Shown in pieces: positions 1-64,000 of a DNA stretch of 64,000 bases. The stretch comes from Treponemataceae bacterium (GTDB taxonomy: Bacteria > Spirochaetota > Spirochaetia > Treponematales > Rectinemataceae): contig CAXXHO010000003.1 in NCBI GenBank assembly GCA_963667725.2, forward strand, positions 800,001 to 864,000. Reading direction: 5' to 3'. The translations under genes and the position numbers were made by a program. The notes under the pieces were generated by a model. The model did no database searches, had not been told where the DNA came from, and worked only from the letters and a program-made list of their open reading frames with translations. Every line of letters starts with the position of its first letter. The first letter of the stretch is position 1.

Positions 1-1
1 C

Positions 2-358
2 GGTTACGAATTTCTCATCCTGGGCGTCGAAAGACCCCGTGACGAGCTGAAGCGACGCATTCATGCCCGGGTTGAAAAGATGTTCGAAGCAGGCCTCGCG
101 GAGGAGGTCGACGCGCTTAAGTCAGCGGGCTATACCGCCGAAAACCCGGGGCTCAAGGCCATTGGCTACAGCGAATTCTTCTCCATGGAGGGCGCGCCGC
201 GGGGCGATATAGCCGAGGCGATAGAACTCCATACGAACCAATACATGAAACGTCAAATGACATTCCTGCGTGCCCTGCCCGGCATTCGATGGATGGAAGC
301 CGATCCCGACCTCTTCTCCCGTACCATCGTCTCTTTCCTTTCGGGCTCCCGGCGATAA
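2..358 (+). CDS. miaA: tRNA dimethylallyltransferase, C-terminal part (5'-truncated by window)
   Basis: Frame open from nt 2: ...RDELKRRIHARVEKMFEAGLAEEV...AIGYSE...TNQYMKRQMTF, typical MiaA C-terminus. Confidence 0.9.
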   Translation, partial: GYEFLILGVERPRDELKRRIHARVEKMFEAGLAEEVDALKSAGYTAENPGLKAIGYSEFFSMEGAPRGDIAEAIELHTNQYMKRQMTFLRALPGIRWMEADPDLFSRTIVSFLSGSRR

Positions 359-410
359 AATCTCTCCGTCTCCTTTAATATTTTCGGCGAAGCGGTTATA
401 ATCGCTCGCA

Positions 411-893
411 ATGGATACGACGACTAATCTTCTTGCGGCGTTGCTCGCCATGCTTCCCATTTCGGAATTGAGGGGAGCCATCCCCTTCGCCGTGCTCAGG
501 GGTACGGATCTTCTTGCCGCCGCCCTTATCGGCATCGGTTTCAACGCTCTTGTCCCCCTTATCGCTTTTCTCTTCCTATCGACACTCCATAAACTTTTCT
601 ATAAATGGACCTGGTACAAAGGTTTTTTTGATCGTTTCGTCGAAAAGACCAGGATGAAAGTACACGCCAAGGTCGAGAAATACGGGTACTGGGGACTCCT
701 TGTATTCGTCGCCATCCCGCTTCCCGTGACCGGAGCGTGGACGGGAACGCTCGGCGCCTGGATCCTGGGCATGAATTGGAAAAAATCCTGTCTCGCGATA
801 GTGGGCGGCGTTGTCGTCGCCGGCATAATCGTCACGCTTCTCGTCGCCCTGATGGGCGCCGGGGCCACGTCGATTTTTTTCAAATCCATCTGA
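411..893 (+). CDS. COG2426-type small multidrug-export family membrane protein
   Basis: MLPISELRGAIP and FVAIPLPVTGAWTG motifs; hydrophobic helices. Confidence 0.85.
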   Translation: MDTTTNLLAALLAMLPISELRGAIPFAVLRGTDLLAAALIGIGFNALVPLIAFLFLSTLHKLFYKWTWYKGFFDRFVEKTRMKVHAKVEKYGYWGLLVFVAIPLPVTGAWTGTLGAWILGMNWKKSCLAIVGGVVVAGIIVTLLVALMGAGATSIFFKSI

Positions 894-935
894 TCGTTTA
901 GGGAAACCGCAGCTCAGCCTCGCAACAAGGATACT

Positions 936-3005
936 ATGGCTATCGACTTTGCCTCAGAACTCGATCCGGAACAATACCGAGCCGTCACGACCACCGAAGG
1001 GCCTCTTCTCATCATCGCGGGGGCAGGTTCGGGCAAGACCCGCGTGATCACGTACCGGATCGCTCGGCTTCTTTCCATGGGAGCGCCGCAGGAATCCATT
1101 CTCGCGCTCACCTTCACTAATAAGGCGGCCCGCGAGATGGCCGAGCGCACCAGGGAGCTCACGGGGCTCCCTCTAAAGAACCTGATCGTCTCCACCTTCC
1201 ATTCCTTCGGCGCCTGGTTTCTCCGGAAGGAAATCCACAGGCTCGGCTGGAAGGAAAACTTCACCATCTACGATGAACAGGACAGGATGCAGGCCGCCAA
1301 GGAATGCGCCCGGGAATTGGGGTTCGGGATGGAAGGTTTCGACGCGGCCAAGGCGGCAGCGTTCATCTCCGCGAGGAGAACAGGGTTTTCGCCGACGGCC
1401 GGGGCGCGCGAAGCCGATGCCGTAGGAAGCGGCGCTTCCGTGGGAAGCGATGCTTCTGTAGGAAGCGACGCCTACGAGGGATTATTCGAGGAATACAGAA
1501 AATGCCTTCGTCTCTACAACGCCGTCGATTTCGACGATCTCATCGCCATGCCCCTCGAGATATTCCACGCGTTTCCAGAATCGGCCAACGCGCTTAAAAA
1601 GAGATTCCGCTACGTCATGATCGACGAGTTCCAGGATACGTCGCTTCAGCAGTACGAACTCATCAAGGCCTTCGCGTCGGACAACGTCTGCGCGGTGGGC
1701 GACGACGATCAATCCATCTATTCATGGCGAGGAGCGAACTTCGGAAACATGGAAAAATTTGAAAAGGATAATCCTGGCATAGTCGAAATAAAGCTGGAAA
1801 GAAACTACCGCTCTACCTCCACCATACTGGGAGCGGCCAACGCTTTAATAACGCACAACGTTAAAAGAAAGAAAAAAAATCTGTGGTCGCCGGCGAAGAA
1901 CCTTGGGGTTCCCATTCTTCTCGACGAGACCGAGGACGAAGCCGAGGAGGCCGAGAACATCATCCTCAGGATGAAAACCCTGCGCATCGCCGACGGTTTG
2001 GCGTGGGACGCCTTCGGCATCCTCGTGAGGACGAACTCGCAGGCGAGGGTGATAGAGGAATCGCTCATGGAGGCCGGCCTGCCTTACAGGACAGCGGGGG
2101 GGCCCTCGTTCTATCAACGCAAGGAAGTGAGGGACATGCTCGCCTATCTCAAGGCGGCGGCCAACCTGGACGACGACATGAGCGTCCTGAGGATAATAAA
2201 TGTTCCGAGACGCGGCATCGGAAAGGTGGGGCTCGAGAAAATATCAGGCTTTTCCCGCTCGCGCAATATGTCCATGCATATGGCCCTCGAAATCATCGAA
2301 CGTTCTCAGGATCCTCTCTCCAACGTGAAGTCGGTGCGCGAGGCCATGGAATTCTTCGCCTATCTGACGAGCTTTCGCGAAACGCTTCTGTCGAGAAAAA
2401 AACCGATCTCGGCCTGTCTGAGGGAGATGGTGGACAGGATCGGCTACTGGCATTATCTGCTCGAGGAATATAAGTCGGACGACAAGACGGCGGCGTGGAA
2501 ATACAGGAACATAGAGCTGCTCGCCGCATCTATCGAGCGTTGGGAAAAAGATCCTGACACGATGGACAAAGGACTCTTCGCCTATTTGGCGCGCGTCGCC
2601 CTTGTCACGCGCGACGATCCGGACGATGACGACGGAAAGATAAGTCTTCTCACGATTCATTCGGCGAAGGGGCTGGAGTTCGACGTCGTCTTCATCCCCG
2701 GCTGCGAGGAGGGGATCCTGCCCCACGCGAGATCCCTCGAGGAAGGCGACGGGGACCTTGAAGAAGAAAGGCGGCTCTTTTACGTAGCCCTGACGAGGGC
2801 GAAAAAGCGGCTTTTCCTGAGCCGCTGCCTGAGAAGAAAGCACCGCATGCAGGCGGTCGATACGGCGCCCTCTCCCTTCCTGGCGGAACTGCCCGAGGAA
2901 TTCCTCAAGTCGGAAGATCCCATGGAGAGCGCCCGTTCAGAAGAGGATCTGCGAAAGGACGTATTGGCGAGAATGAAGGCCAAGTTTGCCGAAAAAGCCG
3001 GGTGA
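936..3005 (+). CDS. UvrD/PcrA/Rep family ATP-dependent DNA helicase
   Basis: AGAGSGKT, DEFQDT, VGDDDQSIYSWRGA, NYRS, TIHSAKGLEF, EEERRLFYVALTRA motifs. Confidence 0.95.
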   Translation: MAIDFASELDPEQYRAVTTTEGPLLIIAGAGSGKTRVITYRIARLLSMGAPQESILALTFTNKAAREMAERTRELTGLPLKNLIVSTFHSFGAWFLRKEIHRLGWKENFTIYDEQDRMQAAKECARELGFGMEGFDAAKAAAFISARRTGFSPTAGAREADAVGSGASVGSDASVGSDAYEGLFEEYRKCLRLYNAVDFDDLIAMPLEIFHAFPESANALKKRFRYVMIDEFQDTSLQQYELIKAFASDNVCAVGDDDQSIYSWRGANFGNMEKFEKDNPGIVEIKLERNYRSTSTILGAANALITHNVKRKKKNLWSPAKNLGVPILLDETEDEAEEAENIILRMKTLRIADGLAWDAFGILVRTNSQARVIEESLMEAGLPYRTAGGPSFYQRKEVRDMLAYLKAAANLDDDMSVLRIINVPRRGIGKVGLEKISGFSRSRNMSMHMALEIIERSQDPLSNVKSVREAMEFFAYLTSFRETLLSRKKPISACLREMVDRIGYWHYLLEEYKSDDKTAAWKYRNIELLAASIERWEKDPDTMDKGLFAYLARVALVTRDDPDDDDGKISLLTIHSAKGLEFDVVFIPGCEEGILPHARSLEEGDGDLEEERRLFYVALTRAKKRLFLSRCLRRKHRMQAVDTAPSPFLAELPEEFLKSEDPMESARSEEDLRKDVLARMKAKFAEKAG
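1422..1475 (+). repeat. Imperfect 18-bp tandem repeat x3 inside the helicase gene (VGSGAS/VGSDAS/VGSDAY)
   Basis: gtaggaagcggcgcttcc gtgggaagcgatgcttct gtaggaagcgacgcctac. Confidence 0.85.
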
Positions 3006-3016
3006 GAGCCGGACTC

Positions 3017-3970
3017 CTACCGGTCGACGCCGGAATTCCCCACGTTTATCCAGGTGAGTTCGTGCCTGTTGTGCCAGAGGTGGATGACTTTGGAGCCGGG
3101 AATGGCCGCGAATTTATCGGTCGTCGCCTTGTCGAACGAAGGCCCCTGCATCTTGATCGTGCAGATGAAGTTCTTCGCCAGGCCCGACTCCCTCCATGCC
3201 GATATCCAGTCGAAAAGAGCCTCGGGATAGCAGATCACGTCGGAACAAAGCCAATCCACGGGACCGATATCGCCTGGTTTCAGGGTGAAGGCATCATGTT
3301 TCATGTAGCGTACCCCGGGCATAGCCGCCACTGATTCGTCGAGGGGCGCCCTGTCTATGGCGATGACCTCGGCGCCCAGCCCGGCCAGGGCCCAGGTCCA
3401 GCCTCCCGGGCAGGCGCCGGCGTCCACGCAGAGATCTCCCGGAGCGGGGAGTCGGCCGGCGAAGAGAAGAGCTTCCCATAGTTTTCGGTAAGCGCGCGAA
3501 GGCGGGCCTTCCTTGTCTTCCACGAAGGAAAATTCCCCGTTCGGAAAGGGGCTGGAGCAGCGGGCCGAACCGAGGAGCAGATGTTCGTCGAGCAGCGTAA
3601 AGCTTCCCATAGGCGATTCGGGCAGGGAGAATGGAAAGGCTTTCGGTTTGACCGGGACATGGGGCAGGGCGTCCACGATCAGGGCTGTCCTTCGGTGCAG
3701 ACGGGTAGGGTAGGCCGCCCAATTCCTCTGGACGGCGCGCAGCGCTTTGGCCGCCTGCGATATGGAATCGAATTCTAGGAGAAAAGGCTCTTTCCATACA
3801 TTGCGCGTCCAGTAGATATTCTTGGGCTTCGTCTCGGGAAGCGGAGAAGAATCGGGGCTCCAGCAGCCGACCAGCTCTTCGTCCACCCTCCCGTAACCGG
3901 GCAGTTCATCGAGCAGATGACCGAGGAACCCTCTCGCGGCCAGATAGGCCTCACCCTTCAGGAATTGCAT
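3017..3970 (-). CDS. FtsJ/RlmM-like SAM-dependent RNA 2'-O-methyltransferase
   Basis: PPSRAYRKLWEA, VDAGACPGGWT, DWLCSDV motifs; ATG at 3970 chosen (ORF extends to 3985). Confidence 0.8.
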   Translation of the reverse strand: MQFLKGEAYLAARGFLGHLLDELPGYGRVDEELVGCWSPDSSPLPETKPKNIYWTRNVWKEPFLLEFDSISQAAKALRAVQRNWAAYPTRLHRRTALIVDALPHVPVKPKAFPFSLPESPMGSFTLLDEHLLLGSARCSSPFPNGEFSFVEDKEGPPSRAYRKLWEALLFAGRLPAPGDLCVDAGACPGGWTWALAGLGAEVIAIDRAPLDESVAAMPGVRYMKHDAFTLKPGDIGPVDWLCSDVICYPEALFDWISAWRESGLAKNFICTIKMQGPSFDKATTDKFAAIPGSKVIHLWHNRHELTWINVGNSGVDR

Positions 3971-4147
3971 ACCTGACAATAGCAAATTCCGCCGGCTTCC
4001 TCAACCGATCGGGCGTCGACCCTCCTCGCCGGTGGCCGATGCTCGCGCATGGCGTTTTCAATACATCCTCTTGCGGGCTGCGGGTTACTGTGCTAGACCG
4101 TGAGATGCGGCCGCGGCCTATCGGCCCAAGCTTTTTCGAGGAGTCAT

Positions 4148-5395
4148 ATGTCGGATCTCGGTCTACTGCTTTCCGTTTCGCAAAAATTTGACAACGTGAT
4201 TCGCGACCCCGTCTGGGGCGACATGCATTTCGACGAATCCCTCTTCGAGCTTACGAAAACGGCGCCGTTTCGGGTTCTGGATGGGGTGCGGCAGCTCGGT
4301 CCCGTCACGTACCTCTATCCGGGCGCGACCCATACGAGGAGAGGCCACAGCATGGGCGTATATTATATCGCCCGGCGCCTGGCCTTGTCGCTCATCGAAC
4401 GCGGCCAGATTTCCTTCGCGAGCCCGGAAGGGCTTCGCGCCTTTCTCGTCTCCGCCCTCTGCCACGACCTGGGGCATTACCCCTTCGCCCATTCGCTGAA
4501 AGAGCTTCCGCTGGCGGCTCATGAGGCTCTGGCGGGAGATCTCGTGCTGCAGGAACCCCTGCGCACGGCAATCCTGGACTGCGAGGCCGATCCCGAACAG
4601 GTGGCCGCGATCATCGATCGCGATCGTTCCCTTCCCGACGACAGGGAAACCAGGCTGTTCAGGCGTATACTCTCGGGAGTACTCGATCCCGACAAGATCG
4701 ACTACCTGACGCGAGATGCTTTTTATTGCGGCATACCCTATGGAATACAGGACGCCGACTTCATCCTGCGCCGCATCCTGGTGGATGATGATTTGCTTAC
4801 TGTGGACGTGCGCGGCGAAATGAGCATAGAAGCCCTGCTTTTTTCGAAGTATCAGATGTACCGATCCGTCTATTGGCATCATACGGTGCGCTCGGCCACC
4901 TCCATGGTCAAAAAGTCCGTCCTGCTCGGACTTACCCATGGCGCCATCGTACCGGAAAATCTTTACGGCCTCGACGACGCCGGATTCAGAAGCCTTACGG
5001 CGGCCGGCCCAGCCGAATTCTTCCAGCCGGCCGAGGATGCCTTCGCGGGAAGGATGTACAATCTCGTCGGCGAAATCAGCTATGACGCCGAAAACGCCGT
5101 CCATGCCGACCTCAACGAGCTCGGGAAAAGACTCGAAGCGGAGATGGCTCTTGCTATGGCGGCCAACGTTAGGGAATCGGATATCGTGATCGATATTCCG
5201 GAGCCGATAGATTTCGAGACTAATCTGATGGTGAAAACGCGCGACGGCCGCGAAGCCTTCTCCTCCCGGACAAGGTTATTCGGTCCCGAATCGCTGAAAA
5301 GTCTCGTCCAGTCGCTCAGAAGGATCAGAATATACGCCCATCCGCGCGTCGATTCCGCCCTGCTCCATGGACTGGCGCGCGAACTCCTGACCTGA
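4148..5395 (+). CDS. HD-domain phosphohydrolase (SAMHD1/dNTP triphosphohydrolase-like)
   Basis: IRDPVWG, RQLG, HTRRGHSMG, HDLGHYPFAH, DPDKIDYLTRD, VYWHHTVR; GAGGAG before ATG 4148. Confidence 0.88.
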   Translation: MSDLGLLLSVSQKFDNVIRDPVWGDMHFDESLFELTKTAPFRVLDGVRQLGPVTYLYPGATHTRRGHSMGVYYIARRLALSLIERGQISFASPEGLRAFLVSALCHDLGHYPFAHSLKELPLAAHEALAGDLVLQEPLRTAILDCEADPEQVAAIIDRDRSLPDDRETRLFRRILSGVLDPDKIDYLTRDAFYCGIPYGIQDADFILRRILVDDDLLTVDVRGEMSIEALLFSKYQMYRSVYWHHTVRSATSMVKKSVLLGLTHGAIVPENLYGLDDAGFRSLTAAGPAEFFQPAEDAFAGRMYNLVGEISYDAENAVHADLNELGKRLEAEMALAMAANVRESDIVIDIPEPIDFETNLMVKTRDGREAFSSRTRLFGPESLKSLVQSLRRIRIYAHPRVDSALLHGLARELLT

Positions 5396-5614
5396 GAAAG
5401 CCGCTTCCGGACGCTCCTATCGTCATTTCTTGGCAGAGTCCAAGAAAAATGCATGCAGAATATTGAATTAACCAATAAATCATTGCATTGAATGATCTTT
5501 TCCCCATTGCCACGCCGCCGTCGGACCGGTCCGGCAGAGGGTATACCGCTATACGCTCGTGTAGCTGTTCCGCGAAAAAATATTGTTTCTGTCTATTCTT
5601 TCCCTCTCTTTTCG

Positions 5615-5686
5615 TTGACAGCTTTCCTATAAAGGGTAAAATTGAGTTGTAGTGGTAAATTGTGGGAAATAGTAGGAAATAGTGGT
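5615..5686 (+). promoter_or_regulatory. dcw (mraZ) sigma70 promoter with four 10-bp-periodic MraZ-type boxes
   Basis: TTGACA (5615)-16 nt-TAAAAT (5637), then aGTGGtaaat tGTGGgaaat aGTAGgaaat aGTGGt directly before the ATG. Confidence 0.8.
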
Positions 5687-6130
5687 ATGAACCTTCTAAC
5701 TGGCGAGTTCAGGAACACCCTGGACGAAAAAGGACGGATCTCACTCCCCGCGCGAATGAGAAGCGAACTGCCGGGAACGAATCTTGTCCTTACCAAGGGT
5801 GTCGACAAATGCCTTTGGCTTTTTCCTCCTCTCCAGTGGGAAGATCTCTCCCAGAAACTCATGGCGAACACAAGCCTGTTTCAGGCGAAATCACGGCATG
5901 TACAGCGCAGGATAATCGCTCCGGCCACAGGCGTCGAGGTGGACCGCCTCGGCAGGATTTCCATTCCCCAGGAATTGAGGGAGTGGGCGGGGCTGTCTCG
6001 CGAGTGCATCATTCTCGGAATTTCCAAATACATCGAAATCTGGAACGCTGAAGAATACGAGAAATATATAAACGACAACGAAAGCGCCTTCTTGAGCGAC
6101 ACCGAAGATCTCGGAGGCCTGACGCTTTAG
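5687..6130 (+). CDS. mraZ: Transcriptional regulator MraZ
   Basis: Two DxxGR motifs (LDEKGRISLP, VDRLGRISIP); heads the dcw cluster. Confidence 0.95.
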   Translation: MNLLTGEFRNTLDEKGRISLPARMRSELPGTNLVLTKGVDKCLWLFPPLQWEDLSQKLMANTSLFQAKSRHVQRRIIAPATGVEVDRLGRISIPQELREWAGLSRECIILGISKYIEIWNAEEYEKYINDNESAFLSDTEDLGGLTL

Positions 6131-6144
6131 GCGTCGGGGTATCC

Positions 6145-7119
6145 ATGAAAGAGAAATCGACTTCCCCGGACGGAACTGAAGCCCCCGTCATTCTCCATAC
6201 GCCGGTGATGCTCGCCGAGATTCTCGAACTGTTCGATATGGTAGGCAAACCCAACGCGCTCGTGGCCGACTGCACCTTAGGCGCCGGCGGCCATGCCGAA
6301 GCCATACTTTCGCGATCCTCCGGCGTCCGTTACGTCGGCATCGATGCCGATCCCGAAGCGAGGGAGCGTTCGGCGGCCAGGCTGGGGGTCTTCGCCGACA
6401 GGCTGGAAATCCGGGCCGGCTATTTCGACGAGGTTCTGGAAGCGTGGGCTTCTTTTCCCGGCTTTGAAAGACCCGACTTCATCCTTTTCGACCTCGGCGT
6501 CTCGACGCATCACTATCTCGATTCCAAGCGGGGTTTTTCCTTCGCGAACGAAGAACCTCTCGATATGCGCTTTTCCCCCGAAGCCGAGACTTCAGCTTTC
6601 GATCTGGTCAATAAAATGACGGAAAGCGATCTGGCTGACGTCATCTATCAGTATGGCGAGGAGCGCTATTCGAGGCGCATAGCGAAATCGATTCTCGAGG
6701 CGCGCAGGAACGCGCCCATCAGGACATCCAAGGCCCTGGCTTCCATCGTGGCGGGCGCCGTGCCGTCCTCCTACCGATACGGCAGGATACATCCCGCCAC
6801 AAGAACCTTTCAGGCATTGCGGATAAAAGTGAACAACGAACTGGAAAGAGAAGAAAAGGGGCTCGCCTCCGCCGTGGATATGCTCGCGCCGGGCGGAATT
6901 CTCGCCGTCATTTCCTTCCATTCGCTGGAAGACCGAATCGCCAAAAAACTATGCAAAGACTATAGCAGAAATAAAGGCTACGAGGAAATCTACAAAAAGC
7001 CGCGCATTCCTACCGACGCGGAATGCGGGACGAATCCGGCTTCCAGATCGGCGAAGCTGCGCGCCCTGCGCGCGCCCTCGGCCGCCGCGGCATCGGGAAT
7101 GAAAGGAGCGCGGGAATGA
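6145..7119 (+). CDS. rsmH: 16S rRNA m4C1402 methyltransferase
   Basis: HTPVML, DCTLGAGGH, DLGVS, TRTFQALRI, ISFHSLEDR, SRSAKLR. Confidence 0.96.
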   Translation: MKEKSTSPDGTEAPVILHTPVMLAEILELFDMVGKPNALVADCTLGAGGHAEAILSRSSGVRYVGIDADPEARERSAARLGVFADRLEIRAGYFDEVLEAWASFPGFERPDFILFDLGVSTHHYLDSKRGFSFANEEPLDMRFSPEAETSAFDLVNKMTESDLADVIYQYGEERYSRRIAKSILEARRNAPIRTSKALASIVAGAVPSSYRYGRIHPATRTFQALRIKVNNELEREEKGLASAVDMLAPGGILAVISFHSLEDRIAKKLCKDYSRNKGYEEIYKKPRIPTDAECGTNPASRSAKLRALRAPSAAAASGMKGARE

Positions 7120-7463
7120 AAATCGGACGCTTCTGGACCCTCATGATTCTGGCCGGTTTTTTTGCCTTGGGCATGGTCTGGCAGTCGAGCCGCTTCACCG
7201 ACCTTTCGGCCAAGGCTCGCCTTCTCGAAGAGGAACAGGAGAGCTGGATTGCCGAGAACCGAAAAATCGAGGCGGAAATCGCCCTTCTTTCGAGCAGGGA
7301 AAGAACGGAAGCCATGGCCAGCCGCATGGGACTCAAGAAAGCCCTGCCCGAGGAAAAATTGAGAATCCAGCTGACGCCGTCGGGAGAGAGTATCTCGCAG
7401 GCTCTGGGATCGGGAACATCTTTGAGCTCGGCCAAGAAGGCGGGGGACGGCGTTCATGACTGA
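7116..7463 (+). CDS. ftsL: Cell division protein FtsL (bitopic, coiled coil)
   Basis: ATG overlaps rsmH stop; one TM helix then heptad pattern and A..MGL; position after rsmH. Confidence 0.75.
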   Translation: MKIGRFWTLMILAGFFALGMVWQSSRFTDLSAKARLLEEEQESWIAENRKIEAEIALLSSRERTEAMASRMGLKKALPEEKLRIQLTPSGESISQALGSGTSLSSAKKAGDGVHD

Positions 7464-8985
7464 TACCAGGGTCCTGTTTTCCGCTGGCGAAGCGGCCGGC
7501 ATGATCGGGGGCGCTTGTAGAGGCAATCTGGAAGCCCCAATCCTCGACGTGACCGCAGATTCCAGGAAAGCGGGGAAGGGCTCTCTCTTCGTAGCCCTGC
7601 CCGGCGAGAATTTCGATGGTCACGATTTCATCGCGGCGGCCCTGAGGCAGGGCGCTTCCTGCGTATTGGCCGCGCTGGACAAAAAAGAAAGCGCGATCGC
7701 CGCCGCCGAACTTGGCGCTGCCGAACTTGGCGCTGCCGAACTTGGCGAAGCGTGCCTGATCTTCGTGCAATCCCCCCTGGCAGGGCTCCAGGCCTTGGCT
7801 CGCGAGCATAGGCGGAGGATGAAGGGGCTTCTGCGCATCGGCATCACCGGTTCCTCGGGCAAGACGACCACCAAGGAATGTATCGGCGCCGCGCTTTTGC
7901 CGACCTATCCCGCCGGCAGCCTCATAATGAATGAAGGCAACCTCAATTCGGATATAGGCCTTGCCCTTTCGATGTTCGCCCTCAAGGCCTCCCACAAGGT
8001 GGGGGTTTTTGAAATGGGCATGAACAGGAAAGGAGAGATGGACGAACTCGCCTTGATTTACGAGCCGGACATCGCCGTAATAACGAATATCGGTACTGCG
8101 CATATCGGCATGATAGGCACGCGCCAGGGCATCGCCGATGAGAAGAAGAAAATTTTCTCCAGATTCAGCGGCTCGCAGTGCGGTTTCGTATGGGAAGACG
8201 ATCCCTACAAAAACTTCCTGAAGACCGACGTCTCGGGCCGGATTTCCGAATTCGGTTTCCGCTCGACGAAGGGGCTGGAAGAGGTCGAGAGCCTTGGCCT
8301 TCGAGGCTGGCGGCTTCGGTGGCTGGGTCAGGATTTTACCTTCTCGCTTCCGGGAGAACACAACCTGCTCAACGCATTGGCCGCGCTTTCGGTGGCCGCC
8401 GACTTGGAGCGCGATCCCGAACTGGTCGCTTCCGGGCTTGCCTCGGTAACGCCGCTTTTCGGCCGCTCGGAAATCTTCGAAGGCAGAATCTTCCTCGTGA
8501 GAGATTGCTACAACGCCAATCCCGAAAGCGTGGCAGCCGCCATAAGCCTCTGCGACTCGGTCGAATGCGAGGGCAAGAAGATTTACGTCCTGGGCTCGAT
8601 GCGCGAGTTGGGCGACACATCGGCCGACGAGCATGAGGCGATGGGCAGGAAGGCTGAATCCTCGGCCGCCGATGGTCTTTTCTTCTTCGGCGACGAAGCG
8701 AAGGCGAGCTACGAGGCGGCCTTGTCGGCAGCCAAACGCGGCCCCGCCGGAAGCCGTCCCGGAAGGATCATTTTTCACACAAGCGATATCGAGTCTTTAA
8801 AGAAATCCGTTCTGGATTACCTGAGGGAGGGCGATCTCGTCCTGGCCAAAGCATCCCGGGGCCTCGCGCTCGAGCGTTTCACTAAGGTCCTTTTCGATCA
8901 GGGCTGGGTCAGCGAGAGCGCTAAAGCCGAGGAGATAAACGGTATCAATCCAACCGCAACGAAGGGGGCCGCCCATGCTTCGTGA
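7456..8985 (+). CDS. murF: UDP-MurNAc-tripeptide:D-Ala-D-Ala ligase
   Basis: DSR, DGHDF, ITGSSGKTTTKE, EMGMN, DCYNANPES, MRELG, KASRG. Confidence 0.95.
   Translation: MTDTRVLFSAGEAAGMIGGACRGNLEAPILDVTADSRKAGKGSLFVALPGENFDGHDFIAAALRQGASCVLAALDKKESAIAAAELGAAELGAAELGEACLIFVQSPLAGLQALAREHRRRMKGLLRIGITGSSGKTTTKECIGAALLPTYPAGSLIMNEGNLNSDIGLALSMFALKASHKVGVFEMGMNRKGEMDELALIYEPDIAVITNIGTAHIGMIGTRQGIADEKKKIFSRFSGSQCGFVWEDDPYKNFLKTDVSGRISEFGFRSTKGLEEVESLGLRGWRLRWLGQDFTFSLPGEHNLLNALAALSVAADLERDPELVASGLASVTPLFGRSEIFEGRIFLVRDCYNANPESVAAAISLCDSVECEGKKIYVLGSMRELGDTSADEHEAMGRKAESSAADGLFFFGDEAKASYEAALSAAKRGPAGSRPGRIIFHTSDIESLKKSVLDYLREGDLVLAKASRGLALERFTKVLFDQGWVSESAKAEEINGINPTATKGAAHAS
7705..7747 (+). repeat. 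15-bp tandem repeat, about 3 copies, inside murF (AELGA)n
   Basis: gccgaacttggcgct x2 followed by gccgaacttggcg. Confidence 0.92.
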
Positions 8986-10057
8986 ACTACTGCTTCCGCT
9001 CGTTAAATACTTTTCTCCCTTCAATATTTTCCGTTACCTGACCTTCAGGTCGGCATACGCGGCACTGAGCGCCCTTCTCATCGTCTTTCTCTTTGGCCCC
9101 TTCGTTATCAGAAAACTGCGCGTTCTGAAGTTCGGACAATCGGTCAGGCTGGACGGACCCCAGAGCCATCTGGCGAAGACCGGCACCCCCACGATGGGCG
9201 GCATCCTCATAATCGCCGCCGTGGCGATTTCCGTCCTTCTCTGGCAGGATATCCGAAACCCCCTGACATGGATCGTCCTCTTCTCCCTCCTGGGATTCGG
9301 GGCGATAGGCTGCGCCGACGACTTGCTGAAGATTAAGAAACACAATTCGGACGGGCTCTCAGCGGTCCAGAAACTCTCTCTTCAGTTCCTGGTTTCCATG
9401 GTCGCCGCCGTAAGCCTCTATTCCATAGGCGGCGAGTATTCCACGAAAGTGTACCTGCCTTTCTTCAAGAACCACGTCCTCGACCTGGGCATCTTCTGGA
9501 TTCCCCTGGCCATGATCTATGTCACCGCCTGGTCGAACGCCGTGAATATCACCGACGGTCTCGATGGGCTCGCCACGGGCCTTGTCATAATGGCTGTGAT
9601 CGCCTTTTCCATACTGACCTATGTGAGCGGACGAGCCGACTGGGCTGCCTACCTCGGCATTCCCTACGTCAAAGGTGCCGGCGAGCTGACCGTCTTCAAC
9701 TTGGCCCTCTTGGGCGCCTGTACGGGCTTTCTCTGGTTCAATTCCCATCCCGCCGAGGTATTCATGGGCGACGCTGGCTCTCTCGCTCTCGGAGGCGTTC
9801 TTGGCGTCCTTTCCCTTATCGTGAAAAAGGAAATTCTCCTTCTTCTCATCGGCGGCGTTTTCGTGATGGAACTCGGCTCGGTGATGCTCCAGGTGCTCTA
9901 TTTCAAGGCTACGAAGGGGGAAAGGCTTTTCCGCATGGCTCCGCTCCATCATCACTTTGAGCTCTCGGGTCAGAAGGAAACCAAGGTTGTCGTCCGTTTC
10001 TGGATAATGGGCGGCATGTTCGCGCTGCTGGCGCTTTCGACGCTGAAGATTCAGTAG
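8975..10057 (+). CDS. mraY: Phospho-N-acetylmuramoyl-pentapeptide transferase
   Basis: KTGTPTMGG, NAVNITDGLDGL, FMGDAGS, MAPLHHHFE. Confidence 0.97.
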   Translation: MLRELLLPLVKYFSPFNIFRYLTFRSAYAALSALLIVFLFGPFVIRKLRVLKFGQSVRLDGPQSHLAKTGTPTMGGILIIAAVAISVLLWQDIRNPLTWIVLFSLLGFGAIGCADDLLKIKKHNSDGLSAVQKLSLQFLVSMVAAVSLYSIGGEYSTKVYLPFFKNHVLDLGIFWIPLAMIYVTAWSNAVNITDGLDGLATGLVIMAVIAFSILTYVSGRADWAAYLGIPYVKGAGELTVFNLALLGACTGFLWFNSHPAEVFMGDAGSLALGGVLGVLSLIVKKEILLLLIGGVFVMELGSVMLQVLYFKATKGERLFRMAPLHHHFELSGQKETKVVVRFWIMGGMFALLALSTLKIQ

Positions 10058-10060
10058 GCG

Positions 10061-11245
10061 ATGGTGATGAAACTTCTGCGTGAATTGGCGGCCGAGGGCC
10101 GGACACTGCGCCATCCCGAGGCGAAGTTTGCTGGCGCCTTCATGGCCCTGGCGGTTATAGGCTTCATCGCGATGTGGTCGGCCTCTTCCGGCTACGGCGT
10201 CAAGATGGAGAGGGGAGCCAGTTACTTCGCGATACGGCAGGCGATTTTCCTCCTCCCCGCCGTTTTCATCTTCATCGCGGCTTCCGTCATTCCTCTGGAC
10301 AAGTTCAGGAACCTGGCGGGATTGTTCGCCATGGCCTCCCTCGTCTCGCTGGTTCTGCCTTTCCTGCCCGGCATCGGCGTCGAGATAAACGGCGGCCGGC
10401 GCTGGATCAATCTCATAGTCACGAATTTCCAGCCTTCCGAACTCTGGAAGCCCATCAGCATTTTCTATGCCGCGCATATTCTCGACAAGAAGAATCAAAC
10501 CATCAGGAACACGGCGGGCGAGGCGATTTTCCCCTTCCTCGTCATCGTCCTCGGCTGCGTCATCGTTTTTCTCCAGGACGATTTTTCCACATCCATGCTG
10601 GCATTGGCGGCTGCCCTCTCCGTATTCTGGTTCGCGAGCACGCCGATGAGATTCTTCCTGGGTACCCTCGTCTTGGCGATACCCGCGGTCTTTCTCATGA
10701 TCACCTCCTCCGAATATCGCCTCACCCGCGTATTGGGTTTCATAATCCCCGACTACGATCCCCATGGAATGAACTATCAGGTGCAGAATTCCATACGCGC
10801 CATAATGTCGGGCGGTCTTTGGGGCAAGGGGCTGGGGCTCGGCACGAGAAAACTCACCTCCATTCCCGAAATACAGTCCGACTTCGTCTTCGCGGCCTTT
10901 GCCGAAGAGATGGGACTCATCGGCGTGGCCGCTGTCTTCGCCTGCTGGATTTTCCTCGTCGTCGCGGTGATCCGCGCAGCCAGGAACATGGAAGGTTTCC
11001 GTTATCTTCTCGCGATGGGTATGCTCTGTCTCCTTTCGATGCAGTTTCTCATCAACCTGGGTGTCGTGTCCGGCTTCCTTCCGGCCACGGGCATCGCGCT
11101 TCCCTTTTTCTCGGCAGGCGGATCTTCCCTCTTTTCCACGGCCTTGGCCGGGGGGTTGATTCTCAACGCGCTCAAGGATACCGGCTTCTCGGCAGTATCC
11201 CCGTCAGGTTCGGCGCAGAATTCTGGAGGAAACGGCAATGGCTGA
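10061..11245 (+). CDS. ftsW: SEDS peptidoglycan polymerase FtsW
   Basis: RRWI, FQPSELWK, PEIQSDF, LPATGIALPFFSAGGSS; dcw position. Confidence 0.93.
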   Translation: MVMKLLRELAAEGRTLRHPEAKFAGAFMALAVIGFIAMWSASSGYGVKMERGASYFAIRQAIFLLPAVFIFIAASVIPLDKFRNLAGLFAMASLVSLVLPFLPGIGVEINGGRRWINLIVTNFQPSELWKPISIFYAAHILDKKNQTIRNTAGEAIFPFLVIVLGCVIVFLQDDFSTSMLALAAALSVFWFASTPMRFFLGTLVLAIPAVFLMITSSEYRLTRVLGFIIPDYDPHGMNYQVQNSIRAIMSGGLWGKGLGLGTRKLTSIPEIQSDFVFAAFAEEMGLIGVAAVFACWIFLVVAVIRAARNMEGFRYLLAMGMLCLLSMQFLINLGVVSGFLPATGIALPFFSAGGSSLFSTALAGGLILNALKDTGFSAVSPSGSAQNSGGNGNG

Positions 11246-12410
11246 ACTCTTGTCCTTAGCGAAGTCGAAAACGGGCGCGACCCGCCAGGCGCCGGCCGCC
11301 CAACAGGCGAGCTTGAAGAGCAAAGGAACGGCTGAAATCGCCAAAAGCCCTAAAAGCCACGAAGGTTTGTCATATCTGGAACGGAGCACGGCTCGCCGGG
11401 AGACGGGACTCGCCGGCGCCTCCGGAACATCGCCTCATCCCGGTTTGAAGAGTTTCGCGCCTTCCCAGCCCAGGAAAGACAGAGGGCAGGAAGTAGTAGA
11501 CCGGAGCGCTCGCGGCTTCCAGACTGAGACCCCCGAACCCACGCGCTCGAAGCAGAAACCGAAGAGGCTCTATGATCAGAAGGCGGCTTCGATAGCCAAA
11601 ACGATCTCCGCCAGGGAACGTCAAGCTGAGAAAAGCAGAGAAGGCCAGCGGAGCGATAACGCCAAGCTGATCGTCGCCTTCATCCTCCTGATCGCGCTGG
11701 GGCTAGGGCTCTACTTTTCCGTTCCGGAAGTCACGAGGGTGAACAAGGTGTCGGTGAACGGGATGCTGAACACCACCGAAAAGGAAATCACCGACGCTCT
11801 CCTTCTTACCGCCGACATCAATCTCGTCAACGCCGACGTGCCCGCCATGGAAGGGCGTATACTCGCCAATCCCAAGATAGCCGCCGTGAATGTTAAGCGC
11901 TCCTTCCCCGATCAGCTCGTCGTCGACCTCGTGGAGAGGCAGGCGGTCGCCTGTGTCCTCGTCAACGAGGAAATCGGCACGAAATCCATTGCCATAGACC
12001 GGGAGGGCATAGCGTTTGCCTATATGGATTCCATCGCCGCCACGACCAAGCTTCCGGTTCTTTCGGGTATTCGCTTCGAGCGTTTCGTGCCCGGACAGAA
12101 GCTTCCGGAATTCCTGCGGCCTCTGCTGCGCGACATCGCCGAGATTTCGAAGGAAAATCCTTCGCCGCTCGAGGCTTTCTCAGAGATCAAGATCGAAAAG
12201 ATTTCCGATTCCGAAGCGGAACTTCTCCTGTTCCCTTCCGGAAAATCGGTTCCTATACGAATGCCTTCCAGACTGACGAGTAAAAATCTCGGATCGGCGC
12301 TGCTGGTCCTGGACATTCTGGCCAGCAGACAGGGCGCGGAGAAGATCGAAGAGATCGATTTCCGCACGGGTACCATCGTATATAGGACAAAGGAGGCACA
12401 AACTGGCTGA
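11238..12410 (+). CDS. ftsQ: Cell division protein FtsQ/DivIB with long N-terminal cytoplasmic extension
   Basis: Single TM near aa 143-160, POTRA-like segment (VKRSFPDQLVVDLVER), C-terminal IDFR; lies between ftsW and ftsA. Confidence 0.85.
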   Translation: MAELLSLAKSKTGATRQAPAAQQASLKSKGTAEIAKSPKSHEGLSYLERSTARRETGLAGASGTSPHPGLKSFAPSQPRKDRGQEVVDRSARGFQTETPEPTRSKQKPKRLYDQKAASIAKTISARERQAEKSREGQRSDNAKLIVAFILLIALGLGLYFSVPEVTRVNKVSVNGMLNTTEKEITDALLLTADINLVNADVPAMEGRILANPKIAAVNVKRSFPDQLVVDLVERQAVACVLVNEEIGTKSIAIDREGIAFAYMDSIAATTKLPVLSGIRFERFVPGQKLPEFLRPLLRDIAEISKENPSPLEAFSEIKIEKISDSEAELLLFPSGKSVPIRMPSRLTSKNLGSALLVLDILASRQGAEKIEEIDFRTGTIVYRTKEAQTG

Positions 12411-13650
12411 CACCTTCATTGTCGGTCTCGATATCGGCACCACTTCAACAAGGGCTGTAGTCGGGGATTTCAACGAAGAGGATCAACTCGAAATCATCGG
12501 CGTGGGCGTCGCTCCGTCGACCGGCCTGCGGAGAGGAGTCGTGCTCAACATAGAGGCGACCCTATCCTCGGTAACCTCGGCCATAGAATCGGCCGAGCTC
12601 ATGTCGGGGCGGGAAATCCATTCCTGCGTTCTGGGCATATCAGGGGCCAACATCGAGAGTCTCAACTCCAAAGGCGTGGTGGCCGTTGCGGGCAAGGGTC
12701 GCGAAATTACCGCCGACGACATAGCGCGGGTGCATGAGGCTGCCCAGGCGGTTTCCATCCCCATGGACAGGGAAATCCTCCATGTGGTGCCCCAGACCTA
12801 TACCGTGGACGCGCAGCGCGGCATCCGCGACCCCCTGCACATGATGGGGGTGCGGCTCGAATCGGAAGTGCACATCATCACGAGTTCGGTGACGACGACC
12901 CAGAATATGGTCAAATGCGTGAATCGCGCCGGATACAAGACCGATCACCGCATTCTCGGCAGCCTGGCCGCCGCGCGATCGGTGCTTTCCGACGACGAGC
13001 GCGATCTCGGCTGTCTCCTGATGGATATCGGCGGCGGAACGACGGATCTCATGGTGTTCCGCGACGGCGAGCCATGGTACACCTCGGCCGTTCCCGCGGG
13101 CGGCATGCAGGTCACCAACGACATTTCGATAATGTTGAGCGTTCTCATGGACTCGGCCGAGCGCCTGAAGCGCGAAGCCGCCTCCTGCTGGCTCGAATCC
13201 ATCGACCCCGACGAGCTCATCGTGGTGCCGGGCATCGGCGGAAGGGAGCCTACGGAGATACCGCGGAGAAAGCTCTGCGCCATCGTCCAGCCTCGCATGG
13301 AAGAAATTTTTCTCATGGCCAAGGAAAAGCTGGACAAGGCAGGTTTCCTCAAGGATATCAAGGCGGGCATCGTCCTCACCGGAGGCTCTGCCCTGATGGC
13401 GGGAACCAAGGAGCTGGCCGAATCCGTGTTCCAGGTGCCCGTGCATCTGGGGACGCCGCCTTCCATTGGCGGCCTGGAAAACGAGTACAGGAATCCCATG
13501 TTCGCGACGGCCGTAGGGCTTGTGCTCATCGAAGCCGACAACCAGCTCGCCATGAATCCTTCGCGCGGGCAATCGGCGGCGCATAAGGAAAAATCCAGGG
13601 CATCCAGTCTGGGGAAAATAGTCACGTGGCTCAAGGATAAATTCATCTGA
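12403..13650 (+). CDS. ftsA: Cell division protein FtsA (probable CTG start)
   Basis: In-frame extension upstream of the ORF-track start gives ADTFIVGLDIGTT; also DIGGGTTD, LTGGS; AGGAGG 6 nt before CTG 12403. Confidence 0.93.
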   Translation: MADTFIVGLDIGTTSTRAVVGDFNEEDQLEIIGVGVAPSTGLRRGVVLNIEATLSSVTSAIESAELMSGREIHSCVLGISGANIESLNSKGVVAVAGKGREITADDIARVHEAAQAVSIPMDREILHVVPQTYTVDAQRGIRDPLHMMGVRLESEVHIITSSVTTTQNMVKCVNRAGYKTDHRILGSLAAARSVLSDDERDLGCLLMDIGGGTTDLMVFRDGEPWYTSAVPAGGMQVTNDISIMLSVLMDSAERLKREAASCWLESIDPDELIVVPGIGGREPTEIPRRKLCAIVQPRMEEIFLMAKEKLDKAGFLKDIKAGIVLTGGSALMAGTKELAESVFQVPVHLGTPPSIGGLENEYRNPMFATAVGLVLIEADNQLAMNPSRGQSAAHKEKSRASSLGKIVTWLKDKFI

Positions 13651-13665
13651 TCAATGGAGGGAAAA

Positions 13666-14877
13666 ATGGCTATAGAAATTATCGATGACGACAGTTCGGT
13701 CAATCCGACCGTGATTAAAGTAATTGGCTCGGGCGGCGGCGGCTCCAACGCGGTGAACAGAATGATAGCGGGCGGGCTCAAGAACGTGCAGTTCATTTCT
13801 GTGAACACCGACCTCCAGGATCTGGGCCGCTCCAAGGCCGAGATCAAGCTCGGCATCGGGACGAAGCTCACGAAAGGCCTCGGCGCCGGCGGAAAACCCG
13901 AGATCGGCGAAAAGGCTGCCATGGAAGACAGGGAGATGATCGAGCAGGCTCTGCGCGGCTCCGACATGGTCTTCGTCACCTCGGGCCTGGGTGGCGGCAC
14001 CGGCACCGGCTCGGCCCCCATCATCGCCCAGACGGCGAGGGACATGGGCGCCCTGACCGTGGCCGTCGTGACGAAACCCTTCGCTTTCGAGGGCAAGGTC
14101 GTCGGCCGCATCGCCGAAGAAGGCCTCGAGAAACTTCGCCAGGCCGTCGACACGGTCATCGTCATACCCAACCAGAACCTTCTGAAGGTCGTGGACAAGC
14201 GAACGCCCATCAAGCAGGCCTTCCTCCTGGCCGACGAAGTGCTGAGGCAGGGCGTGCAGGGCATCTCCGATCTCATCACCCTGGCCGGCGACATCAACAT
14301 CGACTTCGCCGACGTCCGCACCGTTATGCAGGGACAAGGCGACGCCATCATGGGCATAGGAATCGGCACGGGCGAGAATCGCGCCACCGACGCGGCCAGC
14401 AAGGCTGTGAACAACCCCCTTCTCGAGGACGCCAGGATCGAGGGAGCCAGGAACGTGCTCGTCAACGTCACCGGCGGCGAGGATTTCTCCCTCGTCGAAT
14501 ACCAGGAAATCGTCGACTTCATCACGGAAAAGGCAGCCGAAGAGGCTCATATCATCGCCGGTTTCGTCACCGATCCCATGATCGACGACGAGGTCAGGGT
14601 GACGGTCATCGCCACGGGATTCGGACCGCGGCGCGCCGATCCCAAGGAAATCGAGGCCCAGAAGGCCATCCTGAGAGCCAGGACGGAAATCCGCAAACCC
14701 TCCAGCGACTACGTTTCACCCGAGGATTATGTCCTCATGACCCAGACCATCCAGAGTTCCGGTAAGGGCTTCGGCTTCGAGAACGCCGCCGACGGCGACG
14801 AACTCGACATTCCCACCATCCTGCGCGACAAGAAATTCGGCGCGGAAAAAGCCGAGAGAATGGGAGTGAGAGCGTGA
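13666..14877 (+). CDS. ftsZ: Cell division protein FtsZ
   Basis: [17 protein letters not shown] tubulin signature, INIDFADV, C-terminal LDIPTILR. Confidence 0.98.
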
Positions 14878-15752
14878 CCCAGCTGGGGGCTCGTTTCAGG
14901 GCTCATCTTCTGCTCGTACGCAAGCGCTCGGCGCTCACCGCCGAAGCCTACCTCCGGGAACTGGACAATCTGGAGGCATATCTTGCGGGGCAGGGGAAGG
15001 AGCCTTTGACGGCCACCGGCGAGGATCTGCTCTGCTTCCTGGTATGGAGGCATGAAAAAGGGCTCTCAAGGACGACCATGGCCAGGATCGTGGCCAGCGT
15101 CCACTCGATCTACAAGTTCATGAAGCTCGAGGGGCTTCGCGGCGACGATCCCTCGCTGCTCATTAGGACGCCGAGACAGGAACGAGTCCTGCCCGACGTT
15201 CTCCAGCCCGAGGAAGTGGACAAATTCCTCGCGAGCATCGATCTTTCGACGCCCAACGGCATCAGGGACAGGGCTCTTTTCGAGCTCATCTATTCCTGCG
15301 GGTTGAGGATTTCAGAGGCTTCGAACCTGTCTTTCGACAGGCTCTTCCTGAAGGAAAGGCTCCTGCGCGTCCTCGGGAAAAGGAAGAAGGAGAGGATAGT
15401 GCCCTTCGGCGACGAGGCTCATTACTGGCTGGAAAAATATATAAAAGAAGCCAGGCCTCATCTGGAGAAGCGAAAGAAATCCAACCTCGTTTTCCTCAAT
15501 CAGGAGGGCGAAGGCATATCGAGAAAAGGCATCTGGAAAAGGTTTTCGGGGATCAGGGCAGTCTCGGGCGTCTCGGCGAAGGTCCACACCTTCAGGCACA
15601 GCTTCGCGACTCACCTTCTGGCCGGCGGCGCCGACCTGAGAACGGTGCAGGAGCTTCTGGGCCACTCAGACATTTCCACGACCCAGATTTATACGCATAT
15701 CGAGGAGGAAGCGCTTCAGGGCTATCACAAGGAGTATTTTCCAAGAAACTGA
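14874..15752 (+). CDS. xerD: Tyrosine recombinase XerD-like
   Basis: [44 protein letters not shown]; XerC versus XerD assignment is by resemblance only. Confidence 0.8.
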
Positions 15753-15790
15753 GAGGCGGATGGAAGCGTGAATGCCATCGGGCGGCGTTT

Positions 15791-16816
15791 ATGGATAGGA
15801 GGATGAGGATGAAAAGGGCAAACCTGGGATATCCGCAGAGACTCTCCCTATTCCACGCGATGTTCGATGACGAAGTGGAGGGAATGCTGGGCACGGACAT
15901 CATGGATCCGCTCCTCGCGCTCGCCGTCGCTAGAATGGATTTCCTGAGGAGTCATGAAAAGCTCCTGGTGGCCGCCGCCGCGGGTTCGCGCGAGGGACTG
16001 TTGTCGATGAGGGCGGGCGATGTCCAGTCCATCGCCATGCGATCGCTGAAGCTTGAATGCTGGAAGCCTGTTTTGTTTTGGGAAAAGGCGCTGAGGGACA
16101 GGGATTTTTTCGCGCCGAGGGGCATCCGTTTCGTGGCTATCGGCGATTCCGCCTATCCGCCCCAGCTGAGGGAAGTCTACAGGCCGCCTTTCGGCCTTTA
16201 TCTGAGGGGAAGACTTCCCGATCCGGAAATCCCCGCGGTGGGAATCGTGGGAACGAGAGTACCGACGGGGAATGGGCTGCATGCAGCCTATGGGCTCGCG
16301 GCGGATTTATCGGCGAATGGGGTCTGCGTGGTATCCGGTCTGGCGAGAGGGATCGACGCCGCGGCCCATCGCGGTGCGCTGAAGGGTCGCGGAAAAACGG
16401 TCGCGGTGCTTCCGGGCGGCATCGAGGCGATCTATCCGGCTTCGAACAAGGCGCTGGCCTCGGCCATCCTGGATTCGGGCGGGGGCATCGTCACGGAATA
16501 TCCTCCCGGCACGGAGATACAGCGCTACCGCTTCCCCGAGCGGAACAGGATCATCGCGGGAATGTCGCGGTCTTGCGTCGTCGTGGAGGCGCCGGGAAAT
16601 TCGGGCGCCCTGATCACCGCAGACCATGCGTTGACCGAGGGACGCGACGTATTCGTGCACGGCGCCTGCGTGGGCGGCACGCGCAACGCCGGCGGGGACG
16701 CTTTGGCTTCCCAAGGCGCCGTAATTGTGAATAATGCTGAAGACGTTTTTCTGGAATGGTCGGCGAGCGGACGCGGATTGACGGCGCGGCGACAACACGA
16801 GCGTGTAGGAGACTGA
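15791..16816 (+). CDS. dprA: DNA processing protein DprA/Smf (start uncertain, 15791-15902)
   Basis: YPPQL, IVGTR, VSGLARGIDAAAH, FPERNRIIAGMS, SGALITA. Confidence 0.93.
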   Translation: MDRRMRMKRANLGYPQRLSLFHAMFDDEVEGMLGTDIMDPLLALAVARMDFLRSHEKLLVAAAAGSREGLLSMRAGDVQSIAMRSLKLECWKPVLFWEKALRDRDFFAPRGIRFVAIGDSAYPPQLREVYRPPFGLYLRGRLPDPEIPAVGIVGTRVPTGNGLHAAYGLAADLSANGVCVVSGLARGIDAAAHRGALKGRGKTVAVLPGGIEAIYPASNKALASAILDSGGGIVTEYPPGTEIQRYRFPERNRIIAGMSRSCVVVEAPGNSGALITADHALTEGRDVFVHGACVGGTRNAGGDALASQGAVIVNNAEDVFLEWSASGRGLTARRQHERVGD

Positions 16817-16821
16817 AAATT

Positions 16822-19077
16822 ATGGTAAAAATGACGAAAGATACAAACCTTACCGATCAGAAGCCCATGGCGGAGCTGTCATCGACGGAAGCATCGACCA
16901 GGAAAAAGCCGGCGCCCAAGAAGACCGCCACCAAAAAGGCCAAGCCCAAGAAGTCCGCCGCGGCCAAGGGGACGAAAAAGGCCGAGAAAGGCAAGACCCT
17001 CATCATCGTGGAATCCCCCGCCAAGGCCAAGACCATCGAAAAATATCTGGGATCGAGGTACAAGGTGCTTGCCTCCATGGGACACCTCATCGATCTCCCT
17101 AAATCGCGCATCGGCGTCGACGTGGACAATAATTTCGAACCCGAATACCTGACCATCAGGGGAAGGGCGGATGTGCTCAAGAGCCTCGTCAAGGAAGCCA
17201 AGAAATCCGAAGCCGTCATGCTGGCATCGGACCCTGACCGCGAAGGGGAGGCCATCGCCTACCAGATCGGCAAGTATATTGGGGAAAAGGAACCGGGGCT
17301 CAGGATCAAGAGGATCACCTTCAATGAAATTACGCAGAATGCCATCAAGGAAGCGGTGGACGCCCCCAGGGAAATAGACCTTACCAAGGTGGACGCGCAG
17401 AAGGCTCGTCGCGTCCTCGACAGGCTCGTCGGCTACAACCTCTCCCCCCTGCTCTGGAAAAAGGTGAAGAACGGCCTTTCGGCCGGCCGCGTCCAGTCGG
17501 CGACGCTCAAGCTCATATGCGACAGGGAAAAGGAAGTCGAATCCTTCATCCCCGAGGAGTATTGGACGATAGAGGCGGGTCTCAAGGCGCATCGTTCGAC
17601 TCTCAAGGCCGACCTCGTCCTTTACAAGAACGAGAGGCTCCAGGTCTCGAAAGAGGAAGAAGCCAAGGCGATCGTCGGCGCTCTCGAGGGCAAGCCCGCC
17701 GTCGTGAGCGATATAAGGAATACCGAAAAAGTCATAAAGCCCAAGGCGCCCTTTACGACCTCCACACTGCAGCAGACGGCCGCCAACCGCCTCGGCTTCA
17801 CTAGCAAGAAGACAATGCAGATAGCCCAGAAGCTCTACGAAGGCATAAGCATGGGAGCCCAGCGCACCGGCCTTATCTCCTACATGAGAACCGACTCCAC
17901 GCGCATTTCAGAATACGCCCTCGCCGAGGCCAGGCGCTGGATCGCGGAATTCCATCCCGGCCAGCTGCCACCCCAGGCTCAGCATTACAGCGCCGGAAAA
18001 CAGTCGCAGGACGCCCATGAGGCCATCAGGCCGACGAGGGTCGATCTCGCCCCCGACGATATCGCGCGCTTCCTCCAGCGCGACGAGCTCAGGCTCTATG
18101 CGCTTATATGGGAACGCTTCGTGGCTTCCCAGATGATCCCCGCCGTGATGAACATCACCACGGCGGACATCGCCATCGGCGAAGGACTTTTCAGGGTCTC
18201 GGCTTCCTCTTATATCGAAGAAGGCTTCTACAAGGTGATCAAGCTCGCCGCTTCCAAGGAAGAAAAGGCGAGTCACAGCCTTGCCCTCGAAGTCGGCCAG
18301 GCCCTGCCCGTCGAGAAGATCCACGCCACCCAGCATTTCACCCAGGGGCCGGCGCGCTACAACGACGCCTCCATAATCAAGGCGCTCGAGGAACTGGGCA
18401 TAGGCAGGCCTTCCACCTACGCCCCCACGATCAGCACCCTTCTTGAGCGCTATTACGTGTCCCGCCAGACGAAACAGCTGGCCCCGACCCTGCTCGGCAA
18501 GATGATAACGGAGATCCTCTCCGAATATTTCCCCGACGTCATAGGCACGGGATTCACCTCGAGCATGGAAAGACTTCTCGACCAGGTGGAAGAGGAAAAA
18601 GTCGACTGGGTCGCCGTGATGAAGGATTTCTATTTTCCGTTCAAGAAGAGGCTCGACGAGGTCATGTCCACGCTCACGAGCAAGAAAGGACAGCTGGATG
18701 AGGCGACGGACATCGTCTGCGAACTCTGCGGGAAACCCATGGTGAAGAAGCTGGGGCGTTTCGGCTTTTTCCTGGCCTGCTCCGGATTCCCCGCCTGCAA
18801 GAACACGAAGTCAATTCCCCTCGCGAAATGCCCGAAATGCGGCGGTGACATCGTCGAGCGGAAAAACCTGAAGGGCAAGCGGAAGACCTTCTACGGCTGC
18901 ACCAATTATCCCACCTGCGATTTCGTGTCCTATGACAAGCCTACCGACAAGCTCTGCCCCAAATGCGGCTGGTTCCTGGTCGAAAAGACCGACAAAGTAT
19001 CGGGCGTCCACAAGGGCTGCATCAATCCCTCGTGCGACTATCTTCATGCCAAAGACGAAGAGCGCCCGGAGGAATGA
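16822..19077 (+). CDS. topA: DNA topoisomerase I with C-terminal Zn ribbons and an N-terminal Lys/Ala-rich tail
   Basis: LIIVESPAKAKTI, DPDREGE, SAGRVQS, ISYMRTDS, GIGRPSTYA, C4 zinc fingers. Confidence 0.97.
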   Translation: MVKMTKDTNLTDQKPMAELSSTEASTRKKPAPKKTATKKAKPKKSAAAKGTKKAEKGKTLIIVESPAKAKTIEKYLGSRYKVLASMGHLIDLPKSRIGVDVDNNFEPEYLTIRGRADVLKSLVKEAKKSEAVMLASDPDREGEAIAYQIGKYIGEKEPGLRIKRITFNEITQNAIKEAVDAPREIDLTKVDAQKARRVLDRLVGYNLSPLLWKKVKNGLSAGRVQSATLKLICDREKEVESFIPEEYWTIEAGLKAHRSTLKADLVLYKNERLQVSKEEEAKAIVGALEGKPAVVSDIRNTEKVIKPKAPFTTSTLQQTAANRLGFTSKKTMQIAQKLYEGISMGAQRTGLISYMRTDSTRISEYALAEARRWIAEFHPGQLPPQAQHYSAGKQSQDAHEAIRPTRVDLAPDDIARFLQRDELRLYALIWERFVASQMIPAVMNITTADIAIGEGLFRVSASSYIEEGFYKVIKLAASKEEKASHSLALEVGQALPVEKIHATQHFTQGPARYNDASIIKALEELGIGRPSTYAPTISTLLERYYVSRQTKQLAPTLLGKMITEILSEYFPDVIGTGFTSSMERLLDQVEEEKVDWVAVMKDFYFPFKKRLDEVMSTLTSKKGQLDEATDIVCELCGKPMVKKLGRFGFFLACSGFPACKNTKSIPLAKCPKCGGDIVERKNLKGKRKTFYGCTNYPTCDFVSYDKPTDKLCPKCGWFLVEKTDKVSGVHKGCINPSCDYLHAKDEERPEE

Positions 19078-19080
19078 TCG

Positions 19081-19977
19081 ATGGATAAAAGGATCGAAGA
19101 CTACCTTTCCTATCTCGAATCCGTGCGCGGCCTTTCCGAGCGGACCCTGCGCGTCTATGGAGACGACCTGGGACGGTACGAAAGCTTTCTCTCCGGCGCC
19201 GATATCGACGCGGCGGTGGCGCATGACATCCGATCCTTCGCGGGTACCCTGGTGATGGAAGGCAAGGCCGCCTCGAGCGTCAACCGCGCGCTTTCGACCA
19301 TCAGGGGTTTCTATCGATACAGAATGCGTTTCGGCGGCCTGACGAGCGATCCCGGGCGAGAAGTGGAGAACCTTTCGGCGACGAGACCTTTACCTAAGTT
19401 CATGTTCGAGGACGAGATGGCTCAGCTCATCGAATCCATCGACGGAACGGGCTTCGCGGAAACCCGCGACAGGGCTCTTTTCGAAGTCCTGTACAGTACG
19501 GGATGCCGGGCCTCGGAAATAGCGGGCATGACGATCGAGAAGATCGATTTTCCGAGAGGAATCATACGCGTCCTGGGCAAAGGTTCCAAGGAGAGGGTCG
19601 TCTTCCTCGGCAGGATGGCGTCGACAGCCCTCGCCAACTACCTTGTCACGCGCGCCATGCGCCTGACGAAACTGCGCGTATCGGATCACCGGCGCGCCTT
19701 CGTCAACGCCAAGGGCGGCCCCCTCACGGTGCGGGGCATCGAGAAAATTGTGGAAAAACGGCGCGCGGCCTCGAACATGAAGAAGATCGTTTCGCCGCAC
19801 GCTTTCAGGCACAGCTTCGCGACCCAGCTCGTCGCGGCTGGCGCCGACATCAGGGTTGTCCAGGAGATGCTGGGACATTCGAGCATATCGACGACGCAGG
19901 TCTACACCCACGTCGATATGGAGCATCTGCGCAAGGTCTACGAGCTCGCGCATCCGCATGGAACGAAGGAGCGATAG
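19081..19977 (+). CDS. xerC: Tyrosine recombinase XerC-like
   Basis: RDRALFEVLYSTGCRASE, GKGSKER, PHAFRHSFAT, LGHSSISTTQVYTH, HPH end; lies before hslVU. Confidence 0.82.
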   Translation: MDKRIEDYLSYLESVRGLSERTLRVYGDDLGRYESFLSGADIDAAVAHDIRSFAGTLVMEGKAASSVNRALSTIRGFYRYRMRFGGLTSDPGREVENLSATRPLPKFMFEDEMAQLIESIDGTGFAETRDRALFEVLYSTGCRASEIAGMTIEKIDFPRGIIRVLGKGSKERVVFLGRMASTALANYLVTRAMRLTKLRVSDHRRAFVNAKGGPLTVRGIEKIVEKRRAASNMKKIVSPHAFRHSFATQLVAAGADIRVVQEMLGHSSISTTQVYTHVDMEHLRKVYELAHPHGTKER

Positions 19978-20598
19978 ATGTCCGACAGCGACAGAAAGAA
20001 ATTCCGTTCGACGACGGTGCTCGTCGTGAGAAAGAATGGCCATGTCGCCATGGCAGGCGACGGTCAGGTCACCCTGGGCGAGACGGTCATGAAGAGCAAC
20101 GCCCGCAAAGTGCGCACGATCTACGGAGGGAAAGTCCTCTGCGGCTTCGCCGGCGCCACCGCCGACGCCTTCGCCCTCCTCGAACATTTTGAGGTGAAGA
20201 TTCAGGAATACGGCGGCGACCTCACGAGGGCGGCCGTGGAATTGGCCAAGGACTGGAGGACAGACAGGATCCTCCGCAAGCTTGAAGCCATGCTCCTCGT
20301 GGCCGACGCCAAGAAATCCCTCCTCCTCTCGGGAACGGGCGATGTGGTGGACCCGGCAGAGGACGCCGTGGCCATCGGATCGGGCGGCCCCTACGCCTAC
20401 GCGGCGGCTATGGCTTACCTGGAAGCGTCGAAGAGCTTTGAGGAAAAACTGGCGGGCGTCCAGCTTCCCGCGGGCGATCCCTCCGAGACGCCCCTCCACG
20501 CCTTCATGGGCGCGGCGGATATCGCGCGCAGGAGTCTCCAGATCGCTTCGGGCATCTGCATCTACACGAACGACAAGATCATGGTGGAGGAAATATGA
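19978..20598 (+). CDS. hslV: ATP-dependent protease peptidase subunit HslV
   Basis: [37 protein letters not shown]. Confidence 0.96.
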
Positions 20599-21965
20599 CG
20601 CCGGTTGGATTCGATGCGCTGACCCCCCGGGCCATTGTCGAAGAACTCGATAAATACATCATCGGCCAGACAAAGGCCAAGAAAAGCGTGGCCATCGCGC
20701 TGCGCAACCGCATGCGGCGCCAGCGCCTGTCCGAGGAAATGCGAGACGAGATAGCGCCCAAGAACATACTCATGATGGGCCCGACGGGCGTCGGCAAAAC
20801 CGAAATCGCCAGGAGACTGGCCAAACTCTGCGGAGCTCCCTTCATCAAGGTGGAAGCGACAAAGTTCACCGAAGTGGGCTATGTCGGACGCGACGTCGAA
20901 TCCATGATACGAGACCTCATGGCTTCGGGCGTGGCCATGGTCAAGGAAGAGATGCAGGCGGAAGTGGCGGCCGAGGCGAAGCGGAGAGCCGAAGAACGTC
21001 TTCTCGATCTTCTCCTGCCTGGCCTGTCCAATTCGGTGGAACCGGTAGGCTCCACGCAGGCCACCCTCGTGCAGCCGCTTCCGCCGAACGAGACCCGCGA
21101 AAAATTCAGGAAACTCCTGCGCGAGGGCAAGCTCGATTCCCGCGAGCTGGAAATCACCGTGAACGCGGCGGCGCCTTCCATGGAACTGTTCGCGGGAACC
21201 CAGATGGAAGATATGGGCGTGGCGCTGGGCAGCATAGGCAACATGTTCGGCGGAAAGCGCAAGAAGAAGAGCGTCAGCGTGGCCGAAGCCCTCCCCATCC
21301 TCGAGGCCGAGGAAATGGAGAAACTCGTCGATCCCGACAAGGCGGCCCAGGAAGCGAGGCGCCGCGTCCAGGATTTCGGCATCGTCTTCATCGATGAGCT
21401 CGACAAGGTCGCCAACAAGGAAAGCCGCGGCGCTTCGGGCATCGACGTATCGCGCGAAGGCGTCCAGCGGGACCTTCTGCCCATCGTCGAGGGAACCATC
21501 GTCAACACGAAATGGGGCGCCGTGGACACGACACACATCCTCTTCATCGCGGCGGGAGCCTTTACCGTCTCCAAACCCCAGGACCTCATCCCCGAACTCC
21601 AGGGCAGGTTTCCCATCCGCGTCGAACTGGACGCTCTCACCGACAGGGATTTCGAAAGGATACTGACCGAACCCAAGAATGCCCTGGTCATCCAGTACGC
21701 CCAGCTTCTTTCGACGGAGTCGGTGAACATCAGCTTCGAGAAGGGCGCCATCGCGCGGATAGCCCAGATAGCGGCCGCCGCCAATACCCAGACCGAAAAC
21801 ATCGGAGCCCGCCGTCTCCATACCGTGCTGGAGCGGCTTCTCGAGGATCTTTCTTTCGAAGCCGACACGATGGCCGGACAGAATGTCGTGATCGATGTCG
21901 CATATGTCGACGGGAAATTCAAGGATTATGCCGAAAGGCAGGATTTGAGCAAATACATTTTGTAG
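20595..21965 (+). CDS. hslU: ATP-dependent protease ATPase subunit HslU
   Basis: [43 protein letters not shown]. Confidence 0.97.
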
Positions 21966-21983
21966 CAGGAGGGCCGATCAGCC

Positions 21984-22796
21984 ATGGACTCGATAAATTT
22001 ATGCAACTGCGACATCGACAACTCCGCCGAAGTGATGGAGCGCGAACTTTGGGACCGATACCAGAGCAGCCGTGACCCCAAGATCAGGGATCATCTTGTC
22101 GAGCAATACGCTCCGCTCGTGAAATACGTGGCTGGAAAAGTGGCCGCGAACCTCCCTTCGTCGGTTGAGTACGACGACCTGGTGGGATACGGAGTCTTCG
22201 GCCTCTTCGACGCCATCGATAAATTCGATACGGCCAAACATGTAAAGTTCAAGACCTATGCCGTCACCAGAATCAGGGGCGCGATGTACGATCACCTGAG
22301 GGAGATGGATTGGGTCCCGCGCTCGGTGAGACAGAAGGCCAAGGAAATCGAGCAGGCGGTGATGATCCTGGAGGCGAGACTCGGACGTCCCGCCTCGGAC
22401 TCGGAAATCGCCGCGTCCATGAATCTTCGCGAGGCGGAATTCTCGCATCTCATGAGCAAGATTTCCAGCACCGCCATTCTGTCGCTCAACGACATCTGGA
22501 ATTCAGGCACCGACAGCGAGAAAATGTGCATCGGCGAGAGCATCGAATCGCCCAGAGGCCTCAACCCCGATTCCTCCGTCGAGAAAGAGGAAATCAGGCG
22601 GGTCATAAAGCAGGCGATCACCGAGCTTCCGGAAAAGGAGAAAAAGGTTCTCGTGCTCTATTATTATGAGAATCTGACGCTGCGGGAAATCGGCCAGATC
22701 CTGGACGTCACCGAATCGCGGATTAGCCAGCTGCATACGAAAGCGATCATCAGACTCAGGGCTAAGCTCACGAGCCGCCGAAAAGGCATATTCTAA
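21984..22796 (+). CDS. fliA: RNA polymerase sigma-28 factor (FliA/WhiG family)
   Basis: YAPLVKYVA, FKTYAVTRIRGAMYDHLREMDWVPRSVR, LTLREIGQILDVTESRISQLH. Confidence 0.93.
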   Translation: MDSINLCNCDIDNSAEVMERELWDRYQSSRDPKIRDHLVEQYAPLVKYVAGKVAANLPSSVEYDDLVGYGVFGLFDAIDKFDTAKHVKFKTYAVTRIRGAMYDHLREMDWVPRSVRQKAKEIEQAVMILEARLGRPASDSEIAASMNLREAEFSHLMSKISSTAILSLNDIWNSGTDSEKMCIGESIESPRGLNPDSSVEKEEIRRVIKQAITELPEKEKKVLVLYYYENLTLREIGQILDVTESRISQLHTKAIIRLRAKLTSRRKGIF

Positions 22797-22824
22797 GCGG
22801 CGGCGACGAAACGCGAAGCGATTG

Positions 22825-22855
22825 AAGGGGGCCGAAAGGCTCCCTTATTTTTTTT
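22825..22855 (+). terminator. Intrinsic terminator after fliA
   Basis: aagggggcc-gaaa-ggctccctt followed by a T-run. Confidence 0.75.
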
Positions 22856-24245
22856 CCTCATCTTTCGGGGAGTCTTTCGCCTGCTCCTGCTTTTCGGCGG
22901 CGGCGATTCCGTATTCCTCGATCTTCTGATACAAAGTCTTGCGGCCTATCTTCAGCACCTCGGCGGTCTTCGTCTTGTTGCCTCCCAGCATGGCGAGCGT
23001 TTCGGCGATGATGATTTTTTCCGCCTCCTCGAGCGTGCAGAAGGCGGGAAGATGCAGCTCCTTCTTTTCCTGGGTGGAGCGCGGCCCGGGAGGAAGATCG
23101 TCCACCGTTATGAACTGCGTCGAGGCCATCACCACGGCGCTCTCGATGCAGTTGCGCAGTTCGCGCACATTGCCCGGCCAATCGTAAGCGTAGAGCGCCT
23201 GCCTGGACCGAGGATCGAAGCCCTCGATTTTCTTGCCGTTTTCCTGGCTGAATTCGTGGAGGAAGGTGGCGGCGAGGAGGGGAATGTCCTCTCGCCTTTC
23301 CCGCAGGGGAGGGACGTGGATGTTGACGACGTTGAGCCGGTAATAGAGATCTTCCCTGAAATGTCCGGCCGTTATTTCATCCTTCAGGTCCTTGTTGGTG
23401 GCCGCTATGAAGCGCACATCGACTTCGAGCGTGGATTCGCCGCCCACCCTCTCGAATTTCCTGTCCTGCAGCACGCGTAGAATCTTTATCTGGACATTCT
23501 GGTTTATCTCGCCTATCTCGTCGAGGAACAGGCTTCCGGTGTCGGCCAACTCGAAACGGCCTCTTTTCCGCGTCTGCGCTCCCGTGAAGGCCCCTTTTTC
23601 ATGCCCGAAGAGCTCGCTCTCCAGAAGGCTTTCGGCCAGCGCCGCGCAATGCACTTTTATCAGCGGCTTGTCCCTGCGCGGAGAAAGATTGTGGAGCGCG
23701 TCGGCTATCAGCTCCTTGCCGACGCCGGACTCTCCCGTTATGAGGACGCTGGCCCTCGTAGGCGCCACCTTGCGGATGAGATCGAAGATTTTCCGCATGG
23801 CCGGACTCTTGCCGATGATCGAGCTGATGCGCTGCTGAGCCAGAACTTCCTCGCGCAGCTCCTGGTTTTTGATCGAGAGCTCCCTGATTTCCAGGGCGTT
23901 TTTCGTGAGTTTCAGGAGATGTTCGAGATCGAGGGGTTTCGTGATGAATTCCAAGGCGCCGAACTGCATCGCCGAAACGGCTTCCGAAATGTCGCCGTGG
24001 GCCGTGATGATGATGACGGGGACATTCTGCCAGCGGCGCTTGATATGCTGGAGAAGCTCCATGCCTGAAACTTTCGGCATCTTCAGATCGGTTATCACGA
24101 GATCGATGTACTGTTCCTCGAGAAGCTGCATCGCCTCCTGGCCGTCCGAGGCCGTCAGCGGGGCGTAGCCCTCCATGCCGAAAGCCTCGGCGAGGCCGTC
24201 GCGTATGTTCTTTTCGTCGTCGACGATGAGAATGGTGAACTGCAT
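22845..24245 (-). CDS. Sigma54-dependent response regulator (NtrC/AtoC family; Rrp2-like by synteny)
   Basis: Receiver domain (VDDE, TDLKMP), GESGVGKE, GAFTGA, WPGNVREL, Fis-type HTH. Confidence 0.93.
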   Translation of the reverse strand: MQFTILIVDDEKNIRDGLAEAFGMEGYAPLTASDGQEAMQLLEEQYIDLVITDLKMPKVSGMELLQHIKRRWQNVPVIIITAHGDISEAVSAMQFGALEFITKPLDLEHLLKLTKNALEIRELSIKNQELREEVLAQQRISSIIGKSPAMRKIFDLIRKVAPTRASVLITGESGVGKELIADALHNLSPRRDKPLIKVHCAALAESLLESELFGHEKGAFTGAQTRKRGRFELADTGSLFLDEIGEINQNVQIKILRVLQDRKFERVGGESTLEVDVRFIAATNKDLKDEITAGHFREDLYYRLNVVNIHVPPLRERREDIPLLAATFLHEFSQENGKKIEGFDPRSRQALYAYDWPGNVRELRNCIESAVVMASTQFITVDDLPPGPRSTQEKKELHLPAFCTLEEAEKIIIAETLAMLGGNKTKTAEVLKIGRKTLYQKIEEYGIAAAEKQEQAKDSPKDEEKK

Positions 24246-25439
24246 CTAGTCCTCCGCCTGTGATCCGGCGATAGCCACCGCATCCTGCCATTGGGGAAGC
24301 GATTTCTTCTCTTTTTGAGGAACGGGAAGATGGATGGTGAACGTGGAGCCTTTCCCTTCCTTGGATTCGAGGCTGATATCCCCCGAATGTTCCTTGATGA
24401 TCTTGAACGTGATGGTGAGACCGAGGCCTGTCCCGCTCTTTTTCGTCGTGAAATACGGCTCGAAAATCTTCGTGAGCATATCCTCTGGAATGCCGGTACC
24501 CGTATCGGAGACGGAAATCGTCAACTCGTCATTGGTAGCCGCCACCGCTATGCCCAGGTTGCCCCCATCGGGCATGGCGGCCATCGCGTTCTGGATAAGA
24601 TTGAGAAGTGCCTGCTTTATATGACGCTTATCCATGAGAACGCGCGGCAGATCATCGCCGATCGACACGTCGACATTGATTCCTTTTCTGTCGGCCTCTG
24701 GCTGGATGAGATCGGCGATTTCCTCGACGATCTGGGCCGGGTTTTCGCTCATGAGCTGTATATCCATAGGCCTGACGGCGAAAAGAAAGTCCACGACAAT
24801 GTGCTTGAGCCTGTCCATCTCCTCTTTTACGACATTGAGATGCTTCTTCATCGCGGCTTTATCCGTTTTCTCAGGCTTCAGCAGCTTCTCGAGAAGCTGG
24901 ATTCTTATGGAAATGGAACCCAGGGGATTGTTGATCTCATGGGCCACGCCGGCGGCCAGCGTCGTCAGCGCGGCGAGGCTCTCGGCTCTTCGAAGCTGGG
25001 TTTCCTTCTTGCGCTTTTCGGTGATGTCCTCGATGTGGATGATGGTGCCGGCAATCCTGTCCTCGGAGAGCAAGGCCGAGAGGCTTATCGCGATGATGCG
25101 CGTTCCACCTGAACTCTGGAGGGCGAACTCGCGTCCGAGGATCGTCTCTTCCGAGGTCAGCGCTTTATAGAAGAAATCCTTGAGCTCCTCGTCCGCGATC
25201 GCCATCCAGAAGGGGCTTCCTCCCCATCCGCCTTGGATGCGGAGAATTCTTTCGGCTGATTTGTTGATGAGGACGGGCTCATGGTTCAGGCTGCAGACGA
25301 CGATGCCGTCGAACATAGACTGGAGGGCGGCCTCCAGCCTGTCGTTCGTCAGCACGAGTTCATTGAACAGAGTCCGAAGCTGGTCGTTGGTCAGCTTGTC
25401 CGCCCGCGACAGGGCTTTTCCCAGGAATGAAGGTTTCAT
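24246..25439 (-). CDS. Cytoplasmic PAS histidine kinase (Hk2-like by synteny)
   Basis: PAS-like N-terminus, AHEINNPL, NLIQNA, DTGTGI, FEPYFTTK, GTGLGL; no TM segment. Confidence 0.92.
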   Translation of the reverse strand: MKPSFLGKALSRADKLTNDQLRTLFNELVLTNDRLEAALQSMFDGIVVCSLNHEPVLINKSAERILRIQGGWGGSPFWMAIADEELKDFFYKALTSEETILGREFALQSSGGTRIIAISLSALLSEDRIAGTIIHIEDITEKRKKETQLRRAESLAALTTLAAGVAHEINNPLGSISIRIQLLEKLLKPEKTDKAAMKKHLNVVKEEMDRLKHIVVDFLFAVRPMDIQLMSENPAQIVEEIADLIQPEADRKGINVDVSIGDDLPRVLMDKRHIKQALLNLIQNAMAAMPDGGNLGIAVAATNDELTISVSDTGTGIPEDMLTKIFEPYFTTKKSGTGLGLTITFKIIKEHSGDISLESKEGKGSTFTIHLPVPQKEKKSLPQWQDAVAIAGSQAED

Positions 25440-26728
25440 CGATCATCTCCGAATGATGTGGCGAGCACTTTGATGAGCAGATCGGGACTCCTGTTCAGCG
25501 AGCCGTATTGAACCGCCGCTTCGCGGGCGAGCCGGGACCAGCGGTCGATCGCCGCGACGATGGCCGGCTCCCCCGCCGATTCCCGCAGCAAACCTGAAAA
25601 AACCGAAAGCAAGGCGCGTATGAAGTGATTGAAGGAGCCGGCCATCGTCTTGTCCTTGGCCCCGAACCCTCCTGTTGCCTCGCCAAGCTCTTCCAGAAGC
25701 TCGGACATGGATTTTCCCGACTTGTCCGCGTCGGACGCGAGGAGGCGGCCGTATGGGCCGCTGGTGGGGATTTTATCGCCCAGATCGAGCAGTATCCTGC
25801 CCGTGAAGCGTTCCGCGTGGAGTTTCGCCAGGGCGGGAGGGAAAGGGATGCGGGATTCGAAGTAGGCCTGGAGGCTGGGCGTCATCTCGTTCGATTTGAA
25901 GACCCTGGAGAGGATGAGCTCCGTGGCCGCCTGATCGCGCGGAGCGAAGGGATAGAGCCGCGAACGCGAGAGGATGGTGGCCATCATGGAAGCCCGCCGG
26001 CTCGTGAGCAGGATGAAGCGCACGGTCTTCGGGGGTTCTTCCAGTATTTTCAGCATGGCGTTCCTGGCCGAGTCCTGCATCCTGTCGGCGTTTTCTATGA
26101 TGATCGTTTTGCAGTTCCCGGCGGGGGCGAGTTGGGCCCAGATCGCCATGTTGCGGATCATGAAGACGCCGGGGGCTTCGGGCGCGAAGACTTCAAGAGC
26201 CAGGGCGTCGGCATAGACTGAGTCCACGGCTTTGGCGACGGAAGGCGGTATGCCTTCGCGCAGGCTTTCGGGGACCAGAGCCTCGGGTTGGATGAGGTCC
26301 ATGGCTTCCTCGATCGACTGGAGGAGGCTCGCGGCTTTTCCCAGCTTCGTTTCCTCGCCGCTCCACAGCGCGGGGCTGAAGCGGGCGAGAAGCTTCCGGA
26401 TCGATCGCAGGAAAAAGTAGGCGGAGGGCTGACCGGGGCGACGGAGGAAAAATTCCTTCGCCACCACGATTTCCTCGGGAAAGCTGCGTTTTCCGAAGAG
26501 AAGGAGATCGCCGTGGATGAGCTGCAGGTGACGCGCGCAATCTGGACAGGCGCAGTTCCAGACGCCTTGCCTCGCGCAGGAAAGGACTCTGGCCGTCTCC
26601 AGCGCCGCGGTAAGCTTGCCTGAAGCGGGAGGTCCGGAAAACAGCAGGGCCGGCGGCAGGGAGCCGCTGCCTATATCGCCGATGAGAGAGGCTACTGTCG
26701 CTTCCTGGGCAAGTAAATTCTCGTACAT
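25436..26728 (-). CDS. DNA polymerase III delta-prime-like clamp-loader subunit
   Basis: LFSGPPASGK, CACPDC, ENADRM, NAMLKILEEPP, TILSR. Confidence 0.75.
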   Translation of the reverse strand: MYENLLAQEATVASLIGDIGSGSLPPALLFSGPPASGKLTAALETARVLSCARQGVWNCACPDCARHLQLIHGDLLLFGKRSFPEEIVVAKEFFLRRPGQPSAYFFLRSIRKLLARFSPALWSGEETKLGKAASLLQSIEEAMDLIQPEALVPESLREGIPPSVAKAVDSVYADALALEVFAPEAPGVFMIRNMAIWAQLAPAGNCKTIIIENADRMQDSARNAMLKILEEPPKTVRFILLTSRRASMMATILSRSRLYPFAPRDQAATELILSRVFKSNEMTPSLQAYFESRIPFPPALAKLHAERFTGRILLDLGDKIPTSGPYGRLLASDADKSGKSMSELLEELGEATGGFGAKDKTMAGSFNHFIRALLSVFSGLLRESAGEPAIVAAIDRWSRLAREAAVQYGSLNRSPDLLIKVLATSFGDDR

Positions 26729-26731
26729 AGG

Positions 26732-27271
26732 CTATTTCTTCGGCTTGAAGAGGTTCTGCAGGTTCAGGGATTTGCCCGTTCCCTCGAGGGCCGGCTTCAG
26801 GGTTTCATTTATGGCGGGCCCTATGATGGGAAGTATGGTGCTGGCGAAAAACGAGTTGGCCAGGGCTGTCTTGACGTCAAAGAAAGGCTGGATTTCCATG
26901 ACGACGAGGACGAGGGCCACGATGGCCAGTCCTTCGGCGATTCCGAGCGCGAGGCCGAGCACTCTGTCGAATATGTCAAGATTGGCCGCCTCGAGCCCTT
27001 CACGGATGAGCCTTTCGATTAGCTTCATGATGAGGAATCCCAGAACGAAGCAGATGATGAAGGCGATGACGTACTGAACGCTGGCCGGCAAGGTTCCCGT
27101 CCCCAGTTTTTTGGCGGCGAACTCTATGACGGTGTTGGAAAAAAGCAGTCCGGCGAAAAGGCCTACAGCGTAGGAGGCCACCGAAAGAACTTCCTGGACG
27201 AAACCGCGGACGAAGCATCTCGCGGCGAGAATGATGATGATGCCCGTGAAGATCCAGTCCATGGTGCTCAT
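26732..27271 (-). CDS. cvpA: CvpA (colicin V production) family membrane protein
   Basis: MSTMDWI..RGFVQE..FDRVLG; ATG overlaps murG stop (ATGA). Confidence 0.88.
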   Translation of the reverse strand: MSTMDWIFTGIIIILAARCFVRGFVQEVLSVASYAVGLFAGLLFSNTVIEFAAKKLGTGTLPASVQYVIAFIICFVLGFLIMKLIERLIREGLEAANLDIFDRVLGLALGIAEGLAIVALVLVVMEIQPFFDVKTALANSFFASTILPIIGPAINETLKPALEGTGKSLNLQNLFKPKK

Positions 27272-28467
27272 TGAGTTCCTCCTGGCGCTTTGTTTACTTG
27301 TTTGATGATGAGATCGGCGATGTAGTCCGCCGAGAGCGCCGAAGCGCCGTCTTCGCCTTTTACGCTGGCGAGAGCGAGGCCGGCTTTCTTGGCTCCATCC
27401 ATGGCCGATGGATTTTCCAGATAGCCCAGGATGGCCGTGAGCGTGTTTTCCGGCGATGCTTTCTCGCTTCCGAGGCAGATGCCCGCCCCGGTTCTTTCCG
27501 CCATTTCGGCGTTCTCCACCTGATCTCCGCGCGTTCCCGAGCCCGCGAGGGGGATCAAGACCATGGGCTTTCCGAGAGCCGCCGATTCCCAGACCGTTCC
27601 GGCGCCGGCCCTGCCCGCCACGATTGTCGAGGCCGCCATGATATCGCTCATTTCCTCGCCGATATAGGGCAGGGCGGCATAGCATCCCGGCTTTTGGGCA
27701 TTGGCGGCCGGATCGTAAAGATCCTTGCCCGTCTGATGGGCGATGAAGGCTTTACCTTCGAGCCGGGGCCTTATCGCCCGCACGATTTCGTTGACCTGGC
27801 GCGAGCCCTGGCTGCCGCCTACAAAGAAGACGATCGGAAGGCCGTCGGGAGCGCCGAGAATTTTCCTGCCTCTTGCGGCGTCGCCGAGGAAAAGGCTGGG
27901 CCTGACGGGATTGCCCACGATGGCGATCCTGGCCTGGAGCGCCGCGCCGAGCATGGAGGCTGTCTTCGGCCAGCTCAAGAGTATTTTCTCGGCCTTGCCC
28001 GCGTTGAGCCGCGTCGCGAGTCCGGGGCTCGTGTCCGATTCGTGGGTAAAGTAGGGAATTCCCAGCGATGCCGCCGCGCGGCAGGGGGGAACGCTCACGT
28101 AGCCACCCTTGGAAAAGAGGAGTACCGGCTTGAGCGCGGCGAGGAGGCGCCTCGATGCGACGAAGCCAGCGGCGACGCGGAAGGCGTCGGCCAGGTTCTT
28201 CAGCGTGAGGGAGCGGCGAAGTTTGCCCGAGGGAATGGCGAAATACTCTATGCCTTCCTTCTCGACGATGCCGCGGTCCAGGTCTTTTCGCGAGCCTATC
28301 CAGACGATGTGTCCGCCAAAGCCTTTGGCCTTCAGCGCCTGGATGACGGCGAGGCCCGGGTAGATGTGTCCTCCCGTACCTCCGCCGGTGAAGGCGATGA
28401 GCGGCGTCGCGGCGGGCTTGGACGTCCTGGTCTCCGTCGCGGCTCCGCCGTCGGTTCCGCCGCTCAT
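27268..28467 (-). CDS. murG: Lipid I GlcNAc transferase MurG
   Basis: GGGTGGHIYP, GGYVS, GNPVR, GGSQG, RAGAGT, DQVENA. Confidence 0.96.
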   Translation of the reverse strand: MSGGTDGGAATETRTSKPAATPLIAFTGGGTGGHIYPGLAVIQALKAKGFGGHIVWIGSRKDLDRGIVEKEGIEYFAIPSGKLRRSLTLKNLADAFRVAAGFVASRRLLAALKPVLLFSKGGYVSVPPCRAAASLGIPYFTHESDTSPGLATRLNAGKAEKILLSWPKTASMLGAALQARIAIVGNPVRPSLFLGDAARGRKILGAPDGLPIVFFVGGSQGSRQVNEIVRAIRPRLEGKAFIAHQTGKDLYDPAANAQKPGCYAALPYIGEEMSDIMAASTIVAGRAGAGTVWESAALGKPMVLIPLAGSGTRGDQVENAEMAERTGAGICLGSEKASPENTLTAILGYLENPSAMDGAKKAGLALASVKGEDGASALSADYIADLIIKQVNKAPGGTQ

Positions 28468-30065
28468 TCGAGAAATCCGGCCATCTTCGCCATGGCGCTC
28501 AGGACAGCCTCATCGGTCTTCTCGCCCTGCATTATCGAGAGCATCTTATTGGCCAAAAGCTTGCCCAGCTGCACCCCCTCCTGATCGAAGGAATTGATGT
28601 TCCAAGCGAATCCCTGGAACATCACCTTGTTCTCGAAATGGGCGAAAAGGGCTCCGAGCTGTTTCGGTCCCAGCCTTCCGCCCAGGAGCAGGGTCGACGG
28701 CCTGCCTCCGGCGAAGCGCTTGTTGGGGTTCTGGTCATCCTTGCCGCGCGCGAAGGCGACGATCTGCGCGAGGAGGTTGGCGACGAGTTTCTGCCTCGAC
28801 GACGTTCCCATCGAGAGCACGTCGTCGGAATGCTGGTTTTCGGTGAACCCAATGAACTGGAGCGGCACCCTGTCCGTCCCCTGGTGAAGGAGCTGGTAGA
28901 ACGAATGCTGGCCGTTCGTGCCCGGTTCGCCGAAGACGACGGGACCGGTGGAATACGCGATGGGCTTGCCTTCGCGGTTGACCGACTTGCCGTTCGATTC
29001 CATATCCAGCTGCTGGAGGTGGGCGGGAAAGCGCGACAGGGCTTCCGCGTAGGGCAGGACGGCGGTGAAGGGCATGCCAAGGACATTCCTTTCGTAAAGC
29101 CCGATCATGGCGTCGAGCAGCGTGGCATTCTTGCGGATGTCAGGCTCCATGGCCGCCCGGTCCGCCGCGTGGGCCCCCTCCAGGAACTCGGCGAAGGTTT
29201 CGGGGCCGAAGGCGAGGGAGAGGACGACGCCCCCGACGGCGCTCGATGTCGAATAACGTCCTCCGATGAAATCGTCGATGAAGAAGCTGGCGATGTAACC
29301 AGGATTCTGGGCCAGCGGGCTCGTCCTGCTCGTTACCGCCACTAGATGCCTGGAGCCGTCGAGGCCTGCGGATTCTAGGCGGTTGCGCACCAGCGTCTCG
29401 TTCGCGAGCGTCTCCTGCGTGGTCCCGCTCTTGGACACGAGGATGAAGATGGTGGTCTCGAGGTCGAGACCTCGCAGCACCTGGTCAGCGTCGTCGGGGT
29501 CCACGTTCGATATGAAGCGCGCGCGCATACTCAACCTATGTTCAGCCGCGGCCCAGCGTTCGAGGGCTATATAGGAGGCGCGGGGGCCGAGATCCGATCC
29601 GCCGATGCCTATCTGAACCGCCGTCTCGAAGGGCTTGCCCGTGGAGCCCAGCACCTTTCCGGAATGCACGGCTTTCGCGAAATCGGCTATCTTCCCGCGT
29701 TCGGCTTCGTAGAAAGCGCGGACGTCCTGCCCTCCCGAGACGACGGCCGGGCCGAGCTGTCCCCGCGCCAGATGGTGGAGAACCATCCTCTTCTCGCCGG
29801 TATTCATGACCTCGCCGCTGACGAGGGCTTTGTATTTTTCAACGAGTTCCTGAACGTCCGCGAGCCTCTGCATGGCGTCTATCAGCGCCTCGTTCACGGG
29901 GGCGGCGGCGTAGCAGAAGGTAAAGCCCTCGGGCATCTGCGCCGTGTACGCCGCCACGCGTTCCGGCGTTAGCGCCCGGGCGACATCGACCTTGGGCAGG
30001 TTCGCCAAAGCCGCGTAACTATTGCAATCGTCGAGATTCCTGTATTGGATCATATGCTGCTCCAT
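28464..30065 (-). CDS. pgi: Glucose-6-phosphate isomerase
   Basis: IGIGGSDLGP, SKSGTTQET, GGRYS, QQLDMESNGK, GTNGQHSFYQLLHQG, FDQEGVQLGK. Confidence 0.97.
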   Translation of the reverse strand: MEQHMIQYRNLDDCNSYAALANLPKVDVARALTPERVAAYTAQMPEGFTFCYAAAPVNEALIDAMQRLADVQELVEKYKALVSGEVMNTGEKRMVLHHLARGQLGPAVVSGGQDVRAFYEAERGKIADFAKAVHSGKVLGSTGKPFETAVQIGIGGSDLGPRASYIALERWAAAEHRLSMRARFISNVDPDDADQVLRGLDLETTIFILVSKSGTTQETLANETLVRNRLESAGLDGSRHLVAVTSRTSPLAQNPGYIASFFIDDFIGGRYSTSSAVGGVVLSLAFGPETFAEFLEGAHAADRAAMEPDIRKNATLLDAMIGLYERNVLGMPFTAVLPYAEALSRFPAHLQQLDMESNGKSVNREGKPIAYSTGPVVFGEPGTNGQHSFYQLLHQGTDRVPLQFIGFTENQHSDDVLSMGTSSRQKLVANLLAQIVAFARGKDDQNPNKRFAGGRPSTLLLGGRLGPKQLGALFAHFENKVMFQGFAWNINSFDQEGVQLGKLLANKMLSIMQGEKTDEAVLSAMAKMAGFLE

Positions 30066-30122
30066 CTGTATCCTTATGATACATGATATGGTGAAAATCG
30101 CTACACTTCAAGCCGCTTTTAT

Positions 30123-31757
30123 CTATAAAACCTTCTTCGCATTCGCCTTATCCAGATAGAGCTTGTTCTTCCTCAGAATGCCGGTGCCCGATTTCAAGAT
30201 GCCCATGCTCATAGTCTCCCTGATAAGGGCCAAGGCTTCACGTTCCTGCCATCCCGAAAGAGCACCCGCTTCGGCGCAGGTGGGTGGGTGGGCGAGAAAT
30301 GAGCGCATCGCCCGTTCGCCGGTGTCGCGTTCTCTGCGGCCATCAGGCTGGAATTGGAAATCCGGGCTTGCGCGGCCGAGGCTGGCGATCATGGGCTGAC
30401 AGAGAAGCTTCACGCTCTGTCTGAGCGTGAAGCGCCCACGATTGCGTCCGAAAAAATCCAGGATTTCGCCGAGACCTTCCGGCAGGGCCTCCGCCGATCC
30501 GTCGCAGATATCGCACCCTGAACAGGGCGAGGAGAGTTCGGAACCCATGAGCCTGTGCAGAAAAGCCCGTCGGCAGCTCAGCGCCGAGGCATACTCAAGA
30601 AAAGCGTTCTGGCGAATCGCCCTCAGCCTGTTCCTCTCCTCTCCCTCGGCGTCCTGGGCTCCGTTTTTTGACTCCCTGGCCTTTGCCCTCCCGCCGGAGT
30701 TCGCGGAATGAATCAGGATGGCCTCGGCCGTCTGGCCGTCGCGCCCGCCTCTTCCCGCTTCCTGTATGTAAGCTTCCACCGATGGGGGTTCCGAGTAATG
30801 AATGACCGTCCTAATGTTTCGCTTATCCACCCCCATGCCGTAGGCGCATGTGGCGGCCAGTACTCCATCGGCGCTCTCCATGAACCAGGTTTCCGTCGCG
30901 TTTTTTTCCTCCCTCGTCAGGCCAGCGTGATAGAACCTTGCATCGATAGTGGTGTTGTCCCTGATGATTTCGCAGATTCTTCTCACTCCATTGCGGGATT
31001 GGTCAAAGACGATGAGCGGTTTCGGTTTGGCACGAACGAGCCTGAGAAGGGTGTGAACGGGAGCGAGGGTAGCCTCTACCGAATAACGTATGTTGGGCTT
31101 ATCGATATCGGCGGTTACGAGCGAAAAGACTTCAGTGCCGAAGATATAGCGCGCGATGGCTTCGGCGACGGTGGGGCTGGCCGTGGCGGTGAAGGCGCTC
31201 ACGACCCTGGGCTTGATCGCCTCGATGCATCTGCCCAATTCCAGATAGGATGGTCTGAAGGTTTCGCCCCATTCGCTGACACAGTGCGCCTCATCGATCG
31301 CGAGGTGGAAGATTTTCGCCTCGGAGAGGAAATCCATCAGCCGCGGTGTCGCCAGGCATTCGGGATTGGTGATGACAATTCTGGCTTCGCCGCTGCGCAC
31401 GGCTTCCTGCCGCTGTCGTCTCTCTTCATCCTCCATCCCTCCCCGAAAGACGGCGCAGGAGATGCCGCGCCTTTTCAGGCTTCGCTCCTGATCATTCATC
31501 AGAGCGAGGAGGGGATAGACGACGACGCTGGGGCCGGGAGCGAGGAGGGCGGGGAGCTGGAAGCAGAGGCTTTTGCCGAATCCCGTCGGGAAAAGAACGA
31601 GCTGGCGCATCTTCTCTCCCGTCTCCATGGCGTCCAGGATGTTGGCGATAGCCATCCGCTGGAGGGGGAAGAGGTAGTCGATGCCGAATTTCACGCTCGC
31701 CAAGGCAGCGACGGGGTCTTCTTGTGACGATGCAAGCTGATCTGATGGTATTTCCAT
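30123..31757 (-). CDS. recQ: RecQ-family DNA helicase (no obvious HRDC domain)
   Basis: PTGFGKSLCFQ, IDEAHCVSEWG, TATA, QEAGRGGRDG, Zn motif CRR..CSGCDIC; start uncertain (31757-31784). Confidence 0.88.
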   Translation of the reverse strand: MEIPSDQLASSQEDPVAALASVKFGIDYLFPLQRMAIANILDAMETGEKMRQLVLFPTGFGKSLCFQLPALLAPGPSVVVYPLLALMNDQERSLKRRGISCAVFRGGMEDEERRQRQEAVRSGEARIVITNPECLATPRLMDFLSEAKIFHLAIDEAHCVSEWGETFRPSYLELGRCIEAIKPRVVSAFTATASPTVAEAIARYIFGTEVFSLVTADIDKPNIRYSVEATLAPVHTLLRLVRAKPKPLIVFDQSRNGVRRICEIIRDNTTIDARFYHAGLTREEKNATETWFMESADGVLAATCAYGMGVDKRNIRTVIHYSEPPSVEAYIQEAGRGGRDGQTAEAILIHSANSGGRAKARESKNGAQDAEGEERNRLRAIRQNAFLEYASALSCRRAFLHRLMGSELSSPCSGCDICDGSAEALPEGLGEILDFFGRNRGRFTLRQSVKLLCQPMIASLGRASPDFQFQPDGRRERDTGERAMRSFLAHPPTCAEAGALSGWQEREALALIRETMSMGILKSGTGILRKNKLYLDKANAKKVL

Positions 31758-31928
31758 ACCCTTTGAACATACCGAGGCAACCATGATGCTTCAGTATATG
31801 CTTGAACTCTTAAAATGATTTTAGTCATATGTCTGTTGATAATGTATACTATGCGCACTTATTTCTGGGACCGAATATTCAAGACACTTTCCAGTTCCCT
31901 GGCTGCCGGAAATACGGGACTAATGTCT

Positions 31929-33485
31929 CTAGTAAGCCGTTCCCTTGCCTTCAACCATCATGTCGTAGGCTTGTTTGACGCGTTCGTAGTTCTGGTCCCT
32001 GTCGAGCGCGAAGCCACGTCCTATTCCGTCTACGATAGAGCCTGTCCCGATGTCCTGAAGCTTGTCTTCAAGATCCATCAACAGCTGTGGCGCGCTGCCG
32101 GGTTCGGTCGATCTGCCGTCGAAGATGATGTGAAGATAGACGTTCCGCAGCTCTTGGGCTTTTGCCATTCTGGCCACGGCTACGGCGTAATCCATGCTTC
32201 CGTGGGAGGACTTGTAGGTCAGGTAGGTTATCAAATGCAGGGCCGCGCCTTTTTCTCGAGCCTTCCCGATGGAATGGAGAATGACGGGGTTTTTCTCGAA
32301 CGAGCCGTCTTCGATTGCCTTGTCGATGCGTATGTCGTCCTGAATGACGCGGCGTCCCGCGCCGAGGTTCATATGACCGGCTTCGGAATTTCCCGCTTTA
32401 CCAGACGCCAGTCCCACGTGCGCGCCTGAGGCGTTCAGGCGGCACCAGGAGGAACGGCTGATAAGGCTATCCCAGTATGGGGTCGATGCGAGGAACATCG
32501 CGTCATTATCGTCGCCAGAGCCAAGTCCCCAGCCGTCCAGAATCACTAAAAGTACCTTGCGGTTTGTCCCCCAGTCCTTGTTGCCTGTCAGCTTGTTTCC
32601 TGTCATCTGCGCGGGCTTTTCAATGCCCATGATATCAAGGACTGTCGGAGCGACGTCATAAAGGGAGCCGTCTCTCAGCGGCATCGTTTCGTCGGGATTT
32701 TTTGGGTCCAGAATTATGAAAGGGACAAGGTTTGTGGTGTGGGCGACATCAGGCGTTCCGTTTTTCGTGTAGAGCTTTTCAATATTGCCGTGGTCCGCGG
32801 TGACAATCACGACATAGTCGCGCTTCAGCGCCTTGATGGCAACATTCTCAAGATTGCCGCTTACCGCTTTGCAGGCCTCGAGTTTAGCCTCAGTGCTCGA
32901 CGTATGGCCAATTACATCGCCGTTCGCGAAGTTGACGACGATAAAATCATATCCGCCCAGCGCTTCTTCAACCGTCTTTGCGACTTCGGGCAGTGAAAGC
33001 TGTGGAACCGTATCAAAGGAAAGGCCCTTGGGGGAAGGAACGCAGCGGTTCGTCTCTCCGGCAAGACTGTCATCGTTCCCGCCGTTGAAGAAGTACGTCA
33101 CGTGCGCGAACTTCTCGGACTCGGCGCAGTGGAACTGGGTTTTTCCGGCCTTCGACAGCACCTGAGCCAAAGGAAGGTCGACTTTATAGGGCGCGAACGC
33201 GATCGGGAGATGTCGGAATTTTTCGTGGTACTGCGTAAGCAATACGAAGTCCAGGTCATGAAGGTACTTTCTGGGGACGGCAGAGAAGGCGGAGTCGGTG
33301 AACATTTCGGTCAGTTCGATTTCGCGCTCGCCTCTTCTGCAGCAGAAGACGACGCTGTCGCCATCCTGTATCCTTCTGTGCGAGCGGCTCACCAAGGCGG
33401 CCATGTGGTAGTCGTCCATGCCATCGGCATACGCTTTTCTTAGGGCTTCAGCCAGAGCGCGCCCACCATGCTCGGTTTGCTGCAT
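31929..33485 (-). CDS. Circularly permuted 2,3-BPG-independent phosphoglycerate mutase homologue (alkaline phosphatase superfamily)
   Basis: Canonical C-half motifs (AESEKFAHVTYFFNGG, NFANGDVIGH, TADHGN, AHT, DVAPT, MTG) precede canonical N-half motifs (LVILDGWG, GNSEAGH, DGR, DRD); start 33485 has a GGAG upstream, ORF extends to 33536. Confidence 0.88.
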   Translation of the reverse strand: MQQTEHGGRALAEALRKAYADGMDDYHMAALVSRSHRRIQDGDSVVFCCRRGEREIELTEMFTDSAFSAVPRKYLHDLDFVLLTQYHEKFRHLPIAFAPYKVDLPLAQVLSKAGKTQFHCAESEKFAHVTYFFNGGNDDSLAGETNRCVPSPKGLSFDTVPQLSLPEVAKTVEEALGGYDFIVVNFANGDVIGHTSSTEAKLEACKAVSGNLENVAIKALKRDYVVIVTADHGNIEKLYTKNGTPDVAHTTNLVPFIILDPKNPDETMPLRDGSLYDVAPTVLDIMGIEKPAQMTGNKLTGNKDWGTNRKVLLVILDGWGLGSGDDNDAMFLASTPYWDSLISRSSWCRLNASGAHVGLASGKAGNSEAGHMNLGAGRRVIQDDIRIDKAIEDGSFEKNPVILHSIGKAREKGAALHLITYLTYKSSHGSMDYAVAVARMAKAQELRNVYLHIIFDGRSTEPGSAPQLLMDLEDKLQDIGTGSIVDGIGRGFALDRDQNYERVKQAYDMMVEGKGTAY

Positions 33486-33498
33486 TCCGTTCTCCGTA

Positions 33499-34602
33499 CT
33501 AGATAGTATTTCGTCTGTTGCGTTCTTCCTCGACATCTTTGCTCTCAGGCTTGTACCATGCGGGATCCTTTATCTTGATAAAGCAGGGTTCGCCTGCCCT
33601 GAAAAAGTTCCTGTGCGGAGTCTGGACCATGAAAGTGCCTTTGCCTACGGATACCAGATATTCCATGAATTCCGTTTTTGAGGTTCTCTTGAGGATTGTC
33701 GACTTGTAGCCTTCCTCTCTGTTGAGGTCGATCGCGTTTGGTCTTGTGGCCATCACATAATCGCCTTTCAGATCTAATGGAGTCCCGGTGAACAGTAAAC
33801 TGGACTCGTCATCTTTTAAAAAAGCTCTTCCGTCCCTGATAGCGACATCGGTGAAATTGGACTGGCCGAGGAAGTTGTAGACAAAGCGATTGACCGGCTT
33901 GTGATACAATTCCTGCGGAGTTCCGATCTGCTGGATATTTCCCATGTCCATGACCAGCATGCGGTCGGAAAGCGCCATGGCCTCCGCTTGATCGTGGGTG
34001 ACAAAGATGATGGTAAATCCGAATTCTTTCTGCAGCCTTTTGATTTCAAAGCGCATCGATTCTCGCAGATGAGGGTCGAGATTCGAAAGCGGCTCATCGA
34101 GGAGCATGACATCGGGATTGACGACGATCGCTCTAGCCAAGGCGATTCTTTGCTGCTGACCGCCGGAGAGGTCTGAAGGATAGACTTTTTCAAGTCCGTC
34201 GAGGTTGCTGTGGTGAAGGGTGAGCGCTACGCGCTTTTGTATCTCTGAGCTTGGGCACTTTTTCACCTTAAGAGGGAAGGCCACGTTGTCATAGACATTC
34301 AGATGAGGCCAAACGGCGAAGGCTTGGAAGACCATCCCCAAATTACGCTTTTCCGGTGGAAGATAGATGTTCTTCTTCTTGTCCGAAACAAGCCTGCCGC
34401 CGAGGTAGATCGAACCTTCGGAGAGGTCTTCAAAACCCGCGATCATACGCAACGTGGTAGTCTTTCCGCAGCCCGAGGGACCGAGGAAGGAGAAACACTC
34501 GCCTTTTTTCACGGAGAGGTTGAAATCCTTGACCGCCACAACCGTTCCCAACGACTTTGTGGTAAACGACTTTGTCACATGCTCAAGCACTATTTGGTCC
34601 AT
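33499..34602 (-). CDS. ABC transporter ATPase (FbpC/PotA class), copy 2
   Basis: [39 protein letters not shown]-like tail. Confidence 0.93.
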   Translation of the reverse strand: MDQIVLEHVTKSFTTKSLGTVVAVKDFNLSVKKGECFSFLGPSGCGKTTTLRMIAGFEDLSEGSIYLGGRLVSDKKKNIYLPPEKRNLGMVFQAFAVWPHLNVYDNVAFPLKVKKCPSSEIQKRVALTLHHSNLDGLEKVYPSDLSGGQQQRIALARAIVVNPDVMLLDEPLSNLDPHLRESMRFEIKRLQKEFGFTIIFVTHDQAEAMALSDRMLVMDMGNIQQIGTPQELYHKPVNRFVYNFLGQSNFTDVAIRDGRAFLKDDESSLLFTGTPLDLKGDYVMATRPNAIDLNREEGYKSTILKRTSKTEFMEYLVSVGKGTFMVQTPHRNFFRAGEPCFIKIKDPAWYKPESKDVEEERNRRNTI

Positions 34603-34603
34603 G

Positions 34604-36331
34604 TCATACTCTCTTTTTGTCTTTGACGAGTGCCTTGACAATGTTGTTGCAGAGAATGATCAGCGTGATCGTGACCACCGAAAGGGCTGCCGCCGGAGCT
34701 ATCTGGCCGTTGATTCTCAACTGGTAAATGGCGACCCCAAGCGTCCTGCTTTTGGGTCCGTACAGAAGAATGGATGTTGTCAGTTCCCTCATGCAAGGAA
34801 GGAATACCAGGAAGAACCCCGATATCATGGCGGGCTTGATCAAAGGCAGGGTAATATCCTTGAGAGTCTGCATGTGGGATGCCCCGCAGGACCTCGCGGC
34901 CTCCTCAAGCGAGGCGTGGACCTGATGCAACGCGGCGGAACTCGATTTAAGCGCGTACGACAAGTACCTCGCGATGTAGGCGACAAGGATTATCCAAATG
35001 GTGTTGTACAACGTGATTCCGAAAAACGCTCCCGACCAGGCGAGGATACAGCCGATGGCCATGACGGTTCCGGGCAACGAATAGGGAAGAACCGCCATCA
35101 TTTCAAGGGCGATGCCTCCTTTCGGTTTTACCTTGTAGATGACATAGGCAAGCATCGTTCCCAGAAGCAGGCAGAAGGAAGCCGCCGAGAATGCCAGAAA
35201 CAGCGAGTTTTTCACCGAATCGCGGACCATGATGTTGCCGACGAAGATTCTGCGGAAATTGGCTAGGGTAAGGTTCTGGGCAAGGAACGGCAGGCCGTAC
35301 GCTTTCACGAAGCTGACCAGGATGATCATGACGATCGGCGCGACGACGATAAGGCTCAGGAACAGCAGCGAGAAGGCGAGAAGAGGATACTTGGCTCCCC
35401 TGAGCTTGATGAGCATGGGACGCATGGACTTTCCTTTGATGATGTCGTATCGCCCGTGCGTCATAAGGCGTCTCTGTACCAGAAGCGCAATGGAGACGAT
35501 GAACACCAGAACGATGGAGAGGGCGGCCGACTGCCTGATACCCTCGAAACTTCCGCCGGCGCGGTCCATTAGTTTGGTTATCATCGTGGGCAAGGTGAAG
35601 ATGTTCTGCGAATAACCCAACATCGCCGGTATCCCGTAGTTCGACAGAGAAGTGATGAGTACCAGAAGCATTCCGGACGAAATGGCGGGAATCGTGAGGG
35701 GAAGGGTGATCTTCCTGATCACGTACGGCTGGCTGGCTCCCGCTATCCTCGCGCTTTCCTCAAGGGTCGGGTCCATGCGCTCGAGCGCGCTGACGACCTG
35801 CATGTAGACAAAGGGGAAATAGTAGACGACTTCGATGACGATGATGCCGGCTACGCTGTTGATATTAAACGGAGCCTTCGCGAGGTTGAAAAGGGACATG
35901 AGGGCCTTGTTCACATATCCTCCACGGCCCGAGAACATCATATCCCATGACATCGCGGCGAGAAACGGCGGAATCATGAACGGAATGGAGAAGAGGAACT
36001 TCATCACCCCCGTCATGGGAATGTCGCTCCGTCCCAAAAGCCAGGCGAAGAAAACCCCCACGACGGTAGCGAGGGCGGTTGAGCAAACTCCTATCACCAT
36101 AGTGTTCCACATGGCGCCGATGTTGCTTTTCTGGAATATGACCTGCTTGAACATAGCGATGTCGATCTTTGTCCCGTCCCAGAAAGCGTAATAGAGAATC
36201 ATGAGCACGGGAAGGATGGCCACGGTTATCAGGGCTACGTAACAGAGAATGATCATCAACCGGTCCAGGGGGAAGCCCCTTTTGCCCTCAAGACGTGCCA
36301 GATCAGGGTTTATGACTCTGGAAAAGATCAT
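34604..36331 (-). CDS. ABC transporter fused double permease (FbpB/AfuB/ThiP class)
   Basis: Two EAA loops (LEESARIAGAS, LEEAARSCGAS); about 12 TM segments. Confidence 0.92.
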   Translation of the reverse strand: MIFSRVINPDLARLEGKRGFPLDRLMIILCYVALITVAILPVLMILYYAFWDGTKIDIAMFKQVIFQKSNIGAMWNTMVIGVCSTALATVVGVFFAWLLGRSDIPMTGVMKFLFSIPFMIPPFLAAMSWDMMFSGRGGYVNKALMSLFNLAKAPFNINSVAGIIVIEVVYYFPFVYMQVVSALERMDPTLEESARIAGASQPYVIRKITLPLTIPAISSGMLLVLITSLSNYGIPAMLGYSQNIFTLPTMITKLMDRAGGSFEGIRQSAALSIVLVFIVSIALLVQRRLMTHGRYDIIKGKSMRPMLIKLRGAKYPLLAFSLLFLSLIVVAPIVMIILVSFVKAYGLPFLAQNLTLANFRRIFVGNIMVRDSVKNSLFLAFSAASFCLLLGTMLAYVIYKVKPKGGIALEMMAVLPYSLPGTVMAIGCILAWSGAFFGITLYNTIWIILVAYIARYLSYALKSSSAALHQVHASLEEAARSCGASHMQTLKDITLPLIKPAMISGFFLVFLPCMRELTTSILLYGPKSRTLGVAIYQLRINGQIAPAAALSVVTITLIILCNNIVKALVKDKKRV

Positions 36332-37398
36332 GCATCCTCCCTCGCAAAATACCTTTCCTCGAGAAAAGCGAGCCCGACTTCCTCTCCCTCCGAATAGGAT
36401 TTCGCGTTTTCGGAAATGGCGAGCTGCTGGACCCGAATTTCCATTCCCGGAAGCCTAACGAAATAATTGTACATATTGCCGAGGAAAATCGATTGCGCGA
36501 CGGTCGCGCGAACGGGACTGTTGTCATCAAACACGATGTCCATCGGCCTTATGCCGAGCATCGCCTTTGTGCCCGTCATTTTCTCGCGAATCTGGGATTT
36601 GAAGAGGATCTTCTTTTCGAGATCAAAGAAGGCTTTGCCGTCCTCGACCACCACGGGGATGAAGTTCGAAACCCCTATGAACTGAAAGACGAATCGGTTC
36701 GCGGGGTTCCTGATGATTTCCTCATCGGATCCGATCTGGGCGATCGACCCATCGGGTTCAAGGATCACTATCTTGTCGCACAGTTGCATCGCGGCTTCCT
36801 GGTCATGCGTGATGTAGATTATCGTGGTGCCCAGCCTTTGCTGCAGAAGGCGAATTTCGACAAGCATCTGCTCGCGGAGCTTGGCGTCAAGGTTGGTGAT
36901 CGGTTCATCCATGATGAGAAAATCGCTGGATGATGTCAGAGCCCGCGCTATCGCGACTCTCTGCTGCTGCCCGCCTGAAAGTTGGGAAGGCATGTACTTC
37001 TCGTAGCCCACCATATTGACTTGTCCTAGCGCGTTGTGCACCTGAGGACCTGTCTCTTCCTTCGACAGCCCGCGCTTTTTCAGCGGATAGGCGATGTTGT
37101 CGTAGACGCTGAGATGCGGCCAGACGGCATAATCCTGAAATACCACGCCGATATGTCTTTGTTCGGGGGGAATGTCGACTCTATCCTTGTGACTGAACAT
37201 GGTCTTTTCGTCAATTTTCACCGTTCCCTGTTGCGGCTTGAGGAAACCGCAGATCGCCCTGACAATGGTGGACTTGCCGCAACCCGAGGGACCAACGATG
37301 CCCATAATCTGGCCCGGTTCGATCTTCAGTGAGAAATCCTTGAGGACCACATGCTCGCCATAGCTTACGCAGATATTTTCAAGTTCGACCTTTTCCAC
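36328..37398 (-). CDS. ABC transporter ATPase (FbpC/PotA class), copy 1
   Basis: [34 protein letters not shown]. Confidence 0.93.
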
Positions 37399-37448
37399 GC
37401 GTCACCCCCCGAAAACGACGCGTGCCGGATGCAGGGCATCCAGCACGC
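37396..37448 (-). promoter_or_regulatory. Intercistronic stem-loops between binding-protein and ATPase genes
   Basis: gcgtgccggatgc/gcatccagcacgc (37420-37448) and cacgcgtc/gacgcgtg (37396-37424). Confidence 0.6.
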
Positions 37449-37466
37449 TGACTAAAACGATTCTGA

Positions 37467-38471
37467 TTACTTTTTTGTCTTGAAATATGAATCGAACTGG
37501 TCAAGCAGCTTGTTGCTCACTTTGGCGAGGTCGACCCAATCGATAGGAAGCGCCTTTGAGGCTATTTCGGTGGCAGTCAGCATGCCGGCGGGAAGTTTGA
37601 CGCCGTCGACGACTGGCGTGATATTGTACTGAGTAAGCAGCTTCTGGCCGCCGTTCGGATCCAGGATGAAATCATAAAGAAGCTTTGCGAGCTTTTCGTG
37701 CGGAGCGCCGGCTGGAATCGCGATCGGACAGGGCACGGCGACGATATCCTTGGTATCATGCCAGCCAATCGGGGAACCTTCAGCCATAAGGTTTTTAGTG
37801 TTGTAATCAACGCCGAAGGCGACCTTGTATGAACCGGCCGCGACTGCATTGTTTGTCGCGCCCGAACTCGATTGAAGCTCCATGCCCATCTCGCTGAGCT
37901 TTTTAAAGTAATCCCAGCCGTATTTGGGGTTGTGAGTCATCGCATAGATTAGCGCCTTCGTCGAACCTGAACCGGTCGGGTCCGTCATGATCAGCTGTTT
38001 ATTGAAATTCGGGGCGAGAAGGCCGTCCCAGTTGTACGGGGCTTCCTTATCCGAACACGAGGTCGTGCTGAAGGTAATGCCCATGATCAGCAGACGGGCT
38101 CCGGTAAAATAGCCCGCGGCATCCTTGAACTTGGAGTCCACACCCGTCACGAAGGGGGACATATACTGGAGAAGGTGATTATCGGCCTTGAGAGTGATCA
38201 TCGCCGAGGGATCCGCAAGCCATGCAAGATCACAGGTTACGGACTTGGACTGGAATTCCATCAGGAGTTTGGTGACGCATTTGCCTGATGTGGCGGAATA
38301 GTAATCCAGCTTGACATTCGGATACTTGGCTTCAAAAGCGTTTTTGAGAGCGATCACGACATCCTCGCCGGTAGACGAATACAACATAACCTTTCCGCTG
38401 TATGAGGCGTCGGCGGCGATGGCTGGCAACAAAGCCGAGACGAGCAACCAAATAAAAATCAGCTTTTTCAT
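37467..38471 (-). CDS. ABC substrate-binding protein (AfuA/FbpA/PgtC-like class)
   Basis: Signal peptide, LYSS, FEAKYPNVK, DPTGSGS, AKLLYDFIL; first gene of the ABC operon. Confidence 0.88.
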   Translation of the reverse strand: MKKLIFIWLLVSALLPAIAADASYSGKVMLYSSTGEDVVIALKNAFEAKYPNVKLDYYSATSGKCVTKLLMEFQSKSVTCDLAWLADPSAMITLKADNHLLQYMSPFVTGVDSKFKDAAGYFTGARLLIMGITFSTTSCSDKEAPYNWDGLLAPNFNKQLIMTDPTGSGSTKALIYAMTHNPKYGWDYFKKLSEMGMELQSSSGATNNAVAAGSYKVAFGVDYNTKNLMAEGSPIGWHDTKDIVAVPCPIAIPAGAPHEKLAKLLYDFILDPNGGQKLLTQYNITPVVDGVKLPAGMLTATEIASKALPIDWVDLAKVSNKLLDQFDSYFKTKK

Positions 38472-38658
38472 ACTACCTTTCCTCCTTGATAACGGGCTTG
38501 AACCCGAAAGGTAATTTTATTATGAGTTATGGAATTTTTAATGGGTAGTACAAAATCATGACTTTTTTATCGGTTGTTCGAAATTTGAATTATTCCTTCT
38601 TTTTCTTTTATCTTGTCAAGAATTACCTTTGTCATGCATAATAGCTTCGGAGAACTCC

Positions 38659-40893
38659 ATGCCCCAGGGGAAAAGCAGGACAAGATTATCCATGTCGATG
38701 ATCTTCACCGGATCGTTGGTAGGAATGTTTTTAATTTTTCTGATTCTCATGGCTATTGTCTACAGCCAGTTTCAGAAATCGCTGCTCTTGTCTCTTGCCA
38801 AACAGAACGAGGAATTCGCCTCCCAGGTCAGTTCAACCACAAAATTCGCCGATGAGATTCTTATCAGTGTCACAAACCAGCTCTTCTACGATCCGGCCGT
38901 AACGTTGCTAAGGAAAAGCGATAAGATTTCCAACTTTGAATTCATCGAGGGAATAAGACAGATAAACGATATCGCCGCCTCGGCTATCCTGATTGACTCG
39001 ATCTACATCTATAACGGCAAGAAGGATTATATTTACAGTACCGCGCAGTATGGGCCGGTCAACGATAATGCCGAGCGTTTCAGGGACAAGGACGCGGTAC
39101 GAATGCTCCGTGAGCGTAGGAGCGAGCAACGGCTGGTAATTATTCCCCGGGAAACATCCATGTTCAGCGGTTCGGGTAATTCGGCCATCTATTCGTTTAT
39201 GTTCTTTGAGACGATTTCGGACGGGACTCCGGATACCAACGCTATCCTTCTCAACCTGAAGGCATCGGCCTTCACCAAGTTGTATTTCGGCAGCGACTTT
39301 CAGAATCAGGCGTTCATCATAAACGGCAAAGGGACCTTGATCGCTTCCAAGGACTCTTTAGAAGAAAGTGCCAGGCATGGGCTAATCGCCAGGATCCTCG
39401 CGGAAAACGCGAACGACAAGGCTAGCGGCTATTTCACCTTCCCCAATGCTGGCGTAGGGAAAATGCTCTGTTTCTATTCATCTTTGGGTGAGCACAACTG
39501 GATCTATGTAAAGACTCTTGCCTACGAAGAAGCCTTTCCCGCATTGCTGCGTTCACGCAACCGCACCCTTGTCGCCATTTCCGTCATAATCCTTGTTCTC
39601 GTGGCGGTATCCGCGCTCATAGCGAATCGCGTCTATGTCCCCTACAGAAAGATTTCGCAAAAGATTTCCAAAGCAATCAGCGGCAACGGAAATGAGAATC
39701 CCGACCAAATAATCAGGAACCTTGACCAGCTTATCGTTGAACATGACAGCCGGGAATTCCTTGGGCCCATGATAAAAAGCGAGATCCTCAAGGATTTGCT
39801 TCTGGGAAAGAAGTCTATCGATATGCCCGACTTCAACCTTGAAACCCACCACCTTCAGATAGCCATAAACTTTCCAGTCACGCTATATCTATTAAGCAAC
39901 AAGGACATAGTACTTAATACCGAGGATATCCAGGAGAGGATCCCATATTGCGAAACGGTGGCGATAAATTCCTACCTTATCCTTTTCCTCCAGCCTATGA
40001 GTCAGGATCAGGAAATACATGTACGGAACGAACTCGTCAGAAAAAATCCTGACATGCTTCTCATTTACTCCGAAGAAATCAGGGACTGGTCTTTGATCCC
40101 TGACACTTTCCAGAAACTCGGGGAGACTTGGCAGCTCAGATTTCTGCATCCTGAGACAAAGCTGATTAGCTTGAAAGACCAGCCGCTGAGAAGGCATGTA
40201 ATGGCCCCGCTTTCTGAAAAATCGGCCGCGGTAGTAGGATTTCTGAAGAAGGGATTCTATTCAAAAGCGGCGGAAACCTGGAATCTGTTTGTTCGTGAAC
40301 TGGAGGACAAGCAGTACTCGACGGTCAACGTTGCGCTCATAAACATCGCGAATGCCATACTCAAGCTTGCCTTGGATTACAAAGTGCTTGATTCGACATA
40401 CGAGGAATCTTGCGTGGCTTACCAGATGACGATCGACAGTCTGGATGATATGAACGAACTGAATAAACTGTTGGACGATCTTTTTCGCAAAATCACCGAC
40501 AATGTCCAGCAGATGCAGCAGACCAGCAAGAAAGATACAATCCATGAGATTTTCGAATACCTCGCCCAAAACTACACCGACATGCAGATTTCCACTAAGT
40601 CGGTTGCCGATGTCTTCAAGATGTCGCCCGCGTACCTGTCGCGAATTTACAGACAGGGGCTGGGCCATTCTCTGATGGATGAAATTAATGCGCTAAGGAT
40701 TCAAAAGGCTAAAGAGTGTCTTGCCGATCCCAACGGCCTGATAAAGAACATTCCGCAGAAGATTGGTCTTGAGAATTCACAGTACTTTTTCCTGCTGTTC
40801 AAGAAAATGACAGGCAAGACGCCCAAAGCATATCAGAATGACTTGATAATGCTCAGAAAGAGAGAGGCCGCGAAACAGAGCAGACGAGTCTGA
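38659..40893 (+). CDS. Membrane-anchored AraC-family regulator with extracytoplasmic sensor domain (YesS-like)
   Basis: Two TM helices flanking a domain of about 270 aa; C-terminal AraC HTH (MSPAYLSRIYRQ...YFFLLFKKMTGKTPKAY); divergent from the ABC operon. Confidence 0.88.
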   Translation: MPQGKSRTRLSMSMIFTGSLVGMFLIFLILMAIVYSQFQKSLLLSLAKQNEEFASQVSSTTKFADEILISVTNQLFYDPAVTLLRKSDKISNFEFIEGIRQINDIAASAILIDSIYIYNGKKDYIYSTAQYGPVNDNAERFRDKDAVRMLRERRSEQRLVIIPRETSMFSGSGNSAIYSFMFFETISDGTPDTNAILLNLKASAFTKLYFGSDFQNQAFIINGKGTLIASKDSLEESARHGLIARILAENANDKASGYFTFPNAGVGKMLCFYSSLGEHNWIYVKTLAYEEAFPALLRSRNRTLVAISVIILVLVAVSALIANRVYVPYRKISQKISKAISGNGNENPDQIIRNLDQLIVEHDSREFLGPMIKSEILKDLLLGKKSIDMPDFNLETHHLQIAINFPVTLYLLSNKDIVLNTEDIQERIPYCETVAINSYLILFLQPMSQDQEIHVRNELVRKNPDMLLIYSEEIRDWSLIPDTFQKLGETWQLRFLHPETKLISLKDQPLRRHVMAPLSEKSAAVVGFLKKGFYSKAAETWNLFVRELEDKQYSTVNVALINIANAILKLALDYKVLDSTYEESCVAYQMTIDSLDDMNELNKLLDDLFRKITDNVQQMQQTSKKDTIHEIFEYLAQNYTDMQISTKSVADVFKMSPAYLSRIYRQGLGHSLMDEINALRIQKAKECLADPNGLIKNIPQKIGLENSQYFFLLFKKMTGKTPKAYQNDLIMLRKREAAKQSRRV

Positions 40894-42079
40894 TGTTCCG
40901 GTTCTCAATCCAAGCCGATAGGGATTTGCAATCTTCGGTCTTGGCATGGAACAGCATAACCGCCGAGGGTTTTGCTTTCTGTATCAGGCTCTTGATATCT
41001 TCTTGATCCGGATGCACCTTGATGACGGTCGATTCAACAACCAGCTTTATTGATTCCTTTCGGCGGTATTCCGGGTCCGATATCATTTTCCCCAAAGAAC
41101 CTGTGGCGACATGTCCGCTTATGATTATTTTGTTTCTGCCGTCATTTTTGATTTTTTCAAAGTATTGGACAGAAACGGGGCTTGTCATCATGCCGTCTGG
41201 ACATAAAACCGCATATCCTCCTAAATCATCACTGGTTCCGTCTTGAGCTTCTATAAAGCTTCCCTTCGCGTCCCATAACGATGATTCAGAAATCCACCCG
41301 ACTTTGTCTTTAAGCGTATACAAGCTCTTTAGGATGCTTTTATCTACAATTAATGACACTTTCTGTTCCAAGAGATACAAAAAGAGGTCGATTCCCCGTC
41401 CGTTTGAAGGTACCGGGAGCAACACGGTTCCGTTTTCGCGAATCGTCTTATTAACAGATGCGAGGATGTTCTCATACTGTTGTTTTTGGTCGATTGTCCT
41501 TGCGGCATATGCTGCATCGGTGATAAGAATGTCGCAGGCCGGCATTTCATCGGCCTTCAGCAACAGCGAGTCGAAGCAGGTATCGCCGGTATAGAGAAGA
41601 GTAGTGCTGTTAAAGTTAAAATGGTACCACAGACTCCCCAGCATGTGGGCGCTTCGCCCGGCGAGTACCTTGATGCCAGAGATCTCATTGACCCCAAGTT
41701 CCAGTGGGTGAAAATCCAGAAGTTCGATGTTGTTCTCGTCAAACGGAAGAGTTCCGCCTTTCTCTTTCACGTAAGAAACCCATTTTCTCATGAAGCCTTT
41801 CGCTAATCTCATGGTTTCCGAGTGGCAGAATACCGGTCCACGGTATCCGAGCTCGTATAGGTAAGGCAAGGCGGCGCTATGGTCTTCATGTGCGTGGGAA
41901 AGGAATACGGCATCGATCGATAATGCTATCTCTTTGGTTATATGGGGGTAGACTCGTTCGACCGTGGAAATTTCCCTCAGCACGCCGCAATCGAGGAGAA
42001 AACGTTTCCCCCCAGCGGAAACATGAAAGCAATTGCGCGCGTCTTCGCCGCTGCCGCCTAACGACTCGACTGTAACCAT
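40853..42079 (-). CDS. Metallo-beta-lactamase fold hydrolase with beta-CASP domain
   Basis: LLDCG, SHAHEDH, AHMLGS, YTGD, VLLPVPSNGRG, ISGH, KVHPD. Confidence 0.87.
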   Translation of the reverse strand: MVTVESLGGSGEDARNCFHVSAGGKRFLLDCGVLREISTVERVYPHITKEIALSIDAVFLSHAHEDHSAALPYLYELGYRGPVFCHSETMRLAKGFMRKWVSYVKEKGGTLPFDENNIELLDFHPLELGVNEISGIKVLAGRSAHMLGSLWYHFNFNSTTLLYTGDTCFDSLLLKADEMPACDILITDAAYAARTIDQKQQYENILASVNKTIRENGTVLLPVPSNGRGIDLFLYLLEQKVSLIVDKSILKSLYTLKDKVGWISESSLWDAKGSFIEAQDGTSDDLGGYAVLCPDGMMTSPVSVQYFEKIKNDGRNKIIISGHVATGSLGKMISDPEYRRKESIKLVVESTVIKVHPDQEDIKSLIQKAKPSAVMLFHAKTEDCKSLSAWIENRNIRLVCSVSRPLSF

Positions 42080-42355
42080 ATAACCCTCAATTGAAGAAAA
42101 ATTCTAAATCAGTTTCTTCCGGCAGACAAGGACTGTCATTCATATCTATATATCCGATACGCGACTTGGGACGATGTATCTGCTGGTCCCGAAACCGCGG
42201 CGAGGAGGCCATATCTCCTTTTCGCGAACGGGCGGAAGCGAAGCGAGCATACATTGATCGAGATGGTACTCGAGGCATACACATGGGTTTGTTCCCATAC
42301 CTCTCATGATCGGCAGCGGCCGATGGCCGCAAATCTTTCTGAACAGGAGTCTTCT

Positions 42356-43066
42356 ATGCAGAAGCGAATCGGGATTGTACTCGCGATCGCCCTGTTGGCG
42401 CTCACCGCGGTGGGGGCACAGGGCATGTATCTCGGACTTGGGCACGCGTCCAATTTCCGCCTCGGACCGGGCAAAGACAGCACGGGAACGCAGGTATACA
42501 GTTTCAATTTCGTATTTTCCTCCGTCATCTTCGACGCGGCGGGGAAAGTCCTGGATTGCGAATTCGACGCCCTCGAAGTCAGCACGCCTAACTACGACGG
42601 CGCTTCCATGCCCCATTTCGCTGGCTGGCCCGGGAGTCCCGAACCCAACTTCACCGACCACAAGACGGAAAAAGTGGCGGGAAAAGCCCCCACGACCGTC
42701 GAGGCGGTGGCGGCTGACATAAAAGGCTGGAAGACCAAGCGCGATCGCGGCGATGACTACGGGATGAATCCGAGAAACGACTGGTATCATCAGATGGATA
42801 TATACGAGAAACTCTTCGTCGGTAAAACGATGGACGAGATAAATGCCTGGTTTGCCAGGTATTTCAGCGACGTGAACGGCCGCCCTCTCAATCTCGAGAC
42901 GAAGGTTGAGAAAGATATGGCCAAGGTCGCCCTCCTCAATGAGACGGAGAAGGCCATGCTCGTCGACGTGCGAACCGGCGCCACGATGAGCCTGAACGAC
43001 GCCCATGGTCCCTATCTCGCCGCCCTGAAGAGCGCCTGGGAAAACAGGAAACCTTTGGCGAAGTAA
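42356..43066 (+). CDS. Secreted protein with a putative FMN-binding/flavinylation motif
   Basis: Signal peptide (MQKRIGIVLAIALLALTAVGAQG); C-terminal DVRTGATMS matches [S/T]GA[S/T]; AGGAG before the ATG. Confidence 0.65.
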   Translation: MQKRIGIVLAIALLALTAVGAQGMYLGLGHASNFRLGPGKDSTGTQVYSFNFVFSSVIFDAAGKVLDCEFDALEVSTPNYDGASMPHFAGWPGSPEPNFTDHKTEKVAGKAPTTVEAVAADIKGWKTKRDRGDDYGMNPRNDWYHQMDIYEKLFVGKTMDEINAWFARYFSDVNGRPLNLETKVEKDMAKVALLNETEKAMLVDVRTGATMSLNDAHGPYLAALKSAWENRKPLAK

Positions 43067-43124
43067 AAAGCGGAAAGGATGGAGCATCGGGAGTCTGCCT
43101 CGAGTCGAGGCGTCGATGCTGATA

Positions 43125-43165
43125 AAGGGGCTGCCCGGGAAGCGATTTCCGGCGGCCCCCTTTTT
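43125..43165 (+). terminator. Intrinsic terminator, probably bidirectional
   Basis: aaggggctgcc...ggcggcccccttttt between convergent genes. Confidence 0.65.
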
Positions 43166-43832
43166 ATAGACCGAGTTTCGGGCAGATGGCTTCCAGGGGG
43201 CAGAGATCCTTTCCACGAAGGCAGGCCGGCGATCGCGCGGTGCAGACGAACTTGCCGTGTCGGTTGAGGGCGTGGGAGAAGGAAGTATGGCATTCTTCGC
43301 CGAGATTCGCGCGGATGATGTCTTCGATATATTCAGGATCTTTTTTTTCGCTGAGCCCCAGCCTGAAAGCCACGCGCATCACATGGGTATCCACGATGAT
43401 GCCTGGCGAACCGAAGCAGGCCGACGATACGAGGTTGGCCGTTTTCCGGCCCACGCCCGGTAGGCGAAGCAGCTCTTCCATCGTTGCTGGTACTTTCCCG
43501 CCGAACTCGGCGACCAGAATGCGCGCCGCGAGCACGAGATGTCTCGCCTTTGTCCTGAAAAAACCTACCGAATGAATGAAGGGTTCTACCTCCTCAGGTT
43601 CGGCGGCGGCAAGCGCGAAGGCGTCGGGATATCTGCCGAAGAGCGCCGGCGTCACGGCGTTCACCTGGTCGTCTGTACATTGAGCGCTCAGTATGACGGC
43701 GCAAAGAAGTTCGAAACAGGAAGAATACTCGAGAAGGGGTTTCGCGTCGGGCCAGAGCGGAACCAGGATTTCCCTGATCTGGGAAATGCGATTTCGCAAG
43801 GCGACGTTTTCGGTTGGAGTCTGTTTTGCCAC
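43164..43832 (-). CDS. nth: Endonuclease III (start uncertain)
   Basis: ILSAQCTDDQVN, LPGVGRKTAN HhH, VDTHV, C-terminal four-Cys cluster. Confidence 0.92.
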   Translation of the reverse strand: MAKQTPTENVALRNRISQIREILVPLWPDAKPLLEYSSCFELLCAVILSAQCTDDQVNAVTPALFGRYPDAFALAAAEPEEVEPFIHSVGFFRTKARHLVLAARILVAEFGGKVPATMEELLRLPGVGRKTANLVSSACFGSPGIIVDTHVMRVAFRLGLSEKKDPEYIEDIIRANLGEECHTSFSHALNRHGKFVCTARSPACLRGKDLCPLEAICPKLGL

Positions 43833-43940
43833 GGCCGAAGTATTCCATGGCCGGCCTTCCGGAGTAAAGTCCGGAAACGCCAAAACTTGACCAAGGCGAG
43901 GACGATGATATAGGATGGTGCCGGTTCCCAGGAGAAAAAA

Positions 43941-44882
43941 ATGAATCCCAAGTCCCTGAAAGGTCGTTCCCTTCTTACCTGGATTAATTTTACGCCGGAT
44001 GAAATACGATATTTTCTCGAGCTCACGAAAAAGGTCAAGGCCGAGTCCGAGAAATCCGTGATCCGTCAACGTTTCAGGGGGAAATCCCTCGCCCTGATCT
44101 TCGAAAAACGATCCACGAGGACCAGGGCCGCCTTCGAGACGGCCTTCGGGGAAGAGGGCGGACATCCCGTATTTCTTTCGAAGGAGGACCTCCAGCTGGG
44201 AGCCAAGGAATCCATCGAAGATACGGCGCGGGTCCTGGGCAGGATGTTCGATGCCATCGAATTCCGCGGTTTCAGGCAGGCCGATGTCGAGACCCTCGCT
44301 AAATATTCAGGGGTGCCGGTATACAACGGACTGACGGATTCCTTCCATCCGACCCAGGTTCTCGCGGATTTTTTCACGCTCGAACAAGAGTTCGGCAATT
44401 TCAAGGGCAAGAAGCTTGCTTTTGTCGGCGACGGCCGCAATAATGTCGCTCGGTCACTCATGGTGATTTGTTCCAAGATGGGCGTCCATCTATCGATCAT
44501 CGCCCCGAAGCCGCTCTGGCCCGATTCCGAGCTGAAGGATATATGCCGGACCTTCGCGAGTGAGTCCGACGCCGCCCTGGAGATTACCGAAAGCAAGGAA
44601 GAAGGCGTTCGCGGCGCTTTGGCTGTCTATACCGATGTCTGGACTTCGATGGGGGAGGAAGCGTTCGAGGCCGATAGAGAGGCTATCCTTCAACCCTATA
44701 CGGTGGATTCGAAGCTTATGGACTGCACCGGCGATACGCGCAGCATTTTTCTTCATTGCCTGCCCGCCGTCAAGGGCAAGGAAGTGTCCTTCGATCTCTT
44801 TGAGGGTCCAAGGTCGAGGGTTTTCGAGCAGGCCGAGAACCGGAAGCACGCGATAAAGGCGATTTTGCTGGCTACCCTATGA
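43941..44882 (+). CDS. argF: Ornithine carbamoyltransferase
   Basis: KRSTRT, HPTQ, DVWTSMG, HCLP, QAENR. Confidence 0.93.
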   Translation: MNPKSLKGRSLLTWINFTPDEIRYFLELTKKVKAESEKSVIRQRFRGKSLALIFEKRSTRTRAAFETAFGEEGGHPVFLSKEDLQLGAKESIEDTARVLGRMFDAIEFRGFRQADVETLAKYSGVPVYNGLTDSFHPTQVLADFFTLEQEFGNFKGKKLAFVGDGRNNVARSLMVICSKMGVHLSIIAPKPLWPDSELKDICRTFASESDAALEITESKEEGVRGALAVYTDVWTSMGEEAFEADREAILQPYTVDSKLMDCTGDTRSIFLHCLPAVKGKEVSFDLFEGPRSRVFEQAENRKHAIKAILLATL

Positions 44883-44913
44883 ACGCATTGAATGGCGGAA
44901 AGGAAAATAATGT

Positions 44914-45900
44914 ATGAAAGAAGTCCCTCAAGGGATTATATGGTTCATTGAAAACCACGATTGCTTCTATGTCCTGGGTCATCGCGAACCCGATGGAGAC
45001 TGCATCGGATCCCAGCTAGCCCTCGCGTCCTTCCTCAAAAGCCTGGGGAAACGCGTGCATGTCCTGTCTTCGGGACCTTTCACGCGTTCGGAAATTCTCC
45101 AGTACGAGCATAAATTCAAGAACGAAGCCCCGCCGGAGCGCGACTACGAAAGAGCCGCTGCCCTTGTCCTTGACTGTTCCTCCATGTCCCGCATCGGCTC
45201 GGTGGGCGAAACCATGCCTAAGGTGCCGATTGCCTTCATCGATCATCATGCCTCGGGCGAAGTCCCCGGCGAATCCGATTATCTCGACCACAGCGCCTCG
45301 GCAGTCACCGCCATGGTATTTCTCCTCATGGAGGCCATGGGACATCAGCCCACGAAAGAAGAAGCCGACCTCCTGTTTTTTGGGCTCTGTACCGACACCG
45401 GCTTTTTCCGTCATCTCGACGAGAGGGGAAGCGCGACCTTCGATGTCGCCGCCCGCCTTGTCCGCGCCGGGGCTTCGCCAAAGCGCACTTTCATGGAGAT
45501 CAACGGCGGCAAAACCATCTTCTCCAGGAAACTTCTGGGCGAGATGCTCACGCGCATCGAATCCCATTATGACGGCAAACTCCTGGTTTCCTACGTGAAT
45601 CTGGACGATCAGCAGCGTTTCGGCCTCGCCAGCAGGGACTCCGACATTCTCTACCAGCTGATGATGAGCGTCGCGACCTGCGAGGCCTGTTTCGTGGTGA
45701 AGCAGGAAGCCGAAAAGCAGTGCACCGTCGGCTTCCGCTCACGGGAGCGGGTCAATGTGGCCGAAATAGCGGCTCGCTTCGGCGGGGGCGGCCATAGGCT
45801 CGCCTCGGGGCTCTCCATCCAGGGAACGATCGATACCGTCATGGAAACGCTCATACGCGCCTTCGAACCCGTGTTCGAAAACTTCAAGGAAGAAAAATAG
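44914..45900 (+). CDS. nrnA: DHH/DHHA1 oligoribonuclease / pAp phosphatase
   Basis: HREPDGDCIGS, LDCS, IDHH, TDTGFF, FGGGGH. Confidence 0.88.
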   Translation: MKEVPQGIIWFIENHDCFYVLGHREPDGDCIGSQLALASFLKSLGKRVHVLSSGPFTRSEILQYEHKFKNEAPPERDYERAAALVLDCSSMSRIGSVGETMPKVPIAFIDHHASGEVPGESDYLDHSASAVTAMVFLLMEAMGHQPTKEEADLLFFGLCTDTGFFRHLDERGSATFDVAARLVRAGASPKRTFMEINGGKTIFSRKLLGEMLTRIESHYDGKLLVSYVNLDDQQRFGLASRDSDILYQLMMSVATCEACFVVKQEAEKQCTVGFRSRERVNVAEIAARFGGGGHRLASGLSIQGTIDTVMETLIRAFEPVFENFKEEK

Positions 45901-46100
45901 GTTCTGCTTTTCCCTTGCTCGCTGTCATGAACTCGCCTTCCCGGAGCAGGGGAAAGGTAACGGAACGCAACAAAATCATTTTTCATGTTTTTCTTGCTGA
46001 CCGATGGCATTGTGAAGCGCCGGTTTTTGATTTTGCTAGTTTATTTCATCATAAAGATTAATTTCTTGATATCTTAGAATTCCCCAGTCCTTTTACTCTT

Positions 46101-46117
46101 TTGGCACTCCTCCTGCA
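46101..46117 (+). promoter_or_regulatory. Putative sigma54 (-24/-12) promoter
   Basis: TTGGCAC-TCCTC-CTGCA with GG (46103-4) and GC (46115-6) 10 nt apart; AT-rich region upstream; GGAGG and ATG 46144 downstream. Confidence 0.65.
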
Positions 46118-46143
46118 TGCATAGTGGCGTGGAGGAATCTACA

Positions 46144-47052
46144 ATGACCACAAGCCTTCTTTCGACCCTCTATCCGGCTGAGCTTGGAGGGGCAAGCCTG
46201 GCTCCTTTCATGGAAGAATTGAGCGCGGCGGAGTCCCTCATCATGTTGAGCCTCGTCATGAAAGTCTTCTCCAATCCCCGGCGTTTCGGATTCGTATCGG
46301 GCGATGAGGCCGCCGAAGCCTTCCTTCGCTATCAGCGGCGGCTGAAATCCATCATAAAGCGAAGCGAGGCCATCGATGGAAGCAAGGATGCATACATAGA
46401 TTCCTGCGTTCGCTATCTCGCGAAGTCGGTACAGCGCTCGCTGCGGAAGAAGGAAATGGTCGACTGCGTGCTCGAGATCGCCGGCGAAACCGGCGCCTGT
46501 CTTTTGACGCAAATGGAAAGCGATCTGGAATCCTTGTCCGTCATGGAGGAAGATGAGCGCAGGTTTATCGGGGGCATAGCGCCTTCGCTTTTTCTTGCCC
46601 GCATGGACGCCGCGGAAAAACGTCTCCTCTATCTCGTCATCAAATGCGCCTGGGAAATGGACGATGAAATGACGGAGAAGGTAGCCAGGCGGCTCGGCCT
46701 GCCGGTTCTGTGGCTATGTTCGATCCTTCACCTGGCCAGATCGTCGCTTGAGCCCTCAAGGCTCTATCTCTCCCGCATTAATGAAAGGATCAACGTTTTG
46801 TGGCTTCGCCTGAGGCTTATAGAAGCGGAACAGCGGGGCGACAATGTCAGGTCCGAGCAGCGGGAAAAGCTCGTACATAGCTCTTCGCAGTGCAGACGGC
46901 GCTATGAAGCCCTCCTTGAGCGAAAATCCCGATTCCGTCTTCTCGTGTCCAACCGGGTGATCGCCGAGATACTGCGCATTCCCAAAGGCTCCGTGGACTC
47001 GGGACTTTTTTACCTTAAGGCCCAACTGCGCGGGAAGCTTGATGAGCGCTGA
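46144..47052 (+). CDS. Uncharacterised helical protein with C-terminal sigma region-4-like HTH
   Basis: GGAGG at 46131; C-terminal SNRVIAEILRIPKGSVDSGLFYLK. Confidence 0.6.
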   Translation: MTTSLLSTLYPAELGGASLAPFMEELSAAESLIMLSLVMKVFSNPRRFGFVSGDEAAEAFLRYQRRLKSIIKRSEAIDGSKDAYIDSCVRYLAKSVQRSLRKKEMVDCVLEIAGETGACLLTQMESDLESLSVMEEDERRFIGGIAPSLFLARMDAAEKRLLYLVIKCAWEMDDEMTEKVARRLGLPVLWLCSILHLARSSLEPSRLYLSRINERINVLWLRLRLIEAEQRGDNVRSEQREKLVHSSSQCRRRYEALLERKSRFRLLVSNRVIAEILRIPKGSVDSGLFYLKAQLRGKLDER

Positions 47053-47074
47053 ACGGGCAGGGTATTCTCGTTTC

Positions 47075-47677
47075 ATGGATATACTAGTCGCTACATTCAA
47101 CCGACATAAAATCGAGGAATTGGCTCCGCTTTTCCCGACGCACAGGCTATTGAGCCCCGCCGACATGGGGTATTCGGAGATGGAAATCGAGGAAGACGGC
47201 GCCAGCTATTTCGAAAATTCGCTCATAAAGGCCCAAGCCCTCTACGAACTCGCGGGAATGCCGACCTTGGCCGACGATTCGGGGCTTTCCGTGGCGGCTC
47301 TGGACGGCGCTCCAGGCATCTATTCATCCCGATACGGATCAGGCGATGGGCAGGTGAAGCTTTCTTCGGCCGAGCGCAACGATCTTCTTCTCGCGGCGAT
47401 GAATACCGCCGCGGACAGGAACTGCGCTTTCTATTGCTGCCTCGTTTTCCTCTATGGCGATGACAGATTCCTGAGCGTCCAGGAAACCTGTCCCGGCATC
47501 CTTGCCGAGGCGCCGAGGGGCTCGGGCGGTTTCGGCTACGACCCTCTCGTATTTCTTCCGGAACTGGGCAAGACCGTCGCCGAGCTTTCGCCGGAAGAGA
47601 AAAATCTCATCTCCCACCGAGGCAGGGCGGCGAGGAAGCTGAATGCCATCCTCGCTTCCGTGGATTTTTCCCGCTGA
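47075..47677 (+). CDS. rdgB: Non-canonical purine NTP pyrophosphatase (HAM1 family)
   Basis: ATFNRHKIEE, ADDSGL, PGIYSSRY, GFGYDP, KNLISHRG. Confidence 0.94.
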   Translation: MDILVATFNRHKIEELAPLFPTHRLLSPADMGYSEMEIEEDGASYFENSLIKAQALYELAGMPTLADDSGLSVAALDGAPGIYSSRYGSGDGQVKLSSAERNDLLLAAMNTAADRNCAFYCCLVFLYGDDRFLSVQETCPGILAEAPRGSGGFGYDPLVFLPELGKTVAELSPEEKNLISHRGRAARKLNAILASVDFSR

Positions 47678-47727
47678 GCTAGGGCAGAAATCGACCCGCG
47701 CGGAGTCCGAGGCTTCCCCGCTGGGCA

Positions 47728-47767
47728 TAAAAAAACCGCGCTGGCCTATGGCCATGCGCGGTTTTTT
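47728..47767. terminator. Bidirectional intrinsic terminator between rdgB and rpmE
   Basis: aaaaaaaccgcgc-tggcctatggccat-gcgcggtttttt. Confidence 0.85.
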
Positions 47768-47784
47768 CATCAGCCGATGAAGCG

Positions 47785-48000
47785 TTATTTCGCTTCGGTG
47801 GCTTTGATACCATACTTGCGGTTGAAGCGCTCGATGCGTCCCGCGGTGTCTACGAGCTTCTGTTTTCCGGTAAAGAAGGGGTGGCAAGCGGAACAAATTT
47901 CCACTTGGATGCTCTTTACCGTCGAACGGGTCTCGATAACATTGCCGCAGACGCAAGTGATGGTTGCATTCTCGTACTTGGGGTGAATTCCATCTTTCAT
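47785..48000 (-). CDS. rpmE: 50S ribosomal protein L31, Zn-binding type
   Basis: [32 protein letters not shown]. Confidence 0.97.
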
Positions 48001-48107
48001 ATCGTTCCTCCACTGCGTCGCCTGGCTAACAATGCCTGAAAACCGGCCATTGTGACGGCGATTGAATATTGCCGGACTATTATACTCCCAAAAAACCGAA
48101 ACGTCTA

Positions 48108-49898
48108 TCAGTCGCCGCTTGAGTAAGACGGACCGCTCATCGATTTCAGGAAGGCCTCATTATTCTTGGTTTTCGTCATCCTGTCAATCAGGAGCTCGAT
48201 GATGTCGGAGTCGTCCATAGGGTTTATGACCCTGCGGAGCACCCAGATTTTCTGGAGTTCCTCGTCGGTGAGGAGAATTTCCTCCTTCCTGGTGCCGGAT
48301 TTCTTGATGTTGATGGCCGGGAACAGCCTTTTATCGGAAAGGCGCCTGTCCAGATTGATCTCCATGTTGCCGGTGCCCTTGAATTCCTCGAAGATTACCT
48401 CATCCATGCGGCTTCCGGTGTCGATAAGCGCCGTCGCTATGATGGTGAGGGAGCCGCCCTGCTCGATGTTGCGCGCCGCGCCGAAGAAACGCTTCGGCTT
48501 GTGCAGGGCGTTGGAGTCGACGCCTCCCGACAGTATCTTGCCTGATGTGGGCACGGTCTGGTTGTAGGCGCGGGCGAGCCTGGTGATGGAGTCGAGGAGG
48601 ATGACCACGTCGCGTCCGTGTTCCACCAGCCGTTTGGCTTTTTCCAGCACCATTTCGGCTACCTGCACATGGCGTGTGGCCTGCTCGTCGAAGGTCGAGG
48701 ATATGACCTCGGCCTGTACCGAGCGCTCCATGTCGGTGACTTCCTCGGGACGCTCATCGATGAGGAGGACGATGAGATAGACCTCGGGATGATTCGTCGT
48801 GATCGCGTTGGCGATTTTCTGGAGCAACACGGTTTTTCCGGTCTTGGGCGGCGACACGATGAGGGCGCGCTGGCCTTTTCCTATCGGGCAGAATAGGTTG
48901 ATGATGCGCGTGGAAAGCTCTTCGGAGCTGGTCTCGAGGTCTAGTTTATGGTTTGGATAGAGCGGCGTGAGGTTCTCGAAGGGAATGCGGTTCTGCGCCA
49001 CGGCCGGTTCGTCGAAGTTGACGAGCTCTATGCGGAGCATGGCGAAGAAGCGCTCTCCTTCCTTGGGGCTCCGAATCTGGCCGTAGACCGTGTCGCCCGT
49101 TTTCAGGTTGAAAAGGCGTATCTGGGAAGGGGAAATGTAGATATCGTCGGTGCCTGAAAGGTAAGAATTCTGCGGAGAACGGAGGAAGCCATAGCCGTCG
49201 GGAAGTATTTCCAAGGAGCCATAGGCGTAGATGATGCCGCCCTTATCCGTGTGGGATTTCAGGATATAGAAAATCAGTTCCTGTTTTCTGAGGGCGATGA
49301 GCTCGTCGTGGTTGATGCCGTATTTCGAACCGAGATCCCTCAGCTCCTTGATGCCCATTTTCGACAAGTCGTTGATAAGCAGCCGCGCCCTCGAATCCGT
49401 GTGTTCCTGTTTCCCGTTCTCATGCTGTCTTTCGTTGATAAGTCTGTCGAAAGATTCCTGCTTGCGCACGAATCCATTTCTCGTTTCGCGCTCGAGAGCG
49501 GCCGCCGTCGCCACGTCTATGGTTGGATTGACGCCTTCCGTCTCGGGGGAGATGGCGGGGGAAGCCTGCGCGAAGGCCGATGCCTGCGATGAAGCCTCAG
49601 CGGGCTGTCCCTGCTCGTAGCTCTGATGCGCGGGCAAGTCGTTCCCTCGGGCGAATCCCGCCGCTTGAACAGGCTTGCGCCTGAGTTTGATCTTTTTCGT
49701 GCCCTTGCCCGCGGAAGGTTGGCCGCCTGTGTTTTCCCTGGCTGGCGCTTCGGTCTGCGAGGCTGGAGTCACCGTTTCTGTTTCCCCAAAAAGGGAAGGG
49801 GCTTGGTCGGGGTTCTGAATGGTGGGTTCAGTTTCCGTTTCTTCCATCTGATCCTTCTTTTGATTTTCATGTATACGAGTTTTTCCGAAAATTGCCAT
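48108..49898 (-). CDS. rho: Transcription termination factor Rho with long N-terminal extension
   Basis: [48 protein letters not shown]. Confidence 0.97.
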
Positions 49899-50103
49899 CA
49901 AAAACTCCGTTATAAGCACATATCGCACGTGCCTGACAGGGCTGTCAGGCCGTTCTTCTTTTCATTGTTTGTCTATGGATTCATGTATGCAGTGAATTCC
50001 GGCATTGGAACACCCAAAGCCGGGAAAGGCACCTGCCCAATTTTTTTCTCGGTATGGCAGAGCCGAACTGTCACGTCTACTATAGTATTCACGGTCCGAT
50101 CTG

Positions 50104-50460
50104 TCAATCGCCGATTCCGGGCATTCGAATCCGCCCCTCAAAGTGCGAGGTTTCGGCGATGCTGATGTTGGGCGTCTCTATCACGGCGCTGACGTTGGCC
50201 ATGTCGCAGATTTCCACAAAAGTCTCGGCCCGGATCTCGCCGCTGAACCTGCCGGAGATGGACAATGACTTGGCCGCAAGTTTGCACGACTCCACGATCG
50301 CTTCCTTGTCAATCGTGATGTGGGAGGAAGAAGCTATGGATCCTGAGTAGTTGCCTTTGATAAGGAGGCTGTTGTCGGTTATCAAATCACCTTCCATTTT
50401 TATGTGGGCGCTCAATTCGGTCGAATGTAGAAGCGGTTTTTTTTTTCGTTTTGTTGACAT
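50104..50460 (-). CDS. Bactofilin (polymer-forming cytoskeletal protein)
   Basis: Beta-helix pattern IKMEGDLIT..LLIKGNYSGSI..ISGRFSGEI..FEGRI; between HU and rho as in other spirochaetes. Confidence 0.8.
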   Translation of the reverse strand: MSTKRKKKPLLHSTELSAHIKMEGDLITDNSLLIKGNYSGSIASSSHITIDKEAIVESCKLAAKSLSISGRFSGEIRAETFVEICDMANVSAVIETPNISIAETSHFEGRIRMPGIGD

Positions 50461-50596
50461 GCGAAAAATAGTTGCATGGCTGAATGAAGCTGTCAATTTA
50501 AAAAAAGCGAAAACATCGCGGTTTTCGCTTTTTTTACCTTAATAGCCCAATTCCTCATATTCCTGTTATGGTCTATGGAGTCTTTTCGCCGTGGTT

Positions 50597-50938
50597 TTAG
50601 GGTTTTTTAAACGTTCTGGAGATGATGGCGGCATCCATCTCCCATGCGGATTTCTTGAGTTCGCGACCAGGTCTGAACCCGGCGACGCCGTGGTCCTGAA
50701 CCGATACGATTTCACCGGTTTTCGGATTTCTAGCCTTGGTCCTGCCTTTTCGAAGCTTGACTTCAAATGTGCCAAAACCGCGCAGCTCAACGGTTCTGCC
50801 ACTGAGAATAGCTCCTTTTATCTCCGAAAAAAGGCCATCGATAAGCTCGTGTATCTCTTTTCGAGTGGTCTTGCTCGAAGGAGAGAGGGTAGCGTAGAGC
50901 GCATCGATTAACTCGGCCTTGGTAAGTTTTTCAGCCAT
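50597..50938 (-). CDS. HU/IHF family DNA-binding protein (Hbb-like)
   Basis: LTKAELID, VELRGFGTFEV, ARNPKTGE, FRPGRELK; downstream of rpsT. Confidence 0.92.
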   Translation of the reverse strand: MAEKLTKAELIDALYATLSPSSKTTRKEIHELIDGLFSEIKGAILSGRTVELRGFGTFEVKLRKGRTKARNPKTGEIVSVQDHGVAGFRPGRELKKSAWEMDAAIISRTFKKP

Positions 50939-51023
50939 TTTGCTTCTACTCCAATGATCCAAAATACCAGCGATGCTTTGCACCGACTGAAGAATTTCCT
51001 GATATGCTCAGTAGCGCGTTGGT

Positions 51024-51293
51024 TCAGACACCGAGTCTATTGACGAGCTTCTGCATCCTGGATTTCTTGCGAGCCGCCGTGTTTTTCTTCACGATGCCCT
51101 TGCCCGCGGCGGTATCGATGCGCTTGATCATTTCAAGGAGCGCTTCTTTCGCGGCTGTTGTATCTTTTTTCTCAGAAGCGGTAACAACCTTCTTGGCAGC
51201 GGTGCGGATGGCGCTTTTCACACCCTTGTTCTTTATGCGGCGTTTTTCGTCCTGTCGCATTCTCTTCTCAGCGGACAGATTCTTCGTGCTCAA
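51024..51293 (-). CDS. rpsT: 30S ribosomal protein S20
   Basis: SAEKRMRQ..N..KSAIRT..KGIVKKNTAARKKSR. Confidence 0.96.
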   Translation of the reverse strand: MSTKNLSAEKRMRQDEKRRIKNKGVKSAIRTAAKKVVTASEKKDTTAAKEALLEMIKRIDTAAGKGIVKKNTAARKKSRMQKLVNRLGV

Positions 51294-51359
51294 AGGGAGT
51301 CCTCCCGGGATGATGCTCGATTCATAACGAATCGGTATTGTCAGTTAATTCGACTAGGA

Positions 51360-51425
51360 AAACTACCAGAGAGGACCGAGTATGTCAAGACTGCAATTGA
51401 CTCCCTCGGCGCAATCTGATTAAAT
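51360..51425. promoter_or_regulatory. Back-to-back sigma70-type promoters for rpsT (-) and the acyltransferase (+)
   Basis: Minus strand TTGACA (51388-83)-17-TAGTTT; plus strand TTGACT (51397)-17-TTAAAT. Confidence 0.55.
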
Positions 51426-51461
51426 AGGATAACGAATTAGCCTGTATCCAGAGAAACCATA

Positions 51462-52238
51462 GTGAATATAATTATCGTCGCTTGCATATTGACAGCCTTT
51501 GCCTCATGGGAAATCATCCTGCTCTCATTTCGTATCTTTGGATCTAAAACCATAGCCAAACGGAAGACTCAGCTCTATGAGGACAAGGCGATAGAGATCA
51601 TCTTTTCGATGTTTTTCGCCTATAGGGGATTCAAGGTTCGGTTCGAGAACCGCCTGGAGGGAAAGCTCCCGAAACGTTATCTCGTCGTTTCCAATCATCA
51701 GAGCCTTCTGGATATTCCCATAATAATGCATATATTGCCCTCGGGGACGCGGTCCCGTTTTGTCGCGAAACAAGAGCTCGCTTGGGGGATACCTCTCATC
51801 TCGCTGCTCCTGCGCACGTCGGGGCATTGTTTAGTCAGACGGAAGGGCGATGCTCTCCAGGCTGTGCGAATCGTGACGGCCATGGCCAAGCGATGTAAAA
51901 CCGAAGGCACTATCCCGGTGATCTTCCCGGAAGGCACTCGCTCCAGGACCGGGGCCTTGGGGACGTTTCATTCGGCAGGCTACCGGAAGATATTGGAGGT
52001 AGAGCCTCTGCCTGTCCTTGTCGTCGCTGTGGACGGAGGCTGGCAGGTGGCAAAACTGGGGGATTTTTTCAAAAGGTTTGGAAAAACCGAGTATTCAGCG
52101 CGTTTTCTCGCGGTTCTGCCCGCGCCAGCAAACAGAAAGGAATCCTTGGCCACGCTGGAAAAAGCCCGGGAATTGATAGAAAAATCGCTTGAAGAGAGAC
52201 AAGAGAGGGCAGCCCCCGACAAGGCCGTCAGGGGCTGA
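51462..52238 (+). CDS. plsC: 1-acyl-sn-glycerol-3-phosphate acyltransferase family
   Basis: NHQSLLD, FVAKQEL, IFPEGTRS. Confidence 0.85.
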   Translation: MNIIIVACILTAFASWEIILLSFRIFGSKTIAKRKTQLYEDKAIEIIFSMFFAYRGFKVRFENRLEGKLPKRYLVVSNHQSLLDIPIIMHILPSGTRSRFVAKQELAWGIPLISLLLRTSGHCLVRRKGDALQAVRIVTAMAKRCKTEGTIPVIFPEGTRSRTGALGTFHSAGYRKILEVEPLPVLVVAVDGGWQVAKLGDFFKRFGKTEYSARFLAVLPAPANRKESLATLEKARELIEKSLEERQERAAPDKAVRG

Positions 52239-52246
52239 TCAGGAAA

Positions 52247-52417
52247 TCAGCTGAAATCACTGGGCTTGCGTTCTACGCGCTTGCACTTTTCGCACTCCGC
52301 GACATTGCGAACTTTGCCGTTCTCGAAGATTGTCTTCATCTTAACTTCGCCGCCGCAGGGGCAGTAGAAGTGGTGCGTGCTGCTGGAAGTACGAGCGTTC
52401 TTGGAAACATTTGCCAT
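52247..52417 (-). CDS. 56-aa Zn-ribbon-like small protein (absent from ORF track)
   Basis: MANVSKNARTSSSTHHFYCPCGGEVKMKTIFENGKVRNVAECEKCKRVERKPSDFS; AAGGAG RBS; TTGACA (52472-67) and TATATC/TATCTT upstream. Confidence 0.8.
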   Translation of the reverse strand: MANVSKNARTSSSTHHFYCPCGGEVKMKTIFENGKVRNVAECEKCKRVERKPSDFS

Positions 52418-52510
52418 TGCGTTCTCCTTGGAAAGACGAGATAAGATATACGTTTGGGGGCTCCTGTGTCAACCTTGCGGGAGCCCGTTGCCGGTTCCTG
52501 AATCGAAGGC

Positions 52511-52605
52511 AAAAAAAGACCGCCGGATAAGGAGGAATATCCGGCGGTCAACGCAAAAGGAGGTGCATGAAAAGCGAATTGCTGTCGTCCTGCACTAATA
52601 AAAGT
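52511..52605 (-). ncRNA. Candidate small RNA or 3' UTR element with CCUCCU motifs ending in an intrinsic terminator
   Basis: Perfect 12-bp stem 52518-52549, loop UUCCUCCU, U7 tail, second CACCUCCUUUU just 5'; terminator is clear, sRNA status and 5' end are inferred. Confidence 0.45.
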
Positions 52606-52643
52606 AATGCATTAGTCCGGAAGTTACCACCGAAAGCGCAAAA

Positions 52644-53567
52644 TTAATTTATTTTTTTCCATATTTCCCTGATGGCATCCAAAAAAAAGTTTTTCATCGG
52701 GACTTTGCCTCTGATGACTTGGGCCTTGAAGTCCCTCACGGCGTAACCGATGCCGATATCCCTGTTTTTTAAATGTTTCAGTTCGTCCCAATGCTGGACG
52801 AGAAAGAGGTAGAGATCGGCGTAGGTTCTGCCGGGAAAGAGCGTAAGAATCTTTTCCTCCCCTATGGCGAGGATTATGGGAAGGTATACATTCTCGTGCC
52901 AGGAAAGCATGGCGTTTGAAAATTCGATTTCCTTGGATTCCTGCTCGTTGAGATAATATTTGTGAACGGCGATATGCTCGCGGATCGTGTCGTACCGGCC
53001 GGGTTCCGAAAAGCTGAGGTCATCCCTGCCGATTATCGAAAGGTAGCCCGTTTCATCGAAAAAACGCTTTTTTTCATACTCCACGACGGCTCTTCTCAGC
53101 CCATCCATGCCCATGTCCTTGCTGAGCTCTATTTTTGCCTGGAGGGAGGTCACTTCGGCATCGATCTCGATCTGGCCCAAGGCTCTCGCCACCGATACCC
53201 TGTGGTTGCCATCCCGCACGAAATATACGCCCCCCATTTCATAGAGCCTGATCGGCGGCAGACTGATATCCTGATAATAGGTTTTGTCTATGCTGACCCA
53301 ACGCTGCTTTAGATGTTCCTTTCTGGGGAGGAAGTGCCGGTTGAAGTCCCTGTACCGCCCTTCGCTTCCCACGATTTTTTCCAGGGGAACCGTGGCGAGC
53401 CCGGCGTAGACCTCGCCTTCGGGCCTAAGCAGCTTGCGGGCGGCGTCGAAGGGAAGGAGGTCTTCCTCTGAGGGCTGGAATATATGGGATATGCGGGATA
53501 GAAGCGCTTTCGTGTGCGCCTTGTAGAAATCCTGCTCCACCATGCTATCAATCAGGGCATTGGCCAT
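52644..53567 (-). CDS. ParB/sulfiredoxin-like domain protein with helical C-terminal domain
   Basis: VPLEKIVGS..LPPIRLY..YFVRDGNHRVSVA..IDAEV; AGGAG before ATG 53567. Confidence 0.75.
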   Translation of the reverse strand: MANALIDSMVEQDFYKAHTKALLSRISHIFQPSEEDLLPFDAARKLLRPEGEVYAGLATVPLEKIVGSEGRYRDFNRHFLPRKEHLKQRWVSIDKTYYQDISLPPIRLYEMGGVYFVRDGNHRVSVARALGQIEIDAEVTSLQAKIELSKDMGMDGLRRAVVEYEKKRFFDETGYLSIIGRDDLSFSEPGRYDTIREHIAVHKYYLNEQESKEIEFSNAMLSWHENVYLPIILAIGEEKILTLFPGRTYADLYLFLVQHWDELKHLKNRDIGIGYAVRDFKAQVIRGKVPMKNFFLDAIREIWKKIN

Positions 53568-54237
53568 CGCGTCTCCTTGAGAGGGCAAGAACCCTATGAC
53601 CGTACACGTTGACGACGGTCGTTGTTCCCAGCCGTTTTTCGCGCAGCTCGCGGCTGTCGTAGACATGGACGTGTCCATGAACGAAGAATGTCGGCGCCGC
53701 GAATTTTATAAGCCATCTAAACATCCTAAAGCCCTGGTGACAGAGGTCGCTGCCGTCGTGGATCCCTTTCGGCGGCGAATGGGCGAGGATGATGTCCACG
53801 CCGCGCCCATAAAAGAGCTTGCGGATGAAGAGTCTTGGAATCAGCGGGAGAATCCTGATTTTCATGCCGAAATCGGAGTATTGATTGGCTCCGCCATTAT
53901 AGAGCATGGACCCGGGCAAACCCAGCACCGAAACGCCCGCTTCTTTCCTTATGTCGAAGGACACTCTTCCGAGCGAGCTTCTCTCCCTTTCGGTTTCGTC
54001 GTCGATGCCCAAGGAACTCGCGAATAGATTTATCGGCTTTTTGTCGACGGGATCGTGGTTGCCCGCGACGGAGACGATAGGCTTATTGAGCATCGAGGTG
54101 ATGAACTCAAGGTATTCGTCCGGAAGATCCCCCGCCGAAAGGATGAGATCGACGTCGCCGAAGCGCTGGCGAACGGTCGAGGAATAAACGAGAAGGTCGA
54201 CTTCATCGGCCACGCATAGAATCTTCACTTCCTTCAC
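53548..54237 (-). CDS. Calcineurin-like metallophosphoesterase
   Basis: ADE, AGDL, GNHD, AHSPP, HGHVH; GTG overlaps mutL stop. Confidence 0.88.
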   Translation of the reverse strand: MKEVKILCVADEVDLLVYSSTVRQRFGDVDLILSAGDLPDEYLEFITSMLNKPIVSVAGNHDPVDKKPINLFASSLGIDDETERERSSLGRVSFDIRKEAGVSVLGLPGSMLYNGGANQYSDFGMKIRILPLIPRLFIRKLFYGRGVDIILAHSPPKGIHDGSDLCHQGFRMFRWLIKFAAPTFFVHGHVHVYDSRELREKRLGTTTVVNVYGHRVLALSRRRDGQCPD

Positions 54238-56003
54238 GACGTGATTCTCCCCACCATGCGATACAGCGCAGTCTTGTCGAACTTCACCCATACGGGCCTG
54301 CCATGAGGACAGCGGGGAAAGGGCAGGGAGAGAGCTTGTTCGATGAGCTCACGCGCGGCGAAATCGTCCAGGAGGTCTCCGTCCTTGACGGCCGCCCGGC
54401 AGGCCATGGTCGCCAGGAAATTCTCGGCCGGAACCTCTCCCGCTGAATCTTCGGAAAAGCAATCGACGAGGGCTTGAATGCCTTTTTCGCCGAGAAAGGC
54501 GGGAACGGCGTTGACGACGAAACTATCGCCCGACCGTTCGATCTCATAGCCCATGCGCTCCAGTTCGGGGAGGGCGGCGACAAGCCTGCGCGAAAACTCT
54601 TCCCCGTCGATTTCGAAGATGAAGGGTACGAGGAGAGATTGGCTGGCCGCCTTTGCCTTGGAGAGTTCGTCGTAGAGGATGCGCTCATGGGCGGCGTGCT
54701 GGTCCAGGACATAGAGAATTTCATCTTTTTCGAAGAGGATGAAGGGGCCGAAGGCTTTGCCCAGGTAACGGAAGGCGGCTTTCCCGCCCGAATCGGCTCC
54801 AGGTCCCGAATAGCGCCTTGAATCGGCCGCGACCCCCGCTCGCGCGACAGGAAATCGCGGTTCGCCGGGTACTGCCAGTCCGGGGGCGTCGGGAGTCTCT
54901 CGGATCCAGCTCCCTGCCGTATCCCCGCCGGTGGCTAATGGGATGTCCCACAAGACTCTTTCCGTTTCTTTTCCGCTCTCCTGCCTGAAGCCTGCCGACA
55001 TGTCGCTTGGTCCCGCTCCCAGCGTCGAATGAAGCTGAACCCTGAAGGCTGAATAGAATCCCGACTTGATGGGTTCGGGATTTTTTATCCTCACTTCCCG
55101 CTTGGCGGGGTGAATGTTGAAATCGGCCTGCGAAGGGTCTATTTCGGCGAAGAGGAAGGCGCAGGGCTTCATGCCTCCGGGAAGGTACTCAGAAAAAGCG
55201 TATTCGAGCAGGCTGATGAATCCCCATTCGGGCACCTTCCGCCTGTTCACGAATACCTGAAGATATTTCCTGTCCTTTCTGTGGAAGGAAGGGTCGGCGT
55301 AGATCAGCGTCAGGGCGGCTCCCCCCGCCTCCACCTCGAAGCGCGAGAGTATGCTTCCGGGAATTTCCCTATAGAGAAGGGCTATCCTGTCTTCCTGGCT
55401 GGATTTGGGGAAATGTTCGCTTTCCGCCCCAGAGCGCCAGATAAAAGCCACCGATGGATGAGCCAGGGCTCGCTCTACGAATATCTGACGGCAAAGAAGG
55501 GCTTCCGATGCCGGACGTTTCAGGAACTGGCGGCGGGCGGGGAAGCGTTCGAATATACCCCTCACCGAAACCGTCGTGCCCTCCCTGGCTGCCACCGGGG
55601 AAATGGAGGCTTCCTTCCCGGGTTCTTTCTGAAGACACCAGCCCAGTTCCGAGCCTTTTTCCCGGCTGGTCATCTCGAGCCGGGCTACGGCGGCTATGGA
55701 AGCCAGTGCCTCCCCCCGGAACCCGAGGGTCCTGGCCAACAATAGATCGTCGGCGTTTTCTATCTTGCTGGTGGAGTGTTCGAGTATGGACAGTTCGAGA
55801 TCTTCCCTGGACATACCGAATCCATCGTCCGAGACGCGGATGAGGTCGATGCCACCCTTTTCGATGTCGACCCGGATTTCGGAGGCGCCCGAGTCGATCG
55901 CGTTATCGATGAGTTCCCGCAGGGCGGAGGCGGGTCTGTCTATCACTTCTCCGGCCGCGATGAGGCGGGAGGTTTCGGGCGGAAGAAGGTGGATGCGTGC
56001 CAT
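54234..56003 (-). CDS. mutL: DNA mismatch repair endonuclease MutL
   Basis: IAAGEVIDRP, TLGFRGEALASI, NIHPAKREV, DQHAAHERILYD, ACRAAVK, CPHGRP. Confidence 0.96.
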   Translation of the reverse strand: MARIHLLPPETSRLIAAGEVIDRPASALRELIDNAIDSGASEIRVDIEKGGIDLIRVSDDGFGMSREDLELSILEHSTSKIENADDLLLARTLGFRGEALASIAAVARLEMTSREKGSELGWCLQKEPGKEASISPVAAREGTTVSVRGIFERFPARRQFLKRPASEALLCRQIFVERALAHPSVAFIWRSGAESEHFPKSSQEDRIALLYREIPGSILSRFEVEAGGAALTLIYADPSFHRKDRKYLQVFVNRRKVPEWGFISLLEYAFSEYLPGGMKPCAFLFAEIDPSQADFNIHPAKREVRIKNPEPIKSGFYSAFRVQLHSTLGAGPSDMSAGFRQESGKETERVLWDIPLATGGDTAGSWIRETPDAPGLAVPGEPRFPVARAGVAADSRRYSGPGADSGGKAAFRYLGKAFGPFILFEKDEILYVLDQHAAHERILYDELSKAKAASQSLLVPFIFEIDGEEFSRRLVAALPELERMGYEIERSGDSFVVNAVPAFLGEKGIQALVDCFSEDSAGEVPAENFLATMACRAAVKDGDLLDDFAARELIEQALSLPFPRCPHGRPVWVKFDKTALYRMVGRITS

Positions 56004-56031
56004 CAGAACAATATAGCGTTTATGCGAGGCT

Positions 56032-56061
56032 AAAAAAAGGACGCCCCGGGGTGGGGCGTCC
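56032..56061 (-). terminator. Intrinsic terminator downstream of the tandem OMP genes
   Basis: ggacgcccc/ggggcgtcc stem with A7 on the plus strand (U-tail on minus). Confidence 0.75.
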
Positions 56062-56118
56062 AAAAATCCGTATTTTTCCTTGCCCTTCTTCCATAGTGAA
56101 GGGCGAAAAGGTAATTCG

Positions 56119-57645
56119 CTAGAACCTGACCCTTGTCTCGATCGTGACGGTGGGGGCCATCCTCACGCCTGAGGTCGGATCGTTGTCGACCACGTACTTG
56201 ATATTGCCGGTCGTCGTGTCCCTGACCGCGATAGCCTTGAAGATCAGGCCGATCGCGAGGTTGGGCGTCTTGGGAATCGGTATCTCGATCTCGCCCGCGA
56301 AGGCCGTCTGCTCGTCGAAGAAGGTGAACGTGCCGTCCATGAGCGAATTGACGAGGCCTCTCTTGTCATAATAGACGGCTCCCGCCACGTCGACGATGGG
56401 AATGAGCCCCTTCTTGATGGTGAAACCGGCGTGGAGTTCATCGTCGGCGGCGTCGCTGAAGGAGAAGCCTGTCGACGGATCCCATGGCCACATATAGCCG
56501 GCCGATAGGGTGAGCTTTTCCTTGAAGAGAGAGAAGCCGGCTTCGCCGTAGATGCCCATGACCGTAGGCGCCGTGGATATGGAATTCGTTCCGTCGAGAT
56601 AGCCGATATAGTCCATCACGTAGTTCGAACGGCTTCGCTCGTAGGTGGAATCGAAGAAAGCGGGCCTGAAGATGCCGGTGAAGTACCTGTACTCCAGCCT
56701 CCAGTCGATGAAGAGAACATTGCCGAGGAATCCGGCCGCCGCTCCCCAGTTTTTGGGACCGCCGTCCCACACGAGATCGGTCTGGAAACCGCTCGGAATG
56801 AGCGTCGAATTGCTCGTGAAGGCCGATTTGACGTAGGGAATGGTCAGGGAAGCATCAGCGAAGGCCCTGATGCTCATGATTTCGTTGGTCTTGATGATGG
56901 GAAGGTCGAGGTCCACGCCGGTTCCGACGAACACGAAGTTGTCGACGGCCGCGCTGTAGCTTGTGTCCGCCAGATCCTGGGCCGCCGCGAAGTCGGCCAC
57001 GGCGGAAACGCCGAAAGCCAGCTTGGATTTCTTGATCGGGCGGAAATACAGGCGGGCGCCGGCGATTTCTGGGACGGGCAGATCGTTCGCGAGGGCTTCG
57101 AAACCGACGCCTCCGAAATCGATGCCCGTGTTCACGCCCGTGCGCCTGATGCTGGGGAAGTCGGTATCATTGCGGTAATTGCGCATTATCAGACCATGGC
57201 CGATGGTGAGGCCGTGGAGATTGCCCACCTTGACGAAGAAGGGATCCTCGAGAGGCTGGCCGTACTCAAGGTACTTGATCTTGAGGATGATGTCGGCGGC
57301 TGTATCCTTGATGGCGGCGAAAGTATCGGTTCCCCAGTATTGAGCGCCGAAATCCCACTCGTTGTTCCCGCCCGGCTGGTACCAGGATCCGGGGTTGAAA
57401 AGATCGTCGGTATAGATGACGGGTAGGTAGAAACCGAGCTTCAGCCTCCCTATCCTCACTTCAGGGGAAAGTACGACCTTGGAATAGCTGTTCCCGTCGA
57501 TGCTGACGGAGCCTATCTCCATGCCCATATTGTCGCGCAGCCAGTCCATGAAGGCCTCGCCGGGGCCGCCTTCGGCGGCTTGGGCGAAGACGGCGCCGGG
57601 CGCCAGCAATGCCAGCAGGACTATGATTGATAAGATTCGTTTCAT
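56119..57645 (-). CDS. Putative outer-membrane beta-barrel protein, paralogue 2
   Basis: Signal peptide, Gly/aromatic-rich alternating strands, C-terminal VTIETRVRF. Confidence 0.65.
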   Translation of the reverse strand: MKRILSIIVLLALLAPGAVFAQAAEGGPGEAFMDWLRDNMGMEIGSVSIDGNSYSKVVLSPEVRIGRLKLGFYLPVIYTDDLFNPGSWYQPGGNNEWDFGAQYWGTDTFAAIKDTAADIILKIKYLEYGQPLEDPFFVKVGNLHGLTIGHGLIMRNYRNDTDFPSIRRTGVNTGIDFGGVGFEALANDLPVPEIAGARLYFRPIKKSKLAFGVSAVADFAAAQDLADTSYSAAVDNFVFVGTGVDLDLPIIKTNEIMSIRAFADASLTIPYVKSAFTSNSTLIPSGFQTDLVWDGGPKNWGAAAGFLGNVLFIDWRLEYRYFTGIFRPAFFDSTYERSRSNYVMDYIGYLDGTNSISTAPTVMGIYGEAGFSLFKEKLTLSAGYMWPWDPSTGFSFSDAADDELHAGFTIKKGLIPIVDVAGAVYYDKRGLVNSLMDGTFTFFDEQTAFAGEIEIPIPKTPNLAIGLIFKAIAVRDTTTGNIKYVVDNDPTSGVRMAPTVTIETRVRF

Positions 57646-57664
57646 TGTATGCCTCCTTTCCGGC

Positions 57665-59050
57665 TTAGAAGCGCACCGACGCGCTCAGGGAAGAGCTTAC
57701 GTCGAAGCCGCCTATCGAGCTGTCGTCGTTGACCTTGGACGGATTCCAGCTATAGGTATAGCTGAGGGTCAGAACCGTCGCTCCGGTCTTATAGTTCACG
57801 CCGAATCCTATCACCGCGTCCTGGGGATCGATCAGGTCGTCGAAGATCCCGGTTTCCCTTCCGATGAAGTATTTCTCGTAGCCGCCTTCAAGAGAAAGTC
57901 CACCGATGATTCCTTCTCCCAACAGCACCTTGCCCTTGAGATGGGGATAGGCGGAGCTGTTGTCGGTATCAGCGTCGGGGGCGGGGACCGGGGCGAAGGG
58001 ACCGTCCAAAATGGCGCTGAACTGGAGCTTTCTATTGAAGAGATCGAAGCCGAGGCTGGCCAGCCAGCCGGCGGTGAAGTCGCCGGGCAAGGTGCTTTCG
58101 ATATAGTCAAACCGCTCCGCCCTGTAGAGATCGTAGTTGTTGTCGAAATAGGTCGGGATGAAACCTTCCTGGAGATAGCGGATCTGGGCGCCGTAGCTGA
58201 TGAAGCTTATCAGCCTGCCGCCGACGCCGGTGATGGCGCCCATGGCGCCATTCATCTCCCGGGCTCCCTCCACGAAGGCGGTGAGGGAGAATACTTCGCC
58301 GGTCACTATCGGAACCGTTACATCGGCCCCATACACGTAGATGAGCTTCGTCACGGGATAGGAGCTGGCGGTGATCTCCTCGGCTGTCGTATAGATCAGA
58401 GGATTCCTGTCCACCACCGCGGTTCCTCCGATCTGAACCCGGCCGAGAATGGATTTTCCCATAAAGGCGAGAGGCCTTACATAGACTCTTCCGCCGATCA
58501 CGTCGAGATTGGCCAGGTTGCCGGTGAGCGCCTCAACCCCGAAATAGGGTACGTTGAAAAGTGCTCCGTCGACTCCCGCCTGCAGGCCGAAAAGCCTCTG
58601 CTCAGGAAGGAATTTGGTATTGGCGTAATCTGAGACGATGAGACCGTTGCCCAAGCCAAAATCCGAAATGGAGCCAAGCTTTACGTAGAGCGGATCGATT
58701 CCCCGCTTTCCATACCGCACATACATGATTTTAGGCAGATAGACATCGAAGATCGTCTTGCCGCCCGAGGGAACCCAGTCGGGGGTGTAGAGAACGAAGG
58801 GGTTGCTTTCGTCAGGATAGAGCTGGAAACGGAAGGTCAGATCCAGGCCGATTCCAAATTTTCCCATGGCCAGATCGGGCTGGAACCCTAGTTTTGACCA
58901 GCTTTCCATCACGCCCGTATCGGGGTTAGGCAGAAGATCCGATCCCAGGTTGAGACCGGCGGAAAAACCATCTCCCGTATCGCCAGATTCCTGGGCCGAT
59001 AAAGGGAGGAGCAGAGTGATGATTACAACGAACAGGGAAAGTCGCTTCAT
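57665..59050 (-). CDS. Putative outer-membrane beta-barrel protein, paralogue 1
   Basis: Signal peptide, C-terminal SLSASVRF, motifs shared with the neighbouring gene. Confidence 0.65.
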   Translation of the reverse strand: MKRLSLFVVIITLLLPLSAQESGDTGDGFSAGLNLGSDLLPNPDTGVMESWSKLGFQPDLAMGKFGIGLDLTFRFQLYPDESNPFVLYTPDWVPSGGKTIFDVYLPKIMYVRYGKRGIDPLYVKLGSISDFGLGNGLIVSDYANTKFLPEQRLFGLQAGVDGALFNVPYFGVEALTGNLANLDVIGGRVYVRPLAFMGKSILGRVQIGGTAVVDRNPLIYTTAEEITASSYPVTKLIYVYGADVTVPIVTGEVFSLTAFVEGAREMNGAMGAITGVGGRLISFISYGAQIRYLQEGFIPTYFDNNYDLYRAERFDYIESTLPGDFTAGWLASLGFDLFNRKLQFSAILDGPFAPVPAPDADTDNSSAYPHLKGKVLLGEGIIGGLSLEGGYEKYFIGRETGIFDDLIDPQDAVIGFGVNYKTGATVLTLSYTYSWNPSKVNDDSSIGGFDVSSSLSASVRF

Positions 59051-59257
59051 TGTTGATAAGCCTCCTTGAAAGGCGATTTGCGCCGGGCGCCGATTTTCCT
59101 ACTACCCATTATATGACACTTGTACAAGGATTACATGATTACTTCTATTTTTCAAGCAAAAGCGACAGGCAATAAGGTCCTTTTATGATGGAATCCTTGC
59201 TGGAATTCGCCAAAAAAGGTAATGTAGCTTCAGCCTGTCGGGTAAAGGGGTACGAAG

Positions 59258-60727
59258 ATGGACTTTTTTGAACGAATTGAAGAGATCGTCAAAGGCAAAG
59301 GCACGAACCTCTGCATAGGTCTGGATCCTTATTTCAGCAGGGAAGAACGGACGAAGCAGGGTGACGAAGCCTGCCTTGCGGCGGCCTTGAAGGCCAATCT
59401 CCGTATCATTGAAGCCACGCATCCTTTTGCCGCCTGCTATAAACCGAATATCGCCTTTTATGAAGCCTTCGGCAGTCGCGGCATGGCTGTGCTCGGACAG
59501 ACATTGGCGGCCATTCCCCGGGAAATCCCCGTAATCCTGGACGCCAAGCGCGGCGATATCGACTCGACCGCCCGAGCTTACGCCGACGCCGTTTTCGGCG
59601 AATTGGGAGCCGACGCGGTAACCTTGAGTCCCTACATGGGCAAGGACACCGTCGATCCTTTCCTCGACTGGAAGGACAAGGGCGTTTTCATACTCTGCAA
59701 AACGAGCAACCCCGGCGCCGGGACTTTCCAGGACCTTTCCGTGGCGGGAGAACCGCTTTATCTGCGCGTCGCGAGGGAAGCCTCCTCATGGTCGGAACGG
59801 GTAGGGCTCGTCGTCGCCGGCAACAATGCCGCCGCGCTCGCCAGAGTTCGCGCCGCCGCTCCTCATGCCTGGTTTCTGGCGCCCGGAATCGGGGCTCAGG
59901 GCGGGAAAGCCGACGAGGCGATGCGCGCCGGCGCCCGCGCCGACGGCTCCGGCATCCTCGTCGTGGCCGCCAGATCCGTCGCGGGCGCTGCCGATCCCGG
60001 CGCCGCGGCTCGCTCCCTGCGCGATGAGATGCGCCGCGCGGCGGCCGAAGCCAGACCATCCAACGTCGCCAATGCCGCCAATGCCGATGGCGCGGCCGTA
60101 CCGGGCTGGAGCGCCGCTGTGGGAGCCAGCGAAGCCCTGAAGGACAGCCTCGTGCGCCACCTCATCGACACCGGATGCTTCCGGCTGGGGGATTTCGTCC
60201 TCAAGAGCGGCAAGAAAAGCCCCTTCTATATAGATCTCAGAAGACTCATCTCCGACCCCGCCGCCCTCGAAACGGCAGGCCTGGCCTATGCCGAACTAGC
60301 CCGGGATCTCGCTTTCGACAGGCTCGCGGGCATACCCGCCGCCGCCCTTCCTCTTGCCACCGCCGCCGGCCTCGCGCTCAAGGTGCCCATGATCTGGCCC
60401 AGAATGCCCGTCAAGGAACACGGCACCGGTAATAAAGTGGAGGGCGAGTTCAGGTCCGGTGAAAAGGTTCTTCTCCTCGACGACCTCATCACGACAGGCG
60501 CGAGCAAGCTGGAAGCCATAGAGATACTACGCGGTGAGGGCTTGAACGTAAACGACCTGATCGTCCTGATAGAACGGGGAAAGCAGGGAAGGGTGGACAT
60601 GGAGAAAGCGGGCATCCGCCTCCACGCATTCCTCCATGTCAGAGAGCTCTTTTCCTCCTGTGAACGCCTGGGAATCATCGACGGGAAGACGCGCGCCGAA
60701 CTTGAACGTTTCGTCGACGAGGAATGA
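59258..60727 (+). CDS. pyrF: Fused orotidine-5'-phosphate decarboxylase / orotate phosphoribosyltransferase (OMPDC-OPRT)
   Basis: CIGLDP, KPNIAFYE, DAKRGDIDST, PGIGAQGG; then FVLKSGKKSPFYIDLR, KEHGT, LLLDDLITTGAS. Confidence 0.93.
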   Translation: MDFFERIEEIVKGKGTNLCIGLDPYFSREERTKQGDEACLAAALKANLRIIEATHPFAACYKPNIAFYEAFGSRGMAVLGQTLAAIPREIPVILDAKRGDIDSTARAYADAVFGELGADAVTLSPYMGKDTVDPFLDWKDKGVFILCKTSNPGAGTFQDLSVAGEPLYLRVAREASSWSERVGLVVAGNNAAALARVRAAAPHAWFLAPGIGAQGGKADEAMRAGARADGSGILVVAARSVAGAADPGAAARSLRDEMRRAAAEARPSNVANAANADGAAVPGWSAAVGASEALKDSLVRHLIDTGCFRLGDFVLKSGKKSPFYIDLRRLISDPAALETAGLAYAELARDLAFDRLAGIPAAALPLATAAGLALKVPMIWPRMPVKEHGTGNKVEGEFRSGEKVLLLDDLITTGASKLEAIEILRGEGLNVNDLIVLIERGKQGRVDMEKAGIRLHAFLHVRELFSSCERLGIIDGKTRAELERFVDEE

Positions 60728-60742
60728 AGACGCTTCGCCGGC

Positions 60743-61156
60743 CTAAAGAAGGTCGGCCAGCGTCCTGGAAGACGCGTAGGACCTGATTTCGTTTTCGAGG
60801 GATATCCAGAACTGTCCCGCGTTGCATCCGACGAACTTCGAACAGGGCGACTTGCCTCCCGTCCTCGTCATGGCGCAGGGGGAAATCTCCATGGATTCCC
60901 CCGCGGCCTCCAGGACGGAAAGCACGCTGATTTCGCTCTTGTCCTTCACGAGATAGAAGCCGCCTCCCGGCCCGCGGTAGGCGGCGATGAGGCCCGCCTT
61001 CCTCAGCCTGAAAAAGATCTGCTGGAGAAATTCTGTGGAAATTTGTTCGTTCTCGGCTATGACGTGCAGAGCCATGGGATTGTCTCGGTTTGAATCGGCG
61101 GCAGCCAAGGCTAGAATCGCCTTGAGCGCGTAAATACCTCTGGTCGTCGTTCGCAT
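60743..61156 (-). CDS. Rrf2-family regulator (IscR/CymR-like, three Cys)
   Basis: YALKA, FLQQIFFRLRKAGLI..RGPGGGFYL; C-x10-C-x5-C. Confidence 0.9.
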   Translation of the reverse strand: MRTTTRGIYALKAILALAAADSNRDNPMALHVIAENEQISTEFLQQIFFRLRKAGLIAAYRGPGGGFYLVKDKSEISVLSVLEAAGESMEISPCAMTRTGGKSPCSKFVGCNAGQFWISLENEIRSYASSRTLADLL

Positions 61157-61242
61157 TTTTAATTCTCCTTATGAAATAATGGCAAATGCGATTATAACCA
61201 GGGAGAATTACTCACGCAACTTATTTTTAGAAATATACATAG

Positions 61243-62256
61243 TTATTTTACGGGCTGCCCACTGATGTCGGGGAGCCGTTCCAGGTTTCCCAAAAGCCAG
61301 CAGCGGTGGATCTTTCGGTTCCTGAAATCGCGCGGGATCGTGGCCTCGGTGACATCTTTCCAGGGCAGTCCGATGGAGGCCGCCTCCCATTTGAGCTGGC
61401 GTGAATTCGTGGAAAAGAGGATGGTGCCCTCGTTCGCCAAGACTTCGGCGCATGCCTTCAAGAGAACAGGCCAGTCGCGATTGATGTCGAAATCTTCCTT
61501 GGCCATCGTTGAGTTGGAGAATGTCGGGGGATCGGCGATGATGATGTCCCAGGTTTTGCCGGCGATCGCGGCTTGCCTCAGGAATTCCATCGCGTCGGAT
61601 TTTATGGGTTGGTGCGCGGTCGCGGCAAGCCCGTTGATCCTGAAGTTTTCCACCGACCACGAGAGATAGGTGTTGGAGAGATCGACCGAGACCACATGGG
61701 AGGCTCCTCCCGATGCCGCGTAAACCGAAAAGGAACCGGTATAACTGAAGAGATTGAGAACGCGCTTTCCGGCCGAGGCTTCCCTTATGGCCGCTCTCGC
61801 GGGCCGGTGATCGAGAAAGAGGCCGGTATCGAGGTAGTCCGAATAATTGACGTGGAAGAGAAGACCCGACTCCCTTATTATGGATTCGGCCTTCGTGTCG
61901 CCGTTGCGGTCGTACTGGGAAAGACCCTTCATCCGCCTGCGCGTCTTGAGATGGATATGTCCCGGGGATACGTTCAGCGCCTTGGCCGCGCTTTCCGCCA
62001 TGAGATCGAGCCAGGCCGCTTCCTCAGCTTCGTCTTTTTCGTAGGGGCGTTCATAGAGGGCGATGACGAGGGCGGCATCCTCGTTTTCGCCATAGAGATC
62101 CACCGCCAGCGGGATTTCCGGTATATCGCGGTCGTAAACCCTGAGCGCGTGGATGTCTTCCTTGCGAGCCCATTTTCTCAACTGCCTGCTGTTCTTGATG
62201 AGACGGTTGGAGAGATATTCGGCCTGCTTTACGTCTTTCTCCGAAGGGAAGGACAT
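61243..62256 (-). CDS. Stand-alone RlmK/RlmI-like class I SAM rRNA methyltransferase
   Basis: RVYDRDIPE, YLDTGLFLDHR, LNLFSYTGSFSV, DLSNTYL, DPPTFSNS, IPRDF; resembles the C-terminal half of RlmKL. Confidence 0.85.
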   Translation of the reverse strand: MSFPSEKDVKQAEYLSNRLIKNSRQLRKWARKEDIHALRVYDRDIPEIPLAVDLYGENEDAALVIALYERPYEKDEAEEAAWLDLMAESAAKALNVSPGHIHLKTRRRMKGLSQYDRNGDTKAESIIRESGLLFHVNYSDYLDTGLFLDHRPARAAIREASAGKRVLNLFSYTGSFSVYAASGGASHVVSVDLSNTYLSWSVENFRINGLAATAHQPIKSDAMEFLRQAAIAGKTWDIIIADPPTFSNSTMAKEDFDINRDWPVLLKACAEVLANEGTILFSTNSRQLKWEAASIGLPWKDVTEATIPRDFRNRKIHRCWLLGNLERLPDISGQPVK

Positions 62257-62259
62257 GCT

Positions 62260-62916
62260 TTACAGCTCTGCGGTTTCGTTCTTGAGCGCGATCTTCATCA
62301 TGACCGCGAGCATGGCATAGCCTGAGGAGAGATCCTCGCGCCAGACGATTATGTTCGCGGGGACTTTAAGCTTGATGTTGGTGAAATTCCATATGGATTT
62401 GATGCCGGCCTTCACGATGCTGTCGCAGGTGCTGCTCGCGAAAGGGGAGGGGACGGTGAGTATGGCGATTTCCGCCTGCAGTTCGGGGATGATCTCCTCG
62501 AGCTTTTCGAGCGGATAGATCGGGACGCCATGGACCGTGCTCCCGACTTTCGACGGGTCGGTGTCGAAGGCCGCGATGATGTTGAGCCCGTGGTTCTTGA
62601 ATTCCTGATAGCCCGAGAGCGCCGATCCGAGGTTGCCCGCGCCGACGACGACGGCCTTATGTTCGACATTCCACCCGAGATAGCGTTCGATTGCCAGGAC
62701 GAGATCGTTGACCGGATAGCCTTTTTTGGGTTTGCCGATGATGCCCGTTATCGCCAGGTCTTTTCTCACCTGTATAGGTTCCAGGTTGAGCTCGTTGGCG
62801 ATGACGGTGCCGGAGATGAACTGGTCACCGTTGCTTTGCGCGTGTCTGATAATATTCAGATACGAAGGCAGGCGCCTTATGGACGGAGCATAGGAAACCT
62901 TTTGCTTATTGGTCAT
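62260..62916 (-). CDS. rex: Redox-sensing transcriptional repressor Rex
   Basis: RRLPSY, QVRKDL, GY, VGAGNLGSAL, ILTVP, IWNFT. Confidence 0.94.
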   Translation of the reverse strand: MTNKQKVSYAPSIRRLPSYLNIIRHAQSNGDQFISGTVIANELNLEPIQVRKDLAITGIIGKPKKGYPVNDLVLAIERYLGWNVEHKAVVVGAGNLGSALSGYQEFKNHGLNIIAAFDTDPSKVGSTVHGVPIYPLEKLEEIIPELQAEIAILTVPSPFASSTCDSIVKAGIKSIWNFTNIKLKVPANIIVWREDLSSGYAMLAVMMKIALKNETAEL

Positions 62917-62937
62917 AATTTCTCCATAGGTAAATTT

Positions 62938-62965
62938 ATGATAACTATCTATCGATAAAAGTCAA
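62938..62965 (-). promoter_or_regulatory. Putative sigma70 promoter of rex
   Basis: Minus strand TTGACT-16-TATCAT. Confidence 0.55.
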
Positions 62966-63070
62966 GCGAAAACACAAGCGTGATTTACTAATATAATATA
63001 TATCAATATAATGATATAGAATAGCGGTTTTCTCCACGATTTTTTCGATTTGCTCATACTTTTCAGCCTA

Positions 63071-63988
63071 TCAGTCCCACCAGATTTTCGCGCAGAAATC
63101 CGGCCTTATCGTCGCGCCGGCGTGGCGGATGGAGCAGGCCGTCCTGGTTTGCGAGAACAGGGAGGCCATTCGTTCCGAGAATAAGGTCAGGGTTCTGCCG
63201 CCGGCCACGTCTTCGTCATAGAGAAGCGCTTTTTTGCTCTTGAATCCCAGAAGCCACGCCTGATCGGAAAAAGTGAGGATCGGTTCCTCGTCGTTGCGCT
63301 TGAACATGGAGAAGCGAATGAAATAGAGTGGTATTCCCATGAGTTCCGAGAGGAGAAGGGCAGGCATGATGGAGCCGTGGGCGGCGGCGACGATGATATC
63401 GGGCTTGAATTCCTCCTCGACGCTTTTTGCGAGTCGGACGAGGAGTCCGGGGTCTGAGCCCCGCCACGTGTAGGCGTCCCTGATGCCCGTATAGACGAAG
63501 CCGCGAAGATTGGGGGGCAGGGATTCGTGAAACGAGGCCATCTGTTCCCCGAAGCTCGCGTCGAGCCGGAGGGCGGCTCTCGCCAGGTCTATGGAGCGGC
63601 GGTATAGCCGATTGGCCACGTCGATGGCCGCGATGTCGTAATCGATTCTGTACTTCCTGGCTTCCTTCAGTTCGTAATAGAGGGTTGGATGCAAGGGCAG
63701 GTCGTGTTCGACGCAGATTTTGTAGTTGAGCATGACATTGACGATAGCGGGCGCCCTGACATAGAGGAAAACCGCCAGTCCGGGAGCCTCGAGCCATTTC
63801 GGGGAGGAAGGAGAGGAAGGCCGTCCCGCGAGGGCTTTGAGCTCCTGGACGGTTATGGCGACCTCGCGCAGCAGGACTTCATAGGTTGCGGAAAACTCCA
63901 TCTCGGGCGGGGGAGTCGTCCAATCGGCGGCGCCAAGCAGTTCGACAAGCATTATGGACAATGTAGCCGCGGTCAATCCGCGGCGCAA
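63071..63988 (-). CDS. Phosphoribosyltransferase-fold protein with unknown N-terminal domain (start uncertain; frame open to window end)
   Basis: FKPDIIVAAAHGS and KALLYDEDVAGGRTL, a PRPP-loop-like motif. Confidence 0.65.
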   Translation of the reverse strand: MRRGLTAATLSIMLVELLGAADWTTPPPEMEFSATYEVLLREVAITVQELKALAGRPSSPSSPKWLEAPGLAVFLYVRAPAIVNVMLNYKICVEHDLPLHPTLYYELKEARKYRIDYDIAAIDVANRLYRRSIDLARAALRLDASFGEQMASFHESLPPNLRGFVYTGIRDAYTWRGSDPGLLVRLAKSVEEEFKPDIIVAAAHGSIMPALLLSELMGIPLYFIRFSMFKRNDEEPILTFSDQAWLLGFKSKKALLYDEDVAGGRTLTLFSERMASLFSQTRTACSIRHAGATIRPDFCAKIWWD

Positions 63989-64000
63989 GCTTTTTTTTCG

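Follow-up and report, generated by a model that had tools for sequence, protein, structure and literature searches.

A natural circular permutant of GpmI-type phosphoglycerate mutase (iPGM) in an ABC transporter operon of a Treponemataceae bacterium

The permutant gene and its surroundings

The window analysed here is a stretch of 64,000 nucleotides from a Treponemataceae bacterium. It carries an operon, all on one strand, in which the genes of a binding protein, an ATPase, a permease and a second ATPase are followed by a last gene that codes for an iPGM-family protein with exchanged halves (Table 1). The longest open reading frame of this last gene runs from 33536 to 31929 on the minus strand and gives 535 amino acids (P0001). 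The start at 33485, i.e. Met18 of P0001, which the first-pass annotation had used, is the better one: a GGAG lies 7 nt upstream, the nearest homologues have the same length of 518 amino acids as the resulting protein, and the ESM Atlas record begins at residue 18. Note that the residue numbers of the permutant are counted from 33536; subtracting 17 gives the numbering in the 518-aa protein.

Table 1. Coordinates of the permutant gene, its parts and the neighbouring genes in the window
Feature	Position	Strand	Basis or remark
Circularly permuted iPGM-family gene, 518 aa	31929..33485	-	ORF, motifs, Pfam, alignment to 1EJJ
First part, residues 30-316 = canonical iPGM 218-508	32589..33449	-	alignment to 1EJJ
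Nine-residue linker (317-325), old C-terminus to old N-terminus	32562..32588	-	gap between the aligned stretches
Second part, residues 326-535 = canonical iPGM 4-213	31932..32561	-	ungapped alignment to 1EJJ
Codon of nucleophilic Ser384 (= Ser62)	32385..32387	-	Ser in 132/132 permutants
Codon of Ser476, replacing Asp154	32109..32111	-	alignment to 1EJJ; column counts
Codon of Arg67, replacing Phe260; new basic residue beside Arg261	33336..33338	-	column counts
Codon of Lys442, replacing Gly120; new basic residue before His123	32211..32213	-	column counts
ABC ATPase directly upstream of the permutant	33499..34641 (ORF as listed)	-	start near 34602 suggested by homologues
ABC permease, two BPD_transp_1 units	34604..36331	-	best model PhnU2, below cut-off
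Second ABC ATPase	36328..37398	-	profile matches
Putative solute-binding protein, Fe3+/2-AEP/AfuA-like class	37467..38471	-	profile matches
AraC-family regulator, 754 aa, divergent from the operon	38629..40893	+	profile matches
Metallo-beta-lactamase / beta-CASP-type hydrolase, travels with the cassette	40853..42079	-	profile matches; recurs in related cassettes

Related cassettes contain a counterpart of the upstream ATPase with 63-83% identity. The beta-CASP hydrolase is found at the same position in L052, L056, L068, L181-L183 and L222, i.e. wherever the flank reaches that far, and at E<=1e-45 it occurs in 1 of the 399 scored genomes of a sampled class, namely the one with the cassette. An AraC regulator adjoins the permutant in 10 of the best 80 of at least 572 loci, and none of these 10 has a HAD gene. 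The GC content of the cassette is 0.509 as compared to 0.594 and 0.557 in the flanks, and the permutant was not found in 40/40 relatives of the host; the low GC content and this absence suggest that the cassette was likely gained by transfer. A promoter and terminator scan at the 3' end of the permutant gene gave nothing above chance. The depth over the gene is 0-1.5 in RNA run X19 (contigs), and the raw-read run X23 has no coverage there.

Circular permutation, authenticity and distribution

The window protein derives from GpmI-type iPGM by a natural circular permutation. As compared to the Bacillus stearothermophilus enzyme (PDB 1EJJ), the chain begins and ends within the transferase domain, the opening lying between iPGM residues 213 and 218, and a bridge of nine residues connects the former termini. 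The first part bears R68, R71 and K142 as well as the metal ligands D207, H211, D248, H249 and H266, the second part D334, the nucleophile S384, H445, R475, R507 and R513. The swapped motif order had been noticed in the first-pass annotation, and every motif quoted there was indeed found in the order given. The Pfam profiles tell the same: positions 64-252 of Metalloenzyme lie at residues 115-307 and positions 1-130 of iPGM_N at residues 404-533, each profile matching in two stretches and in inverted order. A collinear alignment to GpmI, the observation that would have spoken against a permutation, was not obtained; the halves are inverted with respect to all 11 listed iPGMs of solved structure that align in two stretches, and the GpmI order (phosphatase N-part, transferase insert, phosphatase C-part) is not that of the window protein.

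The protein scores 190.8 bits on PF01676 (Metalloenzyme, alkaline phosphatase superfamily; gathering score 24.3) and, as two stretches, 474.4 bits on the GpmI/iPGM equivalog TIGR01307 (cut-off 330.65). With 373.8 bits it stays below the cut-off of 862 of the GpmI equivalog NF003897, a model that does not discriminate here since the canonical iPGM of the host also fails it (335.8). It is far below the cut-offs of ApgM (TIGR00306, 36.9 vs 320 bits) and phosphopentomutase (TIGR01696, 22.1 vs 341.2).

The AlphaFold model, built on an alignment of 87 sequences, has a pLDDT of 95.3 and a pTM of 0.88. Foldseek aligned it to 1O98 with a TM score of 0.46 and an rmsd of 2.7 over 268 columns, and VIA-align to residues 212-510 of 1O98 with Z 22.9 and an rmsd of 4.6 over 289 aligned residues. 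Both programs cover one half of the protein, as expected of sequential aligners because the chain is permuted. The predicted structure agrees with the two-domain iPGM fold, the second half being matched by sequence and not by structure.

A misassembly at 32560-32610 had been named as a possible source of the inverted order. This is refuted by contig 23 of run X5, from a study other than that of runs X1-X4, which spans 31573-42500 with 100 substitutions and 0 gaps and thus crosses the junction independently. Homologues of the same order, which the first-pass annotation had proposed to look for, are abundant: the best 80 of at least 572 loci all match across the junction (80/80), 116 of the 120 best protein matches listed are 511-536 aa long and align over 95-97% of the query at 59-93% identity, and divergent representatives match in a single stretch down to 38%. 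Even though chimeric-looking records of 720 aa in the protein collection tell us that the family has such artefacts, it is next to inconceivable that the gene is an assembly chimera or, with its invariant catalytic columns and the high pLDDT of the model, a decaying gene.

The relatives found with a junction-spanning query, at least 572 in number, belong to Spirochaetota, Oscillospiraceae, other Clostridia and Anaerolineae, as judged from the best 80. The search of 50% representatives added the more distant single-stretch matches just mentioned, 12 further divergent permutants came from 400 genomes sampled in the phylum of G047, and 1 from 400 sampled in the host's phylum. A metagenome scan with one short pattern returned 4 permuted loci among the 80 listed. 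A plasmid search gave 46 records, all below 60% identity, and the 15 listed are two-piece matches to canonical enzymes. Five metagenome loci with 2.2-kb matches (L099, L100, L115, L164 and L166) that could be taken for fusions are tandem pairs of canonical gpmI genes and do not group with the permutants.

The permutants with a remodelled pocket form one well-supported group (support 99-100). P0127, P0144 and the P0135 group are permuted at the same place yet keep DGRD, NFRxDR and a VHS motif; fully canonical pockets are found in P0127, P0135, P0144, P0272 and P0274, and the P0135 group has relatives of 83-85% identity on contigs of up to 512 kb. FastTree scatters the canonical-pocket permutants among the canonical enzymes, which suggests several independent permutations. 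These are not established, as an AU test (35 rows, quick search) did not reject a single permutant clade (p 0.728), the constrained tree being 23 log-likelihood units better. With a canonical pocket still present in a few permutants and a single origin not rejected, the permutation may have come first and the remodelling later. Proteins of 719-727 aa with an N-C-N arrangement (P0013, P0020, P0028 and P0110) were considered as duplication intermediates and are most likely assembly chimeras. All four are singletons found on short contigs. Their N-parts are different, with the switch at shared motifs, and their last 280 residues are identical at 279-280/280 positions to each other and at 276-277/280 to one abundant permutant.

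We found no description of a permuted iPGM by title or abstract opening, in a search that lay outside most subscription journals, and a literature search for permutant-bearing gene clusters returned nothing. The string 'permut' occurs nowhere in PMC2964296, and 'mutase' is absent from PMC13311982 and PMC12482443.

The active site and the substrate pocket

For the column counts, 132 permutants were aligned with 100 canonical iPGMs. The metal ligands and the nucleophilic serine, described as kept in the first-pass annotation, are so throughout the family: D334, S384, D207, H211, D248, H249 and H266 are invariant in 132/132 permutants, the two-metal ligand set of iPGM being that of PMC5382265. 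According to the accessible part of PMC3886921, iPGM has a small cavity with nine substrate-contact residues (S62, H123, R153, D154, R185, R191, R261, R264 and K336), Asp154 being named there as substrate-contacting with no further role given. The window protein keeps eight of the nine (S384, H445, R475, R507, R513, R68, R71 and K142), and in place of D154 it has Ser. The three replacements reported for the phosphotransferase motifs, DGRD to DGRS, NFRxDR to CRRGER and GGVHS to KSSHG, are all present. To call the motif altered is therefore right as regards the changes, yet NFRxDR retains its arginines and GGVHS its histidine, and Asp154 is the sole contact residue changed.

The changes are characteristic of the family. 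The Asp154 column contains Ser in 125, Asp in 4 and Gly in 3 of the 132 permutants, as compared to Asp in 98/100 canonical enzymes. Phe260 has become Arg (Arg67) in 125/132 permutants, where 96/100 canonical enzymes have Phe or Tyr, and Gly120, present in 83/100 canonical enzymes, has become Lys (Lys442) in 114 and Arg in 3 of the 132. Moreover, Glu72 replaces Ala265 in 128/132 and Tyr43 replaces Glu231 in 124/132 permutants, and a Ser-Ser pair that is new with respect to canonical iPGM precedes the pocket His. In other words, an acid is lost while cations and hydroxyls are gained near the site of the free hydroxyl, which would suit a substrate with a second, neighbouring phosphate. Asp154 we take to be the base for the return transfer of the phosphate in iPGM; the change of the pocket seems to lean towards hydrolysis. 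The new and conserved Glu72 could replace the lost acid, which keeps a mutase open.

As far as sequence can tell, the permutant would work like an iPGM-type phosphoserine enzyme. It departs from GpmI in two defining features, the order of its parts and Asp154, and it passes the HMM cut-off. As the TIGR01307 cut-off is passed, permutants are annotated as plain phosphoglycerate mutase, an annotation that hides the family in databases and can mislead metabolic models.

Possible substrates and comparison with known systems

The permutant probably removes phosphate from an imported, multiply phosphorylated compound, i.e. an inositol phosphate or 2,3-bisphosphoglycerate, rather than serving glycolysis. 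The first-pass annotation had suggested a phosphatase, or a mutase acting on a different organophosphate. This view gains indirectly from the family-wide loss of Asp154, from the canonical iPGM in the genome and from the gene neighbourhoods, and it loses from the intact contact residues (8/9) and from Glu72, which could stand in for Asp154. The permutant would form a phosphoserine on Ser384 as iPGM does. With Asp154 replaced by Ser and with the new Arg, Lys and Ser residues, the pocket would accept a substrate that bears a phosphate at the position of the free hydroxyl of phosphoglycerate, and one of two neighbouring phosphates on the compound imported by the operon would be removed (to water) or shifted.

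The relatives of the permutant occur in two informative contexts, inositol-phosphate clusters and operons with a homologue of cyclic 2,3-diphosphoglycerate (cDPG) synthetase. Members of the inositol clusters are 53-65% identical to the window protein, have the same motifs and intermingle with it in one sub-clade of the tree. The following counts refer to the best 80 of at least 572 loci and are not independent, since these are dominated by Oscillospiraceae. One to five HAD phosphatases are present in 68/80 loci, the permutant lying mostly directly downstream, a PHP protein in 40/80 and a ribokinase-family gene matching TM0415 (E 3e-37) in 39/80; signature-like residues were seen in 39/39 full-length TM0415 homologues (motif check). 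iolG lies inside the 8-kb flank in 7/80 loci and directly downstream in 6 Oscillospiraceae loci. The TM0415-type kinase is present in 19/20 HAD-type genomes. Among Anaerolineae, iolG lies within about 4-11 kb of the permutant in 10/10 genomes, one of them below the cut-off, and the cluster has a phosphate transporter and a PhoU-like gene. An H+-pyrophosphatase occurs in 3 loci, and L095 is flanked by iolB, iolD and iolG. In the accessible part of PMC5931981, TM0415 is described as a PPi-dependent myo-inositol kinase within an inositol cluster, with the remark that a related compound may be the actual acceptor.

An inositol phosphate, most likely a lower one in the sub-clade of the window, is our first though tentative choice of substrate, as this is where the nearest relatives point. 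D154S, F260R and G120K with 8/9 contact residues, the status as accessory paralogue and the acquired cassette agree with this choice. Against it stand the small iPGM cavity, the retention of all glycerate-binding arginines, a sister clade with near-identical motifs that sits with a homologue of cDPG synthetase (cDPGS), a binding protein nearer to that of the cDPGS operons, and the missing inositol markers of the window-type hosts. iolG was found in 0/11 of these hosts (G000 and G041-G050) and the TM0415-type kinase in 0/12, several being small drafts and G047 complete; iolD above the cut-off was found in 0/10 to 1/11 (G051 being the one). The host's own genome (G000, 97% complete) gave no iolG, iolD or TM0415-type kinase. 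For a host without inositol catabolism such as this one, the cassette and its beta-CASP hydrolase would chiefly be a means of obtaining phosphate.

The second context suggests a 2,3-bisphosphoglycerate phosphatase that salvages the methanogen solute cDPG, yielding 3-PG or 2-PG for glycolysis. The ABC transporter would import cDPG or 2,3-bisphosphoglycerate, and the beta-CASP hydrolase would open the ring in place of a cDPGS-like enzyme. We regard this as possible but unlikely, although it would explain both the pocket and the host's lack of iol genes, which it does not need. Six of the 12 divergent Bacillota loci have an operon of GntR, a protein of 443-459 aa, a binding protein, a permease, an ATPase and the permutant, in which the 443-459 aa protein matches cDPGS (PDB 9SXB/8ORK, E 1e-127). 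Their permutants form a sister clade that shares DGRS, (R/K)SSHG and CRRG(D/E)R, and D154S with the extra cations would fit a second phosphate on glycerate, the residues on the carboxylate side being all kept. A second permutant in G047 adjoins TctC/TctA carboxylate-transporter genes, and the accessible part of PMC1224877 reports that cDPG is hydrolysed to 3-PG and that cDPGS is reversible; the cDPG hydrolase activity is named there without a gene. The window permease is 36-37% identical to the permeases of the cDPGS operons vs 27-29% to the HAD-type ones, and the binding protein 30% (E 1e-43) to that of the cDPGS operons vs 22% or no match to the HAD-type ones. This transporter argument is weakened by operons that contain closer relatives of the binding protein but no informative enzyme; with PDB matches of only E 1e-9 to 1e-5 the binding protein is a weak guide to the ligand. 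Moreover, identity to the window protein is only 39-42% in the cDPGS clade, as compared to 53-65% in the inositol-cluster members, a cDPGS homologue is absent from the operon and genome of the host and from 32/32 genomes of the window's sub-clade (the query finds it in 6/45 genomes searched), and cleavage of cDPG by a beta-CASP protein is a supposition.

An ordinary 2-PG/3-PG mutase, in which Glu72 (or Glu70) would take the role of Asp154 and the operon would supply phosphoglycerate or a precursor, is improbable. It would account for the TIGR01307 score, for the retained contact residues, for Glu72 and for the canonical-pocket permutants; 4/12 divergent loci lie between rapZ and phosphoglucomutase without a transporter (one other lies among housekeeping genes), and canonical GpmI was found in 0/10 Anaerolineae hosts. 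However, 9 of those 10 Anaerolineae loci adjoin an ApgM-type mutase, which is a neighbour gene and not the family itself (it occurs in 11 of the best 80 of at least 572 loci). A canonical gpmI, for which the first-pass annotation had proposed to check the rest of the genome, is present at G000:C3:1288644-1290302; it scores 397 bits on TIGR01307 and is 30-32% identical to the permutant, with the halves inverted. A canonical iPGM is also found in 20/21 Spirochaetota/Bacillota-type permutant hosts tested, and a full copy in 9/12 divergent Bacillota hosts. The concerted pocket changes across the clade also argue against a plain mutase, as does the rarity of iPGM paralogues described in the accessible part of PMC2964296.

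Beta-CASP proteins cleave phosphodiesters. Another polyol phosphate could be the substrate, e.g. glycerol phosphate freed from a phosphodiester by the hydrolase of the cassette and then hydrolysed or shifted from glycerol-2-P to glycerol-3-P. In L183 the hydrolase gene follows DeoR, a gene resembling glycerol-3-phosphate oxidase (below the cut-off), an FAD oxidoreductase and DUF1667 on one strand, and L182 has the same arrangement with a frameshifted hydrolase. Since these two genomes are close relatives and the only ones seen with this arrangement, the flanks of other cassettes being unrelated, and since the added basic residues argue for more and not fewer negative charges, we consider this quite improbable.

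Inositol phosphates and 2,3-bisphosphoglycerate need not be substrates of different enzymes: MINPP1 takes both. A joint reading, doubtful as a whole, would see the permuted family as vicinal-polyphosphate enzymes. The members in inositol clusters would be inositol-phosphate mutases that move the last phosphate, e.g. from Ins(2)P, to a site where a reversed TM0415-type kinase saves it as pyrophosphate for the H+-pyrophosphatase, the sister clade would use the pocket for methanogen-derived 2,3-bisphosphoglycerate, and permutants whose pocket is intact would represent living intermediates of a history in which the permutation came first and the rebuilding of the pocket later. Ins(2)P is an intermediate of phytate breakdown according to the accessible part of PMC7618129. 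If true, anaerobes would have, in the mutase and the reversed kinase, a phytate pathway that runs inside the cell and conserves energy.

iPGM, known from textbooks on glycolysis and also a drug target, here has a natural permutant family that spans several phyla. The family offers a natural test of the role of Asp154 (mutase vs phosphatase) and of whether permutation preceded the change of function. The neighbouring genes suggest two catabolic routes of anaerobes that are as yet undescribed: gut Oscillospiraceae and Anaerolineae would take up and degrade inositol phosphates, and bacteria would use the methanogen solute cDPG.

Four known systems invite comparison. Like the inositol cluster TM0411-TM0416 of Thermotoga maritima, relatives of the permutant cluster with a TM0415 homologue, iolG and UxaE-type genes; the accessible part of PMC5931981 mentions no mutase-like or HAD genes there, and the window cassette has none of these inositol genes. 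With archaeal cDPG metabolism (PDB 8ORK/9SXB) the divergent clade shares the cDPGS homologue, in one operon with an ABC importer, but these operons are bacterial and apparently oriented to uptake, and the host genome lacks cDPGS. Archaeal-type ApgM and the phosphopentomutase DeoB have the two-metal phosphatase core in common with the permutant (weak matches; Z about 11.7 to phosphopentomutase), which differs from both in its cap domain and stays far below their cut-offs. The closest system is GpmI/iPGM itself (TIGR01307; PDB 1EJJ, 1O98, 5VPU and 4MY4), alike in both domains with about 36-40% identity and sharing the metal ligands, the nucleophilic Ser, H123, R153, R185, R191, R261, R264 and K336. 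The permutant differs from it by the chain opening at 213/218, the nine-residue linker and the replacements D154S, F260R, G120K, V122S, E231Y and A265E, and it is an accessory operon gene beside a canonical copy.

Gene clusters around the permutants

Paralogous HAD phosphatases, in arrays of up to five copies, are found at L008 and at 67 similar loci among the best 80 of at least 572 relatives. LacI and a PHP protein accompany these arrays, as does a TM0415-type kinase; a split transketolase then follows in 29 of the L008-like loci, and an iron alcohol dehydrogenase in 24. The bacterial operon at loci L201-L204, L207 and L208 consists of GntR, a homologue of cyclic 2,3-diphosphoglycerate synthetase, an ABC importer and the permuted iPGM. 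The Anaerolineae cluster contains HAD + TIM-barrel domain fusions as well as two uridine-kinase/PRK-like proteins, the N-terminal part of each being without recognised identity. It further holds ApgM, RpiR, an ABC importer, a PhoU-like gene, a phosphate transporter, a TM0415-type kinase and an MBL protein, and on its opposite side lie uxaE, a mannonate oxidoreductase and a nickel hexonate-epimerase-like gene.

Cassettes, paralogues and related transporters

Just beyond the cassette edge in the window there is a gene for a 270-aa protein, the start of which resembles a signal peptide. It has no match in Pfam or NCBIfam, and it was not found in the related loci compared. Elsewhere in the same genome, contig C3 carries a paralogue of the window's four-gene transporter without the mutase-like gene. 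On contig C5 we see an ABC importer akin to the HAD/inositol-type importer (binding protein 30%, permease 41% against locus L076), and no enzyme genes are among its neighbours.

In Enterocloster asparagiformis a second permutant paralogue is adjoined by RpiR and TctC/TctA genes. At L183 the cassette hydrolase gene is downstream of DeoR and glycerol-3-phosphate-oxidase-like genes on the same strand. The permutant of L067 is broken up, one ORF having 210 aa and the other 279 aa; many neighbouring genes in this record are broken too, and the split is probably due to sequencing errors. A cassette resembling the Sphaerochaeta ones occurs in two records titled Bacteroidaceae and Segatella copri (L002 and L003). 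We do not claim Bacteroidota for the permutant family because these labels may be binning errors.

Coordinates of the features discussed
Feature	Locus	Position	Strand
270-aa protein	window	42254-43066	+
HAD array	L008	538-8972	
Anaerolineae long cluster	L219	690-16585	
C5 importer	L174	7578-11613	
C3 transporter paralogue	L217	8532-13559	
E. asparagiformis (G047) paralogue	L176	9189-14985	
Cassette hydrolase locus	L183	13622-18888	
Two-ORF permutant	L067	7391-8936	
Tandem gpmI pair	L099	415-3579	
Tandem gpmI pair	L100	1825-4041	
Tandem gpmI pair	L115	7983-11107	
Tandem gpmI pair	L164	3282-6459	
Tandem gpmI pair	L166	7992-11122	

Relation to ordinary mutases

Among the matches listed, five metagenome contigs have two full gpmI genes in tandem, both in canonical order. 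Each pair begins with a gene whose GGVHS motif is altered, and these first genes form a separate clade of their own. Finally, the proteins P0127, P0144, P0135, P0272 and P0274 are iPGMs that are permuted at the same cut site and retain the canonical pocket, i.e. they are candidates for permuted yet ordinary mutases.
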